This document shows positions 1 to 64,000 of a stretch of 64,000 nucleotides of DNA, piece by piece. The notes under the pieces are model-generated. The model searched no databases, was not told where the DNA came from, and saw nothing but the letters and a program-made list of their open reading frames with translations. The DNA lies in the IMG/VR virus record IMGVR_UViG_2515154161_000003, positions 34,636 to 98,635 of that record. One strand, given 5' to 3'. The translations under genes and the position numbers were made by a program. Within the stretch, counting starts at the first letter, position 1, and each line of letters opens with the position of its first letter. This stretch comes from a virus (taxonomy: Duplodnaviria; Caudoviricetes).

Positions 1-6
1 CCCGTA

Positions 7-273
7 TTGAGCGAGGCAGGCCGGGCGGCTTTGGCCCAATGCGCGCAGATTGTCTCTGCGGAATCTGATCCGTGGGCACGTACATGGCGTGATGCCAGCC
101 GGGGCGAACGCAAGGTGCTGTTGCGGATTGCCGGTCTGCCTGAAGGCTGGGCCGACACGCATGCAAAGTGGGCCAGCATCCCGGAGGGATATCGGGCGCA
201 GATCAAACAGCGTGCGCGGGATATGAGCGCGTGGCTCTCCAGTGTGCTGACCAAGTCAGCCAGAACGAACTGA
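7..273 (+). CDS. Phage hypothetical protein (start uncertain, may be cut by the window edge)
   Basis: ORF ends 12 nt before the gpA start. Confidence 0.6.
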   Translation: MSEAGRAALAQCAQIVSAESDPWARTWRDASRGERKVLLRIAGLPEGWADTHAKWASIPEGYRAQIKQRARDMSAWLSSVLTKSARTN

Positions 274-285
274 GCGCCCATCGCA

Positions 286-2637
286 ATGATGCCACGTTCA
301 TCTTCCCTCATTGAGCAAAAGCGCCGTTGGGCTGCGGATACCCGCGCCTGGATGGCGGACATGCTCGCCCGTGTACCTGCCCTGTGGCAGCGCCGGGTGG
401 TGAGTGAGTATGAACGCCGGGCCAAGCAGCGCGAAGCGGACGGCAATCGCTGGTTGCGGGAAGTCACCGAGAGTATGCAGGGGCTGCTGTTGCCAATCTC
501 TGCCACCGACGACGATATCCGCGCCAGAGCTAAGGATCTGGCTGACCTGTGTCTGCGCACCTGTGGCGCAGTAACGAACGGCTCAGTGATCGCCCGTTAT
601 GAGAAAGCGGTGCGTTTCTGTGAATGCCGTGGAATAGAAGCCCCCGAATTGCGCTTGCCATCGGTGCTGGTGCCGCATGAGTTGGCCCGGCATTTGGGCA
701 AGCGCACCGTCTCCACCTCCTGGAACGATCTGCCCCAGGTGCAAGACTTTGAGCCTTGCATGCTGGCCGTCGTGTTGCCCTTGCTGGTGGCCATGCTGTC
801 CCTGGATGAAGGTAAAGACGCCAGCGCCTGGGATGATGAAGTGCCGGCCGCATCGCCCTCATGCTATTCGATTGAGCAACTGGTGGTGCTGGTAGGCCTG
901 GAGGCTGTCCGTGCCGCCCTCAATGAGGAAGCCGCCCCGGCGCTGGCCCGGATGATGGATGAATTGTGGTGGCGTCGGCGTCTGCGCGAGCAGCACGGGC
1001 GGCTTATTGAGCAACATGCCATCGGCCTGGGCTATGTGCATGCAAATGGCGAGAAGTACGTTTCTGATATTGCCTGCCTGCGACGCGATCAGCAAAAGCG
1101 CCGCAATGCCCAGGCGCTGGAAGCGGTGGATGTAGTCAATCAATATGGAGAATGTTTCTCCCTTGCCGATCTGGCCGAACGTTCAAACGCCAATCCACGT
1201 ATCCGCCGTAGCGAACTCATGACACGTATTGCCGGGTTTGAGGCGGTGGCACGAGACCTCGGGCATGTGGCGGAATTTGTGACGCTGACCGCCCCGAGTC
1301 GCTTCCATGCCAATGGCGGGGCGAACCCCCGGTATGACGGTTCCAGCCCCCGCGAGGCGCAAGCGTGGCTCTGCAAGACGTGGCAACTGATCCGCGCCTG
1401 GGTGGCTCGCCGGGGTATCCGCTTCTATGGTTTCCGGGTGGCTGAACCCCATCAGGATGGCTGCCCGCATTGGCATTTGTTGCTCTTCATGCCCAAGGAA
1501 GCGGTGGCGCGTTTCCGGGCGAAGTTTCGCCGCTATGCCATGCGTGTGGAAGCTGACGATATCGCCCTGCCCCCAACCGTGCAGGAGCTGGCCGCACAGA
1601 ACAAGGCCGATGGAATGAAGCGTGGCTTTGCAAAACTCGCCCGCGAGCAGTTTGCCCAGGCCGCCCACCAGTACAAAGCGGCTATCCGCCAGCGTGAAGA
1701 GGCCGACCGTGACCGCAAGCTGCACGGCTGCAAGTTTGTGTCAGTAGAGATGAGCGCCACCAAAAGCGCGGCTGGGTATATCGCCAAGTACATCAGCAAG
1801 AACATTGACGGCTACAACGTGCAGCTTGATCTGTATGGCCATGACGCAGTGGAAGGTGCAGCCCGGATTGAAGCTTGGGCCGCCACCCACAACACCCGCC
1901 AGTTTCAGCAGATCGGGGGCGCCCCGGTGGGGGTGTGGCGCGAACTCAGAAGATTACGCGAAGCCGATGCAGAGGCCACCGACACATTGGAAGCGGCCCG
2001 CGCTGCCGCCGATGTGGGCGCCTGGAGCGAATACACCACGATTCAGGGTGGCCCGACCGTAGAGCGCAAGCACTTGCGCCTGAAGCTGGCCAAGACCCGC
2101 GAGGGGGAACGCTGGGACGCGGCCAATCAATGCCCGGCCCCGGTACTGCCTGGGCGCTACGGTGAAGACCCCGGCCCGGCAGTGTTCGGGGTGATGGATC
2201 GGCTCAAGGAACGCTCAGTGATCACCCGGTTTTTGAGCTGGACGGTGCAACGCCAGCCCACCAACACCCGCCCAGCGCAAGGCATCAAACAAAGCGCAGG
2301 CCAGCAGATGGTCAGCGATACGACAAACGCATGGCGCCTGCCGCCCGGCAAGGGTGAATCCCCTGTGGCTTGGGTTTATGGGAGTGCAGAGAGCGCAGGG
2401 CTTGAAGGTTTTGGGGTGGATGTTGAGGAATTGGGGGTTGGGGGTTTTGGGGTTCCTTGGACTCGTGTCAATAACTGTACGGCCCCCCGAGTTGGGGAGG
2501 CGGAAAGCGAAGGGGTGAATGATGAAATCGACCGCTTTGAACCTGCCAATTTCAAGGCAGACCATGACGATTGGGAGCAATACGACCGGGCAGTCGGTTT
2601 TTTATACCCCGGTGGCGGTGGTGAGTACCTGGATTAA
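286..2637 (+). CDS. P2-type replication endonuclease (gpA, HUH rolling-circle initiator)
   Basis: Motifs WWRRRLR, NPRIRRSELMTRIAGFE, FVTLTAPSRFH, HUH region EPHQDGCPHWH, catalytic GYIAKYISKNIDG, RQFQQIGG. Confidence 0.95.
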   Translation: MMPRSSSLIEQKRRWAADTRAWMADMLARVPALWQRRVVSEYERRAKQREADGNRWLREVTESMQGLLLPISATDDDIRARAKDLADLCLRTCGAVTNGSVIARYEKAVRFCECRGIEAPELRLPSVLVPHELARHLGKRTVSTSWNDLPQVQDFEPCMLAVVLPLLVAMLSLDEGKDASAWDDEVPAASPSCYSIEQLVVLVGLEAVRAALNEEAAPALARMMDELWWRRRLREQHGRLIEQHAIGLGYVHANGEKYVSDIACLRRDQQKRRNAQALEAVDVVNQYGECFSLADLAERSNANPRIRRSELMTRIAGFEAVARDLGHVAEFVTLTAPSRFHANGGANPRYDGSSPREAQAWLCKTWQLIRAWVARRGIRFYGFRVAEPHQDGCPHWHLLLFMPKEAVARFRAKFRRYAMRVEADDIALPPTVQELAAQNKADGMKRGFAKLAREQFAQAAHQYKAAIRQREEADRDRKLHGCKFVSVEMSATKSAAGYIAKYISKNIDGYNVQLDLYGHDAVEGAARIEAWAATHNTRQFQQIGGAPVGVWRELRRLREADAEATDTLEAARAAADVGAWSEYTTIQGGPTVERKHLRLKLAKTREGERWDAANQCPAPVLPGRYGEDPGPAVFGVMDRLKERSVITRFLSWTVQRQPTNTRPAQGIKQSAGQQMVSDTTNAWRLPPGKGESPVAWVYGSAESAGLEGFGVDVEELGVGGFGVPWTRVNNCTAPRVGEAESEGVNDEIDRFEPANFKADHDDWEQYDRAVGFLYPGGGGEYLD

Positions 2638-2737
2638 AGCAGCCCCACGAGATATCGACGCCCTGATCGGGGCAGTCGGGGTGATCGGCTGCGCGGTGGG
2701 TTTTGCTATTTCATTAGTTGAACGGGTGTGGGGGTAA
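2621..2737 (+). CDS. Small membrane protein (~38 aa)
   Basis: GTG start overlapping the gpA end; single hydrophobic segment LIGAVGVIGCAVGFAISLV. Confidence 0.5.
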   Translation: MSTWIKAAPRDIDALIGAVGVIGCAVGFAISLVERVWG

Positions 2738-2740
2738 GAC

Positions 2741-2929
2741 ATGCAAATACGGCCCACCAAAGCACCCGCCATGGAATGCGTGAAAAAGGCTCTTGTGCAC
2801 ATCGACGATCTTCAGGAAGCAGTCAGCCGCGCAAAGGATGCAAGGTTCCCTGATCAACTAACAGACGCGATCAGGTCGATGGAATATTTTCTGGCACTCA
2901 CCAAGCAAGCAGCCGAACGTCAAAAATGA
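2741..2929 (+). CDS. Phage hypothetical protein
   Basis: Operon-packed ORF with helical amphipathic sequence. Confidence 0.6.
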   Translation: MQIRPTKAPAMECVKKALVHIDDLQEAVSRAKDARFPDQLTDAIRSMEYFLALTKQAAERQK

Positions 2930-2981
2930 AGTTCCCATATGCCCGCCCCCGACTGAACACTTACAAACACTAGATTGCTCA

Positions 2982-3266
2982 ATGCCTGCTGTTAGATTTG
3001 TAACCATCGCTAAGTTCTCTACCGAATCAGGATACTCTGAGGATGCGGTTCGGACTAAAATGCGTGACGGAATCTGGCTAGAAGGAGAAGTTTGGGTGAA
3101 GGCACCCGATGGCCGGGTTCTGGTTGACATTGAGGGTTACAACGAATGGGTAAGCAGTTCGATGGTGTTCGCGCGGGTTCGGCCAGTACGGTCGAAATCG
3201 ACTTCTACTATGCGGGCGAAAGGTGCCGCGAACGGATCAAACTTGAGCCCACCCCCGCTAACCTAA
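2982..3266 (+). CDS. xis: Excisionase (Xis/RDF), overlapping int
   Basis: RFVTIAKFSTESGYSEDAVRTKMRDGIWLEGEVWVKAPDGRVLVD; homologous to the ORF at 57959. Confidence 0.85.
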   Translation: MPAVRFVTIAKFSTESGYSEDAVRTKMRDGIWLEGEVWVKAPDGRVLVDIEGYNEWVSSSMVFARVRPVRSKSTSTMRAKGAANGSNLSPPPLT

Positions 3267-4408
3267 AACGGGCAGCCCTTCATCGCGCTGCAATCCTTGA
3301 CTCGATCTCTCGCGGCGAATTCGACTATTCAGTCACCTTCCCCAATAGCAAAAATGCCGCTCGCTTTGCCAAAAGCAAGGGGGCGCTCACCACGATCGCA
3401 TCCTTTCTTGATGACTGGCTGGAACGAAAAGCCAAACAACTCAAAGCATCCACCTGGGAAGACTATCGTAAAACGGTCAATGGCCACCTGATCCCAAAGT
3501 TCGGTGCGCTGTCTATCGGGGAGCTGGATAGGCAAAAGGTTCGGGAATGGTGCGCAGGCCTGGACGCCAGCAACAAACGGATAGGCAACATTCTTTCCGT
3601 TCTCCGCTCTGCCCTGGCAGAAGCTGAAGAGGATGGAATCATTGAGGCCAACCCGATTGCAGGCTGGAACTATCGAAAGGTGGAGCCTCCCAAAGAAGAG
3701 GAAGACGTCGATCCATTCACGGCAGATGAGCAAAGTTCCATCCTGGCCGAACTGTCTGGCCAAGGCAGGAACCTTGTTCAATTCGCCTTCTGGACCGGTT
3801 TGCGGACAAGCGAATTGGTTGCGCTGAATTGGGCAGACATTGACCTTCGCGCTGGCGTGGTGAAGATCCGCAAAGCGACTACCCAGGCAGCACATCGAAG
3901 AGCCAAGGCTGTTGCCGCCGCAGAGGCTCTCAATTCGGTTCCTGAAGGCGGAATCGAACCGGCGTCCCAAATAGTGGAAACAACCAAAACCGCATCAGGG
4001 CGCCGCGATGTAAAGCTGTTGGCTCCAGCGCTGGCCGCCATTCAAGCGCAGAAGGAACACACTTGGCTGAAAGGTGAAGAGGTTTTCCAAAACCCGCGAA
4101 CCGGTGAGCGTTGGACGGGCGACCAGCCAATCCGCAAAACGCTCTGGACGCACGCACTTAAGCGTGCAGGCATCCGTTACCGGAACCCCTACCAGACCCG
4201 CCATACCTACGCGTCTATGCTGCTATCGGCTGGGGAACACCCAATGTGGGTTGCGCAACAGATGGGGCACAAAGATTGGGGAATGATCCGGCGTGTCTAT
4301 GGGCGCTTTATTCCAAGCGCAGATCCTGGGGCAGGAAGCCGGGCGGAACAGGTATTTGGTCAGAGTCTTGGCCACGACACGCGTAGATCAGGCACGGATA
4401 ACCACTGA
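3146..4408 (+). CDS. int: Tyrosine integrase with N-terminal arm-binding domain
   Basis: TGLRTSELVAL (R), TKT (K), YQTRHTYAS (Y/HxxR), QMGH, VYG (catalytic Y). Confidence 0.95.
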   Translation: MGKQFDGVRAGSASTVEIDFYYAGERCRERIKLEPTPANLKRAALHRAAILDSISRGEFDYSVTFPNSKNAARFAKSKGALTTIASFLDDWLERKAKQLKASTWEDYRKTVNGHLIPKFGALSIGELDRQKVREWCAGLDASNKRIGNILSVLRSALAEAEEDGIIEANPIAGWNYRKVEPPKEEEDVDPFTADEQSSILAELSGQGRNLVQFAFWTGLRTSELVALNWADIDLRAGVVKIRKATTQAAHRRAKAVAAAEALNSVPEGGIEPASQIVETTKTASGRRDVKLLAPALAAIQAQKEHTWLKGEEVFQNPRTGERWTGDQPIRKTLWTHALKRAGIRYRNPYQTRHTYASMLLSAGEHPMWVAQQMGHKDWGMIRRVYGRFIPSADPGAGSRAEQVFGQSLGHDTRRSGTDNH

Positions 4409-4419
4409 CCGGAAAAAAT

Positions 4420-4710
4420 TTAGTCAGCCAAAGCCCGCATAGCGGCTTCAGGTTCGCGTTCAACCACCTGCAACAAGGCCAGCGCTGCGCCCGTAGGGTG
4501 CCGTCTGCCTTGTTCCCAATTGCGCAACGTCTTGGGACTCACCTTCAGGCGTTTTGCAAATGCATCCTGGGTCAAATTTGTCTTGCTGCGCAGCAGGGCG
4601 ACATCGGGAACTTCCACTGTAGTAACCCGGCTGGCGGCCTTGGTGCCCTTCTTGATGGCCACAGCTTCCTTGGCACTTTCAAGCAGTGCATCGAATAGTT
4701 TAGCTTCCAT
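4420..4710 (-). CDS. higA: HigA/Xre-type HTH antitoxin
   Basis: LTQDAFAKRLKVSPKTLRNWEQGRRHPTGAA HTH; downstream of and overlapping the toxin. Confidence 0.9.
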   Translation of the reverse strand: MEAKLFDALLESAKEAVAIKKGTKAASRVTTVEVPDVALLRSKTNLTQDAFAKRLKVSPKTLRNWEQGRRHPTGAALALLQVVEREPEAAMRALAD

Positions 4711-5032
4711 CGTCCAACTCCTTAATAATGCTCTTCAATGCGTTGCGCTGGGCTTTGCTCAGGTTGTCCTGCTCAGACTTCGGGTAAATCACCAGCATAA
4801 AGATTTGCCCATCTTGTTTGGCGTAGTAGTAGATGGCTCGCACACCGCCACTCTTGCCCTTCCCCCTGGCGCCGTGGCGTACCTTCCGTGCCCCACCAGT
4901 ACCTTCCATTAGGTCGCCAGTTTCCGGGTTATCAATCAACCGCCGCTGCAGCTCGCGGTATTCGTCATCCGTCAGCAGCTCCTTCACCTGGGCCGTAAAG
5001 ATGGAAGTTTCAATAAAATGAAAAAGGGCCAT
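4700..5032 (-). CDS. higB: RelE/HigB-type toxin
   Basis: FIETSIF...NPETGDLMEGTGGARKVR...GKGKSGGVRAIYY...IYPKSEQDNL; toxin-first gene order. Confidence 0.9.
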   Translation of the reverse strand: MALFHFIETSIFTAQVKELLTDDEYRELQRRLIDNPETGDLMEGTGGARKVRHGARGKGKSGGVRAIYYYAKQDGQIFMLVIYPKSEQDNLSKAQRNALKSIIKELDDGS

Positions 5033-5038
5033 ACCCTG

Positions 5039-5067
5039 ACTATGTACGCCAATGGCGCACATGTCAA
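5039..5067 (-). promoter_or_regulatory. sigma70 promoter of the TA operon with an overlapping palindromic operator
   Basis: TTGACA-17-CATAGT on the minus strand; imperfect palindrome ATGTACGCCA-A-TGGCGCACAT (5042-5062) covers the spacer. Confidence 0.75.
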
Positions 5068-5164
5068 CTGCAGCCTGTTTTTGAGTGCTGGAGCGGTTTC
5101 CAGCCAGCCAATAGTCAGGTTTTGGTCAATATTTCCGCTAGATCAAGCATAGGCGGGGCTTAGC

Positions 5165-5192
5165 GCGGGTTCGATTCCCGCCGCCTCCACCA
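5165..5192 (+). repeat. tmRNA (ssrA) 3'-end fragment, att core between the two elements
   Basis: GCGGGTTCGATTCCCGCCGCCTCCACCA is a T-arm plus acceptor strand with CCA of tmRNA type; no 5' body of the gene upstream. Confidence 0.85.
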
Positions 5193-5262
5193 CTAACTCA
5201 TTGATTTTAAAGAAATCAAATCAAACAAGCTGCACCAAAACATGCGGGTTTTAGCGTAGTAA

Positions 5263-5284
5263 ATGCAGCTTTTATGCAGCTTTT
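5263..5284 (+). repeat. Tandem 11-bp repeat, probable integrase arm-type sites
   Basis: ATGCAGCTTTT x2, plus an inverted partial copy AAGCTGCA at 5227-5234, 35-90 bp from the att core. Confidence 0.6.
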
Positions 5285-5419
5285 TTATTACTAAAGAAGT
5301 AGCCTCAGACGTCTGGCGCGACTGCCATTTCCTAGAGCAGCCGCCATCTCTCGGTTTTTGAAAGCCGTCTTTACCGTCAGACGGAGCGAAGAGCCCACTG
5401 CTATGCGGCTCCCTTCCGC

Positions 5420-6037
5420 TCACCACAGAGCGACGGCCAGCCACACATGGTCAAAGTCGTCGGAGCACGTGCCGTTCAGGCTCGCAACCTTTCCTGGTCT
5501 GGCGACATTGGTCAAATCCCCATCATCAAAAGCTTCATCAACCGCTTTTGCAAGAAAACATGGCGTGTTCTGCATCAGCAACACATTGTGAACATCAGCA
5601 CGCAGCAACGTGGAACTCACGCTGCCCCCGTAAGCCGTTACGGCACCGTCTTTCGATATTACGCTGATAGCGATTTCAGAATATTTGGACGAAAACAAGT
5701 TCGGCTGAGCTAAGTTGGCGCTTACGAGGTGTTCAAACACGCAGGCACTTTCATCGGCACTGATAAGCCCATCACCATTGCCCTTCTTACATGCGTCACT
5801 AACATTGGGGATTTCATTCGTCACAGGAAAATCCCCAGGCAAGAAGCGGTAGCGATCCCGAAATAGCGCTACGGCGGAGCGGATTGAAGCAACCTGCCCA
5901 ACAAACGCCTTCTTATCACCTTCCTTGATCAGCGCCTGACCGCCCAACACGACCGACCCCAGCAACACCGCCACAATACTCAACACAACAGCGATTTCGA
6001 CCAGCGTGTACCCGTGCTGTGCAAGACGTTTGGTCAT
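5420..6037 (-). CDS. Prepilin-type (type IV pilin / T2SS pseudopilin-like) protein
   Basis: QHG|YTLVEIAVVLSIVAVLLG class III signal; YRFLPGD after the helix; Cys pairs. Confidence 0.85.
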   Translation of the reverse strand: MTKRLAQHGYTLVEIAVVLSIVAVLLGSVVLGGQALIKEGDKKAFVGQVASIRSAVALFRDRYRFLPGDFPVTNEIPNVSDACKKGNGDGLISADESACVFEHLVSANLAQPNLFSSKYSEIAISVISKDGAVTAYGGSVSSTLLRADVHNVLLMQNTPCFLAKAVDEAFDDGDLTNVARPGKVASLNGTCSDDFDHVWLAVALW

Positions 6038-6234
6038 TTATTGAACTCTCTCCAAAGGCAACCAAACAATACAACACAATGCCCCGAGGTATAGGCCGCA
6101 AGTAGCGAGCACAAAAAACCGACGTAAAGCGGCACTGCGCGGAATAGCGGAGAGCACGCGAATAATCCGAAAAACATGCATGCCAACGGCAGCGTAAGCA
6201 ACCCGGCCAACAACATCCTACGAGGTAAAGTCAT
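6034..6234 (-). CDS. Small two-TM membrane protein
   Basis: Two hydrophobic segments; 4-bp ATGA overlaps with both neighbours. Confidence 0.65.
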   Translation of the reverse strand: MTLPRRMLLAGLLTLPLACMFFGLFACSPLFRAVPLYVGFLCSLLAAYTSGHCVVLFGCLWREFNK

Positions 6235-7325
6235 GGTGGAAATCCTGTTCGGGCGAATACGGCTTTAAGCTCATCTGTCGTAATCCGGCACGTCATCGGC
6301 CCTGTCGCGCTCGTTACACTCTGCGCGGTTACTAACTCAGTATCACAAAGGGCAACGTACGAAGTAGATTGCGCAATAGCAGTGTTGGCAGATATTTCAC
6401 ATTTGAGGGGTGTAGAACTTGTTGGGTCTTGAATAAAGACTGTGTAGTCATTATTGGGACTTATGTTGTAACCAACCACAGGCCCGGACGCGGAGGCGGG
6501 TACATAGTTTGCCAAACCTACAGAAATCAGCTTGTCTTTAATATCTTGGCAGGCTTTGTTGAATGTAGCGACAGGGGCAGAGAGCACCCCTTGTGCATAG
6601 AGAGGGGTGACAAGGTCATCCCGTAAAATCGGGAACACGTAGTCATCAAATGTATCAGTGAGATCCCGTTTATAACAAACCCGCAAGCCAGTGCTATCGC
6701 GTTGGACACAGCCATCTTTGTTAGCCTGCTTGTAGGTATCCCCTGTACTAATAGCGATGGTCGTATTTTTTGTGGTGTATGCCCCCTCCCCACTTGGCCC
6801 GTGGGAAATAAGCACAGCCACCGCTGGGTTCGGTGTTCCCGATCCGTCATCAACCTTTATATCTTCTGTGCTCGCACCAAGCAGATGTTGCTGCATAACC
6901 CAGTCTCGCGGGTAAAGAAGCTGGGGGGTTGTTGCATTGTCGCTGGACACAACGTAAGTATAGAAATTGCCCCAACCATCCAGGGCCATTTCTTGAGTCA
7001 GCCCAAGGGTTGCATACGGAACCACCCCCGCTTTCACTCCGGCCCCTTCACCAACTCCGCAAGAATTCTTTGCACTAGCTTCCGTACTGACCGGTATCGA
7101 ACTCTCCACCCCGGCGGCATCTGCCGCAGGGCAAGGCAAACGACCATGATCCCGTAGATAGCCAAGCAGTGCTGTTTTCACTGTAGCTTGCCGCGAATAC
7201 GTTGTCGCGCTGGTGACATGCTGCAAGAACGTCGCTCCTCCTGCTATGAGCAAGCCAAGCATCGCCCCCATAATCACCAGGACGACCGCTATCTCGACGA
7301 GGGTAAAACCGCGCTGTCTGTTCAT
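6231..7325 (-). CDS. Large prepilin-type (pseudopilin/minor pilin-like) protein
   Basis: RQRG|FTLVEIAVVLVIMG class III signal; GRLPCPA, GVVPYATLG, DGWGN, AVLISHG. Confidence 0.85.
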   Translation of the reverse strand: MNRQRGFTLVEIAVVLVIMGAMLGLLIAGGATFLQHVTSATTYSRQATVKTALLGYLRDHGRLPCPAADAAGVESSIPVSTEASAKNSCGVGEGAGVKAGVVPYATLGLTQEMALDGWGNFYTYVVSSDNATTPQLLYPRDWVMQQHLLGASTEDIKVDDGSGTPNPAVAVLISHGPSGEGAYTTKNTTIAISTGDTYKQANKDGCVQRDSTGLRVCYKRDLTDTFDDYVFPILRDDLVTPLYAQGVLSAPVATFNKACQDIKDKLISVGLANYVPASASGPVVGYNISPNNDYTVFIQDPTSSTPLKCEISANTAIAQSTSYVALCDTELVTAQSVTSATGPMTCRITTDELKAVFARTGFPP

Positions 7326-7332
7326 GCAGGTA

Positions 7333-7359
7333 TGGTAGCGCAAAACCTCTGCGCTACCA
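7333..7359. promoter_or_regulatory. Perfect 10-bp inverted repeat directly upstream of the pilin operon
   Basis: TGGTAGCGCA-7nt-TGCGCTACCA; overlaps a possible -10 (TACCAT) 6 nt before the ATG at 7325. Confidence 0.5.
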
Positions 7360-7374
7360 CCCTACCCCCAGCCT

Positions 7375-10300
7375 TCAGTCGTTCCAGGCCATCCCCTTCA
7401 CCACGAAATTCAGCGGGCCGACGCCCACTGCTTCCTTCAGGGAGTCCGCAGCAGGCTGGGTGAAGGCGCTGGCGATCTGCTCGGCGGTTGGCCCAAGCAG
7501 GCCGGGGACGCCAAACTCCTTGGCATCGAGTGCCATCTGACCGGTGCCCAGTAGCCCTGCCCTCTGTACCCCATGCGCCACAATCCCTGCGACACCTTCA
7601 TGCTCCCATACCGGAGCCCCTGCTCCCATTGCTTCCTGCAAGATGCCCTTGGCCGCGTCGGCTGCCAGCATCACCGGAACGTAGCCAGCCGCCAGTAGCA
7701 GCAAGGGGTTCGTGTTGCCATTTTTGACTTCATGCACCACACGCTTGAGCAGCACTTCGTGGGTGGCGTACATGAACTGCTTGAGGTGGAAGAACACAGC
7801 AAAGTGCGGGTCAGAACTCCAACTCGGGCGAATGGCTGCATTGGGCCGGAGAATTGCGCCATCCACCCAACGCATGATGGCCTTCTGAATCGCCGGGCTG
7901 TCAGTGTTGAGCCTGCCATCCTGAACTCGCACATCCGCCTTGGTGATACCCAACTCCTTGAGGTAACGCTCGCTGTGTTCGCCAGGGTTCTCCGCGTGCC
8001 GCTTGATGAACCCAATAGCAGCTTGTGTTGCCTGTACGCGCATGGCTTTGTTGTACGCTTCCATGCCGTTCCAGCGGAAGAAGTTGTCGTTCCAGCGCTT
8101 GGCCCAGGCAGGCAGATATTGTGAGCCGTACAAGTTCCCCATCGTACTCATGAACCCAGCGCAGTCGACAGTGCCGACCATTTCGGCAACCCTGGTGGCT
8201 TCGTCGTAATCTTCGGGCTTGCGCTCGCGCAGACCGGTGAGATCGCCCCACTCCTTCACAATGGCACTCATCCCACGCTTGAACGCCACGAACGCATCCT
8301 TCATCTCGCCCCCGCGCACAACAATACCGAGCGGGTCAATGAGGTTCGAGAACATGGCATAAGCCAGCAGCCGGGTATTCTGGTAGACGATGCTGTAAGC
8401 CGATGCTTTCCTCAACAAAGGGCTGATGTCGTGACCAAGTGTCCCTTCCATCGCCATGACTGCACGGCGGGCGGGTTCCAGACTCTTGGCGGCCCGAATG
8501 GGCAAGGCTTCAGCGTCCTGTGGTGTAAGCTCGGTCTTCGTACCCGAGACAAGCACCGAGTAAAGCTGCTTCTGCCATGCTTCAGGGTCAAGCGCCTTCG
8601 CCTGCCCGACAGCATCCTTCACGCCATATTCGCGCTCGGCGATCTGGTTGATCTCATGCGCCCAGGCACCTTCCATTGAGGCCTGAAGTTTGCCGCCGTC
8701 GTAGCCAAAGGTGCGTGTATATTCCGCACGCTTGGTCGCCTGTCCCACATAGGACGACAACACCTGCATCAAATCCTTCTGCTGAAAGTCATGAAACTGC
8801 CGCATGTCGATCCAGTCCAGGGTTCGTTCGTTCACTGCTTTCATGAACGGGCTGTACCCCAAGGCATTCGGCATTTCGTCCAGTGCAGCCTGCCCGTCAC
8901 TGCCAATGAGCCGATCCAGAATGGCGGCGGCAACGTCTTCTGCCGTAACCGGTGTCGTCTTTTCGTCTTGCAACGCTCGCCACGAAGCAGTCAGTTCACC
9001 TGCGTCCTGCTTGGCTGCCACCTCCTTGTTGGCCTGTGCAGCAATGGCTTCGAGTTCATCCGCATGAAACTTCAACAACCGGTCCTTGAACACGGCGCCA
9101 TCTCTCACAAGTGCGGCACTGTCCCAGGCACGCGGGAAGTAATTGACGATCTTGCCAAGAGGTTCCCATTGTTGCTTCTCAGCGTCATAACGACGAACGT
9201 CAGCCCCCCGCAAATACTCGTGCATCTCATCAAACACCCGCTGCACGCCATCCTGGATTTTCCTCGCCACCCGGTCTTTGGCTTTCGTCCCTGTTTGCAG
9301 CGCTTCAAGTGCCGTATCAAGGTCTGCTTTCTCCACATGCTCACCTGCATCCCTCACCGCAGCTCCGAACCTGTTGAGCCACTGATTGTTTGCCTGAACA
9401 TGCGCCTGTAGAAAACCTTGGTCTTTGTCGGTTGCCCCCACCTTGTTGTTGAACAAGCGGCCAATCTGGTTGAGATAGGGGTTGGCTGAGCCAGTAAGTT
9501 GGGCCTCAGCAGTCCCAACCAACTCCTGACCACGCTTGAGAACAGGATCTATTTTTTTCGCCACCGCACGCAAGGTATCTCCACGCGCAGCGATGCCATC
9601 CAAGGCTTTTGCCATTTCATTTGGCTCGGCCAGCTTGCCATCGTGAAACGCCTTCAGGATCAATTCTGCCCGCTGATCGTTGGTCAGCATGCCCGTAATC
9701 CTGCGAATCAGGTTGGCAACTCGCTGGAATATCGTTTGTGTTTCCGGCCCAAACTTCATTTTGCCGGAAGCCCAGAGCTGGTACATGTAGGCCAAACGCT
9801 CCTGCGGGTCGTTCCTGATCGCTTCCCGCACCGCTTCGAACTTGTCGTCGGCAAAGAACCGCTCCAGACGACGCAGTGTGATCGGGCTGCTCGCTGCCTT
9901 GAGCAGAGTTTCGGCGTCCTTGCCCCGCCCTGCCTCAGTCAAACGGCTGAACAGTTCGTGCATGCTCTCATGGTAAGCAACAGACAACGGGTTCAGGGCA
10001 CTCGTTGCGACCCTCACCACGCCCTGTTCCCACTCACCCGAACCACCATGACCGAAGGCATCGACGAATTCACGGTGCATCGCCGGGCCTAGAGTTTTGG
10101 TAATGTAGTCGTTCGCAGCCTTCAGCTCTTCTGCTGAAGCCTTGGCACCCAACGGTTCGTCCGAGCGTTTCGTGTTCGCATCAAACGCGCTGAAGTTCCC
10201 GTTATTGTCGGTCGCCTTGAGCTGTGTCGGATCGAACACAATCGTCGTCCCATCCGTCGGCACAAACACTCCGTCATATCCCTGGGCCTGCAACGCTCGC

Positions 10301-13300
10301 GCCCGTGCTTTCGACTGGGCTAGATCAGCAAAACTGGAAAACTCTTCCAGACTCATTCTGTAGGGGCGCTCCATGCGCACATACAGCGGCATCGTATGCT
10401 GCCCATATACAGCAGAACGTTCAGCGGACGGGCTGACAAAAATCCCCAGTCCTGCGCTGGCATGGTTCGTATTCGCACCAGCCCTTGCCGGGTCGAATGT
10501 ATCAAAGGCAGCATCGGAGCTGTGATAAAAAACAACCGGTGCGCCATCCTTTGTGCGCATTTTGCTGTCACCAAACCACGCATTGAAACGTGGGCTATCC
10601 AGCAACTTGCGGGCAGGTTCGGCATTGAACTTCTTACCGTCTGCCTTCGCTGCCGCTGCCTTGTATTCAGCCGCCAGTTCTTTGCCTTGCTTCACAAGTT
10701 CTGAAGTCTGGCTCTTCAGAAGCCTGAGCTTGCCATCACGAACGGCGTTCGCGGGAGCCGCCTCAAGCTCTTTGATTTTCGTTACCTTTTCAGCATACTC
10801 ACGACGGAGCCCGTCAAGACGACGAGCACGCTGATCGAGTTTTCCTTCCTTGGGATGCAGCTCTGCACCGGTCAGCTCATCAAAATTCCGTTCTGTGGCG
10901 TCTAGCTTTTTGTTCGCCTGCATAGACATCTCGTCGGTCTCGGTGATGGCATGGCCCTTTGGCCCTGCCGTCTCGCGTACCTTATCCTGCGGCAACTCCG
11001 CCCCCTTCTTCTCAAACACAGCGAAGTTGTCTCCGTACTTGCCAACGAACTGTCCCGCCTCTTTATCCACATGCCCAAGCGCTTCCTTTTCGGAATCATA
11101 GATATGTGGCTGCTTGGTCTGCGGATCGCGTGCAATACGCCCCTCATCAACAACCGCACGCCCAACTTCCTCGCTGATGCTTCTGCGAGCCTCGCCCAGA
11201 GTCAGCACTGAGCCGTCCGCACGCCTGAAGAGCGCAAAGTCATCCGGCAGGCTTTTCATGCCATTGACAACATGTTCAGTACCGTCGGCCATCCTTACCC
11301 GCATCTCCCCCTGGAACTTGCCGGAGTTGAGCAGCGAAGACAGCCCTGCCGAAAACATATTCAGCATATCCTTCGGGCCGGTCTGTTCAGCCGTGCGTTC
11401 ATCAAACGCCCCTTGGCCCTTGCGCTCCCACATCTTCGAGATGAGCTTTTGTGCAGAGGTTACGAAGTCCTTACCGTACTTCTTCCCTCCGGGTTCTCCT
11501 TCAGGCAAAAAGATACGGCCGTCCGCGATGGTAGAAACATCCCGCTGCCCTAGCTTCGTGACATCCGACCACGCCCGCTTGTTTGCTCGACCACCCACGG
11601 TAGCCGGAGCATTCAACTCGTCTGGGCGAATCTCCACGGCTTCAGGCTGGTCGTTTGTTCGCTCCTGGGAACGCAGCACTTTGTAGCGATCATTGAGCAT
11701 CTGATCCAGGCCACGTGACCCACGGGTCTCGTATTCAGTCTCATGTTGCTGGCGCAAAGCATCCAGTTGGCGGTTGTCACCGGTTGCCTTGGCATAATCG
11801 ACAATGCCTACGGGTTCGGTACTCACGACCTCTCTGCCCGTTGATTTGTCATACCTTGCGTTGTAGCGCTCCGTATCCAGGTTGCGCTCTACACGCTGAA
11901 TGTGATCCCCCACGTAATCATTGGCAAGATCGAACGGGCGACCTTCTTTGTCACCGAAATGATAGGCATATGAAGACTCACGCTCCTGCAACGGGGATTC
12001 GTAGTCTTTTGCTGCGGCGTCGCTCTCGCCACGATTCGGCGTGGCCGCGCTCTCATCCCCGTAGCTTTCCCCTTGCAGCCTGTTGCGCTCATGTAGAAGG
12101 TCAATCTGGGCCAATACCTTGTCCTTGTTTGCCCCAAACCATTGGTCAAGTTGTGCTTCGACATCAGGAATTTTCTTGCCACCGTCAATGTAACGACGGA
12201 TAGAGTCAGCAATATGTGGATAGTCTTCCGCAGGCAATGCGTCCATCGCTTCTGGGGTCAGATTGTCCCAAACAGCTTGAGATGCTCGTTTGTATTGTGG
12301 CACCCGGCTATCCACTAACGACTGGATGTCAGCCAGCGCGGCCTGTACACCCTCATCAATCTCCTGAGTCCTTCCCTGGCGGCGCAGCAGATCATAGGCT
12401 TTACCAATAATTTCTGGAGCGCCTGCTCCAAATGCTGCGGTGAGGCCGTGGGGAACAGTTACGTTGCCATTGTCATCTCGTCCGAAGTCTCCCAGAACAT
12501 AGTCTTTGAGAACACCCGCAGCCGTGTTGCGCACATGCTCAGTCAGCGGGCTTCCGAACGTACTATCCAGATCAGGCGCAAGACGGCTCAGAAACACCTC
12601 GTCGTCACGCGTCGGCTCCAGATTCTGCTTGGCGCCGCCAAGCCTGCTCACCAGTTCCCCCGCTGCCTCACGGATATTCTCGCCTACGCGCCTGGAGCGC
12701 TCTTGCGCGACCAGCCCCCCAACAAAAGGCTTCCACGCTTCTGGGTCGTTCGCGTTGTCCAACAGATGTTGAGCAACGGCTACCGATTGGGCGGGGGCAT
12801 TCGGGTCGGCCACGGTACGACGCGCGATTGCCAGCGCGGCCTCACGTTGCATGTTCTCGTTACTGGCAGCCCAGGCATTCACCTGTTCGTCCGGAGCATT
12901 GACCAGCTCAGCAGGCAGTCGCTGATCGGCCATGAGGGTCGCCAGCTCAGGATGGGTACGATAGGCATTGAATGCATCACCGACCGTCCTGAGCGGATCA
13001 GCCGCACCGTTGGCTGCCTTCATGGCCGTGTCGCTCAGAGCTATGCCGCCCTTGGCTGCAAGCCTCCCACCGCTGGCAACCAGATCAACGCCATGAGCCA
13101 CAGCCCCATGTACCGCCCCGACAGGAGCCATACCCAATGCGCCTTGGGCCGCTGCATCTGCAACCCGCATTGGGTCGAACTTGGCGTTCGGATCGTACTG
13201 CATCTTGTGCGCCTGCCCGATCACATCTGAGGCTCCTACCGCCGCACCGGCTTCCGCAGCACTCTTGGCTGTTTGCACCCCCGCCCCAAGCAGAGCCTGC

Positions 13301-13953
13301 TTCAGAGAGTTGACCGGCACTGGTGTCAGCATACGGCCAGTCATGGCATCCGGAACGGCAGCCATGACAGCGCCTTGAGTACCACCCACAAGGTTGGCAC
13401 GAGCAAACTTTTCTTGCGGCGACATCCCGGCAGCAGCGGAATCCTCATGCAGCTCCTGGGCCACGCCACCAGCCATCGTCGGGTGCATGACTGCCGCGCC
13501 ACCGAGCGTGGCCGCGAGGTTCGGGTTCATGAATCGGCCCAAGCCCATGCGTCCAGCTACAGCACCTGCCATTGCAGGAGGGATATATGCAGCCCCCTTG
13601 CCGACAGCGCCGAGAGCATATTGCAAAGCAGTGTCCGCATCATGAACTTGCCCAAGGTTTTTGACATCTGGTCCAACATACGCAGCTCGTTGTGCATCCT
13701 GCGCCGCACTATCCCACCACCCTTTTGCAGCATCAGAATGCCCAGTCGCATCCAGGGCAGACGCCACATAGGCTTTTGTCGAACCCTTCACACCCCGGAC
13801 AGCCTGCCCAAGACCACGCGTCAGGGGATTGCCGAAATCACGCTCATCCTGCAATGGATCAGGCAGCGGCTGCGCAGTCGTGCCGAGCGCGGAATAAGTT
13901 GTCCCATTGGGCTGCTGGGGCTGGAGCGCGAGCAAAGTATCTCTCAGCGACAT
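7375..13953 (-). CDS. Large internal virion/ejection polyvalent protein with ART-like and zincin-like domains
   Basis: Last gene of the structural operon; FNAWFGDSK...PVVFYH...GLGIFVS...YG...PLYVRMERP (ART-PolyVal-like); AYHESMH (HExxH). Confidence 0.8.
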   Translation of the reverse strand: MSLRDTLLALQPQQPNGTTYSALGTTAQPLPDPLQDERDFGNPLTRGLGQAVRGVKGSTKAYVASALDATGHSDAAKGWWDSAAQDAQRAAYVGPDVKNLGQVHDADTALQYALGAVGKGAAYIPPAMAGAVAGRMGLGRFMNPNLAATLGGAAVMHPTMAGGVAQELHEDSAAAGMSPQEKFARANLVGGTQGAVMAAVPDAMTGRMLTPVPVNSLKQALLGAGVQTAKSAAEAGAAVGASDVIGQAHKMQYDPNAKFDPMRVADAAAQGALGMAPVGAVHGAVAHGVDLVASGGRLAAKGGIALSDTAMKAANGAADPLRTVGDAFNAYRTHPELATLMADQRLPAELVNAPDEQVNAWAASNENMQREAALAIARRTVADPNAPAQSVAVAQHLLDNANDPEAWKPFVGGLVAQERSRRVGENIREAAGELVSRLGGAKQNLEPTRDDEVFLSRLAPDLDSTFGSPLTEHVRNTAAGVLKDYVLGDFGRDDNGNVTVPHGLTAAFGAGAPEIIGKAYDLLRRQGRTQEIDEGVQAALADIQSLVDSRVPQYKRASQAVWDNLTPEAMDALPAEDYPHIADSIRRYIDGGKKIPDVEAQLDQWFGANKDKVLAQIDLLHERNRLQGESYGDESAATPNRGESDAAAKDYESPLQERESSYAYHFGDKEGRPFDLANDYVGDHIQRVERNLDTERYNARYDKSTGREVVSTEPVGIVDYAKATGDNRQLDALRQQHETEYETRGSRGLDQMLNDRYKVLRSQERTNDQPEAVEIRPDELNAPATVGGRANKRAWSDVTKLGQRDVSTIADGRIFLPEGEPGGKKYGKDFVTSAQKLISKMWERKGQGAFDERTAEQTGPKDMLNMFSAGLSSLLNSGKFQGEMRVRMADGTEHVVNGMKSLPDDFALFRRADGSVLTLGEARRSISEEVGRAVVDEGRIARDPQTKQPHIYDSEKEALGHVDKEAGQFVGKYGDNFAVFEKKGAELPQDKVRETAGPKGHAITETDEMSMQANKKLDATERNFDELTGAELHPKEGKLDQRARRLDGLRREYAEKVTKIKELEAAPANAVRDGKLRLLKSQTSELVKQGKELAAEYKAAAAKADGKKFNAEPARKLLDSPRFNAWFGDSKMRTKDGAPVVFYHSSDAAFDTFDPARAGANTNHASAGLGIFVSPSAERSAVYGQHTMPLYVRMERPYRMSLEEFSSFADLAQSKARARALQAQGYDGVFVPTDGTTIVFDPTQLKATDNNGNFSAFDANTKRSDEPLGAKASAEELKAANDYITKTLGPAMHREFVDAFGHGGSGEWEQGVVRVATSALNPLSVAYHESMHELFSRLTEAGRGKDAETLLKAASSPITLRRLERFFADDKFEAVREAIRNDPQERLAYMYQLWASGKMKFGPETQTIFQRVANLIRRITGMLTNDQRAELILKAFHDGKLAEPNEMAKALDGIAARGDTLRAVAKKIDPVLKRGQELVGTAEAQLTGSANPYLNQIGRLFNNKVGATDKDQGFLQAHVQANNQWLNRFGAAVRDAGEHVEKADLDTALEALQTGTKAKDRVARKIQDGVQRVFDEMHEYLRGADVRRYDAEKQQWEPLGKIVNYFPRAWDSAALVRDGAVFKDRLLKFHADELEAIAAQANKEVAAKQDAGELTASWRALQDEKTTPVTAEDVAAAILDRLIGSDGQAALDEMPNALGYSPFMKAVNERTLDWIDMRQFHDFQQKDLMQVLSSYVGQATKRAEYTRTFGYDGGKLQASMEGAWAHEINQIAEREYGVKDAVGQAKALDPEAWQKQLYSVLVSGTKTELTPQDAEALPIRAAKSLEPARRAVMAMEGTLGHDISPLLRKASAYSIVYQNTRLLAYAMFSNLIDPLGIVVRGGEMKDAFVAFKRGMSAIVKEWGDLTGLRERKPEDYDEATRVAEMVGTVDCAGFMSTMGNLYGSQYLPAWAKRWNDNFFRWNGMEAYNKAMRVQATQAAIGFIKRHAENPGEHSERYLKELGITKADVRVQDGRLNTDSPAIQKAIMRWVDGAILRPNAAIRPSWSSDPHFAVFFHLKQFMYATHEVLLKRVVHEVKNGNTNPLLLLAAGYVPVMLAADAAKGILQEAMGAGAPVWEHEGVAGIVAHGVQRAGLLGTGQMALDAKEFGVPGLLGPTAEQIASAFTQPAADSLKEAVGVGPLNFVVKGMAWND

Positions 13954-13964
13954 GACAAATCCTT

Positions 13965-15713
13965 TTAACGACGTTGATCCGAGAGGTTCTGAAGCTCCTG
14001 ACGATAGCGGTCCTGTGCCTCCTGATTTCCGCCATCTACCAGCCCACCGTAACCAAGGCTGCTGCCGAACTTCAACCTGTTATCACCAGTCACAAAGCCC
14101 ACGCCACCTGGGCCACGCAACCCGGTTGCAGCCGTCGCCTTCAGCGGGTTATTGGTCGTGGAGGTGCTGTAGCCCATCAACTTCTGTACAAGGTTGTTCA
14201 GAATGCCAGGGTCGGTGTCCCAGGCGGGAGACTGCACAGCATCGTGAATCACGTTGTACATCTGTGGCGTGATGTCACCACGGCTCAGGCCCGCCTGAGC
14301 CAGCACATTATTGAAACCAAGCTCGGCTTTTTGCCGAGCCTGATTCGGTTTATTGTCTTTGTCATACGCCTGCCCAAAGTCCTTATCGAGCTGATCGTTG
14401 ATGCGTTTCTCGTTATCCATCCGTCGTTGATACCCGAGCTGATTGATCGCCATTTCGCGGTTGTACTGAAGGTTCTGACGTTGCATTGCCAGATCAGCCG
14501 CTTTGAACAAACCTTGCTGTTGCATCTGTTGGCGCTGCAGATCGGCATTGGTATCGAGGTTGGCGTATTGGAACCCCAGGTTGTCCGCTGTTTTGGCGCG
14601 ATTGATCGCCCCGGCATACTGCGCTGCTGCGGGTTGCTGCGCATACAGCTTGAACAGAGTCTTCATGCCGGAAGGATCATTCGATTCAAGGGATGTATCG
14701 ATGGCCGGAGGAGCGCCCACACTTTGCTCGTTCGACACACGACGAGTAGGCTGATTACCTCCGCCTCCCGCGTTGCCACCCACGCTGGCCGCGTCAACCG
14801 GCTGATAGCCTTGCGCCTGACCACCAACATTCATGGTTTTGCCTGTTGAGTTATTGCGCACCCATCCCGTTCCGGCCGGTGGCACACCATTCGAGTTGAT
14901 GAGATCTGCAACAGGCTGGCGCAAACCGACAGGCTGAACAGTCTGTTGCGGAACTTGCTGACTCAGAGCTGGAGCTTCTTGAGAGGATTGCATAGGCTGC
15001 CCACTGAGCATCCCGGCAGTCATGCCGTTTGGATGTTCTTTGGCGATCTGGTTGATCAGGTCTTGATTCACTTGAAGCCCTGGCTCGGTTCTATTTGCCG
15101 CGCTGTTACCGGTCAGAGAATTCCACGCCCTCGCCAATCCCACAGCCATGTTGTCCGGCACAAGGTTTTTGCCAATGAACTTACCTGCGGTCAATGCTCC
15201 CGCTCCGGTAGCAACAGCGGGGTTCGCCAGCAAACCATAGGTAAGCGCACCACCCGCTGCAAAATCCGTCGCGTTGTCTGCATTGACCCCACGATTGCCC
15301 ATATCGCCCAAAGCCCCTGCCGTCTGGAGCACTCCGCCAGCAAGCCCTAGACCTTTACCAAACTTTGCCAACCTACTAGCCTGACCTGCCACTTGCGCGG
15401 GGGCTTCCGTCGTCGAAGCCACGTTTGGCGTTTGGGACGCGCGAAACGCTGCTGCTTCGGGGGACATCATCCCGTTCGCACGAGCGCCTACAGCGGTGCT
15501 TGCCAGCGGGCCTTCAGCAGCACTCGCTGAACCGTACCGGGATACCGCATTACTTGCCACAGAGGGGTCAATCGGTACAGGCCCGCCTGGGCGGGGCACA
15601 GAAGCAGGTTGCTGAATTGACGTAGCAGTGCGGCTACCCACTCCTTGGCCTTTTCGGGACATCCAGTCCCCCGCACCACGCATCATCTGCCCAATGTAAT
15701 CACCAAGAGCCAT
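13965..15713 (-). CDS. Putative DNA ejection/transfer protein
   Basis: Position; A/G/Q-rich with glycine-rich hydrophobic segments. Confidence 0.6.
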   Translation of the reverse strand: MALGDYIGQMMRGAGDWMSRKGQGVGSRTATSIQQPASVPRPGGPVPIDPSVASNAVSRYGSASAAEGPLASTAVGARANGMMSPEAAAFRASQTPNVASTTEAPAQVAGQASRLAKFGKGLGLAGGVLQTAGALGDMGNRGVNADNATDFAAGGALTYGLLANPAVATGAGALTAGKFIGKNLVPDNMAVGLARAWNSLTGNSAANRTEPGLQVNQDLINQIAKEHPNGMTAGMLSGQPMQSSQEAPALSQQVPQQTVQPVGLRQPVADLINSNGVPPAGTGWVRNNSTGKTMNVGGQAQGYQPVDAASVGGNAGGGGNQPTRRVSNEQSVGAPPAIDTSLESNDPSGMKTLFKLYAQQPAAAQYAGAINRAKTADNLGFQYANLDTNADLQRQQMQQQGLFKAADLAMQRQNLQYNREMAINQLGYQRRMDNEKRINDQLDKDFGQAYDKDNKPNQARQKAELGFNNVLAQAGLSRGDITPQMYNVIHDAVQSPAWDTDPGILNNLVQKLMGYSTSTTNNPLKATAATGLRGPGGVGFVTGDNRLKFGSSLGYGGLVDGGNQEAQDRYRQELQNLSDQRR

Positions 15714-15724
15714 GTTCGTACTCC

Positions 15725-17542
15725 TTAACCCGTTGTAATTTCTGCAGCCAGACCACCTGCCGCCGCACCGATTGCTCCTGCAACCTGCCCCATTTCCCGC
15801 ATGCCAGCAGCCGCCGCGCCTGCAACAATTTGCGCATGAGCATTGATCGCCTGTGCCGTAGCTATCAGGTGCGATGATTCAATCTGCGCCACCTGCGCCG
15901 ACAAGGACGCGTTGGCCTGTGCCGCACTGATGCGCTCGCGGACAAACTTGGCCTGTGCATCAACACGCGTTGTATACTTCTTTATTCTTGAGTCATACAC
16001 ACCAAGCGCGGCGTTCACGTCCGTTTGATAGCGGGCCACATCCGCTCCGTACATCTGGATTTTCGCCCTGTACTGTTCAAGCGGAAGCTGAGCGGCAGCA
16101 ACTTGAGCGCGAACGATGGTTTCTTTGGCTGCCACGCCTGTCTGGTAAGCCTGCACCTTATTGGCATAAGCGCTCACAGACGATTGATAGAGCGAGACCT
16201 TTGCCATTTCGCCACGGATGCGGGATTCATACATTCCGAACTCGGCACTCTTGGCTCCAACCTGTGCCTGATAAGCTTCGACCCGCGTGCGGAACAGTTC
16301 CAGCTTGGAACGTTCAACGTCGGTGTAGATCTTTGCGGCTTCCATCTGCGCCGTGTACAGACCGACCAGGGAACGCACACCTTCAAGCTGTGAGTTGTAG
16401 AGCGAAACGTACAACTGCTGGGTTTCAACAGTCAGGCGTGCGCCTTCAACCTTTGCCTTATACACATCAAGATGGGCAAGCGCTCCGCGCAACTGCGTCT
16501 CATACACCTGGGCTGCGCCACGGAATGCCTCGACCCTGGCCTGAAAGCGCTGCAACTTCGCATTGAAAATCTGCACACCAAATTCAGCAAGATATTTGGC
16601 TGCATTGAGCGCCCTTTCCGCCGCGTATCCATAATACTGAATCATCATGGCTTCCAGCTCACGCGCCTGCTCAATCGTGAACCTGCGGTTCTCCACATAC
16701 AGGTCTGCACGCTTGAGTGCCACGTCACGAGACAAACTTGAAGTTTTCTCAAGCGCTTCACTCTGAATCCGCGTAACCGCCCCATTCAATGCTCCAGGCG
16801 GTAGCATCATTCCACGCGCAGCGGCTTGACGGGCCACTTCCTGGATCTGGATTTCCGCATTCTGCAACTCACGCTCACGCGCACGTGCCCAAAGAGCCTC
16901 CTCGTCACCTGCATCAATGCCGTAGCCGCCATTGAGCAGATCATTGAGCAACTTTGTCTTCGTTGCATCTAGCAAGACAGACGAATACATCTGCTCACTG
17001 AACTCGAACTTCGATGTGGGTTCAAGCAGATCGTCCGCTTGTGCAGCCACATCAAAAACTGGGATGTCTATTACAGGAGCCTCGGGCAAGGCCAGAGCCT
17101 GAATCGTGGGGACAGCAGGCAAGGTAATCGTCGGCGCGGTCGGCAGCACAGCACTGTTCAACTCTGGGGCATTGCCTGGAGAATCCGGCAACGACGCGTC
17201 TGGGGCCGCAGGCAAACTGAGTGCAGGCTCTGCCAGAGTCAGTTCAGGAACAGGGCCAAAATCCGGGATGTTGATCGTACCTATCGACACATCGCTCGGA
17301 CGAGTAGCAGTATCTGTTGGAAAGACAGGCTCTGACGGCGCTTGCTCAGCGACTGCGGAAATAGTATCCGCATAATCGTTCTGTATGTATTGCGCAAGAA
17401 AATCCGCATAGGATTTGCCCACGGTAACTTGACTTGTAGCCACACCTTTCAGGTCATTCATGAAGCCTGTCATCGTGTCGACGATAGTGTTCATCGACGA
17501 GATGTTGCTGTCGCGCATTGCGCCAATATCGGTCCCCATCAA
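15725..17542 (-). CDS. Virion structural/ejection protein (coiled-coil)
   Basis: Pro-rich N-terminus, AARGMMLPPG, long heptad C-terminal half; position in the tail operon. Confidence 0.65.
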   Translation of the reverse strand: MMGTDIGAMRDSNISSMNTIVDTMTGFMNDLKGVATSQVTVGKSYADFLAQYIQNDYADTISAVAEQAPSEPVFPTDTATRPSDVSIGTINIPDFGPVPELTLAEPALSLPAAPDASLPDSPGNAPELNSAVLPTAPTITLPAVPTIQALALPEAPVIDIPVFDVAAQADDLLEPTSKFEFSEQMYSSVLLDATKTKLLNDLLNGGYGIDAGDEEALWARARERELQNAEIQIQEVARQAAARGMMLPPGALNGAVTRIQSEALEKTSSLSRDVALKRADLYVENRRFTIEQARELEAMMIQYYGYAAERALNAAKYLAEFGVQIFNAKLQRFQARVEAFRGAAQVYETQLRGALAHLDVYKAKVEGARLTVETQQLYVSLYNSQLEGVRSLVGLYTAQMEAAKIYTDVERSKLELFRTRVEAYQAQVGAKSAEFGMYESRIRGEMAKVSLYQSSVSAYANKVQAYQTGVAAKETIVRAQVAAAQLPLEQYRAKIQMYGADVARYQTDVNAALGVYDSRIKKYTTRVDAQAKFVRERISAAQANASLSAQVAQIESSHLIATAQAINAHAQIVAGAAAAGMREMGQVAGAIGAAAGGLAAEITTG

Positions 17543-19005
17543 ACCCTCCTTGTCGTGGGCGCAAATACCACGGTGTAACTGTTGAAGTCGAAGTCCTTGT
17601 CACCAGCAAGGGACAGTTGCCAGTGCCTGCCGCGCAGCCCTTTTCCCAGGGCTACGCGATGCTGATGGAGTGTGGCAACATCACCGTTCACCACGTACTC
17701 ACAGGCGTCACCTTCGTCCGTCGACACGGTGAGAACCATGTCGCCCTGGCTATGCATGTCGATGTAGAAATCGCTCGCACGTTTCTGATGCGGTTCCCGA
17801 AAATCCAGGTTCCCCGTCTTCATTGAGAACGGTATCGACTCCTGGGGGACTTCCAACTGATAAAGGCCATCATCTGCAGCACCGTAATACCGGCCATCTA
17901 TCTCACAGAAGCTGTTGAACGGATAATCCGAAAACGTCGTGCTGGCATTTGTGATCGTGTTCGTCGCAAACACAAGAATCAGTTTTTCAATCAGTTCCGC
18001 CGCCAGATTGGCAACGGGCCTTGGCAAGGTGATGTCAGCCGAAGCGTTGATCTGTTGAAGCGCAAAGAGGTGCCCATCAATACGGGGGAGCGCCACAGAC
18101 AGTTCGGCACGAGCACCCACAACAGCGTCGGCGGCAAATCCCAACTTGTTGAGTGCGGCAGACAGCGAACCAACAACACCCGGCACCCCGACCAGATCCA
18201 CTTTCACGCGGGGGACAGAAAGGCTAAGTTCAGCAAGCTGAGTTGCCGCACCTGTCGAACTTGCGTTCAAGCGTGGCAAGGTGGTATCGAGTACCGCAGA
18301 TATGCCGACAGCACCCGTCATGGAGCTGCCGAGGGATGGCAACAATGCAGCCAGCACGTAAGAACCACCAGCCAATTCTGCGCTCAATGCTGGCAAGCTC
18401 AGATCAAATTTCCCGACCCCGCCGACAAAGCCAAGTTGCTCTGAGGTGATCTTCGGTAACGCGATTTCCAACGAAGCGAAAGTACCTTGGCGTGCAGCAA
18501 TAACCGTCACGAAACTCGGCAGTTGAACCGAGATCAGATTGCCAAGAGCGACACTGATGCTGGCAGCCCCTGACACCCGTGCGCCACCGCTCGCGTCCTC
18601 GTGCACGGTTGCATTGCGGTAATCCGCTCCCCCGGATACCTGCACGCCATCCCCTGCAATGACCAGATGCTGGGTAGCATTGCGATATGGAGCCTTTCCC
18701 GCCAGTGTTATGCCAATGCCATCAGAGCGAAAATTCAATGTTTCTACCGCAACAACCGTCGCACCTGCAAGTTGGCACCCGCCGCTTGCCACAACCTGTT
18801 GAACGATATTGCGTGCCGATGTACCCCCCGATACCTGCATGCCACCGCTTGCGCTCAGGCTGTAAGTGGTCGGCGGACTGTACTCTCCAGCAAGCAGGCT
18901 GGGGATGCGCCCCTGAGGAAGAAGGTATTCACCCGCGAACAATGCAGGAACCCTGCCCTGCAACGCGCTGTATTCACCGGAGACAAGATTGGGAAGACTT
19001 GCCAT
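17539..19005 (-). CDS. Repeat-rich tail/virion protein
   Basis: 15-aa and ~21-aa internal repeats; C-terminal YPFNSF...GKGLRGRHWQ. Confidence 0.65.
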   Translation of the reverse strand: MASLPNLVSGEYSALQGRVPALFAGEYLLPQGRIPSLLAGEYSPPTTYSLSASGGMQVSGGTSARNIVQQVVASGGCQLAGATVVAVETLNFRSDGIGITLAGKAPYRNATQHLVIAGDGVQVSGGADYRNATVHEDASGGARVSGAASISVALGNLISVQLPSFVTVIAARQGTFASLEIALPKITSEQLGFVGGVGKFDLSLPALSAELAGGSYVLAALLPSLGSSMTGAVGISAVLDTTLPRLNASSTGAATQLAELSLSVPRVKVDLVGVPGVVGSLSAALNKLGFAADAVVGARAELSVALPRIDGHLFALQQINASADITLPRPVANLAAELIEKLILVFATNTITNASTTFSDYPFNSFCEIDGRYYGAADDGLYQLEVPQESIPFSMKTGNLDFREPHQKRASDFYIDMHSQGDMVLTVSTDEGDACEYVVNGDVATLHQHRVALGKGLRGRHWQLSLAGDKDFDFNSYTVVFAPTTRRV

Positions 19006-19011
19006 ATGGCA

Positions 19012-19848
19012 TCAAACTGACAAAGTAAGAGCAGTGATGGTCGGACTAGCCCCCGATGCAACAAGTGCACTTGACAAAGTAATATCCGACCCAGCTGTCC
19101 CTGCGGACAGATCCATAGCATACAAACCTTTTGTCCACCGCCCCCATGTAGCGGTTCCCGCTGCAACAAATGTCGTGGCCTTTGTTGCTGCCAACGCAAT
19201 ACTCCCTGAAGCTGCGTCGTTAAAGTCGGTCGTCGCAAAGGTGTAGGTGGCTAAAGCTGTTTGACCGGATATTGGATCGCTCGCCAAAGTCGGCTGAGTT
19301 CCACCGTACAATGTCAGAGTACCGCCATCGGCCAGCTTTGGTTCTGTACCCGTAATGAATAGGCAATTCAGAATCGCATTACGCAGCGCTTCGTTCCACC
19401 GAACCGTCGCACCATTTGTTGCAGGAATCTTCCAAGACATCGACACCACTTTGCAGGGGGTGTTGATCGTCAGGGTATCCAGAATACAATCGGCCCCTGA
19501 TCCAGATAAACCCACCGTTCCTGTCACAGAAGCTGACCCCACCGAATTTTCATAAACGCAGAAACTCAGCGCGGTCCCTGTTACAGCCGAAGTCCCACTC
19601 CACGTCACACCAAGCTGTTTGACGCCTCCCACAGCCCCTGTACTCCACATATTGGCGCAGGTGTCGCTGGCCGTCCAACTACTACTCAAACTGGTACTCT
19701 CGGGTGCAAGCTGAGCGCTGGTCAATATACGTAACCGCACCACGCTCGTCGCAGTTGTGCCGGGCAAACACCCACCAGCCGCCGTTGTAGCCTTTACCAA
19801 GGCATTCAGCAGCCTGTTCTTCGCTGCGGTGCTGATTTGAATAGCCAT
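19012..19848 (-). CDS. Virion protein with two copies of the domain found in 20260-20712
   Basis: LYGGTQP...AAGTATWGR matches IYSGTQP...AAGTAGWFR of the neighbouring gene. Confidence 0.65.
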   Translation of the reverse strand: MAIQISTAAKNRLLNALVKATTAAGGCLPGTTATSVVRLRILTSAQLAPESTSLSSSWTASDTCANMWSTGAVGGVKQLGVTWSGTSAVTGTALSFCVYENSVGSASVTGTVGLSGSGADCILDTLTINTPCKVVSMSWKIPATNGATVRWNEALRNAILNCLFITGTEPKLADGGTLTLYGGTQPTLASDPISGQTALATYTFATTDFNDAASGSIALAATKATTFVAAGTATWGRWTKGLYAMDLSAGTAGSDITLSSALVASGASPTITALTLSV

Positions 19849-19854
19849 AACAAG

Positions 19855-20250
19855 TCACACCTTGCTCAAGGTGATTTTCGGTGTCAGCTTGATCACATCA
19901 CCGGACATCACAGTGACGCTGGCGCTGAAGCGCTCCGCCCACAGCAGCACCCCACTTGTTGCATCAGTGACGTAATACCCATAAATCACTTGGCTGGAAC
20001 CCGCATTCGTCCAGCTCAGTTCGGCATACGCAGCCTCCGCCACAGCGTTCGCGTTTTGTGCGATGGTCCAAGATGAGCCGGTCAGCGTCTTGGCTGCATA
20101 GCCGGAAAAGTTCGCTTCGGTGTAGCTTGCTGCAGTATCTGCGTCGGCAGGCGTAATGTCATTCGTGTAGAAATGCAGTTGCTGGTTTCCTGCCCCCAGC
20201 ATCAGCGCCAGGAGCTTGTTTTCTCCAACAGCAGGAATGAATAGTGACAT
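19855..20250 (-). CDS. Virion structural protein
   Basis: Operon position; YTEANFSGYAAKTL...IYGYYV...LLWAERF. Confidence 0.65.
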   Translation of the reverse strand: MSLFIPAVGENKLLALMLGAGNQQLHFYTNDITPADADTAASYTEANFSGYAAKTLTGSSWTIAQNANAVAEAAYAELSWTNAGSSQVIYGYYVTDATSGVLLWAERFSASVTVMSGDVIKLTPKITLSKV

Positions 20251-20259
20251 GCTGGCTCC

Positions 20260-20712
20260 TTACGCCATCGGCAGAGTAAAGTTTGCTGTGCTCAACACGA
20301 ACGGGGCGCTCGCCGAAATCGTCAAAGACCCGAGCGTCATTTCTGCGCCGCTTGTTGCAATCGCTCCATCAAAACGAATTGCACTGTTGCTTGCAGCCGC
20401 CCCCGTATCACCAACCTGACGGCAGCGGAACCACCCCGCCGTTCCCGCCGCAACGGCAGTGCCACTCCAGGTTTCGGCACCCGCCTTGCTGATCACCCCG
20501 GCAGTGGCGGTCGCCCCCATATGCATCCCAGTTCCGGCACCGTTGTTACTCACCGTGACAAGCAGAGTGCCGGTCGCAGCGGCATCCGGGCTGGTCGGCT
20601 GAGTGCCGCTATAGATGTCGATGACGAAGCCATTCGCCCCCTCGATAGCCGCTTTGAGTGAGCTGGACGCCATCACGGCATTCACCAGCCCTGTGGAAAG
20701 ACGTAGTGCCAT
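20260..20712 (-). CDS. Virion structural protein
   Basis: MALRLSTGL...IYSGTQP...GTAGWFR; strong RBS. Confidence 0.7.
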   Translation of the reverse strand: MALRLSTGLVNAVMASSSLKAAIEGANGFVIDIYSGTQPTSPDAAATGTLLVTVSNNGAGTGMHMGATATAGVISKAGAETWSGTAVAAGTAGWFRCRQVGDTGAAASNSAIRFDGAIATSGAEMTLGSLTISASAPFVLSTANFTLPMA

Positions 20713-20721
20713 ATGAACTCC

Positions 20722-21894
20722 TTAGCCGCGCAGGGCCGTAATGAGATGCGGCGTACCGCCGCGAACCTTGAACAAACTTGCTCCACTGCATGCAGCAGGC
20801 AGCACATAGCGCCCCGCCGTCAATTCCTTGAACTGCCCGCCGCTGGTCCCCATGCAGATCCCCCGTTCCGAGGCCCACATCCAGATCGGGCCTTGCGTCG
20901 TACCGTCCCCCACGTAGTAACCCGGCACCTCGACAGCAGTCCCCAAAACAGCGCCGTAGTTCGCCGCCTTCATCCGGGTAAATTCAGCAGGGTCGCTCCC
21001 CTGCAGAAATACGATTTCTCTATCAGACCCAACAAAGACACCGTCAGACACCGGGGCGAACAAAGTCACCACACCGGGGCATCCAAGATACCCTCCAACG
21101 CGGTCAAACAGTTCGAACTCGTAGGGCTGACTGTACCACAGCCACTGGCCTTGGGCCACATACAGGCGCCCATTGTAGTACCCCAGCACGCGGCCGGAAG
21201 GTGCTGGCCCCATGTGGAGAGTACGTACTGGCACCCCTCGCGTAGGAATTTCAGACAACATCAGAGACTTGGTCTGATTAGGCACGGTTGCGGCCAGGAA
21301 CGGCAGCTCCCCTCCTCGCTCGGACACATAGACCTTGATATGACTCACAGCGGGGTTCGAAGAGGCCACCAGGGAGAATGCAAGGCCACTGTTTGCGCCC
21401 ACCTCCACACGCTGCACGGGGCTGGCGCCTGACTCATGGCCGTCATCCCGCACATAGGTCACGCAATAAAGGTAGGAGCCTGCTGGCACAGAACCCAGGC
21501 ACAAGCCGACTTCAGGCGTGGCAGAAGGGTCTATGCCAGCCAGTCGGGGCGAAGCCCCCTTCAGCACACCTGTTTCAGTCCCATCGCTCCAGAACACCTC
21601 GTTATTGACCCGCTGATAGCACAAACGCGTGCCTGCGACCTGCTTGATCGGCGTCAGCCCGCCATCACTGAACCGACATAGCCAGCCATTCTGGACAAAA
21701 TAGGAGTCCCCTTCGCTGCTCCACAAGCTGTGGCATTTTCCGGCAATTTTGCGCACGGCCCCCAGACGACGACAGGCTTTGCCGGTTTCATCAATCTCTA
21801 TATTGTTCCCCGCCAGCAGATCACCCGGCTTGAACCGATCCGGTGGGAGATCGTTCCTGACCCCAAGGCTGGCGCTGATTTCCACTGGTTTCAT
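20722..21894 (-). CDS. Podoviral tail nozzle/stabilisation-like protein
   Basis: GVRND...NIEIDETG...RRLG N-terminus; beta-rich; GGAGG RBS before ATG 21894. Confidence 0.65.
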   Translation of the reverse strand: MKPVEISASLGVRNDLPPDRFKPGDLLAGNNIEIDETGKACRRLGAVRKIAGKCHSLWSSEGDSYFVQNGWLCRFSDGGLTPIKQVAGTRLCYQRVNNEVFWSDGTETGVLKGASPRLAGIDPSATPEVGLCLGSVPAGSYLYCVTYVRDDGHESGASPVQRVEVGANSGLAFSLVASSNPAVSHIKVYVSERGGELPFLAATVPNQTKSLMLSEIPTRGVPVRTLHMGPAPSGRVLGYYNGRLYVAQGQWLWYSQPYEFELFDRVGGYLGCPGVVTLFAPVSDGVFVGSDREIVFLQGSDPAEFTRMKAANYGAVLGTAVEVPGYYVGDGTTQGPIWMWASERGICMGTSGGQFKELTAGRYVLPAACSGASLFKVRGGTPHLITALRG

Positions 21895-22015
21895 GAACAC
21901 CTCCAAATAGGTGCCAGCGGCAACCTGGAGAATGAAGCTGCCGCTGGCGTCCGTGGTTACTTCCGGCGAAAGGAACAAACCGGAACAACACTCCACTCAC
22001 GGCTGGGAGTTCTGT

Positions 22016-22696
22016 TCACAAGCCTCCATAAGCCACGACTCTGGTCTTGTGCTTGTACCGGTCCTGCTCTGCTTTCGCTTGTGCGCAGTAAGCGCGGAAT
22101 TCGCCTTCAAACAAGTCAGCCCGGCCTTTGTCAAAGGTCTCCGCATCCTGCTTGCCATATGCGAGATGCTTCATCCATTTGAGCAATGACCAATGATGGA
22201 TGTCTTCAAGCTCTTCGAACTGGGCGCTATCGCTCGCAAGCCTGTTCAGCGGAAGGCGATACACATGCAGGTCTACGATGTCATCTTGGTCTGGAACCAT
22301 CACCCAGCGGACTACATTTTTCTGCATCCCGATCACCATGTAGCGCACCGCCCCTGGCCTTTCATCCAAGACCAATGTCTTGACCTGCCCGTAATCGGAG
22401 GAACGCATGCGTCCCAGGTCTTCAGCGTTTATGATTTCGAGGGAAGCACGATCCGAACGGCGCGTGGCACTGATGATGCGCAGGATAGCGGGATGCAGGG
22501 CACTTGTCGGCTGCCCCGATACCACTGCCACCGCACATGCGGACGACATGAAATCAGGCAACCCACCGACGAGACGCCAGAACATCATGTACGCCTCGTT
22601 CATATACCGCCAGACTTCGTCATCCGACCACAGGTAAGGCTTGGCAGTATCCACCACTTCTGAGCGAAACGAGGCCAGCAACTCAGCCGGTGTCAT
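22016..22696 (-). CDS. Head-tail adaptor (tail tubular protein A-like)
   Basis: PYLWSDDEVWRYMNEA, HHWSLLKW...AYGKQDAETFD. Confidence 0.7.
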   Translation of the reverse strand: MTPAELLASFRSEVVDTAKPYLWSDDEVWRYMNEAYMMFWRLVGGLPDFMSSACAVAVVSGQPTSALHPAILRIISATRRSDRASLEIINAEDLGRMRSSDYGQVKTLVLDERPGAVRYMVIGMQKNVVRWVMVPDQDDIVDLHVYRLPLNRLASDSAQFEELEDIHHWSLLKWMKHLAYGKQDAETFDKGRADLFEGEFRAYCAQAKAEQDRYKHKTRVVAYGGL

Positions 22697-23077
22697 TTAG
22701 CCTGCCTTGGAAATCTTGTACTCAGCCCATGCCGAAACAATCTCGGCCCGATCCGTGCTGAATTCAACCAGCTTCTCTACCGACTTGACCGTCGGCACGC
22801 CCTGGCCGGTAAAGTCCTTGGCATCGTTGGTGGCTACAATCTCCTCAAAGGCCAGGAACAGATATTCCTTCCGCTCGGCTTCCGTGAGCTGCACGGATTC
22901 CTTTGGCGGCGGAGCAATCATCTCCGGCGCAGTTTCGCCTTCCGCGACTTGCCCACCAATGGCGACGATCTCACGTTCCATGTTCGGAGGCACCCAGGTC
23001 GGCTCATCCTTCAGGAACGAAATGACACCGTGCGTTGAACGATGGGTGTGGGTACGGTTAAGCGTGTATTTGGGCAT
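22697..23077 (-). CDS. Phage head-associated hypothetical protein
   Basis: DFTGQGVPTVKSVE...RAEIVSAW; operon position. Confidence 0.7.
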   Translation of the reverse strand: MPKYTLNRTHTHRSTHGVISFLKDEPTWVPPNMEREIVAIGGQVAEGETAPEMIAPPPKESVQLTEAERKEYLFLAFEEIVATNDAKDFTGQGVPTVKSVEKLVEFSTDRAEIVSAWAEYKISKAG

Positions 23078-23096
23078 GATTCACCTTTCTAAAGGT

Positions 23097-23116
23097 GGGC
23101 GGGCTTTCGCCCGCCC
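23097..23116 (-). terminator. Hairpin after the capsid/decoration genes
   Basis: GGGCGGGC-GAAA-GCCCGCCC followed by ACCTTT on the minus strand. Confidence 0.6.
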
Positions 23117-23140
23117 GAATCCACCACAAGGAGGCGTGAA

Positions 23141-23587
23141 TTAGTTCGGAACCGTTTCGTTGGCACGGCCAGGGATCGTGTACATCACACGAACCGTGGC
23201 CTTGCCAGCCGTGGCATTGGCAACCGTCGACCCGATAGTCAGGCGCAGGTTTTCGCTGCTGCGGTATCCCGTCAGGGTCAGTGGGGTGCGCCCGGCAGTT
23301 TTGAGATCGACTGCGGCGGCATAGCGATTGGGCATAGCGGAATCGCCCAGCGATACGGTGTATGCCGTCGGCCCTGCCCCCGCTGTTTCCACCACGATCT
23401 CACCACCGATCACCACGGCTGCCTCGGGCAGATTGATGATTTCAGCAATCGCTTGATCCGCAAAATTCGCCCCAAATGAGCGCATCACGCCGGAAACATC
23501 GGAGATCGTGTCATCGAAGCTGAATGTGAATTCGGACACCAAGGGCCATTGCGCGGCCCGAGCTTTCTTGAGCTGGCTCATAGTCAC
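23141..23587 (-). CDS. Putative capsid decoration/cement protein
   Basis: Immediately after the major capsid gene; beta-sandwich-like LPEAAVVIGG...VSLGD...GKATVRVMY. Confidence 0.65.
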   Translation of the reverse strand: MTMSQLKKARAAQWPLVSEFTFSFDDTISDVSGVMRSFGANFADQAIAEIINLPEAAVVIGGEIVVETAGAGPTAYTVSLGDSAMPNRYAAAVDLKTAGRTPLTLTGYRSSENLRLTIGSTVANATAGKATVRVMYTIPGRANETVPN

Positions 23588-23590
23588 CCC

Positions 23591-24703
23591 TTACTGCGCC
23601 ACAAAGGCGGAAATGACACCATGATCTTCCTTGGTGCCGTCGCTGTACTGCGTAGTGAATTGCGGCTTCAGGAAGCCCAGAATCTTGCCAACGCTGATGC
23701 CGGGCTGGTTGTCGTAGTCGAATTCCTTTTCAACCCATTCCGGGTTGCCGATGTCGGCCATGCCGAGTGCCTGGGCACCGCAGAACAGCACTTGGCAACC
23801 ATCGACCGTACCGGTGGAGCCAAACTTCGACCCGGCTGGCGCCAGACGCGTGTTCGGCACATGCCGGAATTCATGCAGGTAGATGCCGTCGATCTTCACG
23901 CTCGACCCGGTGAACAGCTCGTTCTGTGCACCGCGCTGCTGTGCGTAACGCAGGTTGGCAATATAGGTCGGGTCCAGCTTGAGCCTGGACATCGCCATCG
24001 GGGACAGGAAGGCATGGAAGGTCTCTTCACCCCCATCGGCCATGATGCCCCGCATGTAGTTTTCCTTGGCATATGCCTTGAGCTGCACAAACAGCTCCCA
24101 GGACGGTGTATCGGCTGCCGCAACCGTATTGCTCCCACCGCCCTGCTCAATGAGCTTGCTGGCATTGTTCCAGCGGAATATGCGCTTAGCACTGGGGGGA
24201 GTCACGTCCTTGGCGAACTCCAGGTTCTTCAGATCGGAACCGATCCGGGTCTTGCCATTGGTGGCATAGGAGTAGGCTTTGCCTGCCAGAGTCAGAAAGG
24301 CAAGCTGATCGATACGGTCTGACAGCCAGTAGGCCAGCTTGTCGCGGGAGTTCTCGCGGAAATTCACCACCGAACGCTGGTCAGCCATCCGGCCTTCATG
24401 CCGGTTGGCATTGCGAAGCTGGTCGATCTGGATCACCTGATCGTAGGACTTCAGCACTTCCTCATTGCCTTCCAGCGTGCGGTCGCCCACCACCCCATCG
24501 CCTTCAAGGTCAGCCAGCAGGGTGATGACGGCACGCGCACCTTTTTCAGTCTTCTTCAGCTCCGTAATGTGCTGAATCAGGCTGTTGGCATCTTTGCCGA
24601 GGAATTTGTTCACATAGGAAAGGTTACGGGCCTGACGCCAGAAATCCAGGCTCCAGACCGTCTTCTGCTCATTGGTGAGCAGGGCAAAGTTCGTTTGTGC
24701 CAT
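23591..24703 (-). CDS. Major capsid protein (N4-gp56/DUF4043-like)
   Basis: LLADLEGDGVVGDRTLEGNEE, IDQLRNA, LFCGAQALG, EKEFDYDN, DHGVI. Confidence 0.9.
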   Translation of the reverse strand: MAQTNFALLTNEQKTVWSLDFWRQARNLSYVNKFLGKDANSLIQHITELKKTEKGARAVITLLADLEGDGVVGDRTLEGNEEVLKSYDQVIQIDQLRNANRHEGRMADQRSVVNFRENSRDKLAYWLSDRIDQLAFLTLAGKAYSYATNGKTRIGSDLKNLEFAKDVTPPSAKRIFRWNNASKLIEQGGGSNTVAAADTPSWELFVQLKAYAKENYMRGIMADGGEETFHAFLSPMAMSRLKLDPTYIANLRYAQQRGAQNELFTGSSVKIDGIYLHEFRHVPNTRLAPAGSKFGSTGTVDGCQVLFCGAQALGMADIGNPEWVEKEFDYDNQPGISVGKILGFLKPQFTTQYSDGTKEDHGVISAFVAQ

Positions 24704-24845
24704 GCGGCAACCTCCAAAAGTCGTTCAGGGTTCTCTTGGCCTCATCGCGGGCCGCTCGGTGCCTGTGTCGCTGGCAACTTGCGAGAAAACTTCAAACGAC
24801 TTTTGACGGGGACGAACCGGCTGCCTGTATCGCAGGTAGCTATGC
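24704..24845 (-). ncRNA. Structured 5' leader of the capsid mRNA (candidate cis-regulatory RNA)
   Basis: 11-bp perfect closing stem (24715-24725/24795-24805) next to the RBS, and three GCGA-loop hairpins. Confidence 0.6.
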
Positions 24846-24853
24846 GTTAACGC

Positions 24854-24890
24854 TCTTTAAGAAGTCTATACAACTCTTACAGATTGTCAA
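24854..24890 (-). promoter_or_regulatory. Capsid promoter with phased TCT-N3-AGA operator
   Basis: TTGACA-16-TAGACT on the minus strand; TCTTTAAGA at 24854 and TCTTACAGA at 24875. Confidence 0.7.
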
Positions 24891-25090
24891 GGGAGGGAGG
24901 ATGACCCCTTGCGCAATTACCTGCAGGCACAAGAGCTGCCCTAACGATCATAGCAAATACACATTCGGGCTGGGGTAGCCTACTGTTTTGTCAAGGGCAA
25001 AGCCAACACTGATCAACCAAGTAAGATCGCAGAAGCATCCTCAGCATAGGCCTTTTGAAATAATCCAAACGGGCGGCCGAAAAAGATCAT

Positions 25091-25684
25091 ATGAAATTTA
25101 GCCAAGAAACCCTAGGAAGAGCTTTGGATTTTATTTCCAAAGCATCTGGGCCAGTCGCGCTTATTATAGGTGCATGGTGGTCATACTCCCAGTTTACCAT
25201 TCACAGAGATAACGCCGAAAACATCAATATTGCTATTGAACCAAAATTGATTGCAAAAAATACAAAAACCCCACTCATACTGGCAAATGTCACGATAGAC
25301 AATGTCGGAAATGTCCCAGTTCGCTCAGGAAGATACGATGAAGAGCACGAGGGCCTTGAGCTTACGGTAATCGAATACAGAAACCCTGCACAAGGAATCG
25401 GCCCCAATCAACAAGTCATCGACTGGGATCTAGGTGGCGACGCGCCTCCACCTAAAGACTGGCCGGTGGTCAAATACAACATGATAGGTCAGTATCAATC
25501 TTACAAAAGTGGCAACTACAATCTTAATCCAGGTTCAAAATACAAAGAAAGTGTCGCCATTCCTGCAAAACCAGGAAAACTTTACTTGCTTAGAGTGCGA
25601 TTTTTCAGCGATAACGGCTGGAGTACCTCTGATTTGTCTTTTGTATATACCGATATCACAGCAAACCCTTCTACCACAAACTAA
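25091..25684 (+). CDS. Cargo: membrane-anchored hypothetical protein
   Basis: Low GC, antisense to the late operon; one N-terminal TM then a beta-rich domain. Confidence 0.75.
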   Translation: MKFSQETLGRALDFISKASGPVALIIGAWWSYSQFTIHRDNAENINIAIEPKLIAKNTKTPLILANVTIDNVGNVPVRSGRYDEEHEGLELTVIEYRNPAQGIGPNQQVIDWDLGGDAPPPKDWPVVKYNMIGQYQSYKSGNYNLNPGSKYKESVAIPAKPGKLYLLRVRFFSDNGWSTSDLSFVYTDITANPSTTN

Positions 25685-25777
25685 CACATGTCATTAGCAA
25701 CGCATAGCTCACCAAAAGTCACACTATTGTTGTTAGTCATAATTGCGCACTAACTTTTAGCAAAGAGGAGAACCAAA

Positions 25778-26569
25778 ATGATCATTGTAAGCTCACGGCG
25801 TGATTTTACAAACTCCGACAATTTATGCCAAGAAGAACATATAATTCGTGAAGTAGATCTAAAAGATGACAAGACACTAAACACATACTCCACAAAAGAA
25901 CTTGCAAACGCGATAACTGGTAAAAATATTTGCATATTAGTGCATGGTTACAACAACGAGTTCTTTGAGGTCTGTGATGCATACCAGATCATGGAAACCG
26001 AAATCCACACAAACCTACCAAACACCTACGACGAGGTAATCGGATACACATGGCCTGGTGGCGACCACAAATTGGAATGGTGGGATGCTAAATCGAGAGC
26101 CAATGCTGTTGCCCGACGGTTCCGACAACTTCTAGAGACATTACAAAACAACTCCACTATCGATATTATTTCCCATAGTCTAGGGGCTAGAGTTTCACTT
26201 AAAGCGTTAAAAGAAGCCTCTACGACATTAGTTCGAAACTACTACTGCATGGCAGGAGCTGTTGACAATGAATGCTTAGAATACAACGAGGAGTTCTTTC
26301 CGGCACTAAACTCTGCCGGAAGGATATTTGTTATGCATTCAGCACGAGACGAGGTGCTTGCAGCCGCATACCGAGCAGCAGAGTTAGACAATGCCATCGG
26401 TCTATTCGGCCCCGAGGACAAAAATTCTGTCGAATCGTCAAAAAACATATATGTCGCGAACTGCAAAGCGGTAATCTCAAGTCACGGAGCCTATAAGCGA
26501 AGTGAAGCCATATTTAGATACATTGGCGGCACTCACACAACATCGCCTAATAAATATGTCACGCTCTAG
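25778..26569 (+). CDS. Cargo: alpha/beta hydrolase (DUF900-like)
   Basis: LVHGYN, YTWPG, nucleophile elbow SHSLG, HSARDEVL, SHGAY. Confidence 0.85.
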   Translation: MIIVSSRRDFTNSDNLCQEEHIIREVDLKDDKTLNTYSTKELANAITGKNICILVHGYNNEFFEVCDAYQIMETEIHTNLPNTYDEVIGYTWPGGDHKLEWWDAKSRANAVARRFRQLLETLQNNSTIDIISHSLGARVSLKALKEASTTLVRNYYCMAGAVDNECLEYNEEFFPALNSAGRIFVMHSARDEVLAAAYRAAELDNAIGLFGPEDKNSVESSKNIYVANCKAVISSHGAYKRSEAIFRYIGGTHTTSPNKYVTL

Positions 26570-26749
26570 AAACAAGAACTTGCAAGCTCTGGAGGAAGTT
26601 GCATTGATCTGGGGACAAAAGTATAGCCACAAGCAAAGCTGGCGGATTCATTCGCCAGCTTTTCAAAGCGTGAGACTATGCCGATGATGTGTCTCAGACT
26701 TCCAAGATAAATGGGCAGCAAGTCACCTTTCAATATGGGTAAGCAGGCA

Positions 26750-27337
26750 TCACCACACCCACCCCAAGCGCACACGCCCCTGCACGCCCCCGCCCGATTC
26801 CCTGAGCGCTTCACCCCCTATGCGCAGGCGCCCTAGGTCGCGCTCAATCCACACGCCTGGGGTCTTGGCGTACCCTACGCTGATCCCTGCGGCCCAGGGA
26901 TGGGATTCAGGGATCAGTGCCGCTTCAATAGGTACGTCCAGTGCAGAGATAATCCGCCCTTCCGGGCTGCTGGCTATCACCCTGCGCCCGCCCTCCTCCT
27001 GCACCAGGGATAAATTCACATCCAGAGGCGCGGGGTCGCACTGGCAGCCTGCCGGGCTGGTAAAGGCTGGAGGCTTGAGCTTGATGCTCACTCGGCGCTC
27101 TTCAGTCACCCCCATCGGGATCTTGTGCGGTGGCTTGGTCGGGGTGGATTCCGGCTTGCGCTCGGCAATCACTGACTGATCAGACTGGCGCTCCTGGGGT
27201 GCGGCGGTGATCACTTCCGGCTTGGGGGCTGACGTATGTACACCGAACAGGTAAGAGCCAACCGCGACCCCTACAACCAGGGCCACACACACTGAGATAC
27301 GTAGCACGCGACCATAAGGCTGGATGGAGATATTCAC
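26750..27337 (-). CDS. Lysis accessory protein in the spanin position
   Basis: Follows the endolysin; N-terminal TM; C-terminal amphipathic beta-strands ending GWVW. Confidence 0.6.
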   Translation of the reverse strand: MNISIQPYGRVLRISVCVALVVGVAVGSYLFGVHTSAPKPEVITAAPQERQSDQSVIAERKPESTPTKPPHKIPMGVTEERRVSIKLKPPAFTSPAGCQCDPAPLDVNLSLVQEEGGRRVIASSPEGRIISALDVPIEAALIPESHPWAAGISVGYAKTPGVWIERDLGRLRIGGEALRESGGGVQGRVRLGWVW

Positions 27338-27339
27338 GG

Positions 27340-27852
27340 CTAAGCCTTCCCACACCAAACACGAAATTCACTGGCCTCGGCCTTGCGCCGAGCTGTCAAT
27401 CCGGCCCACCGTCGACCGCCTGCCCTATCCCACTGCTCAAACTGGCTCGCAGCGCCAAGGCAGTCACCCGCGTTGAGTTTCTTCATCAAGGTGGAGTGAC
27501 AAGCTGTCTGCGGGCCAACGTTCCAGGCGAAATCAATCAGCATTTCCCACTGGCGCTGGCTGATCGGCACAGTACGGCACTTGTCGATCACGGGAGCAAT
27601 AGTGGCCTGAATGATCTGGGCCTCTTTGTCGGCGCACTCGGCCTCTGTATAGCGACGCCCTGGCTGCACCCAACCCGGCGCAGCCCGGTTGGTGATGCCT
27701 CGGCACACGGTCAGCAACCCAGGCACAGCGGGGTCTTGGTACGCTACATACCGTGTGCCTTCGAAATGAGCTGTGAATGCAATCAGGAAGGCCGACACGA
27801 TACCGGTGGCCCCCACACCGATACTGATCCAGGGTGCAATCTCACGCGCCAT
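27340..27852 (-). CDS. SAR endolysin (GH24 lysozyme)
   Basis: N-terminal Gly/Ala-rich TM; FEG...YQD...TVCRGIT catalytic triad; FAWNVG; GLTARRKAE. Confidence 0.9.
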   Translation of the reverse strand: MAREIAPWISIGVGATGIVSAFLIAFTAHFEGTRYVAYQDPAVPGLLTVCRGITNRAAPGWVQPGRRYTEAECADKEAQIIQATIAPVIDKCRTVPISQRQWEMLIDFAWNVGPQTACHSTLMKKLNAGDCLGAASQFEQWDRAGGRRWAGLTARRKAEASEFRVWCGKA

Positions 27853-27854
27853 CG

Positions 27855-28142
27855 TTAATCCTCCTTCGCCGCGTCACTGGCTTTCAGCTTCCCCGCTTCC
27901 GCTGCTACTGCAATGCGATGCTTGAGCCAGGAGTTGATCACCCCAAACACAACCCCAATCAGCAAGGACAGGGCCGCTGCGTTGCTGTTCACCCAGCCAA
28001 GCACAGCGGCCAACGACAAGGATGTCATGGATGCTGAATGAACCCAGTTGTGCCGCTCGCGCCACACTACGCTTACCGCTGCAATCAAGGCAGCAATCGC
28101 CAGGACTACGAACACATGCATTTTTGTGAACCTCTCGCTCAT
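27855..28142 (-). CDS. Holin
   Basis: 95 aa, 2-3 TM segments, charged C-terminus, directly upstream of the endolysin. Confidence 0.7.
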   Translation of the reverse strand: MSERFTKMHVFVVLAIAALIAAVSVVWRERHNWVHSASMTSLSLAAVLGWVNSNAAALSLLIGVVFGVINSWLKHRIAVAAEAGKLKASDAAKED

Positions 28143-28161
28143 ACCCTGGCCTTTGCGACTG

Positions 28162-29112
28162 TTAAATGTAATCCCCGCGCATGCGTGCCTTCGTGGCCTC
28201 CGGCAATGCGGCAAACTCTTCGGCGCTCATCTTCGTGGCATCAGGTGTGGCGCTGGTGGCGCCTGCCTTGTCAGAATCCAGTCCGACTTCATGTGTGCTT
28301 GGTGGCTGCTTGGCAGCCGTGTCGATGTTCTTCTTGACCTGAGCCTTTTTACGATCATCAGTGACCTGTGCGGCGGACAAGCCTTTCTGCGGTTCCTCTT
28401 TCGCAGGGGCCGCTTTTTGCTTCAGGAATTTTTCTGCTGCCGTCACAAGTGCGGCGGAAGGAGGCAGGCCGTCCCGTGTGACAAGCAGGTTCTGGTACGA
28501 CAGAATCATGTCGCACAGATCATTGTCATATTGCTCAGAACTGGGGTTCAACGTGGGGTACTCGGCTTCCAGCTTGGCAACTGCAGCTTGAACCCGCTCG
28601 ACTTCCAGCGTCTGCGAAATTTGCTGGTTGGCGCGTTGTGTGGCTTCCGTCGTAGCGATCTGGCGTTCCAGCGTGCGGATTTCACGGCGCAGCTTTGCAG
28701 CGTCCTCATCCTTCCCATCCAGTAGGAGCTTGGCATACTGGGTTTCCATGCTGTCAACCCTGGACTCAAGCTCGCTGGTCTCGGCAACCTGGGCCACAGC
28801 CTGCTCCCGCGCAGCAAGACGCTTCTCGGCCTCCGCTGCACGGCGCTCTGCCGCAACACGTGCTTCACGCTCCTTACCTACGGCTTCGTCGAAGCGTGCC
28901 TTCGGAATGCGGGGGGCAAACTGCCCCTTCTCATCACGCGGCAGGTCTTCATCCGTCTGCTCCGTGACGTCGCCATCCGTGTTCTGGGTAGTCTGGGCAT
29001 CGTCTTCAGCCACTTGGCCCTCAGTGGCTGGCTGCGCTGCAGTGGTAGTGGCGGAGGTAGCTTCCTCAACGTAGTTGTCACCGCGATCCAGGTTTTCGGT
29101 CGTTTCCATCAA
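28162..29112 (-). CDS. Capsid scaffolding protein
   Basis: Acidic N-terminus, RIPKARFDE, coiled coil, C-terminal MSAEEFAALPE...RMRGD. Confidence 0.8.
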   Translation of the reverse strand: MMETTENLDRGDNYVEEATSATTTAAQPATEGQVAEDDAQTTQNTDGDVTEQTDEDLPRDEKGQFAPRIPKARFDEAVGKEREARVAAERRAAEAEKRLAAREQAVAQVAETSELESRVDSMETQYAKLLLDGKDEDAAKLRREIRTLERQIATTEATQRANQQISQTLEVERVQAAVAKLEAEYPTLNPSSEQYDNDLCDMILSYQNLLVTRDGLPPSAALVTAAEKFLKQKAAPAKEEPQKGLSAAQVTDDRKKAQVKKNIDTAAKQPPSTHEVGLDSDKAGATSATPDATKMSAEEFAALPEATKARMRGDYI

Positions 29113-31230
29113 TCACTCCTTTTCGTTTGTGGTGGCGGGCTGCGCGTTTTTGCGCAGAATTTCTGCGTGCTGGGCAGCCGCTTGCTGCGCAACTTCGTGT
29201 TGATGGCGCTCACGCTCCAGCGCGAGCTTCGCTTCCATCTCTTGTCGCTTCAGCCCAAGCTCTTCCTGCTTGGCCTGGATTTCCGCAGCCAGCCGACGCT
29301 CTTCCAGGGCAAGCTCTGCCTGCATGCGCTGGATTTCCAGCGATGTATCTGGCGCGTTGCCTTGTAGCTCCCGCTGGGCTTGTGCCTGCTTGAGTTCGGC
29401 CTGCGCCTTGGTATGCACGACATCCGCTTCGAGCTTGGCTGCCTCTGCCGTCTGGATGCGCTGTTGAAGCTGGGCCTGCGCTTGTGCTTCGGGAGAATTG
29501 GTCTGAGCCTCCATCTGCTTGATGATGTCTGCACGCCGCTGCAAGCGGCTGTTCTCAACAAGCACCGAGTCGGGCACTGGAACACCTTCCTTGCGAAGAG
29601 CCAATGCCTGCTCAAACTGGCTGTCTTCCATACTGGCGCGGGCAGGTGTGGAGGTAATGACGATAGAGTATTCCCCAAGCGTGAGATCATTGACGATCTC
29701 ACCTGTCTCCGGGTTGACCTTGTTCACTGCGATGGATTCAGGCTCACGTGTGGCATCTGCATGCGTAATCGTGATGAGGCGTTCTTCGGTATAATACTGC
29801 TGGATGAGGTCCAGTACGTTCCGGGCCAGTATCCAGTCCGTGCGCTCCAGGTTGTCCATCACCTTGGTCAGATTCACCGAACCACGTTGCTGCTTGTAGG
29901 CGATGGCTTTGGCGGCAACATCTTCACGGTCGAAACCCTGCATGGAGTCCGACACGCCTGAAATACCTTTCAGGTGCTCTTCTGCCTTGTAGCTGACACG
30001 GTCCAAGCCGGTTGGCGTCTGGTTAGGCTGGATTTTTTGAGGCGGCGTGGAGTTCTTCCTGAACTCAACTACCAAGCCTGTCTGGGCGCCGGAAACTTCC
30101 AGCTCACCCGTTGTCATGTTGGTGAGGCTGTTCTCTTCCACGACCCAGCCGCTGTTGGCCGTGGTGTTGATGATGTGCAGCTCCTGGCTGGAGGTCTTGT
30201 TCAGGATCTCCTGCGGGCCGAGCATATTCTCAACAATGCCGACCGTTCTTCCGTAACGGAAGTGCGGGAAATAGGGCACTACTGTGAAGTGTTTGTAGGG
30301 AGACCATTCATCCCGCAAAACCACGTTGTCAGCCGTAACGGTCCAGCGAATGCGCTTGACCAGCTTTTTGATTGTCGAGAGCTTGCCGCCCGCTTTTTCG
30401 AGCAATGCAGCAATCCGGTTACGATCCCAGTCCACTGGAACTGGCCGCATATCTCCGGTTTCGACATCAACGAAATGGAGCTGTTTGTCGAGCTGCCGGT
30501 ACTGGCGCTCCAGCAAGCGGATGTTCCGACGCACGCCTGCCTCATCAGAAACACCATAGTACCCACCGAGCGGAATCTGCCCGGCAAATCGGTCACGCAC
30601 ACGCTCGATGGAGTCGTAACCGTATGGATAGCTGGAACCTTCCTTATTGCGCAGATATTCGGCATCTTCCTCGTCATAAAGAACGGCGATGTCCTGGTAA
30701 GTCACCCACTTGGTGACAAACACATCCGCCCAGGTATCCGGGTCGTATTCTTCCGCATCAGGATCGACAACCACATTCTTCGAATTGAGCTGAGAGATCC
30801 GTACCTCACCCTGCATGGCGTCATCAAAGTCCATGCGCACGTCGTAGAAACCACGGGAGCGGATGACGCCGTCGCAAAACACATCGGAACGAACCCAGGG
30901 AAGCTGGTTATTCTGGCTGATCTGCATCCAGACCTTGCTCAGTGCATCTGCTGTCTCAGCAGGTGAGCCGTTGGCAGGCCTGAACAAGCACTCCGTGCGG
31001 TTGTATATCTGCTCGCCCAGAATGGTGCTGATCGTTGCAAGGATCTTGTTGATCGTGATGGCAGGACGACGTTGAAGTTTCAGGGCATTCAAGTCCTCTT
31101 GCTGCCACTGATCCCCGGCAAAGAACTTATCGCACTTATCCGCCTTGGCAACGAAGTCCAAATGACCGCGATCACGGCACCAACTGAACCGTAGCCACTG
31201 CTTCTGTGCGAGGTCTGCATCAACTGGCAT
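29113..31230 (-). CDS. Portal protein (P22/N4-like)
   Basis: FFAGDQW...RPAITINKI, VPYFP...GIVENM, C-terminal Q/E-rich barrel; probable start MPVDAD at 31230. Confidence 0.9.
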   Translation of the reverse strand: MPVDADLAQKQWLRFSWCRDRGHLDFVAKADKCDKFFAGDQWQQEDLNALKLQRRPAITINKILATISTILGEQIYNRTECLFRPANGSPAETADALSKVWMQISQNNQLPWVRSDVFCDGVIRSRGFYDVRMDFDDAMQGEVRISQLNSKNVVVDPDAEEYDPDTWADVFVTKWVTYQDIAVLYDEEDAEYLRNKEGSSYPYGYDSIERVRDRFAGQIPLGGYYGVSDEAGVRRNIRLLERQYRQLDKQLHFVDVETGDMRPVPVDWDRNRIAALLEKAGGKLSTIKKLVKRIRWTVTADNVVLRDEWSPYKHFTVVPYFPHFRYGRTVGIVENMLGPQEILNKTSSQELHIINTTANSGWVVEENSLTNMTTGELEVSGAQTGLVVEFRKNSTPPQKIQPNQTPTGLDRVSYKAEEHLKGISGVSDSMQGFDREDVAAKAIAYKQQRGSVNLTKVMDNLERTDWILARNVLDLIQQYYTEERLITITHADATREPESIAVNKVNPETGEIVNDLTLGEYSIVITSTPARASMEDSQFEQALALRKEGVPVPDSVLVENSRLQRRADIIKQMEAQTNSPEAQAQAQLQQRIQTAEAAKLEADVVHTKAQAELKQAQAQRELQGNAPDTSLEIQRMQAELALEERRLAAEIQAKQEELGLKRQEMEAKLALERERHQHEVAQQAAAQHAEILRKNAQPATTNEKE

Positions 31231-31337
31231 CAATAACCCTTGAAGAACGTTACTGGGGGGGGGCTCTGCGCGCCGAGAGATACAAAACATCTATATTTCA
31301 ACAACTTAGCGCACCGCAGACGAGCAAAATCCGCCGA

Positions 31338-31370
31338 TATCTATTAGACTTCATCAGAGTCTAGCAGATA
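31338..31370. promoter_or_regulatory. Phased TCT-N3-AGA operator upstream of the portal gene
   Basis: TCTATTAGA 31340, TTCATCAGA 31350, TCTAGCAGA 31360. Confidence 0.65.
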
Positions 31371-31468
31371 GAATAGCGGTCCACCAGCAAGAAACCTCAT
31401 GCTCTGGTCGCATCTATTAAAAATAGATGGTTTAGCGAAACAAGAACAAAAATTTGGCGGACTGTTTT

Positions 31469-31891
31469 TTAAAACCACGACCGTGTACAAGTGCAATTCC
31501 CTTCAACCATGTGGCACCCAGGGCACACTTGTGGCAAATCAGGAATTGAGACACACAACACCTCCCGCACAACCGCTCTCAACATAGCCCCTTCATCTGC
31601 CTCCAACTTCACACAACTCGGCATCAGTGCCTTCAGTGCATCATGATCTAGCCCCCGATAATACGTCTCGCGCCCTTTCAAATAATCTTTCCGCTCAGCC
31701 CGCAAGCGGCTGCTAAGCGCCGCACATTCCTGAAACTCATCACGAGAAAGCTCCCCTTCATACTCAACACTCCATGCTCCCCCATCGTTTTTAACAATAG
31801 GCTGCATTTTAGTTAGACTTGATATGCATGAGCAAAGTTTGTTTGCATCAGCCTGAGTAGCTAGCAGAAAAGCCCCATGAATCATCCCCAA
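31469..31891 (-). CDS. Hypothetical protein with C-terminal CxxC...CxC zinc-binding motif
   Basis: VCPGCHMVEGNCTC; low GC. Confidence 0.65.
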   Translation of the reverse strand: MGMIHGAFLLATQADANKLCSCISSLTKMQPIVKNDGGAWSVEYEGELSRDEFQECAALSSRLRAERKDYLKGRETYYRGLDHDALKALMPSCVKLEADEGAMLRAVVREVLCVSIPDLPQVCPGCHMVEGNCTCTRSWF

Positions 31892-31945
31892 AAATAATTG
31901 AGGATTTCATCATATCACGGGCCAATCAAATCCATCTACCATAGC

Positions 31946-34180
31946 CTACATCTCATATGCCCCAACAACAAAAGTACCAGGGGTGCTCACGACTTTTGCC
32001 AACTCGCTTGCATCACAATTACTCCACAGCAGTTTGTATTGCCTTGGGATAGCCTCGACAAGAACTTTTGCTAGGCTAGACTTCCAATTATTTCCAACCA
32101 ATAAAGTCTCAAGCATACCTAACACTAAGTTAGCATTTGCAAGATCATCGTACCCAACCCAAAGTGCTGTCTGCCGTTCAACATAGTTACTACCCAATGT
32201 TTCTAGCGATTTTATTTCAGCGAGTATAGTGCTTGTGCCTGCCGCCAATACCGCACTGGCTTCATTTATCGTAGTCACGGCCTCCAGGGCTCTCAGGACT
32301 GGCAGCACAGGATTTACATAAAAGGCGGCGGCATAGGTCGCACTAGATCCTGGGTACACGAATAGGGCAACAGGCATATTGCTAGGCATGGATGGAATCA
32401 TAGCAGGAGAGTACATAGAATTATTTTCTGCAGAAATATACGCATTTGCCCCCCACGTATCACCAACACTAATCCCTCCAAGCCCTCTGTAGCATCCAAA
32501 CGTGGTAGCTTCATCTTCCACTATTGGGTTAGCGTTCTCGAATCTGTCGCTATCGTCACTCACGACTTCAAATATCTGAAGTCCAGAATAGTCTTCGATA
32601 TCCTTACTTTCTAAAACCCCAAAAACAGATGGCAACTCCCTCCCGATATATGTCACCCCGTCAACGTAGAGCACGTTTTCGTCATAGTACAAACGTAGCT
32701 CTGGAAATATATATGAATGCCTGATACGCCCACTTATAGGTCTAAATTTTATATTTCGTACAACCCCAGGATCAGGATAGAGCGGGTAGGAGCTAATCGC
32801 TGAACCACTTACTGCTTCGTCTTCAACCTCAACAAGCATTGAAACATTATCAAACACGTCAATCTGCCTTAAGAAGTGCGTGGTGCCTCCAGAGAACGCT
32901 ATGCTTTTGTACATATAACCTCGGTTATGCGTATGCTCCCAATGCATCGTTTTGGTACTTACAGGCTCAAGAGGAAACAAATCAACCACCAAGTCACCAA
33001 CTGAGTTAATCCTAACGAGCTTCAGCAATGCCTCCATACGCGTATTGGAACGTTCGCCACTCTTATTCCACACCACCCTCCCAACATATGACAACATTAC
33101 AGCGCACCCTGCCAACGGCATCGCCCATACCAAATTCGTAACCTCTGTATATAAATCTGTACCTATACCAGAGTACTCCATTGAGTTTCCATCCTTTGCC
33201 GAAACAACTTCGCTTCCGGTATAAAAAACGCCTAACGCCAATTCAAAGAAAGACGTCACCGGACGTTCTCCATCATGCAGAATAAAGCTATTCAGAACAC
33301 TTGCCGTATCCTCCAAAAAAGAGACTTTTGCAACACCAAGACTACGTGTAATTTTTATAGTTATCGACGCCCCCGTAACCGACACAAAATATGTACCAAT
33401 TTTCGCTATTTTAGACTCACAAATTTTGTAATGGGCATTTATTAAAAAACCAGACTCGTCTCTATTTACCACAAATGGGTGTAGTTCACATTTCCAATTA
33501 ATCCCAAGAAATGAGAATACAAAAGACGCCCTTCCTTCATTATCAATAGCAACGACACCTACTTTCATAGGCGTAAGTTCTGCTTCGTGCGGGATATCAA
33601 ATTTAGCCACTTCAATTGTTTTTTCTGAAGGGTAATCAGCGCTAGTTACAGGATCACTGCAGGCGACGATCCGCACCCCTCCGGGATACTCACACAACAC
33701 TCTTGAACTGTAGCTCAAAACAGGAGAAATTGCGTTTTCCCAATTAGGCACAAGCGTACTCACCTTTGGTAGCCGACTTGCCCATGAATGTCTAGAAAGC
33801 CTTGCGGATTTTCTTATCAAGTTAAGCGAGACTAGTGACGTCTTTACACTTTTTTCGCCAGCAACTTTAACTTTAAACACCCTGTTTTCAACTTTAACAT
33901 TTAATACACGGTTCCCCAAAAATACATACGGAATAACCGTTGAAGCATATATAAACGTCAATTCATTCTTTTGTGCAACAACGACCTCACCACCTTGCAT
34001 CACCCCCTGCCGTACCGCTCGCACAACGACCATAAACCCTTTATGCACAATCGTTTTACTCACAATTGTGCATTTATTACCCAATCCAGCCTGAAGTCTT
34101 TTCCAAAGCTCCAGCCCCACAACACCGGCTTCAACAGCCCCCGCCGAAGAGTCTGGCAGTACGATTTTAGGCGTACTCAC
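31946..34180 (-). CDS. Large low-GC hypothetical protein in the late operon
   Basis: 744-aa ORF; GTGA overlap with the upstream gene; beta-rich. Confidence 0.8.
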   Translation of the reverse strand: MSTPKIVLPDSSAGAVEAGVVGLELWKRLQAGLGNKCTIVSKTIVHKGFMVVVRAVRQGVMQGGEVVVAQKNELTFIYASTVIPYVFLGNRVLNVKVENRVFKVKVAGEKSVKTSLVSLNLIRKSARLSRHSWASRLPKVSTLVPNWENAISPVLSYSSRVLCEYPGGVRIVACSDPVTSADYPSEKTIEVAKFDIPHEAELTPMKVGVVAIDNEGRASFVFSFLGINWKCELHPFVVNRDESGFLINAHYKICESKIAKIGTYFVSVTGASITIKITRSLGVAKVSFLEDTASVLNSFILHDGERPVTSFFELALGVFYTGSEVVSAKDGNSMEYSGIGTDLYTEVTNLVWAMPLAGCAVMLSYVGRVVWNKSGERSNTRMEALLKLVRINSVGDLVVDLFPLEPVSTKTMHWEHTHNRGYMYKSIAFSGGTTHFLRQIDVFDNVSMLVEVEDEAVSGSAISSYPLYPDPGVVRNIKFRPISGRIRHSYIFPELRLYYDENVLYVDGVTYIGRELPSVFGVLESKDIEDYSGLQIFEVVSDDSDRFENANPIVEDEATTFGCYRGLGGISVGDTWGANAYISAENNSMYSPAMIPSMPSNMPVALFVYPGSSATYAAAFYVNPVLPVLRALEAVTTINEASAVLAAGTSTILAEIKSLETLGSNYVERQTALWVGYDDLANANLVLGMLETLLVGNNWKSSLAKVLVEAIPRQYKLLWSNCDASELAKVVSTPGTFVVGAYEM

Positions 34181-34386
34181 ACCCTCACCCCCAGATCGTC
34201 ATACTTGACCACTTCGCTTTCACCCGTAAGCAGTTCGTACTCGACAAAACCATCTTCGAACCACACAGAAAGCACTTCGCCACGACCGTAATGCGTATGT
34301 GCATACTGAGCCACTGCGTTGAACACGTGCCGAGGCACACCGCTCTGATTCTCAAACTGCATCGTGATAGGTGTCATGTCATGCAC
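34177..34386 (-). CDS. Small hypothetical protein
   Basis: Overlaps the terL end and the start of the 744-aa ORF. Confidence 0.6.
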   Translation of the reverse strand: MHDMTPITMQFENQSGVPRHVFNAVAQYAHTHYGRGEVLSVWFEDGFVEYELLTGESEVVKYDDLGVRV

Positions 34387-36208
34387 TCATGTGAGTAACC
34401 CCGGCTTCACCGGTAAAATCGGAAAGGCGATCTTTCCAGCTCTTGATCCTGGGAGTCGTATCCTTGGGCCTGGGCGCGGCACGCGTCAGTGTCAAGCGCA
34501 CAGCCCAGGCAGCGCCGTCAATAATGTCGTCATGCTTGCCAGCAGGGAACCGGGTGAATTCCGCAAACAGGTCACGGAACCAAGGGGCTTTCTCGTCGAA
34601 ATACACCTTACCAAGCTGCATGCGGCCCCGTAGCGGACTGGCCCGTACCATCTTGTCAGTGAGCGGTTTCAGCACCTCGTAACTGGGGTAGAACCGCAAC
34701 TCGTCGCAACGCTTGAGGAACTGGGCCTCCATCGTCTTCCAGATCTGCCCGTCCTCAAACCCTAATAGGGTGGCATCCCATTCGCGTGCGTACTCAATCA
34801 ACTGGTCGACAATGATCAGCGAGTCGCTGAAACGAAAACGCCGAACGTCCAGCACGTAGAGGTTGTCGCGGTGATCCTGGCCCAGTGTCACGCCCACGGT
34901 GTAATCCGATTCCTTGCCCGTGCTGATTGCAAAGTCCCATGCTTGATAGACGTGCAGTTCGCTCTTTGCCGGTGGCATGCCGTAATAGCGGAACATGTCC
35001 TTGGTGAAGAACATGCCGTCCTCCGGCATGGGGTTCTGCTGGTACAGCGCGTTCCAGACCCACTGCTGACCGGCAGCAATCAGGTTGCGCTTGATGCGCA
35101 GCATCGCCTCGGTATCGTATCGTGCAGGGTGCAGTGCAGTGCCCTTTGGCCGAGTCATCCTGGCCCCCGCTGGGGGCAGCTCTCCCGGCAGAATCTCAAT
35201 GATGCTGTCGTCTGTCAGCAGGAACTCATCGCCCTGTTCGTTGATGGCCGGGTAGCGTACCACCTCGAACTTGTCCCCCTCCCCCGACTCCATCACCGCC
35301 TGGATGCGTCCGGCCCAATCCGCTTCTGACCACCACGTCATAATCCCCAGCACGCCGCCCCCAGGGGCGAGGCGCGTATATGCTGTTGAGCTATACCATT
35401 CCCAGGTATTATCCGTAATCGTTTGCGAAGCAGCCGCTTCCTTGTCTTTCACCAAGTCATCCAGCAGCAGGATGTGAGCACCTCTGCCCGTAATCCCTGT
35501 GCCGACCCCGGCAGCCAGATAGCCACCACCACTCAGCAGGTTCCAGTTCTCCGTGGACTGGCTCGCGGGGTCCAGTACGCACTCAGGAAAAACCACCTGG
35601 AACGCCGGATCACGCAGCAGATCCCGAATATACCGGCTGAAGCTCAAGGTCAGGCTGGCCGTGTGGCTGGCAGCGATGATTTCCCAATCCGGGTGCTGGC
35701 CCAGCACCCAGGGCGGGAAGTTCCGGGAGCCAATCTCGCTTTTCCCGAGGCGTGGAGGGGTCATCAGCAGCAGCCGGGGGCTTTCCCCTCGCTCCACAGC
35801 CTTCAGGAAGCGCTCCAGGCGCCTACAGATGTCCTCGTGGACCCATCCAGCCAGATACTTGGGGCGGAAGCGCCGGATAAAGGGTAGAAGGCGGCGGCGA
35901 GCCAGTTCCCTGGCTGCCAGCTCGGCCATAGGGTTCGCCCTGGCAGCCTCCATATCGAATTTTGGCGGCTCATAAGCTGCGGTGGCCTCTCCAAGGGGGA
36001 GAAAACCGCTCTGAGGGGCGATTTCGGGGCTTTCCGGAGGGGTTTCAGGGCTGAGCCTTACCTTCCGGGCGGGTCTCCGGGTCTTTTTGAGCGGTTCCGA
36101 GGGTGGGGCAAACCCTGCATCCGAGCAGAACGGACACACCCCGTTGACCAAAGTGCCGGCCTCCCGAGGCGACTGACACACTGCGCACGTTGCCAGATCA
36201 GTGCTCAA
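34379..36208 (-). CDS. terL: Terminase large subunit with N-terminal Zn ribbon
   Basis: PPRLGKS Walker A, ITGRGAHILLLDD, ALYQQNP, AWDFA, FPAGKHDDIID; CAVC...CPFC. Confidence 0.95.
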   Translation of the reverse strand: MSTDLATCAVCQSPREAGTLVNGVCPFCSDAGFAPPSEPLKKTRRPARKVRLSPETPPESPEIAPQSGFLPLGEATAAYEPPKFDMEAARANPMAELAARELARRRLLPFIRRFRPKYLAGWVHEDICRRLERFLKAVERGESPRLLLMTPPRLGKSEIGSRNFPPWVLGQHPDWEIIAASHTASLTLSFSRYIRDLLRDPAFQVVFPECVLDPASQSTENWNLLSGGGYLAAGVGTGITGRGAHILLLDDLVKDKEAAASQTITDNTWEWYSSTAYTRLAPGGGVLGIMTWWSEADWAGRIQAVMESGEGDKFEVVRYPAINEQGDEFLLTDDSIIEILPGELPPAGARMTRPKGTALHPARYDTEAMLRIKRNLIAAGQQWVWNALYQQNPMPEDGMFFTKDMFRYYGMPPAKSELHVYQAWDFAISTGKESDYTVGVTLGQDHRDNLYVLDVRRFRFSDSLIIVDQLIEYAREWDATLLGFEDGQIWKTMEAQFLKRCDELRFYPSYEVLKPLTDKMVRASPLRGRMQLGKVYFDEKAPWFRDLFAEFTRFPAGKHDDIIDGAAWAVRLTLTRAAPRPKDTTPRIKSWKDRLSDFTGEAGVTHMSA

Positions 36209-36680
36209 TGGGTGGCTCCACGTCGATAATCATGCCATCCCCCTCGCCACAGGCTATCGCCAACAGCTCTGCGTCGCTCATGACCTCGAACTTCGAACGC
36301 AGCCTGCCCTGGCTGGTCGTCAGTTCCACCTTCTTGACCTCTGGCGCGTAGAAACCGAGCATCTTTCCGACTTCCGACCAGCCTTTAATCATCGCGCCTG
36401 GATCTCCTGCAAGCCGGGCGAGGTTGATGGCGTCCATGAACCCTTCCAACACGTCCAGGCGACGGATCTGCGCCGCTGATGACAGCTCAGTACGGGCCTC
36501 AGCCAGAGCTTTCGCTACATCCGGGGCGCGCGCGACGGCATGCCCGTGAGTCGAAGCTGAATACCCGGCTGCAAGAGCTGCTTGAGATAGCGTTTGGCCG
36601 TCGAGAACGGCTTCCGTGAAAGCCTCCTGCTTCTCGGTCAGTACGGATCGCTTCGATTGTCTGGACTTGGATGCCGCCAT
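36198..36680 (-). CDS. terS: Terminase small subunit
   Basis: LTEKQEAF...QAALAAGYS HTH; upstream of terL. Confidence 0.85.
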   Translation of the reverse strand: MAASKSRQSKRSVLTEKQEAFTEAVLDGQTLSQAALAAGYSASTHGHAVARAPDVAKALAEARTELSSAAQIRRLDVLEGFMDAINLARLAGDPGAMIKGWSEVGKMLGFYAPEVKKVELTTSQGRLRSKFEVMSDAELLAIACGEGDGMIIDVEPPIEH

Positions 36681-36718
36681 ACTCTCTATCAGATTTTCAC
36701 ACTCATCTTACAGAGAGT
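36681..36718. promoter_or_regulatory. Phased/palindromic operator abutting the terS start
   Basis: ACTCTCTATCAGA-N12-TCTTACAGAGAGT. Confidence 0.7.
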
Positions 36719-36977
36719 AGCACGGACAAATTCGGTACACAATTTTTAGAAAAATTTTTGGGTTTCGAATTCAAAACAAGGGGTGGGGTACTTCGGATTT
36801 GATTCTGTGAATTTGGTACGAAGTTATTCGCGCTACATCCCTCCCACCCCAGTACAAAGTCCCCACCCCACTTCGGATTTCGTTTTTCGCGTGCCCTTGC
36901 GCGTTCGAAAAAAGCATTCGAACGCTTTGAATTTCTGGTGTGTAGTTTCTCTCAACTCATCTATCCAGGAGTTCATC

Positions 36978-37202
36978 ATGGCCTACGTATCCACCCGCAC
37001 CCACGCCGCAGTCGAGCAAGAAGAAAAGCATCCTTTGAACAAGGAAGCCGTTGCCAATGCTGCGGGCCTACTCATCCGCAATACCGTGGTAGCCACCGTC
37101 ACTACCAGCAAGGCTGTCGGTCAAGGCTTCTGGCAAGGACTGCGTGGCAACGCCTACGTCGAGGAAGAAGTGAAGTCCGCACCACGTCGTACACGGCGCT
37201 AA
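36978..37202 (+). CDS. Early hypothetical protein
   Basis: AGGAG RBS; first rightward gene. Confidence 0.7.
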   Translation: MAYVSTRTHAAVEQEEKHPLNKEAVANAAGLLIRNTVVATVTTSKAVGQGFWQGLRGNAYVEEEVKSAPRRTRR

Positions 37203-37250
37203 GCACATCTCCCGGAGCAATCCGGGCAACCCACCACACAGGGGACTCAC

Positions 37251-37496
37251 ATGAACATGCTCACGTTCCTGTCACATCTGGATCTCATGCCGCTACTTTA
37301 CGGCATCATCATATTCTTAGGTCTGTGGTCGATGTGGCACAAGCTCAGAACCCTGCGACTGGTTTCATTCTGTGTTGAAGCCGGTGTTTTCTGGCTGGTG
37401 TTCAGCCTACACGGCGGCACGATGGCAGGCGGCTTTGCCGCAACCGTAGCAGCGCTACTTGCTGGCCGCATATTCAGACCGAGGAAAAATGTATGA
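37251..37496 (+). CDS. Small multi-TM membrane protein
   Basis: Hydrophobic; LHGGTMAGGFAA. Confidence 0.75.
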   Translation: MNMLTFLSHLDLMPLLYGIIIFLGLWSMWHKLRTLRLVSFCVEAGVFWLVFSLHGGTMAGGFAATVAALLAGRIFRPRKNV

Positions 37497-37684
37497 GCAA
37501 AATCTTCATCAGTGAAGACGATCTGGGCGAGGCAGCCCAGTTCGTGCTGGATCAGGCAGACGAAACGGCTGATCCGCTGCACATTCTGCTGGCACGCGAA
37601 GACGACCCGGACGAAGCGTTCTTCGCCGCGTTGGAAGAACTGCTGCGCGAGCGCCGCGTTCATCGCACCGCCACCTTCCACTAA
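37493..37684 (+). CDS. Small acidic protein
   Basis: ADPLHILLARED; ATGA overlap. Confidence 0.7.
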   Translation: MSKIFISEDDLGEAAQFVLDQADETADPLHILLAREDDPDEAFFAALEELLRERRVHRTATFH

Positions 37685-37760
37685 TCAGTCGCTATCCAGC
37701 CCAAGCGACGACGGACGCTGTACCCGTCACTCATCTCCCGCACATTCGAAAGGAAATACC

Positions 37761-38660
37761 ATGTCTATCAATCTCGACCTGACCACCCTCATCATGGCCC
37801 TGCCTGAACAAGCCCAACGTACCGTGCTCTACGGCCTTGTCGGCTCACTCAATGCCCGCGTCATTGGCTCGTGCGCCCGCATCGTGCAATATGTGGAGCG
37901 CGAAGGCAGTGATGTGAGCACCGAGATCGTCAACGGCTTCGCCAAGACTGCGGAAGACGCACGTCTGCGAGCCGACCTAGGCACCGGACACGACACGTGG
38001 CTGGAACTGCTTGACACCGTTGCACTGCGTGACAACCTGCACGCACTGCTCGCTTCGGTCGTCAATGACGATGAAGTATTGCCCTACTCCGGCACCCTCG
38101 CCTTCATGACCTCGGGCGAGGCACGTGTGCCCAACAAGGAGCAACTCGATGCACTGGTTGCAGCCCTTGCCACACCCGGGCTGACCGCCGAGGTCGTCAC
38201 CACCGTCTACAAGGCGGAGGTGGCCCGCCAACGCGCCGAGATGGCAGCCAAGTCACACAGCATCATGGACGTGCTCACCGCACTGCCTTACCCGGAGGAC
38301 TACGACGAAGAAACCGACTACTTCTGCCGCCTGCCTCATCTCACCCAACTGGCAATTACCAACAAGGCGCTCGATGCACTGAACAAGGCACGCAACAACG
38401 TCGTGGTCGGGATGCTGCAACGTCGCTCATCAGCCAACATCGGGGACATCCCGTTGATCAATGCGGCAATGGGCGAGGTGGACGTCGCCCTCCGCAACGC
38501 CGACAGTGGGCTGGACAACACCACCGCGCAACAGATCGCTGAACAGCAGGTGGCGGAGCACAAAAAAGCAGTGCGTCGTTCAGCCGCAGCGAAGAAAGCC
38601 GCCGCAACACGCAAGCTTACAAGGTGCAAGACCGGCGAGACCGCAACCGTTCCTGCATGA
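37761..38660 (+). CDS. Hypothetical helical protein with basic C-terminal tail
   Basis: AAGGA RBS; RSAAAKKAAATRK. Confidence 0.75.
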   Translation: MSINLDLTTLIMALPEQAQRTVLYGLVGSLNARVIGSCARIVQYVEREGSDVSTEIVNGFAKTAEDARLRADLGTGHDTWLELLDTVALRDNLHALLASVVNDDEVLPYSGTLAFMTSGEARVPNKEQLDALVAALATPGLTAEVVTTVYKAEVARQRAEMAAKSHSIMDVLTALPYPEDYDEETDYFCRLPHLTQLAITNKALDALNKARNNVVVGMLQRRSSANIGDIPLINAAMGEVDVALRNADSGLDNTTAQQIAEQQVAEHKKAVRRSAAAKKAAATRKLTRCKTGETATVPA

Positions 38661-38666
38661 CAGACA

Positions 38667-38691
38667 ACCACTCCGCCTTGTGCGGGGTGGT
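38667..38691 (+). terminator. Probable intrinsic terminator
   Basis: ACCACTCCGC-CTTGT-GCGGGGTGGT followed by TTGTT. Confidence 0.6.
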
Positions 38692-38773
38692 TTGTTCTCA
38701 GGACAAACGACTACGGGACTAAATTCTAATTCGTCCATTCAAAATGCTTTGGGCATAGTGCTAAAAATATGCA

Positions 38774-39075
38774 GTAACAATGTTACGGTTTGTTACGAAA
38801 TTTCAAACCTCTACTGGTAAATATAATTTTTAAGCCATTTTACAGCTCAATTCTCAGTTCTATGTACTAACTCTAAAATTTCATAACAAATCGTAACATC
38901 GTTACAAGTCTTGTGCCACAACGGTTTCCGTGTAGCAAAGTTGTTACAAAATCGCGTTTGTAACGAAATTTCAGCCCTGTTCGGAGCAACCCCGGTCAAC
39001 AGCGAAAATGCGGGTATTTGGTTCGAAAGAACAACAAAGCCAAAATGTAACGATTTTCGGCAAAGATTGTAACAG
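38774..39075. repeat. GTAAC/GTTAC iteron cluster with a 31-bp inverted repeat (putative replication origin)
   Basis: 38774-38804 vs reverse complement of 38875-38905: 27/31 identical; AT-rich spacer; further TGTAAC/TGTTAC copies. Confidence 0.65.
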
Positions 39076-39462
39076 GGATTAAGGGGTGGGTCGGAACGCA
39101 TTTTGCGCCCGTGTTGACGCATAACGCATATTTACACTGAATAACCACTTTTACATGTCGACAATGTTCTCCTGCCCGACACCTCATATGCATTTTGATA
39201 CACCCTAACGGACAGCGGAAAACAATCAAGCTAAGCGATACACTATATTCTGTCCATGTATGCTCATGAACATACGCCCTCCAGCTTCGCGGTTCACTTT
39301 CTGTTGAAGCTTCCAATTTGCACGCATTTCCACTCACAAAGAATTTTGCTTTTGTTTCATATAAATATGAGCGTAGTCGGAGCAGACAAGGCTCAAAACA
39401 AACGTCATCAAACTGCAACATAAAAACCAGTTGCAGGTTATCAACCCTAGAGAGGAAACAGA

Positions 39463-40659
39463 ATGAAACCAAACGATCTGAAGCTGAATGTATTGTCTGC
39501 TGCGCTTTCTGCATCAAACGATACCTATCCGAAATACAAAGATGCAATTCTCAAAATCATGACCTATTCCGCGCAGGTCAAGGGCTATGTACTCCCAGGC
39601 CTGAGTCATGCTGAAAACTGGCCGGGCGGAAAAGATGTTTACGCAAAAACCCAAGAGGATTGGGCCAAAACTACCGGTAGTCTGCGTGCCTGGGCAGTGA
39701 ATGTCCTCGAAGATCTGACCTTTATGCCCGAATACCTGCTTCGCGGCAGCGTATTGATCATCATACCGACCTTGGATGTATGTATCTCGGACGTGGATCG
39801 CTTGATCAAAAACCCGAAAGACCAGCGCTTCAAGCAAGACTTGCTGGACAATCTCAACATCCTTGACGAAAAATTCAAGGGTTATAACGGGCGCATCGAC
39901 ACACTGATCAAGACACTTGAAGATCAGCGCAATGTCTTTGATACCCAGGCAGCACAAATGAGGACAATTGCGGATAACGCAATGAAGACCAAGGGTGTCG
40001 ATCAAAACAAGATCAAGAAACTCAACCAGGAAATCGACCAGCTTCAGGCCGACATCACTGCACGTGCTATAGCAATCGCCGGGGGCAGTGTCGCCGCTAT
40101 TCTGGGTATTGCCATTGGTGTCGTGGGCATTGGACTGGCTGTGGCCACAGGCGGGGTAAGTCTGTTCCTCTTGATCCCTGCTCTACTCATCACTGCAGGT
40201 GGTGCGTACATCATTGCCACCAACGCGATACAGATAGAAGAAGACAAGGCCAAGATCGCTATCGACAGCGCTCATATCACCGAATTGGAAGCTGATGTAG
40301 TGCTGTTGCAGAAGATGTCGGAAACTCTTTCCGGCTTCGCCAATCAAGTTGCCGAAATGAAGACGGCACTCAGCACAATCATTCAGCCGTGGTCGGAAAC
40401 CTCCAAGTATCTCCAGGCATCCATAGCTACTATAAAAGGAATGGAAGAATCTACCAGCGACGACTGGGTCGCAGTGAAAGGGCAACTCGAACTGATCAGA
40501 ACAGGTTGGGACGTGGTCACTGCTACGATGAAGGAAATCACCATCGACGGCAAGATGTACCCGAATGCCAAGCTCGAAATTGGTATGAACGATACACAAG
40601 TCAAACAAGCACTTGATGCGAGCAAGTCGGTAAACATCGTTCAATACCTTGCTGCTTGA
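39463..40659 (+). CDS. HBL/Nhe/ClyA-like alpha pore-forming toxin subunit
   Basis: All-helical heptads flanking a ~50-aa Gly-rich hydrophobic hairpin; conserved-type W in IQPWS; GAGGA RBS. Confidence 0.75.
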   Translation: MKPNDLKLNVLSAALSASNDTYPKYKDAILKIMTYSAQVKGYVLPGLSHAENWPGGKDVYAKTQEDWAKTTGSLRAWAVNVLEDLTFMPEYLLRGSVLIIIPTLDVCISDVDRLIKNPKDQRFKQDLLDNLNILDEKFKGYNGRIDTLIKTLEDQRNVFDTQAAQMRTIADNAMKTKGVDQNKIKKLNQEIDQLQADITARAIAIAGGSVAAILGIAIGVVGIGLAVATGGVSLFLLIPALLITAGGAYIIATNAIQIEEDKAKIAIDSAHITELEADVVLLQKMSETLSGFANQVAEMKTALSTIIQPWSETSKYLQASIATIKGMEESTSDDWVAVKGQLELIRTGWDVVTATMKEITIDGKMYPNAKLEIGMNDTQVKQALDASKSVNIVQYLAA

Positions 40660-40681
40660 TAACTTGACCTTGTAATAGAGT

Positions 40682-40709
40682 AAAAAGCCCTCAGATTTGA
40701 GGGCTTTTT
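40682..40709. terminator. Bidirectional intrinsic terminator
   Basis: AAAAAGCCCTCA-GATT-TGAGGGCTTTTT between convergent genes. Confidence 0.9.
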
Positions 40710-40800
40710 GTTTGTGATTCTGTGAAACAGGAGGCGCCGATAAACTTGCTCCAAAGATGAGAATCTCAGGCCTCCCGTATCCGTACCTTATTGGACAAAA

Positions 40801-41808
40801 TCAAAAAACACCAGTAGCAAGTTCTGTGATTTCGATTGAGAAATCTTGTGTAGGTGTCTCACAGTACTTGCTACCATCAGCATTATCACAGATAAGAGCG
40901 AAACCAAGCCCCCCAAAATTTGCTATATCATTAACATACGCATTGTAATTGTTGCGGGTTGTAAGGCTTGGATCGAGTTCCGTTTTATCCGTGAAAGTTC
41001 TATTAATATGCTGGACTCTCCCATAACTATCAGTATAGGTTATCCAATACGTTTCAGCCCCTTTGGTAACTTGCATCGTAACGTCGTACGTTACATTATC
41101 TGACAGCCAGTGCGTATTTTCTGTAGTGATAGTATTGTTATTAGACCCTATGTCAAAATCGTATCCATAATGCGAAGGCGAAACAGCAGGAGGAACTATC
41201 CAACTTGACGCCATGTTGCAGTAGGACTTATTCAGGCAATATCTCTCGAAAAGTAGATCATTGGCAGAATCAGGGCTTACCGGATCATTAACCTTGAAGA
41301 TCATTCCTCTGCCAACATACTCAACTCCCGATGCTTTAGGAGAGAGAATCATATTGGAACGGGTGAGCACTGCAATATGAGCGCCCGGCACCATTGCCGA
41401 GAAGAAGTTACTGGCTTTAAGTTTGAAGTGTACCCATTGAACATTTCCTACTGCATTCCCATTTCTGGCAAAAATAGGTCCTCCTTCATTACTTATCGCG
41501 TCGTTGTACGTGTTAAACCACCTATTGCCAACGGCATTCTTTCCAAACTTCACCCACCCAAAATCAGAGTAATACTCATTTCTCTCCACGATCCCTGACG
41601 ATTTTATAGACTTAAACTCAACCGTCGTCGGGATACACGGAGATTGTAAATCTATCAAAGAGTCCCCTGAATAATAATTAACACCATTTGATGATGCGAT
41701 ATGGTTGTATATTCCCAAACATCCCGACGAGATTGCGGCCTTTGCTTGAAAACTAAATGTACACAACACCGCGCAGGTCGCCAGAGATAAATATCTATTT
41801 ATAAACAC
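40801..41808 (-). CDS. Cargo: secreted hypothetical protein
   Basis: Sec signal ending AKA|A; three Cys pairs; low GC. Confidence 0.75.
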   Translation of the reverse strand: MFINRYLSLATCAVLCTFSFQAKAAISSGCLGIYNHIASSNGVNYYSGDSLIDLQSPCIPTTVEFKSIKSSGIVERNEYYSDFGWVKFGKNAVGNRWFNTYNDAISNEGGPIFARNGNAVGNVQWVHFKLKASNFFSAMVPGAHIAVLTRSNMILSPKASGVEYVGRGMIFKVNDPVSPDSANDLLFERYCLNKSYCNMASSWIVPPAVSPSHYGYDFDIGSNNNTITTENTHWLSDNVTYDVTMQVTKGAETYWITYTDSYGRVQHINRTFTDKTELDPSLTTRNNYNAYVNDIANFGGLGFALICDNADGSKYCETPTQDFSIEITELATGVF

Positions 41809-42099
41809 TTTTTCTTCCTAACGTTGCAGTTAATAAACTTTTCATGCCATTAAAATACGGAGAAATCCAGCATCACTAGCAAACGAAACACTAAAAAATT
41901 GTCATACAAATGAAATATTCATGATGCTATTTGTCATGTTACCAGACTAACTTAAGTAAATATTTATATCGAATTGGGGATTCCCCTGTAGTTAGAAAGT
42001 ATTAACACCATTCGATGACACACCAACGATTTAAAATCACATATATTTTGGCAAAACAAATACCTGCCACGAGCCACTTCCACTCTGTCCCTATTTTTT

Positions 42100-42132
42100 C
42101 TCCTTGCAGTCTCTAAAACTCTCTGCCAGAGT
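42100..42132 (+). promoter_or_regulatory. Phased operator/promoter upstream of the primase
   Basis: CCTTGCAGT 42102, TCTAAAACT 42112, TCTGCCAGA 42122. Confidence 0.55.
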
Positions 42133-42157
42133 AACAACCCGTTCTACCGGAATCATC

Positions 42158-44560
42158 ATGCCTGCAATCAAGCTGACCTTTCTCTCTGGGAACACGCCCC
42201 TCACCAAGCGGATCGTGAAGAACCTTGACGGTTCAATCACTAAGCACGGATACCCGCATGTGGCGAACTTCACAAGCAGGACTGTGCCAGTCAGCACGCT
42301 GAGGGATTTTCACGTCGCGCTATCTGAGTCTCTAAAGAAATCTAACAAGCCATGCTTGTTGAAAGGCACGATCCAGAAGGATCTGTCCAACGAGTCACGT
42401 GCCAAATCCACGTCCAGCAATACCAGCACGGCATGGGTCTGTTTCGACCTGGACCGTGCCCCGTTTTCCAGCCCTGAAGAATTCATGGCGGCTATCGGGT
42501 TGAAGGATGTCAGTTACATCGTTCAATACAGCGCGAGCTACAAACTCAATGCGAAAGACAGGACGCTCAGCGCCCACATCTTCTGCCTGTTGTCCTCCGC
42601 AATGCAGCCTGGACAACTCAAGGCATGGTTAATGCATTTGAACTTCACGGTCAAGGTACTGCGCAACGCATTGTCCCTGACCAACAGCGCAGGCAGTAAC
42701 ATCCACTATCCGCTGGACATCACGGCCTGCCAGAACGACAAGCTACTCTATATCGCTGAACCCACTTTCGTGGGAATGACCAGTCCGATCAAGGCAACAG
42801 AACGCGTCAAGCTCGCAGCCAAGGACTTGCCGCACATCCCCGTTGAGCGCATCGCCCTAAAACCGCTGGATGCCTTGAACCGGGAACGACGTTCGATCTG
42901 GAACAAGCTCCGCGAAAACGCGGGACTACCCGCCTGCACCGTCAAGATCAAACAGCAAGGGGAATATACCGTCCAGAACGGCCTGGGGCAGATCTCGGGT
43001 TATGAAATCATAGACGACGGCGGAGAGTATATCCGCTACAACCTCGCCCATGCCGATGGCAGCATGGGCGACAGCGCTGCGTACTGGCATCCGCGCACGA
43101 ACTTCGAGCTTCTGCATTCGTTCAAGGGCGAAGACAGCATGCTGATGAAGGAGGTCATGCCAGAGCGCTATGCGGAGCTGACACGTGAACTCAAAGGTGA
43201 GTTGCAATCGGTCAGCGAAGATGGCGATGTAATGCTGGCCTTCCGCAATAGCGAAGACAGCGAATACTACAGTTGCCTGTGGAACGAAGCAGAACACACG
43301 CTGTGGCTCAAACGCGTGAAATCAAAGGACGCGCTCAACGATTGGGTGCTCAGCCACGGGCGCCAGCCTGGGCCATTCATACCGACGTGGCGTATCCACT
43401 TTGATCCGACCACGAATACCGTAGTCAATCTGGATGAGAAAACCATCAACACATTCGTCTTGCCACCACTGCTGCGCAACCATGATGAGACAAAGAGCAA
43501 GACATGGAAGCACATCAAGATACTGGTGACGCATGTACTGGGTAACAACGAGGATTGCGTTGAGCACTTCCTCAATCACCTTGCCGTCGTCTTCCAGACC
43601 CGCCAGAAGCCGGGGACAGCCTGGGTGCTGCATGGCATCTACGGCACAGGCAAAGGGATGTTGGTCAACAACGTACTGCGCGGCATCTTGGGTCAGTACG
43701 TAGCCATCAAACCTGTGGGGCAACTTGAAGACCGCTTCAACGACTGGATTGCCACCGCACTCATCGGCTTCGTCGATGAAATCGAAGTCGATGCATTGGT
43801 CAGCAAGAGTATTGATGGCGATCTGCGCAACATGATTACCGAGCCAACCTTCTCGGTACGTCGTATGCACAGCTCGTCGGTCGAAGTACCGAACTACACG
43901 ATGCTCATCTTCAGTGCGAACAAACCGCAGCCTGTGCGCATCCCGCAAGGAGACCGTCGTTACAACGTTGGTGACTATCAGGCCGTCAAGCTGGAGGTGA
44001 TGCTACTGAGCGAGCACAAGCTGACTACCGCACAGTTTCTGAAACACATCGAGAACGAGCTTGCTGCGTTCACACATTACCTGATGACCCGAAAGGCAGA
44101 CAGACAGCTCGCACGCACCATCATCGAAACGGAAAACAGAAAGCGGATTCAGGAACTTTCCATTACCAGCGTGGAGGAGACCGCCAGGGCCGTCCTCACA
44201 GGAGACATGGAAAGGCTATTCGGTTTCATGCCAGATGAAGCCCTGCTTGAAGAAACCGGGATGGTGAACTTCATCGCCTCGTCCTACGCAACGCTGATCA
44301 AGCGCTGGGGCAAAGAGTCTGTGTCGTACATCAGTCGTGATGAGCTGCAAGTGGTTTTCCAGCACTGCGTGGGCAACATACCAGAAAGTGCAAACAAGTT
44401 TACAAGCTACCTGAGACATCACGACATTGTCATCAAAGCCATTCGGCAAGGCAACCGGGTTTTACGCGGCATCGTTGTCGAGTGGCAACTGACACCGGAG
44501 CTGAAGGCAGAACTCTTTCCACCCAAGCCACCGCTCAAGAAACTCAGAAGCATCAAGTAG
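42158..44560 (+). CDS. Primase-helicase (AEP-like N-terminus plus SF3/D5-type NTPase)
   Basis: WVCFDLD, SAHIF; GIYGTGKG Walker A, FVDE Walker B, DRRY. Confidence 0.85.
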   Translation: MPAIKLTFLSGNTPLTKRIVKNLDGSITKHGYPHVANFTSRTVPVSTLRDFHVALSESLKKSNKPCLLKGTIQKDLSNESRAKSTSSNTSTAWVCFDLDRAPFSSPEEFMAAIGLKDVSYIVQYSASYKLNAKDRTLSAHIFCLLSSAMQPGQLKAWLMHLNFTVKVLRNALSLTNSAGSNIHYPLDITACQNDKLLYIAEPTFVGMTSPIKATERVKLAAKDLPHIPVERIALKPLDALNRERRSIWNKLRENAGLPACTVKIKQQGEYTVQNGLGQISGYEIIDDGGEYIRYNLAHADGSMGDSAAYWHPRTNFELLHSFKGEDSMLMKEVMPERYAELTRELKGELQSVSEDGDVMLAFRNSEDSEYYSCLWNEAEHTLWLKRVKSKDALNDWVLSHGRQPGPFIPTWRIHFDPTTNTVVNLDEKTINTFVLPPLLRNHDETKSKTWKHIKILVTHVLGNNEDCVEHFLNHLAVVFQTRQKPGTAWVLHGIYGTGKGMLVNNVLRGILGQYVAIKPVGQLEDRFNDWIATALIGFVDEIEVDALVSKSIDGDLRNMITEPTFSVRRMHSSSVEVPNYTMLIFSANKPQPVRIPQGDRRYNVGDYQAVKLEVMLLSEHKLTTAQFLKHIENELAAFTHYLMTRKADRQLARTIIETENRKRIQELSITSVEETARAVLTGDMERLFGFMPDEALLEETGMVNFIASSYATLIKRWGKESVSYISRDELQVVFQHCVGNIPESANKFTSYLRHHDIVIKAIRQGNRVLRGIVVEWQLTPELKAELFPPKPPLKKLRSIK

Positions 44561-44585
44561 GCAGAAACCACACAGGACATTTTAT

Positions 44586-45272
44586 ATGGGCGAACAACGC
44601 ATCAGAAGCTGGTCGTACTCCAGGCTTATCGACTTCGAATCCTGCCGCTTCAAGGCATGGTTGAAGTACGGCGCACGCATTCCAGATCCGAGTCCCTCCC
44701 CTGCTGCAGATCGTGGCACAGCCATTCATGCGCTGGCAGAGCAGTTTGTCATGGGGAAGATCAAGACACTTCCTAACGAGTTGGTGAAATTCAAGGATGA
44801 GTTCCTGAGCCTCAAGGCCAAGTACAAACAAAAGACCGTCACGCTTGAAGGCGAATGGGCTTTCGACCAAGACTGGAATATGTGCGACTGGAGAACTGGC
44901 TGGCTCCGGCTCAAAGCAGATGCCACCGTAATGCTCAGCCCCAAGCACGCACTAGTCGTCGACCATAAAACGGGCAAGCGCTTCGGCAACGAAATCAAAC
45001 ATGGCGAACAGGTTCAGCTCTACACCCTTGCCATGTTGCTGCGCATGCCGCAAATCGAAAAGGTCACAACCGAACTCTGGTATCTCGACCTTGATGAGAT
45101 CAGCTCTCTAACGGTATCTCGTGAGCAAGGACTCAGATTCCTCAGAGGCTTCGATTCCCGTGGCCGCAGGATGACCGACGCCACCGAGTTCAGGCCCAAC
45201 CCCAATGCCATCACCTGCCGTTTCTGTCCCTACGGTCCTCGCGGCACCGGCCACTGCAAATCAGGAGTTTGA
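44586..45272 (+). CDS. PD-(D/E)XK (Cas4/RecB-like) exonuclease
   Basis: WSYSRL..FESC, RGTAIH, KAD...VVDHKTG, Q..LY, CRFC...C. Confidence 0.9.
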   Translation: MGEQRIRSWSYSRLIDFESCRFKAWLKYGARIPDPSPSPAADRGTAIHALAEQFVMGKIKTLPNELVKFKDEFLSLKAKYKQKTVTLEGEWAFDQDWNMCDWRTGWLRLKADATVMLSPKHALVVDHKTGKRFGNEIKHGEQVQLYTLAMLLRMPQIEKVTTELWYLDLDEISSLTVSREQGLRFLRGFDSRGRRMTDATEFRPNPNAITCRFCPYGPRGTGHCKSGV

Positions 45273-45273
45273 C

Positions 45274-45402
45274 ATGCTGAACACGTTTTTGGCTGTTGGA
45301 GGTTTTTGCGTCGTTGTAGGTGCGATCAAGTTTTTCTACGAAATCTGGCGCATTCGTCGGGCCTACGAACGCTGCATCCGTGAGGGATGGATCAAGGAAT
45401 GA
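45274..45402 (+). CDS. Small membrane protein
   Basis: AGGAG RBS; single TM. Confidence 0.55.
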   Translation: MLNTFLAVGGFCVVVGAIKFFYEIWRIRRAYERCIREGWIKE

Positions 45403-45611
45403 CGGCCCGCTGTCACGCACAAACAAAACGCAAAACGCGTTGTTCCAGGAATGCTACCCATGAACGCCAAGGATGCCCGGTCTGTGAAGCCCACTTCCAT
45501 AACCCCCACTTTGTACGCGCACCAGAAACAGTCGGTAAAGTTCATGAAGCCTCGGCTCGAAGTTTTCGATATGAGCGATCCAGGGACGGGAAAAACCGGC
45601 TGCGAGATTGA
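45399..45611 (+). CDS. Small CCCH zinc-finger protein overlapping the helicase
   Basis: RCHAQTKRKTRCSRNA...CPVCEAH; ATGA coupling to the previous gene. Confidence 0.55.
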   Translation: MTARCHAQTKRKTRCSRNATHERQGCPVCEAHFHNPHFVRAPETVGKVHEASARSFRYERSRDGKNRLRD

Positions 45612-46872
45612 AGACTTTGCACCTCGGCGCCGCAAGGGGGCGCCACCCGCCATCATTCTGGCAACGAAGTCCTTGCTGACTTCAGCATGGCAGGAAGACT
45701 TCAATCTCTTCGCCCCAGACATGCGCGTATCGGTTGCCTGGGCAGAAAACCGCGAAGAGGCCTTTGTGGTAGAGGCAGACGCCTATATCACCAACCACGA
45801 TGGCGCCAAATGGCTGGCGAAACAGAACGCCAAGTTCTGGAAACGCTTTGAAGGCGGCACCTACATCATTGATGAGAGCACCGCATTCAAACACCACACC
45901 AGCCAGCGCGGCAAAGCTGCCGCGAAGATACGGAAACACTTCGAGTATGCCCGCTTGATGAGTGGCACACCTGCTCCGAACGGCATTCTCGACCTCTGGC
46001 ACCAGATGCTCATCCTCGACGGAGGCAAGCGTCTGGGGAATTCCTACTACAAGTTTCGAAATGCTGCATGCGTTCCTGAGCAAGCTGGGCCGATGCCCAA
46101 CATGATCCGCTGGATGGACCGCGAAGGCATTGAGCAGACCATTGCCGCGTTGCTCAAGGACATCACGATCCGGCACCGTTTCGAAGACTGCGTGGACATC
46201 CCGCCCAACACCATACGGCGAGTGGGATTCAAACTCAGCGCCCGACATATGCGGCTCTACAAGGAGATGGAAAACTTCCAGCTCCTGGAACTCAAGGACA
46301 AACGCATCACAGCCGTCAATGGGGCAGCGGTCTATACCAAGCTCCTGCAAATCGCGTCGGGCGCAGTGTATGACCAGGAACACATCGCCCAGCTCATCGA
46401 CACGGACCGCTATGAACTGGTGCTGGATCTGGTCGAAGAGCGCCCACACAGCATGGTGTTCTTCCTTTGGCAACATCAACGCGATGCGCTGGTTGAACAC
46501 GCTAAAAAACGTGGCCTGACGTTCGCGGTGTACGACGGAAGCGTTTCTTCCACCGCACGCACGCAGACGGTCAAGGACTTTCAGGCTGGAGCCTTGCGGG
46601 TGCTCTTTGCGCATCCGCAGTCAGCAGGCCACGGCCTGACACTCACCAAAGGCACCGCCACGATCTGGGCCTCCCCGACCCACAATCTGGAGCACTTTCT
46701 GCAAGGGCTCAAGCGGATCTATCGCATCGGCCAAACAGAACGGACAGAAACCATCGTGGTTTGCGCAGACGACACATGGGACAACGTCGTCTGGGAAGAC
46801 AAATGCCTGATGAAGAACGCGAGAAATGACAGATTGATGGATGAACTCAAGCGCATGGCACACGTGCGCTGA
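45460..46872 (+). CDS. SNF2-like DEAD/DEAH helicase
   Basis: LYAHQ, DPGTGKT, IIDES, MSGTP, SAGHGLTL, RIYRIGQ. Confidence 0.9.
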   Translation: MNAKDARSVKPTSITPTLYAHQKQSVKFMKPRLEVFDMSDPGTGKTGCEIEDFAPRRRKGAPPAIILATKSLLTSAWQEDFNLFAPDMRVSVAWAENREEAFVVEADAYITNHDGAKWLAKQNAKFWKRFEGGTYIIDESTAFKHHTSQRGKAAAKIRKHFEYARLMSGTPAPNGILDLWHQMLILDGGKRLGNSYYKFRNAACVPEQAGPMPNMIRWMDREGIEQTIAALLKDITIRHRFEDCVDIPPNTIRRVGFKLSARHMRLYKEMENFQLLELKDKRITAVNGAAVYTKLLQIASGAVYDQEHIAQLIDTDRYELVLDLVEERPHSMVFFLWQHQRDALVEHAKKRGLTFAVYDGSVSSTARTQTVKDFQAGALRVLFAHPQSAGHGLTLTKGTATIWASPTHNLEHFLQGLKRIYRIGQTERTETIVVCADDTWDNVVWEDKCLMKNARNDRLMDELKRMAHVR

Positions 46873-46892
46873 TTACCTACGGAAAGTACCCA

Positions 46893-47066
46893 ATGAACCG
46901 CGCTACACCTATTGAAATGCGTAAGGCGCTCGAAGCCGTTGAAATCATGAAACGAGCTGGATTGCGCTTTGTCCCCATGCCTGTACTCAACGAACAGGAC
47001 CACCAAGCCCTGGCCGCTCAGGTACAGGAAAGATTGAACACCATCCTCGCAGAGGTAGAAGGATGA
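46893..47066 (+). CDS. DUF1382-like phage protein (57 aa, not in the ORF track)
   Basis: MNRATPIEMRKALE...AGLRFVPMPV. Confidence 0.7.
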   Translation: MNRATPIEMRKALEAVEIMKRAGLRFVPMPVLNEQDHQALAAQVQERLNTILAEVEG

Positions 47067-47287
47067 GTGGGCCATACAAAGTAAGCACCATTACCGATGG
47101 GAATGGTTTCTACTATCTGGACGGACCGGGCACAGGGCACGGATACCACGGTGGATACCTGTTCCCCTATACACGCGCCAACAGCCACGAAGAAGCCAAG
47201 CGCCTAGAGAAGTTGCTCAACGATGCCTGGGAAGAAGGCTAGCGGGCCGCACAAAGAGAAATTCGCAAAGCACTGGGGATAGCATGA
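47063..47287 (+). pseudogene. 74-codon gene interrupted by an in-frame TAG at 47240
   Basis: The frame continues RAAQREIRKALGIA to a TGA that overlaps the polymerase ATG. Confidence 0.55.
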
Positions 47288-49179
47288 AATTCGATTTGAA
47301 TCATCTCGTCACCCATGATTGGGAAACCTTCTACAGCACGGACTATAGCCTTCGTGCGAAGAAGTACAATACATCAGCATACATCCGTGACCCACAGTTT
47401 CTTGAACATTGCTGCGCCATCAAAATCGGCACGAAGAAGACCAAGTGCTACACCCGCAGCGATGCGATCAAAGCTCTACAAGATATAGATTGGAGCAATT
47501 ACGATCTTCTTGCTCACAACAACCATTTCGACGGCGCAATTGATGCATGGCACCACGGCATTATTCCTCGCCGCTATTTCTGCACCCTTGCACAAACACG
47601 AGGGCTGCATTCAAACATGAGTGGGGCAGCTCTTGCCAAAATCGCAGAGTTCTATGGCGTAGGGAAAAAGAGCAAAACCTACCTTGCTCCAACGAAAGGA
47701 TTGCGGAAGCTATCGCCAGAGATTATGCGGGGCTTGATGGATGGATGCATTATAGACACCGACTTGTGCTTTGAAATTTTCAAAAAACAAATTGAGGTCT
47801 TTCCCGAAAAAGAAATCGAGTTAATTGATCTAAATATCAGATTGTTCACCCAGCCCGTACTAGCACTTGATACAAATCGTGCACAGATTGCACTCAAGTA
47901 CGAAGAACAAGAGCGCCTTCGCTCAATCGCCTACTCCAGAGTAGATGAAAAAACGCTGATCAGTAATCAAAAATTCGTAAACGCTTTGGCGGATCTCGGA
48001 GTTCAAGCCCCCACGAAGATTAGCAAATACAACGGCGAGATAACTTATGCTTTGTCTGAAAGTGACCTAGAGTTTATTGAACTTCTTGACCACGAAAATC
48101 TGAGCGTTGTTCGCCTTGTACAGGGGCGCCTTGCAGCCAAATCAACCATCATCGAAACACGAGCGGCCCGGATGATCCAGGCAGGAGAGAACGGCCAGCG
48201 ATTGCCCGTGCTGCTGAACTACTACGGGGCAGCAACCGGGCGCTTTTCGGGGGGCAACAAGCTCAACTTCCAGAACTTGCCACGCGTTGACTTCGATGAC
48301 AAAGGAAATGTCGTCCCAATGTCAGGAGAACTGCGAAAATCAATCATCGCGCCTCCTGGGCATGTCATTGTCGTGTGCGACTCCTCGCAGATTGAAGCAA
48401 GAACACTGAATTGGTTGGCTGGAAATAGCGAGAAACTAGATGCATTTCGTCATAAACGGGACATTTACTCAGAGCTGGCAAGTGAAATCTATGGACGTCA
48501 GATCAACAAAAAGACCGACCCAAACGAGCGTTTTGTTGGGAAAGTGGGAGAACTTGGGCTTGGATATGGGATGGGCGCTCCAAAATTCCAGACAACACTC
48601 GCCATCGGGGCAATGGGGCCAGCGGTACAACTTCCGATGGCCCTCTGTAAGAAAGCGGTCAATACCTACCGCCGCGTCAACCCCCAAGTGCCAGCGCTCT
48701 GGAAACTGGCAGAAGGGATTCTCAAGGACATGTGCTTCAGTCGTCGCGGCAGCTACATGTGTCTTGAATGGGACGAAACAGATGTATGGTTCCCAAATGG
48801 CATGGGTTTGCATTATCCAGGGCTGCGAGCGAAACACACAGGAGACAAACTCAGCGGTTTCGAATACACCAAGAACGGAGCCAAGAAGCACATCTACGGA
48901 GGACTGCTCGTAGAAAACATCGTGCAAGGGCTTGCCCGAATCATCGTCACAGATCAGATGCTGGCTGTGCAAGCGGTCTACAACACCTGGAAGTTGCGAA
49001 AAGAGGAAATAGCCCGCATCGCATCCATGTCGCACGATGAAATCATCAGTGTCATCCCTGAGCGTCTGGCACAAAAGGCTTTGGAGTTAAATCTGAAATG
49101 CATGCGTGTGCCCCCCGACTGGGCACCTACATTGCCGCTGGATGCTGAAGGCGGTTTTGCCAAGGAGTACAGTAAGTGA
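47284..49179 (+). CDS. Family A DNA polymerase with 3'-5' exonuclease
   Basis: HDWET, AHNNHFD, TGRFSG, NFQNLP, CDSSQIEAR, K...LGLGYG, SHDE. Confidence 0.92.
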   Translation: MKFDLNHLVTHDWETFYSTDYSLRAKKYNTSAYIRDPQFLEHCCAIKIGTKKTKCYTRSDAIKALQDIDWSNYDLLAHNNHFDGAIDAWHHGIIPRRYFCTLAQTRGLHSNMSGAALAKIAEFYGVGKKSKTYLAPTKGLRKLSPEIMRGLMDGCIIDTDLCFEIFKKQIEVFPEKEIELIDLNIRLFTQPVLALDTNRAQIALKYEEQERLRSIAYSRVDEKTLISNQKFVNALADLGVQAPTKISKYNGEITYALSESDLEFIELLDHENLSVVRLVQGRLAAKSTIIETRAARMIQAGENGQRLPVLLNYYGAATGRFSGGNKLNFQNLPRVDFDDKGNVVPMSGELRKSIIAPPGHVIVVCDSSQIEARTLNWLAGNSEKLDAFRHKRDIYSELASEIYGRQINKKTDPNERFVGKVGELGLGYGMGAPKFQTTLAIGAMGPAVQLPMALCKKAVNTYRRVNPQVPALWKLAEGILKDMCFSRRGSYMCLEWDETDVWFPNGMGLHYPGLRAKHTGDKLSGFEYTKNGAKKHIYGGLLVENIVQGLARIIVTDQMLAVQAVYNTWKLRKEEIARIASMSHDEIISVIPERLAQKALELNLKCMRVPPDWAPTLPLDAEGGFAKEYSK

Positions 49180-49385
49180 ACGTTGAATCTCAAATCAAGA
49201 AGCTTCTCGCCCAGGCGGCGCAAGGACGTAGTACGGGGGAACTGTGCATGGAGGTGGTAGGCCGACTCCCACCGGGCACCCAGATCCGCATCACGCATGC
49301 AGGTGTGCGCGTCACCCACAGCCGCTACATCGACAAGCTCAGCACACCTGCTGCGATTGACACAGCATTGAATCGCATGGCCTGA
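49176..49385 (+). CDS. Small hypothetical protein
   Basis: GTGA overlap with the polymerase. Confidence 0.55.
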   Translation: MNVESQIKKLLAQAAQGRSTGELCMEVVGRLPPGTQIRITHAGVRVTHSRYIDKLSTPAAIDTALNRMA

Positions 49386-49395
49386 CATCCTTCAA

Positions 49396-49438
49396 CTCTC
49401 TAACAGTCTCTTGACTTATCTATCAGAGAGAATACACT
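49396..49438 (+). promoter_or_regulatory. sigma70 promoter with phased operator
   Basis: TTGACT-16-TACACT; TCTAACAGT 49399, TCTTGACTT 49409, TCTATCAGA 49419. Confidence 0.75.
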
Positions 49439-49464
49439 TTGTACAAACAACGAGGACACTTCGT

Positions 49465-49848
49465 ATGAAAGACACCGTGAAACCCCTCGGCACACTGATC
49501 GACGATCTGAACAAGATCCGTGAGAAGCGCCGGGTTCTGGCCGAGCAGGACAAGAAGCTGGAAGACGATTACAAGGATCTGGAAGCCCAGATCGACGCCC
49601 GAATGGTCTCAGAAGGCATGGAAAAAGCTACCGGCAAAACAGCAACAGTGAGCTTCAGCACGGTGGTCGTTGCCAACATTGTCGACTGGGATGCTGTCTG
49701 CAAGTACACCAAACGCACGGGCAACTTCCAACTCTTTCAGCGCCGCATCAGCGATCCGGCTTTCCGTGAACTGCTCGAAACAAAGAAGGCAGCGATCCCT
49801 GGCCTAGAAGCGTTCGAGAAGCGGAAGTTGAATCTCCGCGCCCTCTGA
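49465..49848 (+). CDS. Coiled-coil phage protein (Gam/gp33-like family)
   Basis: GAGGA RBS; IVDWD...LFQRRIS...IPGL. Confidence 0.7.
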   Translation: MKDTVKPLGTLIDDLNKIREKRRVLAEQDKKLEDDYKDLEAQIDARMVSEGMEKATGKTATVSFSTVVVANIVDWDAVCKYTKRTGNFQLFQRRISDPAFRELLETKKAAIPGLEAFEKRKLNLRAL

Positions 49849-49886
49849 TCGCCTCATTCTCTAACACTCTCTAAAAAGGAGTATTC

Positions 49887-50708
49887 ATGGCTACCGCCAA
49901 ACCCAAAGCACCACCCAAAACCACCAAGCCCGGCACCGCCGTTGCAGTCAGTCGTGCCAAAGTGAATCTGCCTGCTTTGCCTGAGAATCTGCAGGAGCAG
50001 ATGGACAGCGAAATCGCTGCATTCCAGAACCGTCTTTCCGCCCCTGGTGGCGACCGCATCAAGGTCTCGCAGGAAAAGCTCTTCGAGCTGCCCAATGGAG
50101 ATACCTCGGACGAACTGGACTGCATCATCGTGGATTTCGTGTCGTTCAACGCCTACTACGAAGGCGCCTACAACCCGAACAACATCACACCGCCCAAGTG
50201 CTTTGCCATCGGCCTGGAGCCGACCGGCATGATCCCCAGTGCCAACAGCCCGGAATGCCAAGCCGAAAGCTGCACAGCCTGCTGGGCCAATGCCTGGAAG
50301 TCGGGCACCGGCAACGGCAAGGCTTGCAACAACACCAAGCTGCTGGCCGTACTGCCGCCTGATGGCGACATGGAAACCCCGCTGATGATCCTCAAGGTCT
50401 CGGCAACGGGCCTCAAGGCTTATGACTCGTATGTGGCATCCGTCGCCCGCACCTTCCAGCGCCCGCCACGTGGCGTGCTGACCACGATCACTTTCGACCC
50501 GAATGTGACCTATGCGTCGCTGCGTTTCGGCAATCCACGTCCTTGCGACAAGAACCAGTTGGCCCTGGCCTTCGCACGCAAGGAAGAAGCGCTGCAACGG
50601 CTGCTGACCGAGCCGGATGTGTCGGCCTTCGCTGCTGAAACCCCGGCTCCGAAGCCCAAGGCGCTGCAAAAGCCTGCGGCCCGTAAACCTGTTAAGCGGG
50701 CGGCATAA
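49887..50708 (+). CDS. Putative ssDNA-binding/recombination protein
   Basis: YYEGAY...PKCFA...CTACWAN.W...GKAC; position in the replication cluster. Confidence 0.65.
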   Translation: MATAKPKAPPKTTKPGTAVAVSRAKVNLPALPENLQEQMDSEIAAFQNRLSAPGGDRIKVSQEKLFELPNGDTSDELDCIIVDFVSFNAYYEGAYNPNNITPPKCFAIGLEPTGMIPSANSPECQAESCTACWANAWKSGTGNGKACNNTKLLAVLPPDGDMETPLMILKVSATGLKAYDSYVASVARTFQRPPRGVLTTITFDPNVTYASLRFGNPRPCDKNQLALAFARKEEALQRLLTEPDVSAFAAETPAPKPKALQKPAARKPVKRAA

Positions 50709-50918
50709 ATGGCGGTGCGCGAGTGGTACATGCAGCTCGCGCTTCAGTCATACCGGAAGCTCGTCGGAGTAATCGGCGAGCTGACGGAAGAAGAAGTTCT
50801 AGCTGCACTGTCGCTGGAAAAGTCGTCACGGCGTCGCAAATCAATCATCGACGCCCTGACGCGCAAAGCTGCCGAGTTCAATCGGCAAACATACCTCACA
50901 TCTCTGAAGGAGAAATAG
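50709..50918 (+). CDS. Small hypothetical protein
   Basis: LTEEEVLAALSLE...RRRKSII. Confidence 0.7.
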   Translation: MAVREWYMQLALQSYRKLVGVIGELTEEEVLAALSLEKSSRRRKSIIDALTRKAAEFNRQTYLTSLKEK

Positions 50919-50922
50919 CACT

Positions 50923-51171
50923 ATGGCACGTCAAAAATCCGTCGTTCTGTCCGCCGCCGAAAAGAAGGAAGTCGTGGCAGGTCTCAAGGATCAGATCAAA
51001 CAGATCACCACAGACCTCAAGCAACTGGACAAGGACCACAAGGCCGTGGTCAAAACTCACGAGGCCACCATCAAGGCTCACGACAAGGCGGTTGCCGCTG
51101 CAACCAAGGCGCTGGAAGCCGCACGCGCCAAGCTGGAAGCGATTCAAACTCCTGCGGGCGCAGCAGCATAA
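50923..51171 (+). CDS. Small Lys/Ala-rich coiled-coil protein
   Basis: AAGGAG RBS; heptads. Confidence 0.7.
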   Translation: MARQKSVVLSAAEKKEVVAGLKDQIKQITTDLKQLDKDHKAVVKTHEATIKAHDKAVAAATKALEAARAKLEAIQTPAGAAA

Positions 51172-51185
51172 TCATTCTACGCCTT

Positions 51186-51225
51186 GGGTTATGCCCATAA
51201 AGGCATGGGCATAACCCCCTTTCTT
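51186..51225 (+). terminator. Intrinsic terminator-like hairpin
   Basis: 13-bp perfect stem GGGTTATGCCCAT/ATGGGCATAACCC followed by CCTTTCTT. Confidence 0.7.
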
Positions 51226-51288
51226 CACGGTTTGGCGTGCAACACAAAGTCACAAACTAGATCCGCTCGATACATCTGGAGACAAAGC

Positions 51289-51768
51289 GTGAACAATAAT
51301 GTAGTGATCAGCGCCAAAACACTTGGTACTGGCACAGACGCGGTGATTTACTCGATCAGCGCAATCAGCTTTAATGGGGAACGGTTTCAGCGATTCATCG
51401 ACATCGATAGCTGTCTCAACCTGGGTTTGACTGTCGATGGCCGCAGCATCAGCACACTCGTTGACGAAGGTGGGCACGATGGCATGACTGTCAGCCTACA
51501 ACAGGCACTGATGGATCTGCGCGAATTCACCGCGTGGGAAGAAGTCACCGTCTGGCTGGATATGGCACAGCACACCGCGGCACAGCTTGACACAGCCTAT
51601 CGTCGCGCCGGGTTGTCGCTCCCCTGGCGGTTCTGGAATCTGCGCGACATCAATACCGCTGTTGGTGAAACACTGACCATTCATGGCAACAGCGAAGTCG
51701 TCGCGGAAGAGAGTGTTCGCGCACTGATGCCTGTCCTGGGGACACAGCATGCCCTCCGTCAAGCCTGA
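51289..51768 (+). CDS. DEDDh 3'-5' exonuclease homologue with degenerate active site
   Basis: Scaffold TLGT..DAVI.SI.A, AY...G...PW.FWN.RD..T is kept; acidic catalytic residues are missing. Confidence 0.7.
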   Translation: MNNNVVISAKTLGTGTDAVIYSISAISFNGERFQRFIDIDSCLNLGLTVDGRSISTLVDEGGHDGMTVSLQQALMDLREFTAWEEVTVWLDMAQHTAAQLDTAYRRAGLSLPWRFWNLRDINTAVGETLTIHGNSEVVAEESVRALMPVLGTQHALRQA

Positions 51769-52150
51769 GAACACCTTCATCCATTCGGTGCACCGACACC
51801 TTTCACCCAGCACTTACCACGAAAAGATGAACAACCCCTACCACGGGGGAACACCTGACGTCTGGTATTCCGGGAACGCAGGAGACCTGTGGGTGGAATA
51901 CAAATTCCTGCCGCGTGTGCCACAGCGCAGCATCGTGGTCGCCAATCTGTCAGAGTTGCAGAAAGACTGGCTTGAGCGGCGTCATGAGGAAGGGCGGACA
52001 GTTGCAGTCATCGTTGGCTGCCCGTCTGGTGGCATCATCCTGCGTGATCCTGAAGAATGGACGGCGACTTTTACTGCCGTCGAGTACAATAATCGGTTGT
52101 TAGACCGCAAGCAGATAGCGGCCTGGATCGCGCAAACAACCACGAGGTGA
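51749..52150 (+). CDS. VRR-NUC / Holliday junction resolvase-like nuclease
   Basis: GTPD...WVEYK...LSELQKDWL. Confidence 0.8.
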   Translation: MPSVKPENTFIHSVHRHLSPSTYHEKMNNPYHGGTPDVWYSGNAGDLWVEYKFLPRVPQRSIVVANLSELQKDWLERRHEEGRTVAVIVGCPSGGIILRDPEEWTATFTAVEYNNRLLDRKQIAAWIAQTTTR

Positions 52151-52152
52151 CT

Positions 52153-52278
52153 ATGCTCCGCGCCCTGGTTACAGCGACTCGCGTCGCTGGCCTTACTTAC
52201 AGCTTGCTGTCTTCGACAATCTTGATTGGTTTCCTTCTTGTGGGGGTTGCCAAGAGTGTTGCGAAGCGCAATGGCTGA
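52153..52278 (+). CDS. Small membrane protein (41 aa)
   Basis: GAGG RBS; single TM. Confidence 0.5.
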   Translation: MLRALVTATRVAGLTYSLLSSTILIGFLLVGVAKSVAKRNG

Positions 52279-52304
52279 GTGACGACGGAATAGGGGATTA
52301 CAGA

Positions 52305-52712
52305 ATGAGCCAAATCAGATCCAGCAAAGGGATTTACGACCTGCTTGAGAAGCACTTGCGGTCCGCAGCATATCCAATGACCTGTGTGAACTTGATGGAC
52401 ATTGAGGAAATTCGTCGTGAAGCGCTCAAGGAGTACGGTAAGGACGTGCGCATAACGACGAACAAGCTCTCTGATCTGCTGGGCTTCATGTGGCGTCGCG
52501 GTCTGCTGACTCGCTACCCAGCTCCGAAGGACGGCGACTCCCTCGCAAAGTACGCGTATATCTGGGATAAGCAAGAGGACGCTCGTCCGACCCCCTCCCC
52601 TATTCCGTCGCCAGCTTCTTCAAGACGCAAAACAAGCGTTCAGATCGAAGAGATTCCTGGCGGGGTTGTTATCGAATTCGACAAGTTCACCATCACAGTA
52701 AAAGCAAAATAA
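52305..52712 (+). CDS. Possible winged-helix DNA-binding protein
   Basis: LSDLLGFMWRRGLLTRY...YAY recognition helix/wing-like pattern. Confidence 0.6.
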   Translation: MSQIRSSKGIYDLLEKHLRSAAYPMTCVNLMDIEEIRREALKEYGKDVRITTNKLSDLLGFMWRRGLLTRYPAPKDGDSLAKYAYIWDKQEDARPTPSPIPSPASSRRKTSVQIEEIPGGVVIEFDKFTITVKAK

Positions 52713-52725
52713 CTGGCTTAAAGAC

Positions 52726-52749
52726 CATCCCATGCCCAGGCATGGGATG
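52726..52749 (+). terminator. Hairpin after the replication operon
   Basis: CATCCCATGC-CCAG-GCATGGGATG. Confidence 0.55.
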
Positions 52750-52797
52750 AATAAAGCATTCAACACCCGGCACTACAACGGCACAGTCACACCCACA

Positions 52798-52830
52798 AAT
52801 CTAACAGTGTCTAATATTATATATCAGAGA
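52798..52830 (+). promoter_or_regulatory. Phased operator upstream of the accessory early operon
   Basis: TCTAACAGT 52800, TCTAATATT 52810, TATATCAGA 52820; closely resembles 49399-49429. Confidence 0.65.
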
Positions 52831-52842
52831 CCATAAGTCGCC

Positions 52843-53505
52843 ATGAACACCAACCGAGTCGGTACTTCACATTTCGTTTCACAAGATGCAGCCATCAAGT
52901 ATTACAGCGAGCAGTTTGTCGACGAAGCGGGTGTCAAACAAAAGCTTGAGGCCGGTGAAATTCACATTGGTGCTCCACACACAGAGCAAGGGCAGATTGC
53001 CAAACTCGACATGGATGGCCGTTACTACATTACGCCCACTGCCAAGCCCGAAGCACCAAGCCTCCCAAAAATCTTACGTTGTACGTGGACGCTAGATTTA
53101 CCCGAAGGCTTTGGAACAGGATATGAATACAGCATCGTCAGACGTGACAGTTCCAGGTCGTTCGACACACGCCCAGAGGACAACCTGCTGCACCACGTGT
53201 TGATGGCTCTCCCCGGTGTAGATGGGCTCACCTATTGCCCAGGCGCAGAAGCAGTAGATGTCTCGGGCACTTTGCTTGAAATGGAACGTGCCCGACGACA
53301 GATCTCAGAAATTCTGCACAAATACCCGAGCCGCAAACAATACAGCTTGCGACTTGATGGGCTAAAGCTGTCTGCCTGGGATGACAAAGCAGATCGTTGC
53401 ATAGAGGCAGAACGGAGTGTGGATGTTCTTGAAGACCCCCTCATCGACCAGTTCATCCGTTTGATAGATCAGCTTGATCAGGCACAGTCACACCCAACTC
53501 TCTAA
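52843..53505 (+). CDS. Phage hypothetical protein
   Basis: GTSHFVS...YY...KLEAGEIHIGAP...DGRY N-terminal module. Confidence 0.75.
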   Translation: MNTNRVGTSHFVSQDAAIKYYSEQFVDEAGVKQKLEAGEIHIGAPHTEQGQIAKLDMDGRYYITPTAKPEAPSLPKILRCTWTLDLPEGFGTGYEYSIVRRDSSRSFDTRPEDNLLHHVLMALPGVDGLTYCPGAEAVDVSGTLLEMERARRQISEILHKYPSRKQYSLRLDGLKLSAWDDKADRCIEAERSVDVLEDPLIDQFIRLIDQLDQAQSHPTL

Positions 53506-53518
53506 CGGAGTCTCAATT

Positions 53519-54232
53519 GTGAACACATATAACGTCAGAGTCCGTCGCCTCTACAGAGAAGAGCGCAGCAAGAACCTGCCTGCATCAATGGCACTGATTC
53601 ATGCTCGTTACGAAGCAAAGTTTGGCGAGAAGTCAGTCAAGCGTCACATTCTTCCCGATCAGCATGAAGCCAGTGACGGTGAAGAAATCCACTTACTCAC
53701 CAACGGCTGGAAAATCAGGGTCAGGTTTCAACGTGATGAAGATCACAACGCACCCTGGAGCGACTGCGACGGCATGGGGGTTGTCTGCGATGGACACGGA
53801 CACCCCGGAGAACACAACGAATATGAAGAATGGGTTCTCAACTCTGAGCACGGCTGGTATCGGTGGTACGACTGGAAGGCCACGCTTCCGGAAGCAATCC
53901 GCGACGACTGGGACGCTCCACCCTATCGCACTGGCACCAAGCGCGAACAAGCCATGCGGGCCATGAAATCAAACTATGAGTTGCTGCGTCGCTGGTGCAA
54001 CGACGACTGGTGGTACATCGGCCTGATCGTCACCCTGCTCGACGAAGACGACACCGAATTGGCCGAGGACTCGTGCTGGGGCTTTGAATCGGACGCGATG
54101 AACTACATCACCGAGCAGGTTCGCTCTTGGGCAGCACACATGATCGTCGAGGAACGCACGTCCCGGCGCAAGGCAGCCCATGCAGCACGGGTCGCACGGC
54201 GCTTCTCCGACGCGATGGCCGGCGGAATCTGA
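53519..54232 (+). CDS. Phage hypothetical protein (W/D/E-rich)
   Basis: LRRWCNDDWWYIG...DSCWGFESD. Confidence 0.75.
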   Translation: MNTYNVRVRRLYREERSKNLPASMALIHARYEAKFGEKSVKRHILPDQHEASDGEEIHLLTNGWKIRVRFQRDEDHNAPWSDCDGMGVVCDGHGHPGEHNEYEEWVLNSEHGWYRWYDWKATLPEAIRDDWDAPPYRTGTKREQAMRAMKSNYELLRRWCNDDWWYIGLIVTLLDEDDTELAEDSCWGFESDAMNYITEQVRSWAAHMIVEERTSRRKAAHAARVARRFSDAMAGGI

Positions 54233-54246
54233 AGAGGAGAACAATC

Positions 54247-54444
54247 ATGATGTACGCATTCAATGCCGAAACATCGAACGGAGCAGAGAAAGGCCTTGTC
54301 TTTGGTTCTGATCCAGAAGATGCCCAGTCCTACGTAGCAGAACAACTCGGCGTATCACCTGAGAGCGTAGTGATCATTCCTGAGTACGAGGATTTCATCG
54401 GGCATCAGTACGGCGGAATCGCGTTGCTCACAACAGGAGCATGA
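54247..54444 (+). CDS. Small acidic protein
   Basis: GAGGAG RBS. Confidence 0.7.
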   Translation: MMYAFNAETSNGAEKGLVFGSDPEDAQSYVAEQLGVSPESVVIIPEYEDFIGHQYGGIALLTTGA

Positions 54445-54445
54445 C

Positions 54446-55171
54446 ATGAAAGACATCAGCATTACCGATGATGTGCTCGATAGCCGTGACGTTGAGGCGA
54501 GGATTGATTTCCTCAGAATTGGAAACGACTTTCTGCCTGAAGACGTAACTGCAGATGAGTTGCGCAAGTGGCTTAACAGCGAAATCGCATTTGGCGACGG
54601 CGACGAGAGTGCTGGAGATGCTGCGGTCACGCACATCCGAGGTACGAAAGATCTGGATGATCTGGAGACCATGTGCGAGAGCATAGGCTTTTTCAGCGAC
54701 GCTCTCCACATGGCCGGAGCACCCGACGACGCAGATGCCGCCGAGTGGTTCGAAGGGCTTTCTGAAGCTGAGCAACGTGGTGCCCTGGGCATCATTCAAA
54801 AATACATCATCGACGGGCTGAACACAGACCCAGATCGAATCGCTTTCTGTGAGCAGTTCGACGTGGAGTATCAGCGCTGGTTTGATGGAGTCACGGACGA
54901 TGTTGACGAACTCGAAGAACTTGCTGACTGGCTGGATCTGCGCGAACAGGCAGAGGCTTACAACATGGAATGGGGCCGTGGTGCCGCCCTCATCTCGGCT
55001 GACCATTGGGCTACGTACTGTCAAGAGCTTGCGGAAGACATAGGGGCCATTCCGAAAGACGTGACGTGGCCTTGCAATCACATTGACTGGGAGGCTGCGG
55101 CCGAAGAACTGAAAAGCGACTACACCGAACTGGAAGTCGCAGGCCAGTCATTCTGGATAAGGAACACATGA
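54446..55171 (+). CDS. Highly acidic protein, ArdA-like antirestriction/DNA-mimic candidate
   Basis: Very D/E-rich; C-terminal YCQELAEDIG.IP...HIDWEAAAEEL..DY. Confidence 0.55.
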   Translation: MKDISITDDVLDSRDVEARIDFLRIGNDFLPEDVTADELRKWLNSEIAFGDGDESAGDAAVTHIRGTKDLDDLETMCESIGFFSDALHMAGAPDDADAAEWFEGLSEAEQRGALGIIQKYIIDGLNTDPDRIAFCEQFDVEYQRWFDGVTDDVDELEELADWLDLREQAEAYNMEWGRGAALISADHWATYCQELAEDIGAIPKDVTWPCNHIDWEAAAEELKSDYTELEVAGQSFWIRNT

Positions 55172-55533
55172 ACATGAACGCCAACGAACTCGCATGTGCC
55201 CTGCGCCAGTTTACGGGCACGGATCACTGGTATCGCCATCCGCTCAACAGAAACATGCTCTACACAGATGGCGTCAAGTATTTCGCTGATAACGCAGGCA
55301 ACGGGGCGTATTGGTTTCTCGACATCTGTGCGACAGAACTCTACGAACTGCAAGCAGAAGAAGGCTTCATTTCGGTCTGGCTTGATGTGCAGGACGACAA
55401 GGCAATGATCGCTGCCGATGATGGCAACGACAAAGATCTCTATAGCAAGACCATCGAATACACCGACTGCCCTCCAGGCGAATGGAAATTCTTCTTTACG
55501 GACAAGGTTCTGCTCCTTACTTCGGAATACTGA
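55168..55533 (+). CDS. DUF6876-like phage/plasmid protein
   Basis: QFTGT..WYRH...YTDGV...AYWFLD...DDGN...IEYTD.P...VLLLTSEY. Confidence 0.75.
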   Translation: MNMNANELACALRQFTGTDHWYRHPLNRNMLYTDGVKYFADNAGNGAYWFLDICATELYELQAEEGFISVWLDVQDDKAMIAADDGNDKDLYSKTIEYTDCPPGEWKFFFTDKVLLLTSEY

Positions 55534-55535
55534 AC

Positions 55536-55898
55536 ATGGAAATCAAAGTCACTCACACTCTAACGCTGTCTGAAGAAACCAAGTTTTTTCTGAAAGAGCT
55601 TTTCGGAAAGGTTCCTTCCTCCTCCACATCCTCCTGGCCTTTCCCTGAACGCCCGGAAGAAAGCCCTGCCTCACAGGCACCGAAAGAACGTCTCAATACC
55701 ACACCGGAAGGTACAGCCACGACTCGCATCGGTGCAGAGACCAAGGCATCCATCCTGAAGGCACTGCCTGCAACGCTTGACGTGGTTGCCAAAAGCGTAA
55801 AACGCCAGCCGCTGATTGTTCAGGATCTGCTCAAGCTCCTGTGGGAGCGTGGCGAGGTCAAGTTCGACGGCACCGAATACTATCGGGAAGGAGATTGA
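55536..55898 (+). CDS. Protein with a C-terminal winged-helix-like domain
   Basis: ATLDVVAKSV...VQDLLKLLWERGEVKFDGTEYY. Confidence 0.65.
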   Translation: MEIKVTHTLTLSEETKFFLKELFGKVPSSSTSSWPFPERPEESPASQAPKERLNTTPEGTATTRIGAETKASILKALPATLDVVAKSVKRQPLIVQDLLKLLWERGEVKFDGTEYYREGD

Positions 55899-55899
55899 C

Positions 55900-56811
55900 A
55901 TGGCACGCAGACTTGCCACCACGAGAGAAGTCTTTCACGCCTGGGCCAGCCGTCGACATTCCAATGGCTTGTGTGGGAATGTGCGCTTCGATGGCCCTGT
56001 GCTGTTCAGTTACGCGGAGCCCATTGCCTATCTGCTTGATGATGAGCGCGTGATGATCCGTTCCGAACGCTTCAGCGTAACCACTTCCAGCCACCAAAGC
56101 CTCGCTGCAAGTGCCGTGCACCACACGCAGAGAATTTATGCACCGCACCTGCCCTCTCACCCACTCAGTGAGCCGGAAGACATCCGCATTGTGCATGCTG
56201 AAAATGACCGCCGGTGGCTCAAGCAGGCGGACGAGCTGCGGGCACGTTACCTGGAAAACAAGCGAAAGACCTCAGTTCTTCGGGAACTGAACACGGTTCT
56301 CACTGAGCGTGACACCTACTCAACGTTCTTCGAGTTGGGGTGGACACGCCCGTCAATGGGCGAGATCGACGCACGTCTTGCCGAACAGGAGATAGAGTTT
56401 CACCGCCAAGCCCTGGCAAGGCATGAACTGGCGATGAAACTCGCCCAGGAGAACGCCGAAGAACAACAAGAGGCACTGGCTGACTGGCGTAAGCACATCG
56501 TCCGTCGTTACCCGTACTTCGAACAAACAGCTCTAAGACTCTCACAAGATCTGACAGAGATAGAGACATCCAAAGGAGCGAAAGTACCTGTATCCGTGGC
56601 AGAAACGCTATGGAAGCTCGCCCAGAAATGCCGGGCAGCATGCACACAGTATGTGCCCGCGAACGTTCATTTCAGTGTAGGTGACTATCGGCTTCTCCGC
56701 GTGGAGAACGACGGCTCCCTGGTGATTGGTTGCCACACCATTCCGTTCTCGGAGTTGGAGCCTATTGCCGAGCAACTGGGGCTTTGCAACAAGGAGGCCG
56801 CTCATGTCTGA
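55900..56811 (+). CDS. Conserved phage hypothetical protein
   Basis: HAWA...LFSY...FSVTTSSHQS; ETSKGA.VP; IGCHTIP. Confidence 0.75.
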   Translation: MARRLATTREVFHAWASRRHSNGLCGNVRFDGPVLFSYAEPIAYLLDDERVMIRSERFSVTTSSHQSLAASAVHHTQRIYAPHLPSHPLSEPEDIRIVHAENDRRWLKQADELRARYLENKRKTSVLRELNTVLTERDTYSTFFELGWTRPSMGEIDARLAEQEIEFHRQALARHELAMKLAQENAEEQQEALADWRKHIVRRYPYFEQTALRLSQDLTEIETSKGAKVPVSVAETLWKLAQKCRAACTQYVPANVHFSVGDYRLLRVENDGSLVIGCHTIPFSELEPIAEQLGLCNKEAAHV

Positions 56812-56852
56812 AGTATTTATTGCGGGCTACAACGCTTTGGAGCAAACACGAA

Positions 56853-57722
56853 ATGAATAGCAACTTCAAACCCATCCTCGCCTCGCCCGCAGACCTGAAG
56901 AATCTGTCCTGGCCGCTGCTGGCGTCGGCCAAGCTCGATGGAATTCGCGCCATCGTGATTGACGGTGTTGTGCTCTCACGCAAGCTCAAACCGATTCCCA
57001 ATCTGCATGTGCAAAAACTCTTCGCCAAGTACGAGCACTTTGATGGTGAGCTGATCGTGGGAGACCCCACCAGCAAGAGCTGTTTCCGCGACACCACCAG
57101 CGGCGTGATGTCTGTCGATGGCGAACCAGATGTTAAGTTCTACGTGTTTGATCACATCGCAGAATCCAACGCACCCTACTCCAAGCGAATCAAGCGTGTG
57201 AAGGCCAGCAGCACGGCCAAGCATATCGTTCGAGTTGCCCAGCATCTTGTCCAGGACCTGGATCAGCTTCTCGCGCTGGAGAGGCAGCACCTGGATGCGG
57301 GGTATGAGGGCTTGATTCTGCGTGACCCGGAGGGCTGCTACAAGCACGGGCGCAGCACGGCCAGAGAAGGCATCCTGCTCAAGCTCAAGCGTTTTGAGGA
57401 CAGCGAAGCCGAAGTCATTGGATTGGTTGAGCAGATGCACAACGGCAACGAAGCCACGACCGACAATCTGGGGCGCACCAAGCGCAGCTCACACAAGGCC
57501 AACAAAACAGGCAAAGGCACGCTGGGTGCGTTACAGGTCCGCTGGGGCGAAATCGAGTTCGAAATCGGTACAGGCCTGGACGACGAACTCCGCCAGAAGA
57601 TTTGGGACAACCAGAACCACTACATGGGCAAGCTGGTGAAGTTCAAATACTTCCCCGTAGGCGTAAAGGAAAAGCCCCGCCACCCTGTGTTCCTTGGGTT
57701 CCGCGATGCAAAGGATATGTGA
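56853..57722 (+). CDS. ATP-dependent DNA ligase
   Basis: KLDGIR, DGEL, YVFD, EGLILRDP, YKHGRS, LLKLK, IGTG, PRHPVF. Confidence 0.92.
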   Translation: MNSNFKPILASPADLKNLSWPLLASAKLDGIRAIVIDGVVLSRKLKPIPNLHVQKLFAKYEHFDGELIVGDPTSKSCFRDTTSGVMSVDGEPDVKFYVFDHIAESNAPYSKRIKRVKASSTAKHIVRVAQHLVQDLDQLLALERQHLDAGYEGLILRDPEGCYKHGRSTAREGILLKLKRFEDSEAEVIGLVEQMHNGNEATTDNLGRTKRSSHKANKTGKGTLGALQVRWGEIEFEIGTGLDDELRQKIWDNQNHYMGKLVKFKYFPVGVKEKPRHPVFLGFRDAKDM

Positions 57723-57723
57723 C

Positions 57724-57933
57724 ATGCCCGAATACACCGTTGTTTGGGAAATACAAATCTCTGCTGAGAGCCATGAGGAAGCGGCTGCGGAGGCTCTTGA
57801 GATCATGCGACGCCCAGACTCGATAGCCACTGTTTTTCATGTTACTGACAAAGATGACGTACAGGTTGTCTGCGACGCAGGAGAAGGTATCGTGCTGCGA
57901 GATGAGAGAGAGCACGGTAAAACACAAACATAG
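57724..57933 (+). CDS. Small hypothetical protein
   Basis: YTVVWEIQISAES.EEAA..A...RPDSIATVF. Confidence 0.7.
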   Translation: MPEYTVVWEIQISAESHEEAAAEALEIMRRPDSIATVFHVTDKDDVQVVCDAGEGIVLRDEREHGKTQT

Positions 57934-57958
57934 TCAACCCAAAGTAGCCATATCAACC

Positions 57959-58246
57959 ATGTCCACACGATATAAAACCATAGCGCAGTTTTCCAGGGAA
58001 TCCGGTTACACCGAACATGCAATCAGAGGAAAGATCCGCGATGGCGTCTGGATGGAACGACGTGTCTGGCGCCGCGCCCCGGATGGTCACATTCTCATTG
58101 ATACAGAAGGATATTCAGAATGGGTAGAGAACGAAAACGGACTGGCGTCACAGCCATCTCCAGCTCATCAATCCAAATCACCTTCACGTACAAAGGTGTC
58201 CTTTGCCGCGAGCGAATCAAGCTGCAGCCCACCGCCGCTAATCTGA
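57959..58246 (+). CDS. xis: Excisionase overlapping int
   Basis: RYKTIAQFSRESGYTEHAIRGKIRDGVW...APDGHILID. Confidence 0.85.
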   Translation: MSTRYKTIAQFSRESGYTEHAIRGKIRDGVWMERRVWRRAPDGHILIDTEGYSEWVENENGLASQPSPAHQSKSPSRTKVSFAASESSCSPPPLI

Positions 58247-59295
58247 CCCGAGCCGAACAGCACCGTGGCGCAATCATGGATGCCATCGCGCGTGGCACTT
58301 TTGACTACGCGGCCACCTTCCCTGATTCGCCCAAGCGTTTTCTTTTTTCCGAGAAGAAAGGGGACGGCTATCTCTTGTGCGTATGGCTTGAATCCTGGAT
58401 TGACCGGCAAAGGCAGTTTTTGAAAGACTCCACGTGGGACGATTACAGGAAGATAGTGTTCAATATACTGATTCCAGCTTTCGGTAAAATCGCACTCTCC
58501 GATATCAAGCGCAGCCACATCCGGGAGTGGTGCGAGAAGCAACAAGCTGGCAACAAACGCCTCGCCAACATACAGGGTACGCTGCGCAGGGCGTTACAGG
58601 ATGCACTGGATGATGACCTAATGGACACCAACCCACTGCATGGGTGGAAATTTGCACGGAGGGAAGCACCTAAATTAGAGGATGACGTTGATCCGTTCTC
58701 CGCAGATGAGCAGGAGGCCATCCTCAAGGCATGCGCCAACCCTCAGTATCGCAACCTGATCCAGTTTGCCTTTTGGTCTGGCCTGCGTACATCCGAATTG
58801 GTGGCCCTGGAATGGAGGGACATCGACTTCGGACGAGGCTTGATCCGCGTACAACGCGCCAAAACCCAGAAGTCAAAAATGGCGGAGGGAACCAAGACAC
58901 GTAGAGGCACCCGCGAAGTGAAACTGCTTCCCGCAGCACGACGTGCGCTGGAGGCGCAAAAGCCTTTTACCTTTCAAGCAGGCGAGCATGTGTTTATCAA
59001 CCCCAGAACCCAGCTCCCTTGGCGAGGCGACCAGCCAATCCGCCGGACAGTCTGGATACCGGCGCTCAAGCTCGCAGGCGTGCGCTACCGGCGTCCCTAC
59101 CAGACCCGGCACACCTACGCGTCGATGATGCTCACTGCGGGTGAGTCACCTATCTGGATATCCGCGCAAATGGGGCATGCAGACACATCCATGATCTTCA
59201 GAAACTACGGACGATGGATAACGGATGCCATACCCAACGCTGGGGGCAAGGCTGCGGAAATGTTTGATAGGGGATTGAGCGGGCAGCAGGACTAA
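58120..59295 (+). CDS. int: Tyrosine integrase, homologous to 3146-4408
   Basis: SGLRTSELVAL, TKT, YQTRHTYAS, QMGH, NYG. Confidence 0.95.
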   Translation: MGRERKRTGVTAISSSSIQITFTYKGVLCRERIKLQPTAANLTRAEQHRGAIMDAIARGTFDYAATFPDSPKRFLFSEKKGDGYLLCVWLESWIDRQRQFLKDSTWDDYRKIVFNILIPAFGKIALSDIKRSHIREWCEKQQAGNKRLANIQGTLRRALQDALDDDLMDTNPLHGWKFARREAPKLEDDVDPFSADEQEAILKACANPQYRNLIQFAFWSGLRTSELVALEWRDIDFGRGLIRVQRAKTQKSKMAEGTKTRRGTREVKLLPAARRALEAQKPFTFQAGEHVFINPRTQLPWRGDQPIRRTVWIPALKLAGVRYRRPYQTRHTYASMMLTAGESPIWISAQMGHADTSMIFRNYGRWITDAIPNAGGKAAEMFDRGLSGQQD

Positions 59296-59427
59296 ACACA
59301 GCACGCTGGTACGCACCAACTGTACAGGAGGGCATGGTTTTAATCAACGCCAGGAATCCTGCCTAATTTTTACTCATGCTAACCATCTATTCGAGCATGG
59401 TTATTGCCGCAAAGTGCGGAGGCGGAT

Positions 59428-60876
59428 ATGTTGAATATCGCATCGCTGAAAATACGTTCAGCATTTTCTGTTTATACAATATTCTTGGGCCTTAGCCTCT
59501 CAGGATGCAACACCGCTCAATACCTGAGAGAGACAAACTCCGTTGACGCTACCGGCGCTTTTCAGATCACAGACCGTGATGTCGTCGAAAATGTTGATTT
59601 GAGTTCTTTATTGATGGAGTATGCTCCTCGATCAATCAATGATATATGCAAAGACATAAACAAAACTGAACCCAGCCCACCAGCACCTTCATCTAGTGCG
59701 CCTGTATCTACAAACCCTGAAGGCGAAAAACTCAACAAAGCATTGGCATATTTCAACTGCCAGATTGCAGCAACCGCAGATCCTGGCGCAAAAATGCTTG
59801 CCCGGAATTCCGTACAAGAGCGATTGCTCGGTGCATCTCAACAGCGCTGCAACGCGTTCAAAGCCAATCTTCAGCGAACATTTTCTCGCAACAACTTTGG
59901 CCTCGGGGTACTGGCGACAATCAGCGCAACGCTTGGGGCTTTAACCACCTCCCCAACGGCAGCGACTCACTGGGCAGGCAGTTCCGCGATCTTTAGCGGG
60001 ACGCGGGCTGAATTTAATCAAGACTACATGGCTAATCTTGCCGCACACATCATCACCGAGGGCATCGACCATCGCAGAGAAGTGGTGTATGACAAGATAC
60101 AAACATCCGGTCAAAACAAGAGTTATCCAAGCTATCCAGTTGATGCTGCCATCAAGGATGCATTCTATTATCACGGCCAGTGCACTGTGTTGGCAGGCTT
60201 CCAGGAAGCCTCTGACGCAATCAAGTACGTAAAAGACCCTGGAATCAATACCTCTATCATGCAATTGGCTCGATTCAAAGCAGCAACCAGCATGCTGGCC
60301 GGGAACAGCCAGGAAGCGGTCAATTTCATGAAAACAGGAAGTGCGATTACAGATGCGACTCCGGCAACAGTAGGTTCGAAGTTGGACATAGCATCGCAAG
60401 GCAACTACGATGCAAGATTTACCGCAGCTGTTTCACAGCTAGAAAAGGCAAGGAATGATTTGAAAACATACTCTGCTGCCCGTAAAGAAGACGCAAAAAA
60501 ACAAGCAAAGAAGGACCCCAAACGCGTTTATATAACTGAGAGTGAGTTTGACATTTCGTTTAAGGAAGAAAATGAATTGAAAACAATAGTAACCGACTGC
60601 GGGACCATAATCTCAGAGTTTCTTCAACACGCAAGCACCCGTATAGCTGGCACCACCTCTCCAGTTACAGTATTACGAGGAAATATCGAGGAAATGCAAG
60701 GCGCATCGATTGCACATGCAGCACAGCTACTCGCAGATGACTACACCGCAAAAGTAATCAGCACCAATAACGGTTGGACAGGATGGATCGAGTCTGGCAA
60801 GGAAGATAGCAAACCTGACTCAGCCCCCACGCTTGACGACACGTTAAAGAAAAACTTGGACGCTCTTTGCAAATAG
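59428..60876 (+). CDS. Lipoprotein, hypothetical
   Basis: GGAGG RBS; lipobox LSLSG|C; internal hydrophobic hairpin. Confidence 0.75.
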   Translation: MLNIASLKIRSAFSVYTIFLGLSLSGCNTAQYLRETNSVDATGAFQITDRDVVENVDLSSLLMEYAPRSINDICKDINKTEPSPPAPSSSAPVSTNPEGEKLNKALAYFNCQIAATADPGAKMLARNSVQERLLGASQQRCNAFKANLQRTFSRNNFGLGVLATISATLGALTTSPTAATHWAGSSAIFSGTRAEFNQDYMANLAAHIITEGIDHRREVVYDKIQTSGQNKSYPSYPVDAAIKDAFYYHGQCTVLAGFQEASDAIKYVKDPGINTSIMQLARFKAATSMLAGNSQEAVNFMKTGSAITDATPATVGSKLDIASQGNYDARFTAAVSQLEKARNDLKTYSAARKEDAKKQAKKDPKRVYITESEFDISFKEENELKTIVTDCGTIISEFLQHASTRIAGTTSPVTVLRGNIEEMQGASIAHAAQLLADDYTAKVISTNNGWTGWIESGKEDSKPDSAPTLDDTLKKNLDALCK

Positions 60877-60889
60877 TCCGAAGGACTGC

Positions 60890-63800
60890 TCACTCCCAGC
60901 CTTCGGCCACAGTCTCCGCTTGCTGCAGTACCAGTTGCACGGCTTCTTCCTGTTTGTCGGGCGGGTACTTGTATTTGCGCAAGATGCGCTTGACCATCAG
61001 GCGCAGCTTGGCTCGCACGTTTTCGCGTTGCGACCAGTCGACCGACACGTTTGCGCGCAGGCTGGCGGCGAGTTCATGGGCGATCTTTGCCAGTGTGGCA
61101 TCCCCCAGCTCCAGCACTGACGCTTCGTTGTTGGCAAGTGCGTCATAGAAAGCCAGTTCATCCTCGTTCAGCCCGAGCTTCTCACCACGGTCTGCTGCGG
61201 TTTTGAACTTCTTGGCCATCTCGACCAGTTCTTCCATCACCTGTGCTGCTTCGATGCTGCGGTTCTGGTAACGGGTCACTACGTTGCTGAGTAGTTCGGA
61301 GAACTTCTTCTGCTGCACGATGTTGCTGGCAAAGCGGCTTTTGATCTCGCCTTCCAGCAGGCGTTCCAGAAGCTCCACCGCCAGATTGCGCTCCGGCAGC
61401 GCCTTCACCTGATCCAGAAAATCATCATCCAGCAAGCCGATGTTGGGCTTATCCAGGCCCACCGCTTCGAAAATATCCACGACCCCGTTGGCAACGACGT
61501 ACTTTGCCACCACCTGCTGCACAGCAAGCTCCCGCTGCTCGTCCGTTAGCTTCTTCGCCACGATGTCGCGCTTGGTTAGCAGCACCTTGATCGCGCTGAA
61601 GAAGGCAACCTCTTCCCGCACGGCCTTGGCTGCATCCAGCGTGCAGCACAGCGTAAAGGCCTTGCTCATCGCCAGAGCGTTATCCGCAAAGCGCTTCTTG
61701 CCATCCTTGATGCCCAGCACAAAGTCCGCAGCCCTCCCCAGCAGTCGGTGTCCTCCAGTCAGGTAGTCGCTGTAATCAAAGTCATGAAGCATTCCGCGCA
61801 GCACATCCAGCTTCTCTTCCAGCACAGCGTAGGCTTCACGGGCATCCACAGTGGGTCGGCCCCGGCCATTGCTGGCGGTATATTCCTTCAGCGCACTTTT
61901 CAGCTCACTGGCAATGCCGATGTAATCGACTACCAGCCCGCCTTCTTTGCCCTTGAAAACACGATTGACGCGGGCAATCGCCTGCATCAGATTGTGGCCC
62001 TTCATGGGTTTATCCACGTAGAGCGTATGGACGCAAGGCGCATCGAAACCCGTGAGCCACATATCCCGCACGATCACAAGCTTGAGCGGGTCGGCAGGGT
62101 CTTTGAAACGCTTTTCCAGGCGCTTCTTTACCTGCTTGCTGTAGATATGGGGGCGGAGCATCGCCTTGTCGGAGGCCGAACCTGTCATCACGATCTTGAT
62201 GGCGCCCTTCTCCGGGTCGGCATCGTGCCAGTCCGGGCGCAGCTTGATGATTGCTTCGTATAGATGCACACAGATTTCGCGGCTCATCGCCACTACCATC
62301 GCCTTACCATTGCGCAGCCCGTCATTGGACTGGTTGCGCGTCTCGAAGTGCTCCACGAGGTCCGCTGCCACCTGTGCAATACGTGGCGCTGCCCCAACCA
62401 GCTTTTCCAGCGCGGCCCAGCGGCTCTTCAGGCGGGCCTGTTCGTTCTCTTCCTCATCCTCGGCCAGCTCATCGACTTCATCGTCAATATTGGGCAGATC
62501 ATCCTGATTCAGGCCCAGCTTTGCCAAGCGTGATTCGTAATAGATCGGCACCGTGGCGCCATCATCCTGCGCCTGCTGCATGTCATACACATGGATGTAG
62601 TCGCCAAACACGGCGCGTGTATCGCGGTCGGTGCTCGAAACCGGTGTGCCGGTAAAGGCGACAAAGGTCGCATTCGGCAGCGCATCGCGCAGATGCTGGG
62701 CATACCCTACCTGAAAACGCTCTGCCCCCGGCTTACCCTTAAGCTTGGCTTCAAACCCGTATTGGGTACGATGCGCTTCATCCGCAATCACCACAATATT
62801 GTGGCGCGCACTCAGCGCCGGGAAAACCGTCTCCCCCTCCAAAAGCATGAACTTCTGGATCGTCGCAAATACAATCCCGCCCGATGGCCGATTCGCCAGC
62901 AGGCTGCGCAGCTCATCGCGTGAATCCGCCTGCACGGGCTGCTCACGCAGCAAATCCTGCGACAAGGAGAACACGCCAAAAAGCTGCCCATCCAGATCGT
63001 TGCGGTCCGTAATCACCACAATGGTCGGATTCTCCATCGCGGCCTCGCGCATCACGCGAGCCGCAAAGCAAGTCATTGTAATGCTCTTGCCGCTGCCCTG
63101 CGTATGCCAGACTACGCCCCCTTTACCTTTGTCACTGCTGGCCCGTTCTGGCCGGGATGCCTGTACCACCTGCTCAATCGCCGCCCGCACCGCGTGAAAC
63201 TGGTGATAGCCTGCAATTTTCTTGATCAGCCCGCCGTCATCCTCAAACAGCACAAAAAACCGCAGGTAATCCAGCAGATAACGTGGCGCCAGCACCCCAT
63301 ACACCATGGTTTCCAGCTCGCCAAACTGGCCGAAAGGGTCAAGCGCTACCCCATCCACCGTGCGCCACTGCATGAAGCGCTCCGCATTGGCCGAAAGCGA
63401 ACCCATGCGCGCTTCCGAGCCATCCGAGATCACCAGAATCTCGTTGTACTGGAACACATCCGGGATCTGCTCCTTGTATGTCTGGATCTGCTCATACGCC
63501 TTCCAGATATCCGCGTGCGTATCTGCCGGGTTCTTCAGCTCCAGCAAAACCAGCGGCAGACCATTCACAAACAGGATGATGTCGGGTCGACGTGTATGCT
63601 TGGCCCCCTTGATGCTGAACTGGTTGATCGCCAGCCACTCATTCGCTTCCACGCGCTCGAAATCGATCAGGCGCACAAAATCGCCACGTGTCTCGCCATC
63701 TTTCTGGTATTCCACCCGCACGCCATTGACCAGCAGGCTGTGAAAGGCCCGGTTCGCCGAGAGCAGCACCGGCACATCCAGATTGCGCACCTGCCGCAAG

Positions 63801-64000
63801 GCATCCTCACGCGCCGCCAGCGGCACCTGTGGGTTGAGCCGCTCAATCGCCTCCCGCAGCGACCCCAACAGAAGCACCTCGCGGAAATTATCACGCCACG
63901 GGTCCGCCGCATCCGGTGCAATGTCATACCCACACACGTGGCGGTAGCCGGTCTCCACCAGCCAGCTCAGCACTTCCTGTTCGAGTTGGTCTTCAGTCAT
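60890..64000 (-). CDS. hsdR: Type I restriction enzyme R subunit
   Basis: [54 protein letters not shown]. Confidence 0.97.

Follow-up and report, generated by a model that had tools for sequence, protein, structure and literature searches.

Why does the major capsid protein gene of this virus stand behind a leader of about 155 nt, counted from its promoter to the capsid start of the prophage, and what might the folds written into that leader do? In the window, by which we mean the whole stretch of 64,000 nt of viral DNA analysed, the gene occupies 23591–24703 of the minus strand (370 aa; Pfam Phage_capsid_3, 2.7e-32), with its ATG at 24703, and among cultured phages the nearest to it are the major head genes of the Pseudomonas phages KPP25 and phiR18, at ~68% nucleotide identity. 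The gene order runs from terminase and portal through a 316-aa scaffold candidate, an endolysin and two plus-strand cargo genes to the capsid gene, in agreement with the layout given in the earlier note. The promoter TTGACA-16-TAGACT, which the earlier note had placed ahead of a leader reaching to the capsid ATG, is present at 24863–24890 (minus strand); it is sigma-70-like, agrees with the consensus at 10 of 12 positions and, from its location, predicts a transcription start near 24856 on the same strand. In relatives a -10-like TAnAnT is kept upstream of the leader, often directly 3' of a terminator hairpin and its T-run, and in some of them hairpin and T-run adjoin the -10 (TTTTTTCGnnTAnAnT). 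A separate feature of the leaders that we group as clade C is a palindrome, (A)TCTAA-N1-3-TTAGA(T), found directly upstream of the -10 of the capsid promoter or overlapping it (e.g., L040:2871–2895, and also L036, L041, L080 and L002), which is a candidate operator for a transcription regulator.

On the minus strand, the leader of the window holds a 5'-proximal hairpin GCG-UUAA-CGC (24844–24853), evident in the sequence and in the minimum free energy (MFE) fold, and then H1 (24820–24840), with a core stem CCUG/CAGG (24836–24833 with 24827–24824) around a CGAUA loop (24832–24828); extending H1 to 24840–24820 requires one A.C mismatch. The conserved element CCGGUUCGUCCCCGU (24806–24820) contains an anti-SD-like CC(C)C tract, the CC of which at 24809–24808 pairs with the GG of the Shine–Dalgarno (SD) sequence in the MFE fold. 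The 5' strand of a long-range stem, UCAAAAGUCGUUUG (24793–24806), has its 3' partner in UGAACGACUUUUGG (24714–24727): the perfect 11-bp core joins CAAAAGUCGUU (24805–24795) to AACGACUUUUG (24725–24715), and G.U pairs lengthen it to 14 bp (24806–24793 with 24727–24714). The 3' strand overlaps the first two G of the SD, GGAGG (24711–24715), the last G of the 11-bp core being the first G of the SD, all bases of which except the A are paired in the MFE fold. The stem closes a junction that contains a UCGC (24781–24784), the hairpin H2 (UGCC-A-GCGA-CACA-GGCA, 24760–24776) and, as third branch, H3 (GGCC-CGCGAUGA-GGCC, 24738–24753). The start codon is itself part of a hairpin, UGCC-GCAU-GGCA (24698–24709), with the A and U of AUG in the loop and the G and codon 2 in the stem.

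Much of this architecture had been anticipated. The earlier note had read three GCGA-loop hairpins in the leader, and their positions hold, although the stems ACCU..AGGC and GCCA..AGGC had been parsed slightly wrongly; the multibranch (three-way) junction that it drew, closed by a perfect 11-bp stem running into GGAGG, is recovered by the MFE fold. Taken alone, the fold of the window is insignificant (-55.5 kcal/mol vs -49.1 ± 4.3 for shuffles, z = -1.49), and therefore the case for more-than-chance structure rests on comparative evidence. Hairpins with CGAYA loops are not enriched elsewhere in the window (15 vs 20.5 expected), so that a hairpin of 7 bp in the SU10-type adaptor gene (22496–22518, minus strand), with the loop GC-CGACA-AG, is probably a chance occurrence.

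For the comparison we used 11 genome loci and 80 viral contigs encoding capsid homologs with 57–85% amino-acid identity, the homologs in viral contigs numbering at least 278, and extracted the 300 nt upstream of each start codon, which gave 81 non-redundant leaders; two covariance models were used, R1 for the clade-C tandem and R2 for the 3' domain of the window type. Two hairpins with CGAnA loops are found in nearly all of the 81 leaders, one about 85–155 nt and the other about 45–75 nt upstream of the ATG, and in an alignment of 50 units the C, the A and the final A of the core are invariant and the G nearly so. The claim of a repeated, conserved RNA motif is thus borne out for these two hairpins, but H3 is not a conserved member: its position is always occupied by a hairpin in relatives, with a sequence that varies and from which CGA is often absent. 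Spacing between the two units ranges from ~30 to ~85 nt, and extra hairpins are tolerated. The stem homologous to H1 has double changes in 7/7 pairs among 28 clade-C leaders, eight of which form it with a G.A mismatch unless one A bulges, and a pair in the H2 stem of the same clade is UA in 13 and UG in 11, a G.U-rich covariation that places the structure on the sense RNA strand. In a cleaner alignment of 25 sequences, 85% of the cells are paired, as against 72% in shuffles and 28–51% in slid registers. The consensus CCGRYUCGWCCYC(C)GU, represented by CCGGUUCGUCCCCGU in the window, is nearly invariant in clades A and B. A check for covariation in the leaders of homologous capsid genes had been proposed, and its outcome is positive for the stems, the pseudoknots described below and the long-range and start-codon helices. 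As far as comparison of sequences can tell, the leader is a real, conserved folded RNA, maintained in the roughly one hundred phage and prophage genomes sampled, relatives of KPP25 and phiR18 among them.

Each of the two hairpins is preceded, 2–9 nt upstream of its stem, by a (U)CGN whose N is complementary to the loop base N' that stands before CGA. The two bases form a Watson–Crick pair in 114 of 166 units, against 51.8 ± 5.5 in permutations, and all four combinations occur (C-G 60, U-A 32, G-C 16, A-U 6). In the H2 unit of 28 clade-C sequences the pair is CG in 14, UA in 13 and UG in one, with none unpaired, and in the clade of the window it is CG in 24 and AU in two, again with none unpaired. 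When the changes are followed on the capsid-protein tree, N differs in seven independent contrasts and N' changes in the same way in 4–5 of them and in the opposite way in none, remaining at a G.U intermediate in the others. The hairpin stem and the loop-pairing helix share no nucleotides, and the connecting loops (L1 of 2–9 nt, L3 of 2–4 nt) are sterically feasible for the H type. On this covariation, each UCGN/N'CGA unit is predicted to form a small H-type pseudoknot, with two per leader, and the invariant unpaired A that follows CGAn would sit where a minor-groove adenine is usually found in such folds. The complementarity of the junction UCGC to the GCGA loops, pointed out in the earlier note, is therefore real and belongs to a pseudoknot strand with N/N' covariation.

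In the window, pseudoknot 2 is canonical, with UCGC pairing to the loop GCGA at 24771–24768. Pseudoknot 1 is weak, comprising 3 bp between CGC and the GCG at 24833–24831, and it competes both with the GCG-UUAA-CGC hairpin and with the G-C closing pair of H1; the (A)CGC at 24847–24844 is at once the 3' strand of that hairpin and the candidate 5' strand of the pseudoknot. This ACGN variant of the strand recurs in L006, L027, L049, L057, L065, L075 and L077. In the clades with short leaders, the 5' strand of pseudoknot 1 begins 6–13 nt after the -10, that is, at the predicted 5' end of the mRNA.

Downstream of these units, the ribosome-binding region is itself drawn into pairing. A conserved CCUC(C) or CCUUC tract is paired with the SD in the MFE folds of nearly all leaders, and some of these anti-SD tracts are identical to CCUCCUUA, which we take to be the 3' tail of 16S rRNA. 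The CCUC(C)/GGAG(G) pairing reaches perfect duplexes of 9–10 bp in relatives, such as GGCCUCCUA/UAGGAGGCC in L078; in the clade of the window it forms the outer extension of the long-range stem (CCUCCGUAA with UUACGGAGG in L004), the long helix and its extension together attaining ~20 bp in the window, L004 and L031. Cognate duplexes between leader and SD region average -21.5 kcal/mol vs -17.1 for non-cognate ones, with a median rank of 7 of 80, and the cognate duplex of the window is the strongest of all 80 x 80 combinations (-31.9 kcal/mol). In a model-based alignment, the long-range stem has double changes in 6 of 9 pairs. RNAalifold on MAFFT alignments (A1 and A5) did not recover this stem because its 3' strand was misaligned; the output held only a weak local CGRYU/RGUCG helix with one-sided changes, and re-alignment with R2 helped in part. 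The start codon is involved in a comparable way, as the spacer after the SD pairs with the G of AUG and codons 2–3, and the 5' strand of this hairpin tracks codons 2–3 in relatives (GGAC/GUCC, ACUC/GAGU, GCUC/GAGC, CGUC/GACG and others). Start-codon stems of at least 4 bp are formed by 52% of cognate and 16% of non-cognate pairs, with ten different 3' tetramers. The computed effect on SD accessibility is a modest drop in unpaired probability, to 0.22 from 0.28 with a shuffled upstream leader (79 leaders, p = 0.0014); in the window the values do not differ (0.29 vs 0.28). From these comparisons the leader can be classed as putatively SD-sequestering, an upstream anti-SD strand being predicted to pair with the SD and the flanking pairs covarying.

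The relation between the pseudoknots and the sequestering helix depends on the clade. In clade C, the anti-SD strand (CCUCGUnnGUCG) also holds the 5' strand of pseudoknot 2 and part of the H2 stem, and owing to this overlap the pseudoknotted fold and the SD-sequestering helix are mutually exclusive. Constrained folding puts the pseudoknot-compatible fold of clade C a median of 7 kcal/mol above the MFE, the energy of the pseudoknot itself not being counted; a gap of this size is compatible with bistability, yet is too crude a figure to serve as evidence. In the clade of the window, the homologous GGUCG strand pairs far downstream and encloses an inserted pseudoknot unit (H2), together with H3, in the junction, and since the unit lies inside the junction, pseudoknot 2 is compatible there with the sequestering helix. 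Leaders of clade A carry ~100 extra nt with further hairpins. At L025:390–587 the whole leader module, that is, the CCGACUCGUCCUCGU element, the stem strand and a CGACA-loop hairpin, is duplicated in tandem with a period of ~82 nt.

The element appears to be confined to one gene. Among the loci with capsid homologs, R1 matches solely the capsid leader, in the sense strand and with 33–77 bits, and each of five complete phage genomes of 64–70 kb has exactly one strong match, at the capsid gene; a second match in one phage genome (20.9 bits) lies inside an ORF. R2 matches the window at 72.7 bits and 25 loci, and every covariance-model match is on the capsid strand. A search with R1 over 151 genomes of the order of the window's host gave no true instance, the matches of 23–32 bits being treated as noise because none stands beside a capsid homolog. 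The leader of KPP25 is detected by neither model; by eye only, a single, reduced unit seems to follow a terminator and a TATAGT box there. No known family accounts for the leader, in agreement with the novelty that the earlier note had made conditional on Rfam: Rfam 15 returned only a chance match to SNORD75 for 23500–26500 of the window at E up to 10, no match over the whole 64-kb window at gathering thresholds, and none on the leader in eight homologous loci at E up to 1. A search of the rest of the window for a small RNA or other trans-acting complement to the leader gave nothing convincing, the best being a 13-mer with E = 0.12, and we found nothing in the literature on RNA elements or transcript mapping in Kochitakasuvirus.

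The surroundings of the leader are variable. A homolog of the putative 316-aa scaffold lies upstream of the capsid gene in 77 loci, with a gap that ranges from ~170 nt, the leader alone, to ~1.9 kb, and the leader is kept in every one of these arrangements, including those with the scaffold gene immediately upstream. The stretch 24891–28161 of the window, with the lysis cassette and the two plus-strand cargo genes, one of which encodes a DUF900-type alpha/beta hydrolase (25778–26569), is the junction between scaffold and capsid promoter and leader, and over the 77 loci compared it is an insertion hotspot. L026 has an int-alpA RNA between the scaffold and capsid genes (803–870; Rfam RF02996, 46.8 bits, gathering score 35.8), and its major capsid gene is split by a group I intron (1719–2010; RF00028, 68.8 bits, gathering score 50), positioned ~40 nt 3' of the start codon and downstream of an intact leader (R2 match at 1575–1682). 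In L086, and likely in L029 too, an HNH homing-endonuclease ORF (179 aa, L086:2440–2979) is inserted between the conserved leader and the capsid gene; in L086 this ORF uses the SD of the leader, and the spacer before the capsid gene is new and short.

In the light of these observations, we tentatively favor, with a confidence that stops somewhat short of even, the reading that the leader is a cis-acting regulatory RNA with a gating role in the translation of capsid mRNA and probably a second, protective role at the 5' end of that mRNA. Gating of ribosome access is suggested by the covarying helices over SD and AUG, by the overlap of anti-SD strand and pseudoknot, and by the single copy at one gene. 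In the ground state the initiation region would be closed, the leader governing access of the ribosome to the capsid start site, and its opening would set the timing or the amount of capsid synthesis. In clade C the leader could act as a two-state switch, since pseudoknot folding and SD sequestration exclude each other there; in the clade of the window, pseudoknot 2 might act from within the junction on the stability of the sequestering helix, or else serve as a platform for binding. The structured 5' terminus probably shields the transcript from 5'-end-dependent decay. Candidate triggers for the opening are a late protein of the phage, RNase III, co-transcriptional folding and a ligand. Several points speak against gating: the fold of the window is insignificant when taken alone, the computed drop in SD accessibility is modest and absent in the window, pseudoknot 1 has only 3 bp there, H1 carries a G.A mismatch in eight clade-C leaders unless one A bulges, no trans-acting factor was found, the competition between pseudoknot and anti-SD is a property of clade C and not of the clade of the window, and a closed initiation region would be an odd feature for the most abundant protein of the virion. 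In L086, moreover, the leader would act on the 5' end of the transcript and not on the capsid start site, because the HNH gene stands between them. A bolder version, in which the leader stands for a class of tandem-pseudoknot riboregulator that is new and restricted to phage capsid genes, with pseudoknots that sense a late protein or a small molecule and switch capsid translation on through anti-SD competition, we consider doubtful.

The same observations can be read in other ways. The leader might be a stabilizing or processing element at the 5' end of the mRNA that works without a regulatory switch and keeps the capsid transcript long-lived; RppH and RNase E would be blocked by a 5' end that is paired and by the lack of single-stranded stretches, and the long-range helix of ~17–20 bp may be an RNase III site, cleavage at which would free the SD. 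The ompA 5' stem-loop, the T7 gene 10 leader and RNase III processing of the lambda N leader are precedents. Such a role would suit a capsid gene served by a separate promoter just behind a terminator, as is typical of units with high output, and it would suit a structure that starts 0–5 nt from the predicted transcription start in all clades, that keeps its place at the start of the transcript even with an HNH gene inserted before the capsid gene, and that builds the ~20-bp helix of the window, L004 and L031. For this purpose, however, a plain 5' hairpin would be enough, and neither the two pseudoknots with their invariant CGAnA core nor the covarying helices placed specifically over SD and AUG would be explained; we regard a stabilizer without a switch as unlikely. 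Less probable still is a translational operator, repressing or activating, at which a phage protein such as free capsid or scaffold protein recognizes the repeated hairpins. Structured initiation regions are found in the MS2 coat/replicase operator, T4 gene 32 and Mu com-mom, and the initiation region is structured here as well; the similarity of the two units would allow a dimer to bind, an unpaired and invariant A follows CGAn, and the element occurs once per genome, at the capsid gene. The earlier note had gone in this direction, taking the repeats for a protein-binding motif that ties capsid translation to an assembly protein. Yet the conserved CGA bases of the loops pair with the upstream (U)CGN in a covarying pseudoknot, and this RNA–RNA pairing explains their conservation in such a way that, as far as the sequences go, a protein partner is not needed; the spacing of the units varies between ~30 and ~85 nt, extra hairpins and even duplication of the full module are tolerated, and the analysis turned up no candidate protein. 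No observation connects the element with the scaffold or with another assembly protein, and the argument taken from the split of scaffold and capsid genes falls away, given a leader that is independent of gene layout and present across all gaps in the 77 loci. What survives of the proposal is post-transcriptional control of the capsid gene as such, which is plausible given that the translation initiation region is embedded in structure.

A signal for processive antitermination or attenuation in the ~19-kb late operon, comparable to lambda nut boxB with N or to HK022 put, would use the promoter-proximal hairpins to load a factor onto RNA polymerase or to modify the polymerase directly, and we give it little credence. 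It would make sense of two conserved-loop hairpins that stand close to the promoter where a structural operon begins, of a leader that remains at the transcript start despite gene insertion downstream, and of an H3 that is terminator-like in 7 of 28 clade-C leaders; but H3 is terminator-like in none of the 24 leaders of clades A and B, to which the window's clade belongs, terminator-like sites in the late operon of the window are at chance level (19 vs 20.4 expected), and the leader of the window has no boxA-like CGCUCUUA. The hairpins do not have GNRA-like pentaloops, the loop bases take part in the pseudoknots, and the anti-SD and start-codon helices would be left unexplained. An attenuator was discarded as a general feature, a G+C-rich hairpin followed by a U-run being found in 7 of 28 clade-C and 0 of 24 window-clade leaders. 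Finally, the repeats might act at the level of DNA, as TCGN-N7-13-N'CGA operators for a dimeric regulator, or be due to chance, with the folds incidental. Symmetric half-sites would also change together, and the single-sequence fold of the window is insignificant, but the distance between half-sites ranges over 7–13 bp, the promoter lies upstream of the repeats, the intervening stems covary independently with G.U pairs that exist on the sense strand only, and the long-range and start-codon helices covary too, all of which makes this reading very improbable.

Regulation by a gated initiation region, the reading that we prefer, has relatives among known systems. In the alternative structures of lambda cIII mRNA, in the rpoS leader with DsrA/RprA and in Mu com-mom, an upstream strand pairs with the SD region and translation depends on a shift to another RNA conformation. 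The capsid leader has no sequence or fold homology to these, and its alternative fold is a pair of H-type pseudoknots. It resembles the leader of T4 gene 32 in that an H-type pseudoknot lies near the 5' end of a phage mRNA, ahead of the start site of a protein made in abundance; but the T4 leader, which serves autogenous translational control, has one pseudoknot followed by an unstructured A/U-rich tract, whereas here two pseudoknots are followed by helices over SD and AUG, and gene, sequence and architecture all differ. Like the preQ1-I, SAM-II, guanidine-III and guanidine-II (mini-ykkC) riboswitches, it consists of very small units with few conserved bases, arranged in tandem a short way upstream of the SD, in which a CG core of the loop makes key pairs and, in one leader clade, the pseudoknot competes with SD pairing. 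Guanidine-II, however, has two hairpins with ACGR tetraloops, whereas the loops of the capsid leader have 5–9 nt (e.g., A-GCGA-CACA) and the base before CGA can be A, G, C or U, in covariation with the upstream base; RF01068, the guanidine-II model, has no match in 23500–26500 of the window or in the eight homologous loci. The loop pairs in cis with an upstream strand and not, as in the riboswitches, with the other loop or a 3' tail, and the context is a phage capsid gene, with no evidence for a ligand.

Conserved-loop hairpins near the promoter of a long phage operon also recall the nut boxB of lambda and P22 and the put sites of HK022. The lambdoid nut consists of boxA and a 5-bp hairpin with a GNRA-like pentaloop that starts with G, in contrast to the CGAUA loop of H1 in the window, and nut sites head each antiterminated operon, with terminators downstream, whereas the capsid leader is present in one copy per genome. 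With the autoregulation of P22 scaffolding protein, the parallel would be a post-transcriptional control tied to head assembly; in P22, however, control falls on the mRNA of the scaffold gene itself, for which no RNA motif is known to have been described, while the element described here precedes the capsid gene, whether or not a scaffold gene is adjacent. The kind of element is known, namely a structured, pseudoknotted 5' leader that controls translation or stability, but the family and its architecture are absent from Rfam and we found no description of them in the literature searched. What sets it apart is that minimal pseudoknots, each built from a CGAnA loop and a 5' strand, stand in tandem ahead of a capsid gene. 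Fremin & Bhatt 2023 (PMC10690425) report 8,495 unnamed structured RNAs predicted from IMG/VR, among which the leader may be included, and the same paper describes the T4 gene 32 element as being without an Rfam model.

All together, if the bolder and doubtful version with a pseudoknot sensor holds, the leader would represent an RNA-based switch of late genes in podophages and prophages related to KPP25, a large group of which most members are uncultured. For tailed phages there is little documentation of how the major capsid gene is controlled after transcription. The leader is a compact RNA whose covariation is unusually clean, and relatives of KPP25 and phiR18, themselves therapeutic-candidate Pseudomonas phages, carry it. 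From a methodological point of view, a short single-copy motif with obvious compensatory mutations makes the mechanism directly approachable. Should the leader be only a stabilizer, it would still constitute a new and well-supported RNA family to be added to those in Rfam; should it be a true switch, it would provide a new way for a phage to time or dose the production of its capsid, and possibly a small portable regulatory part.
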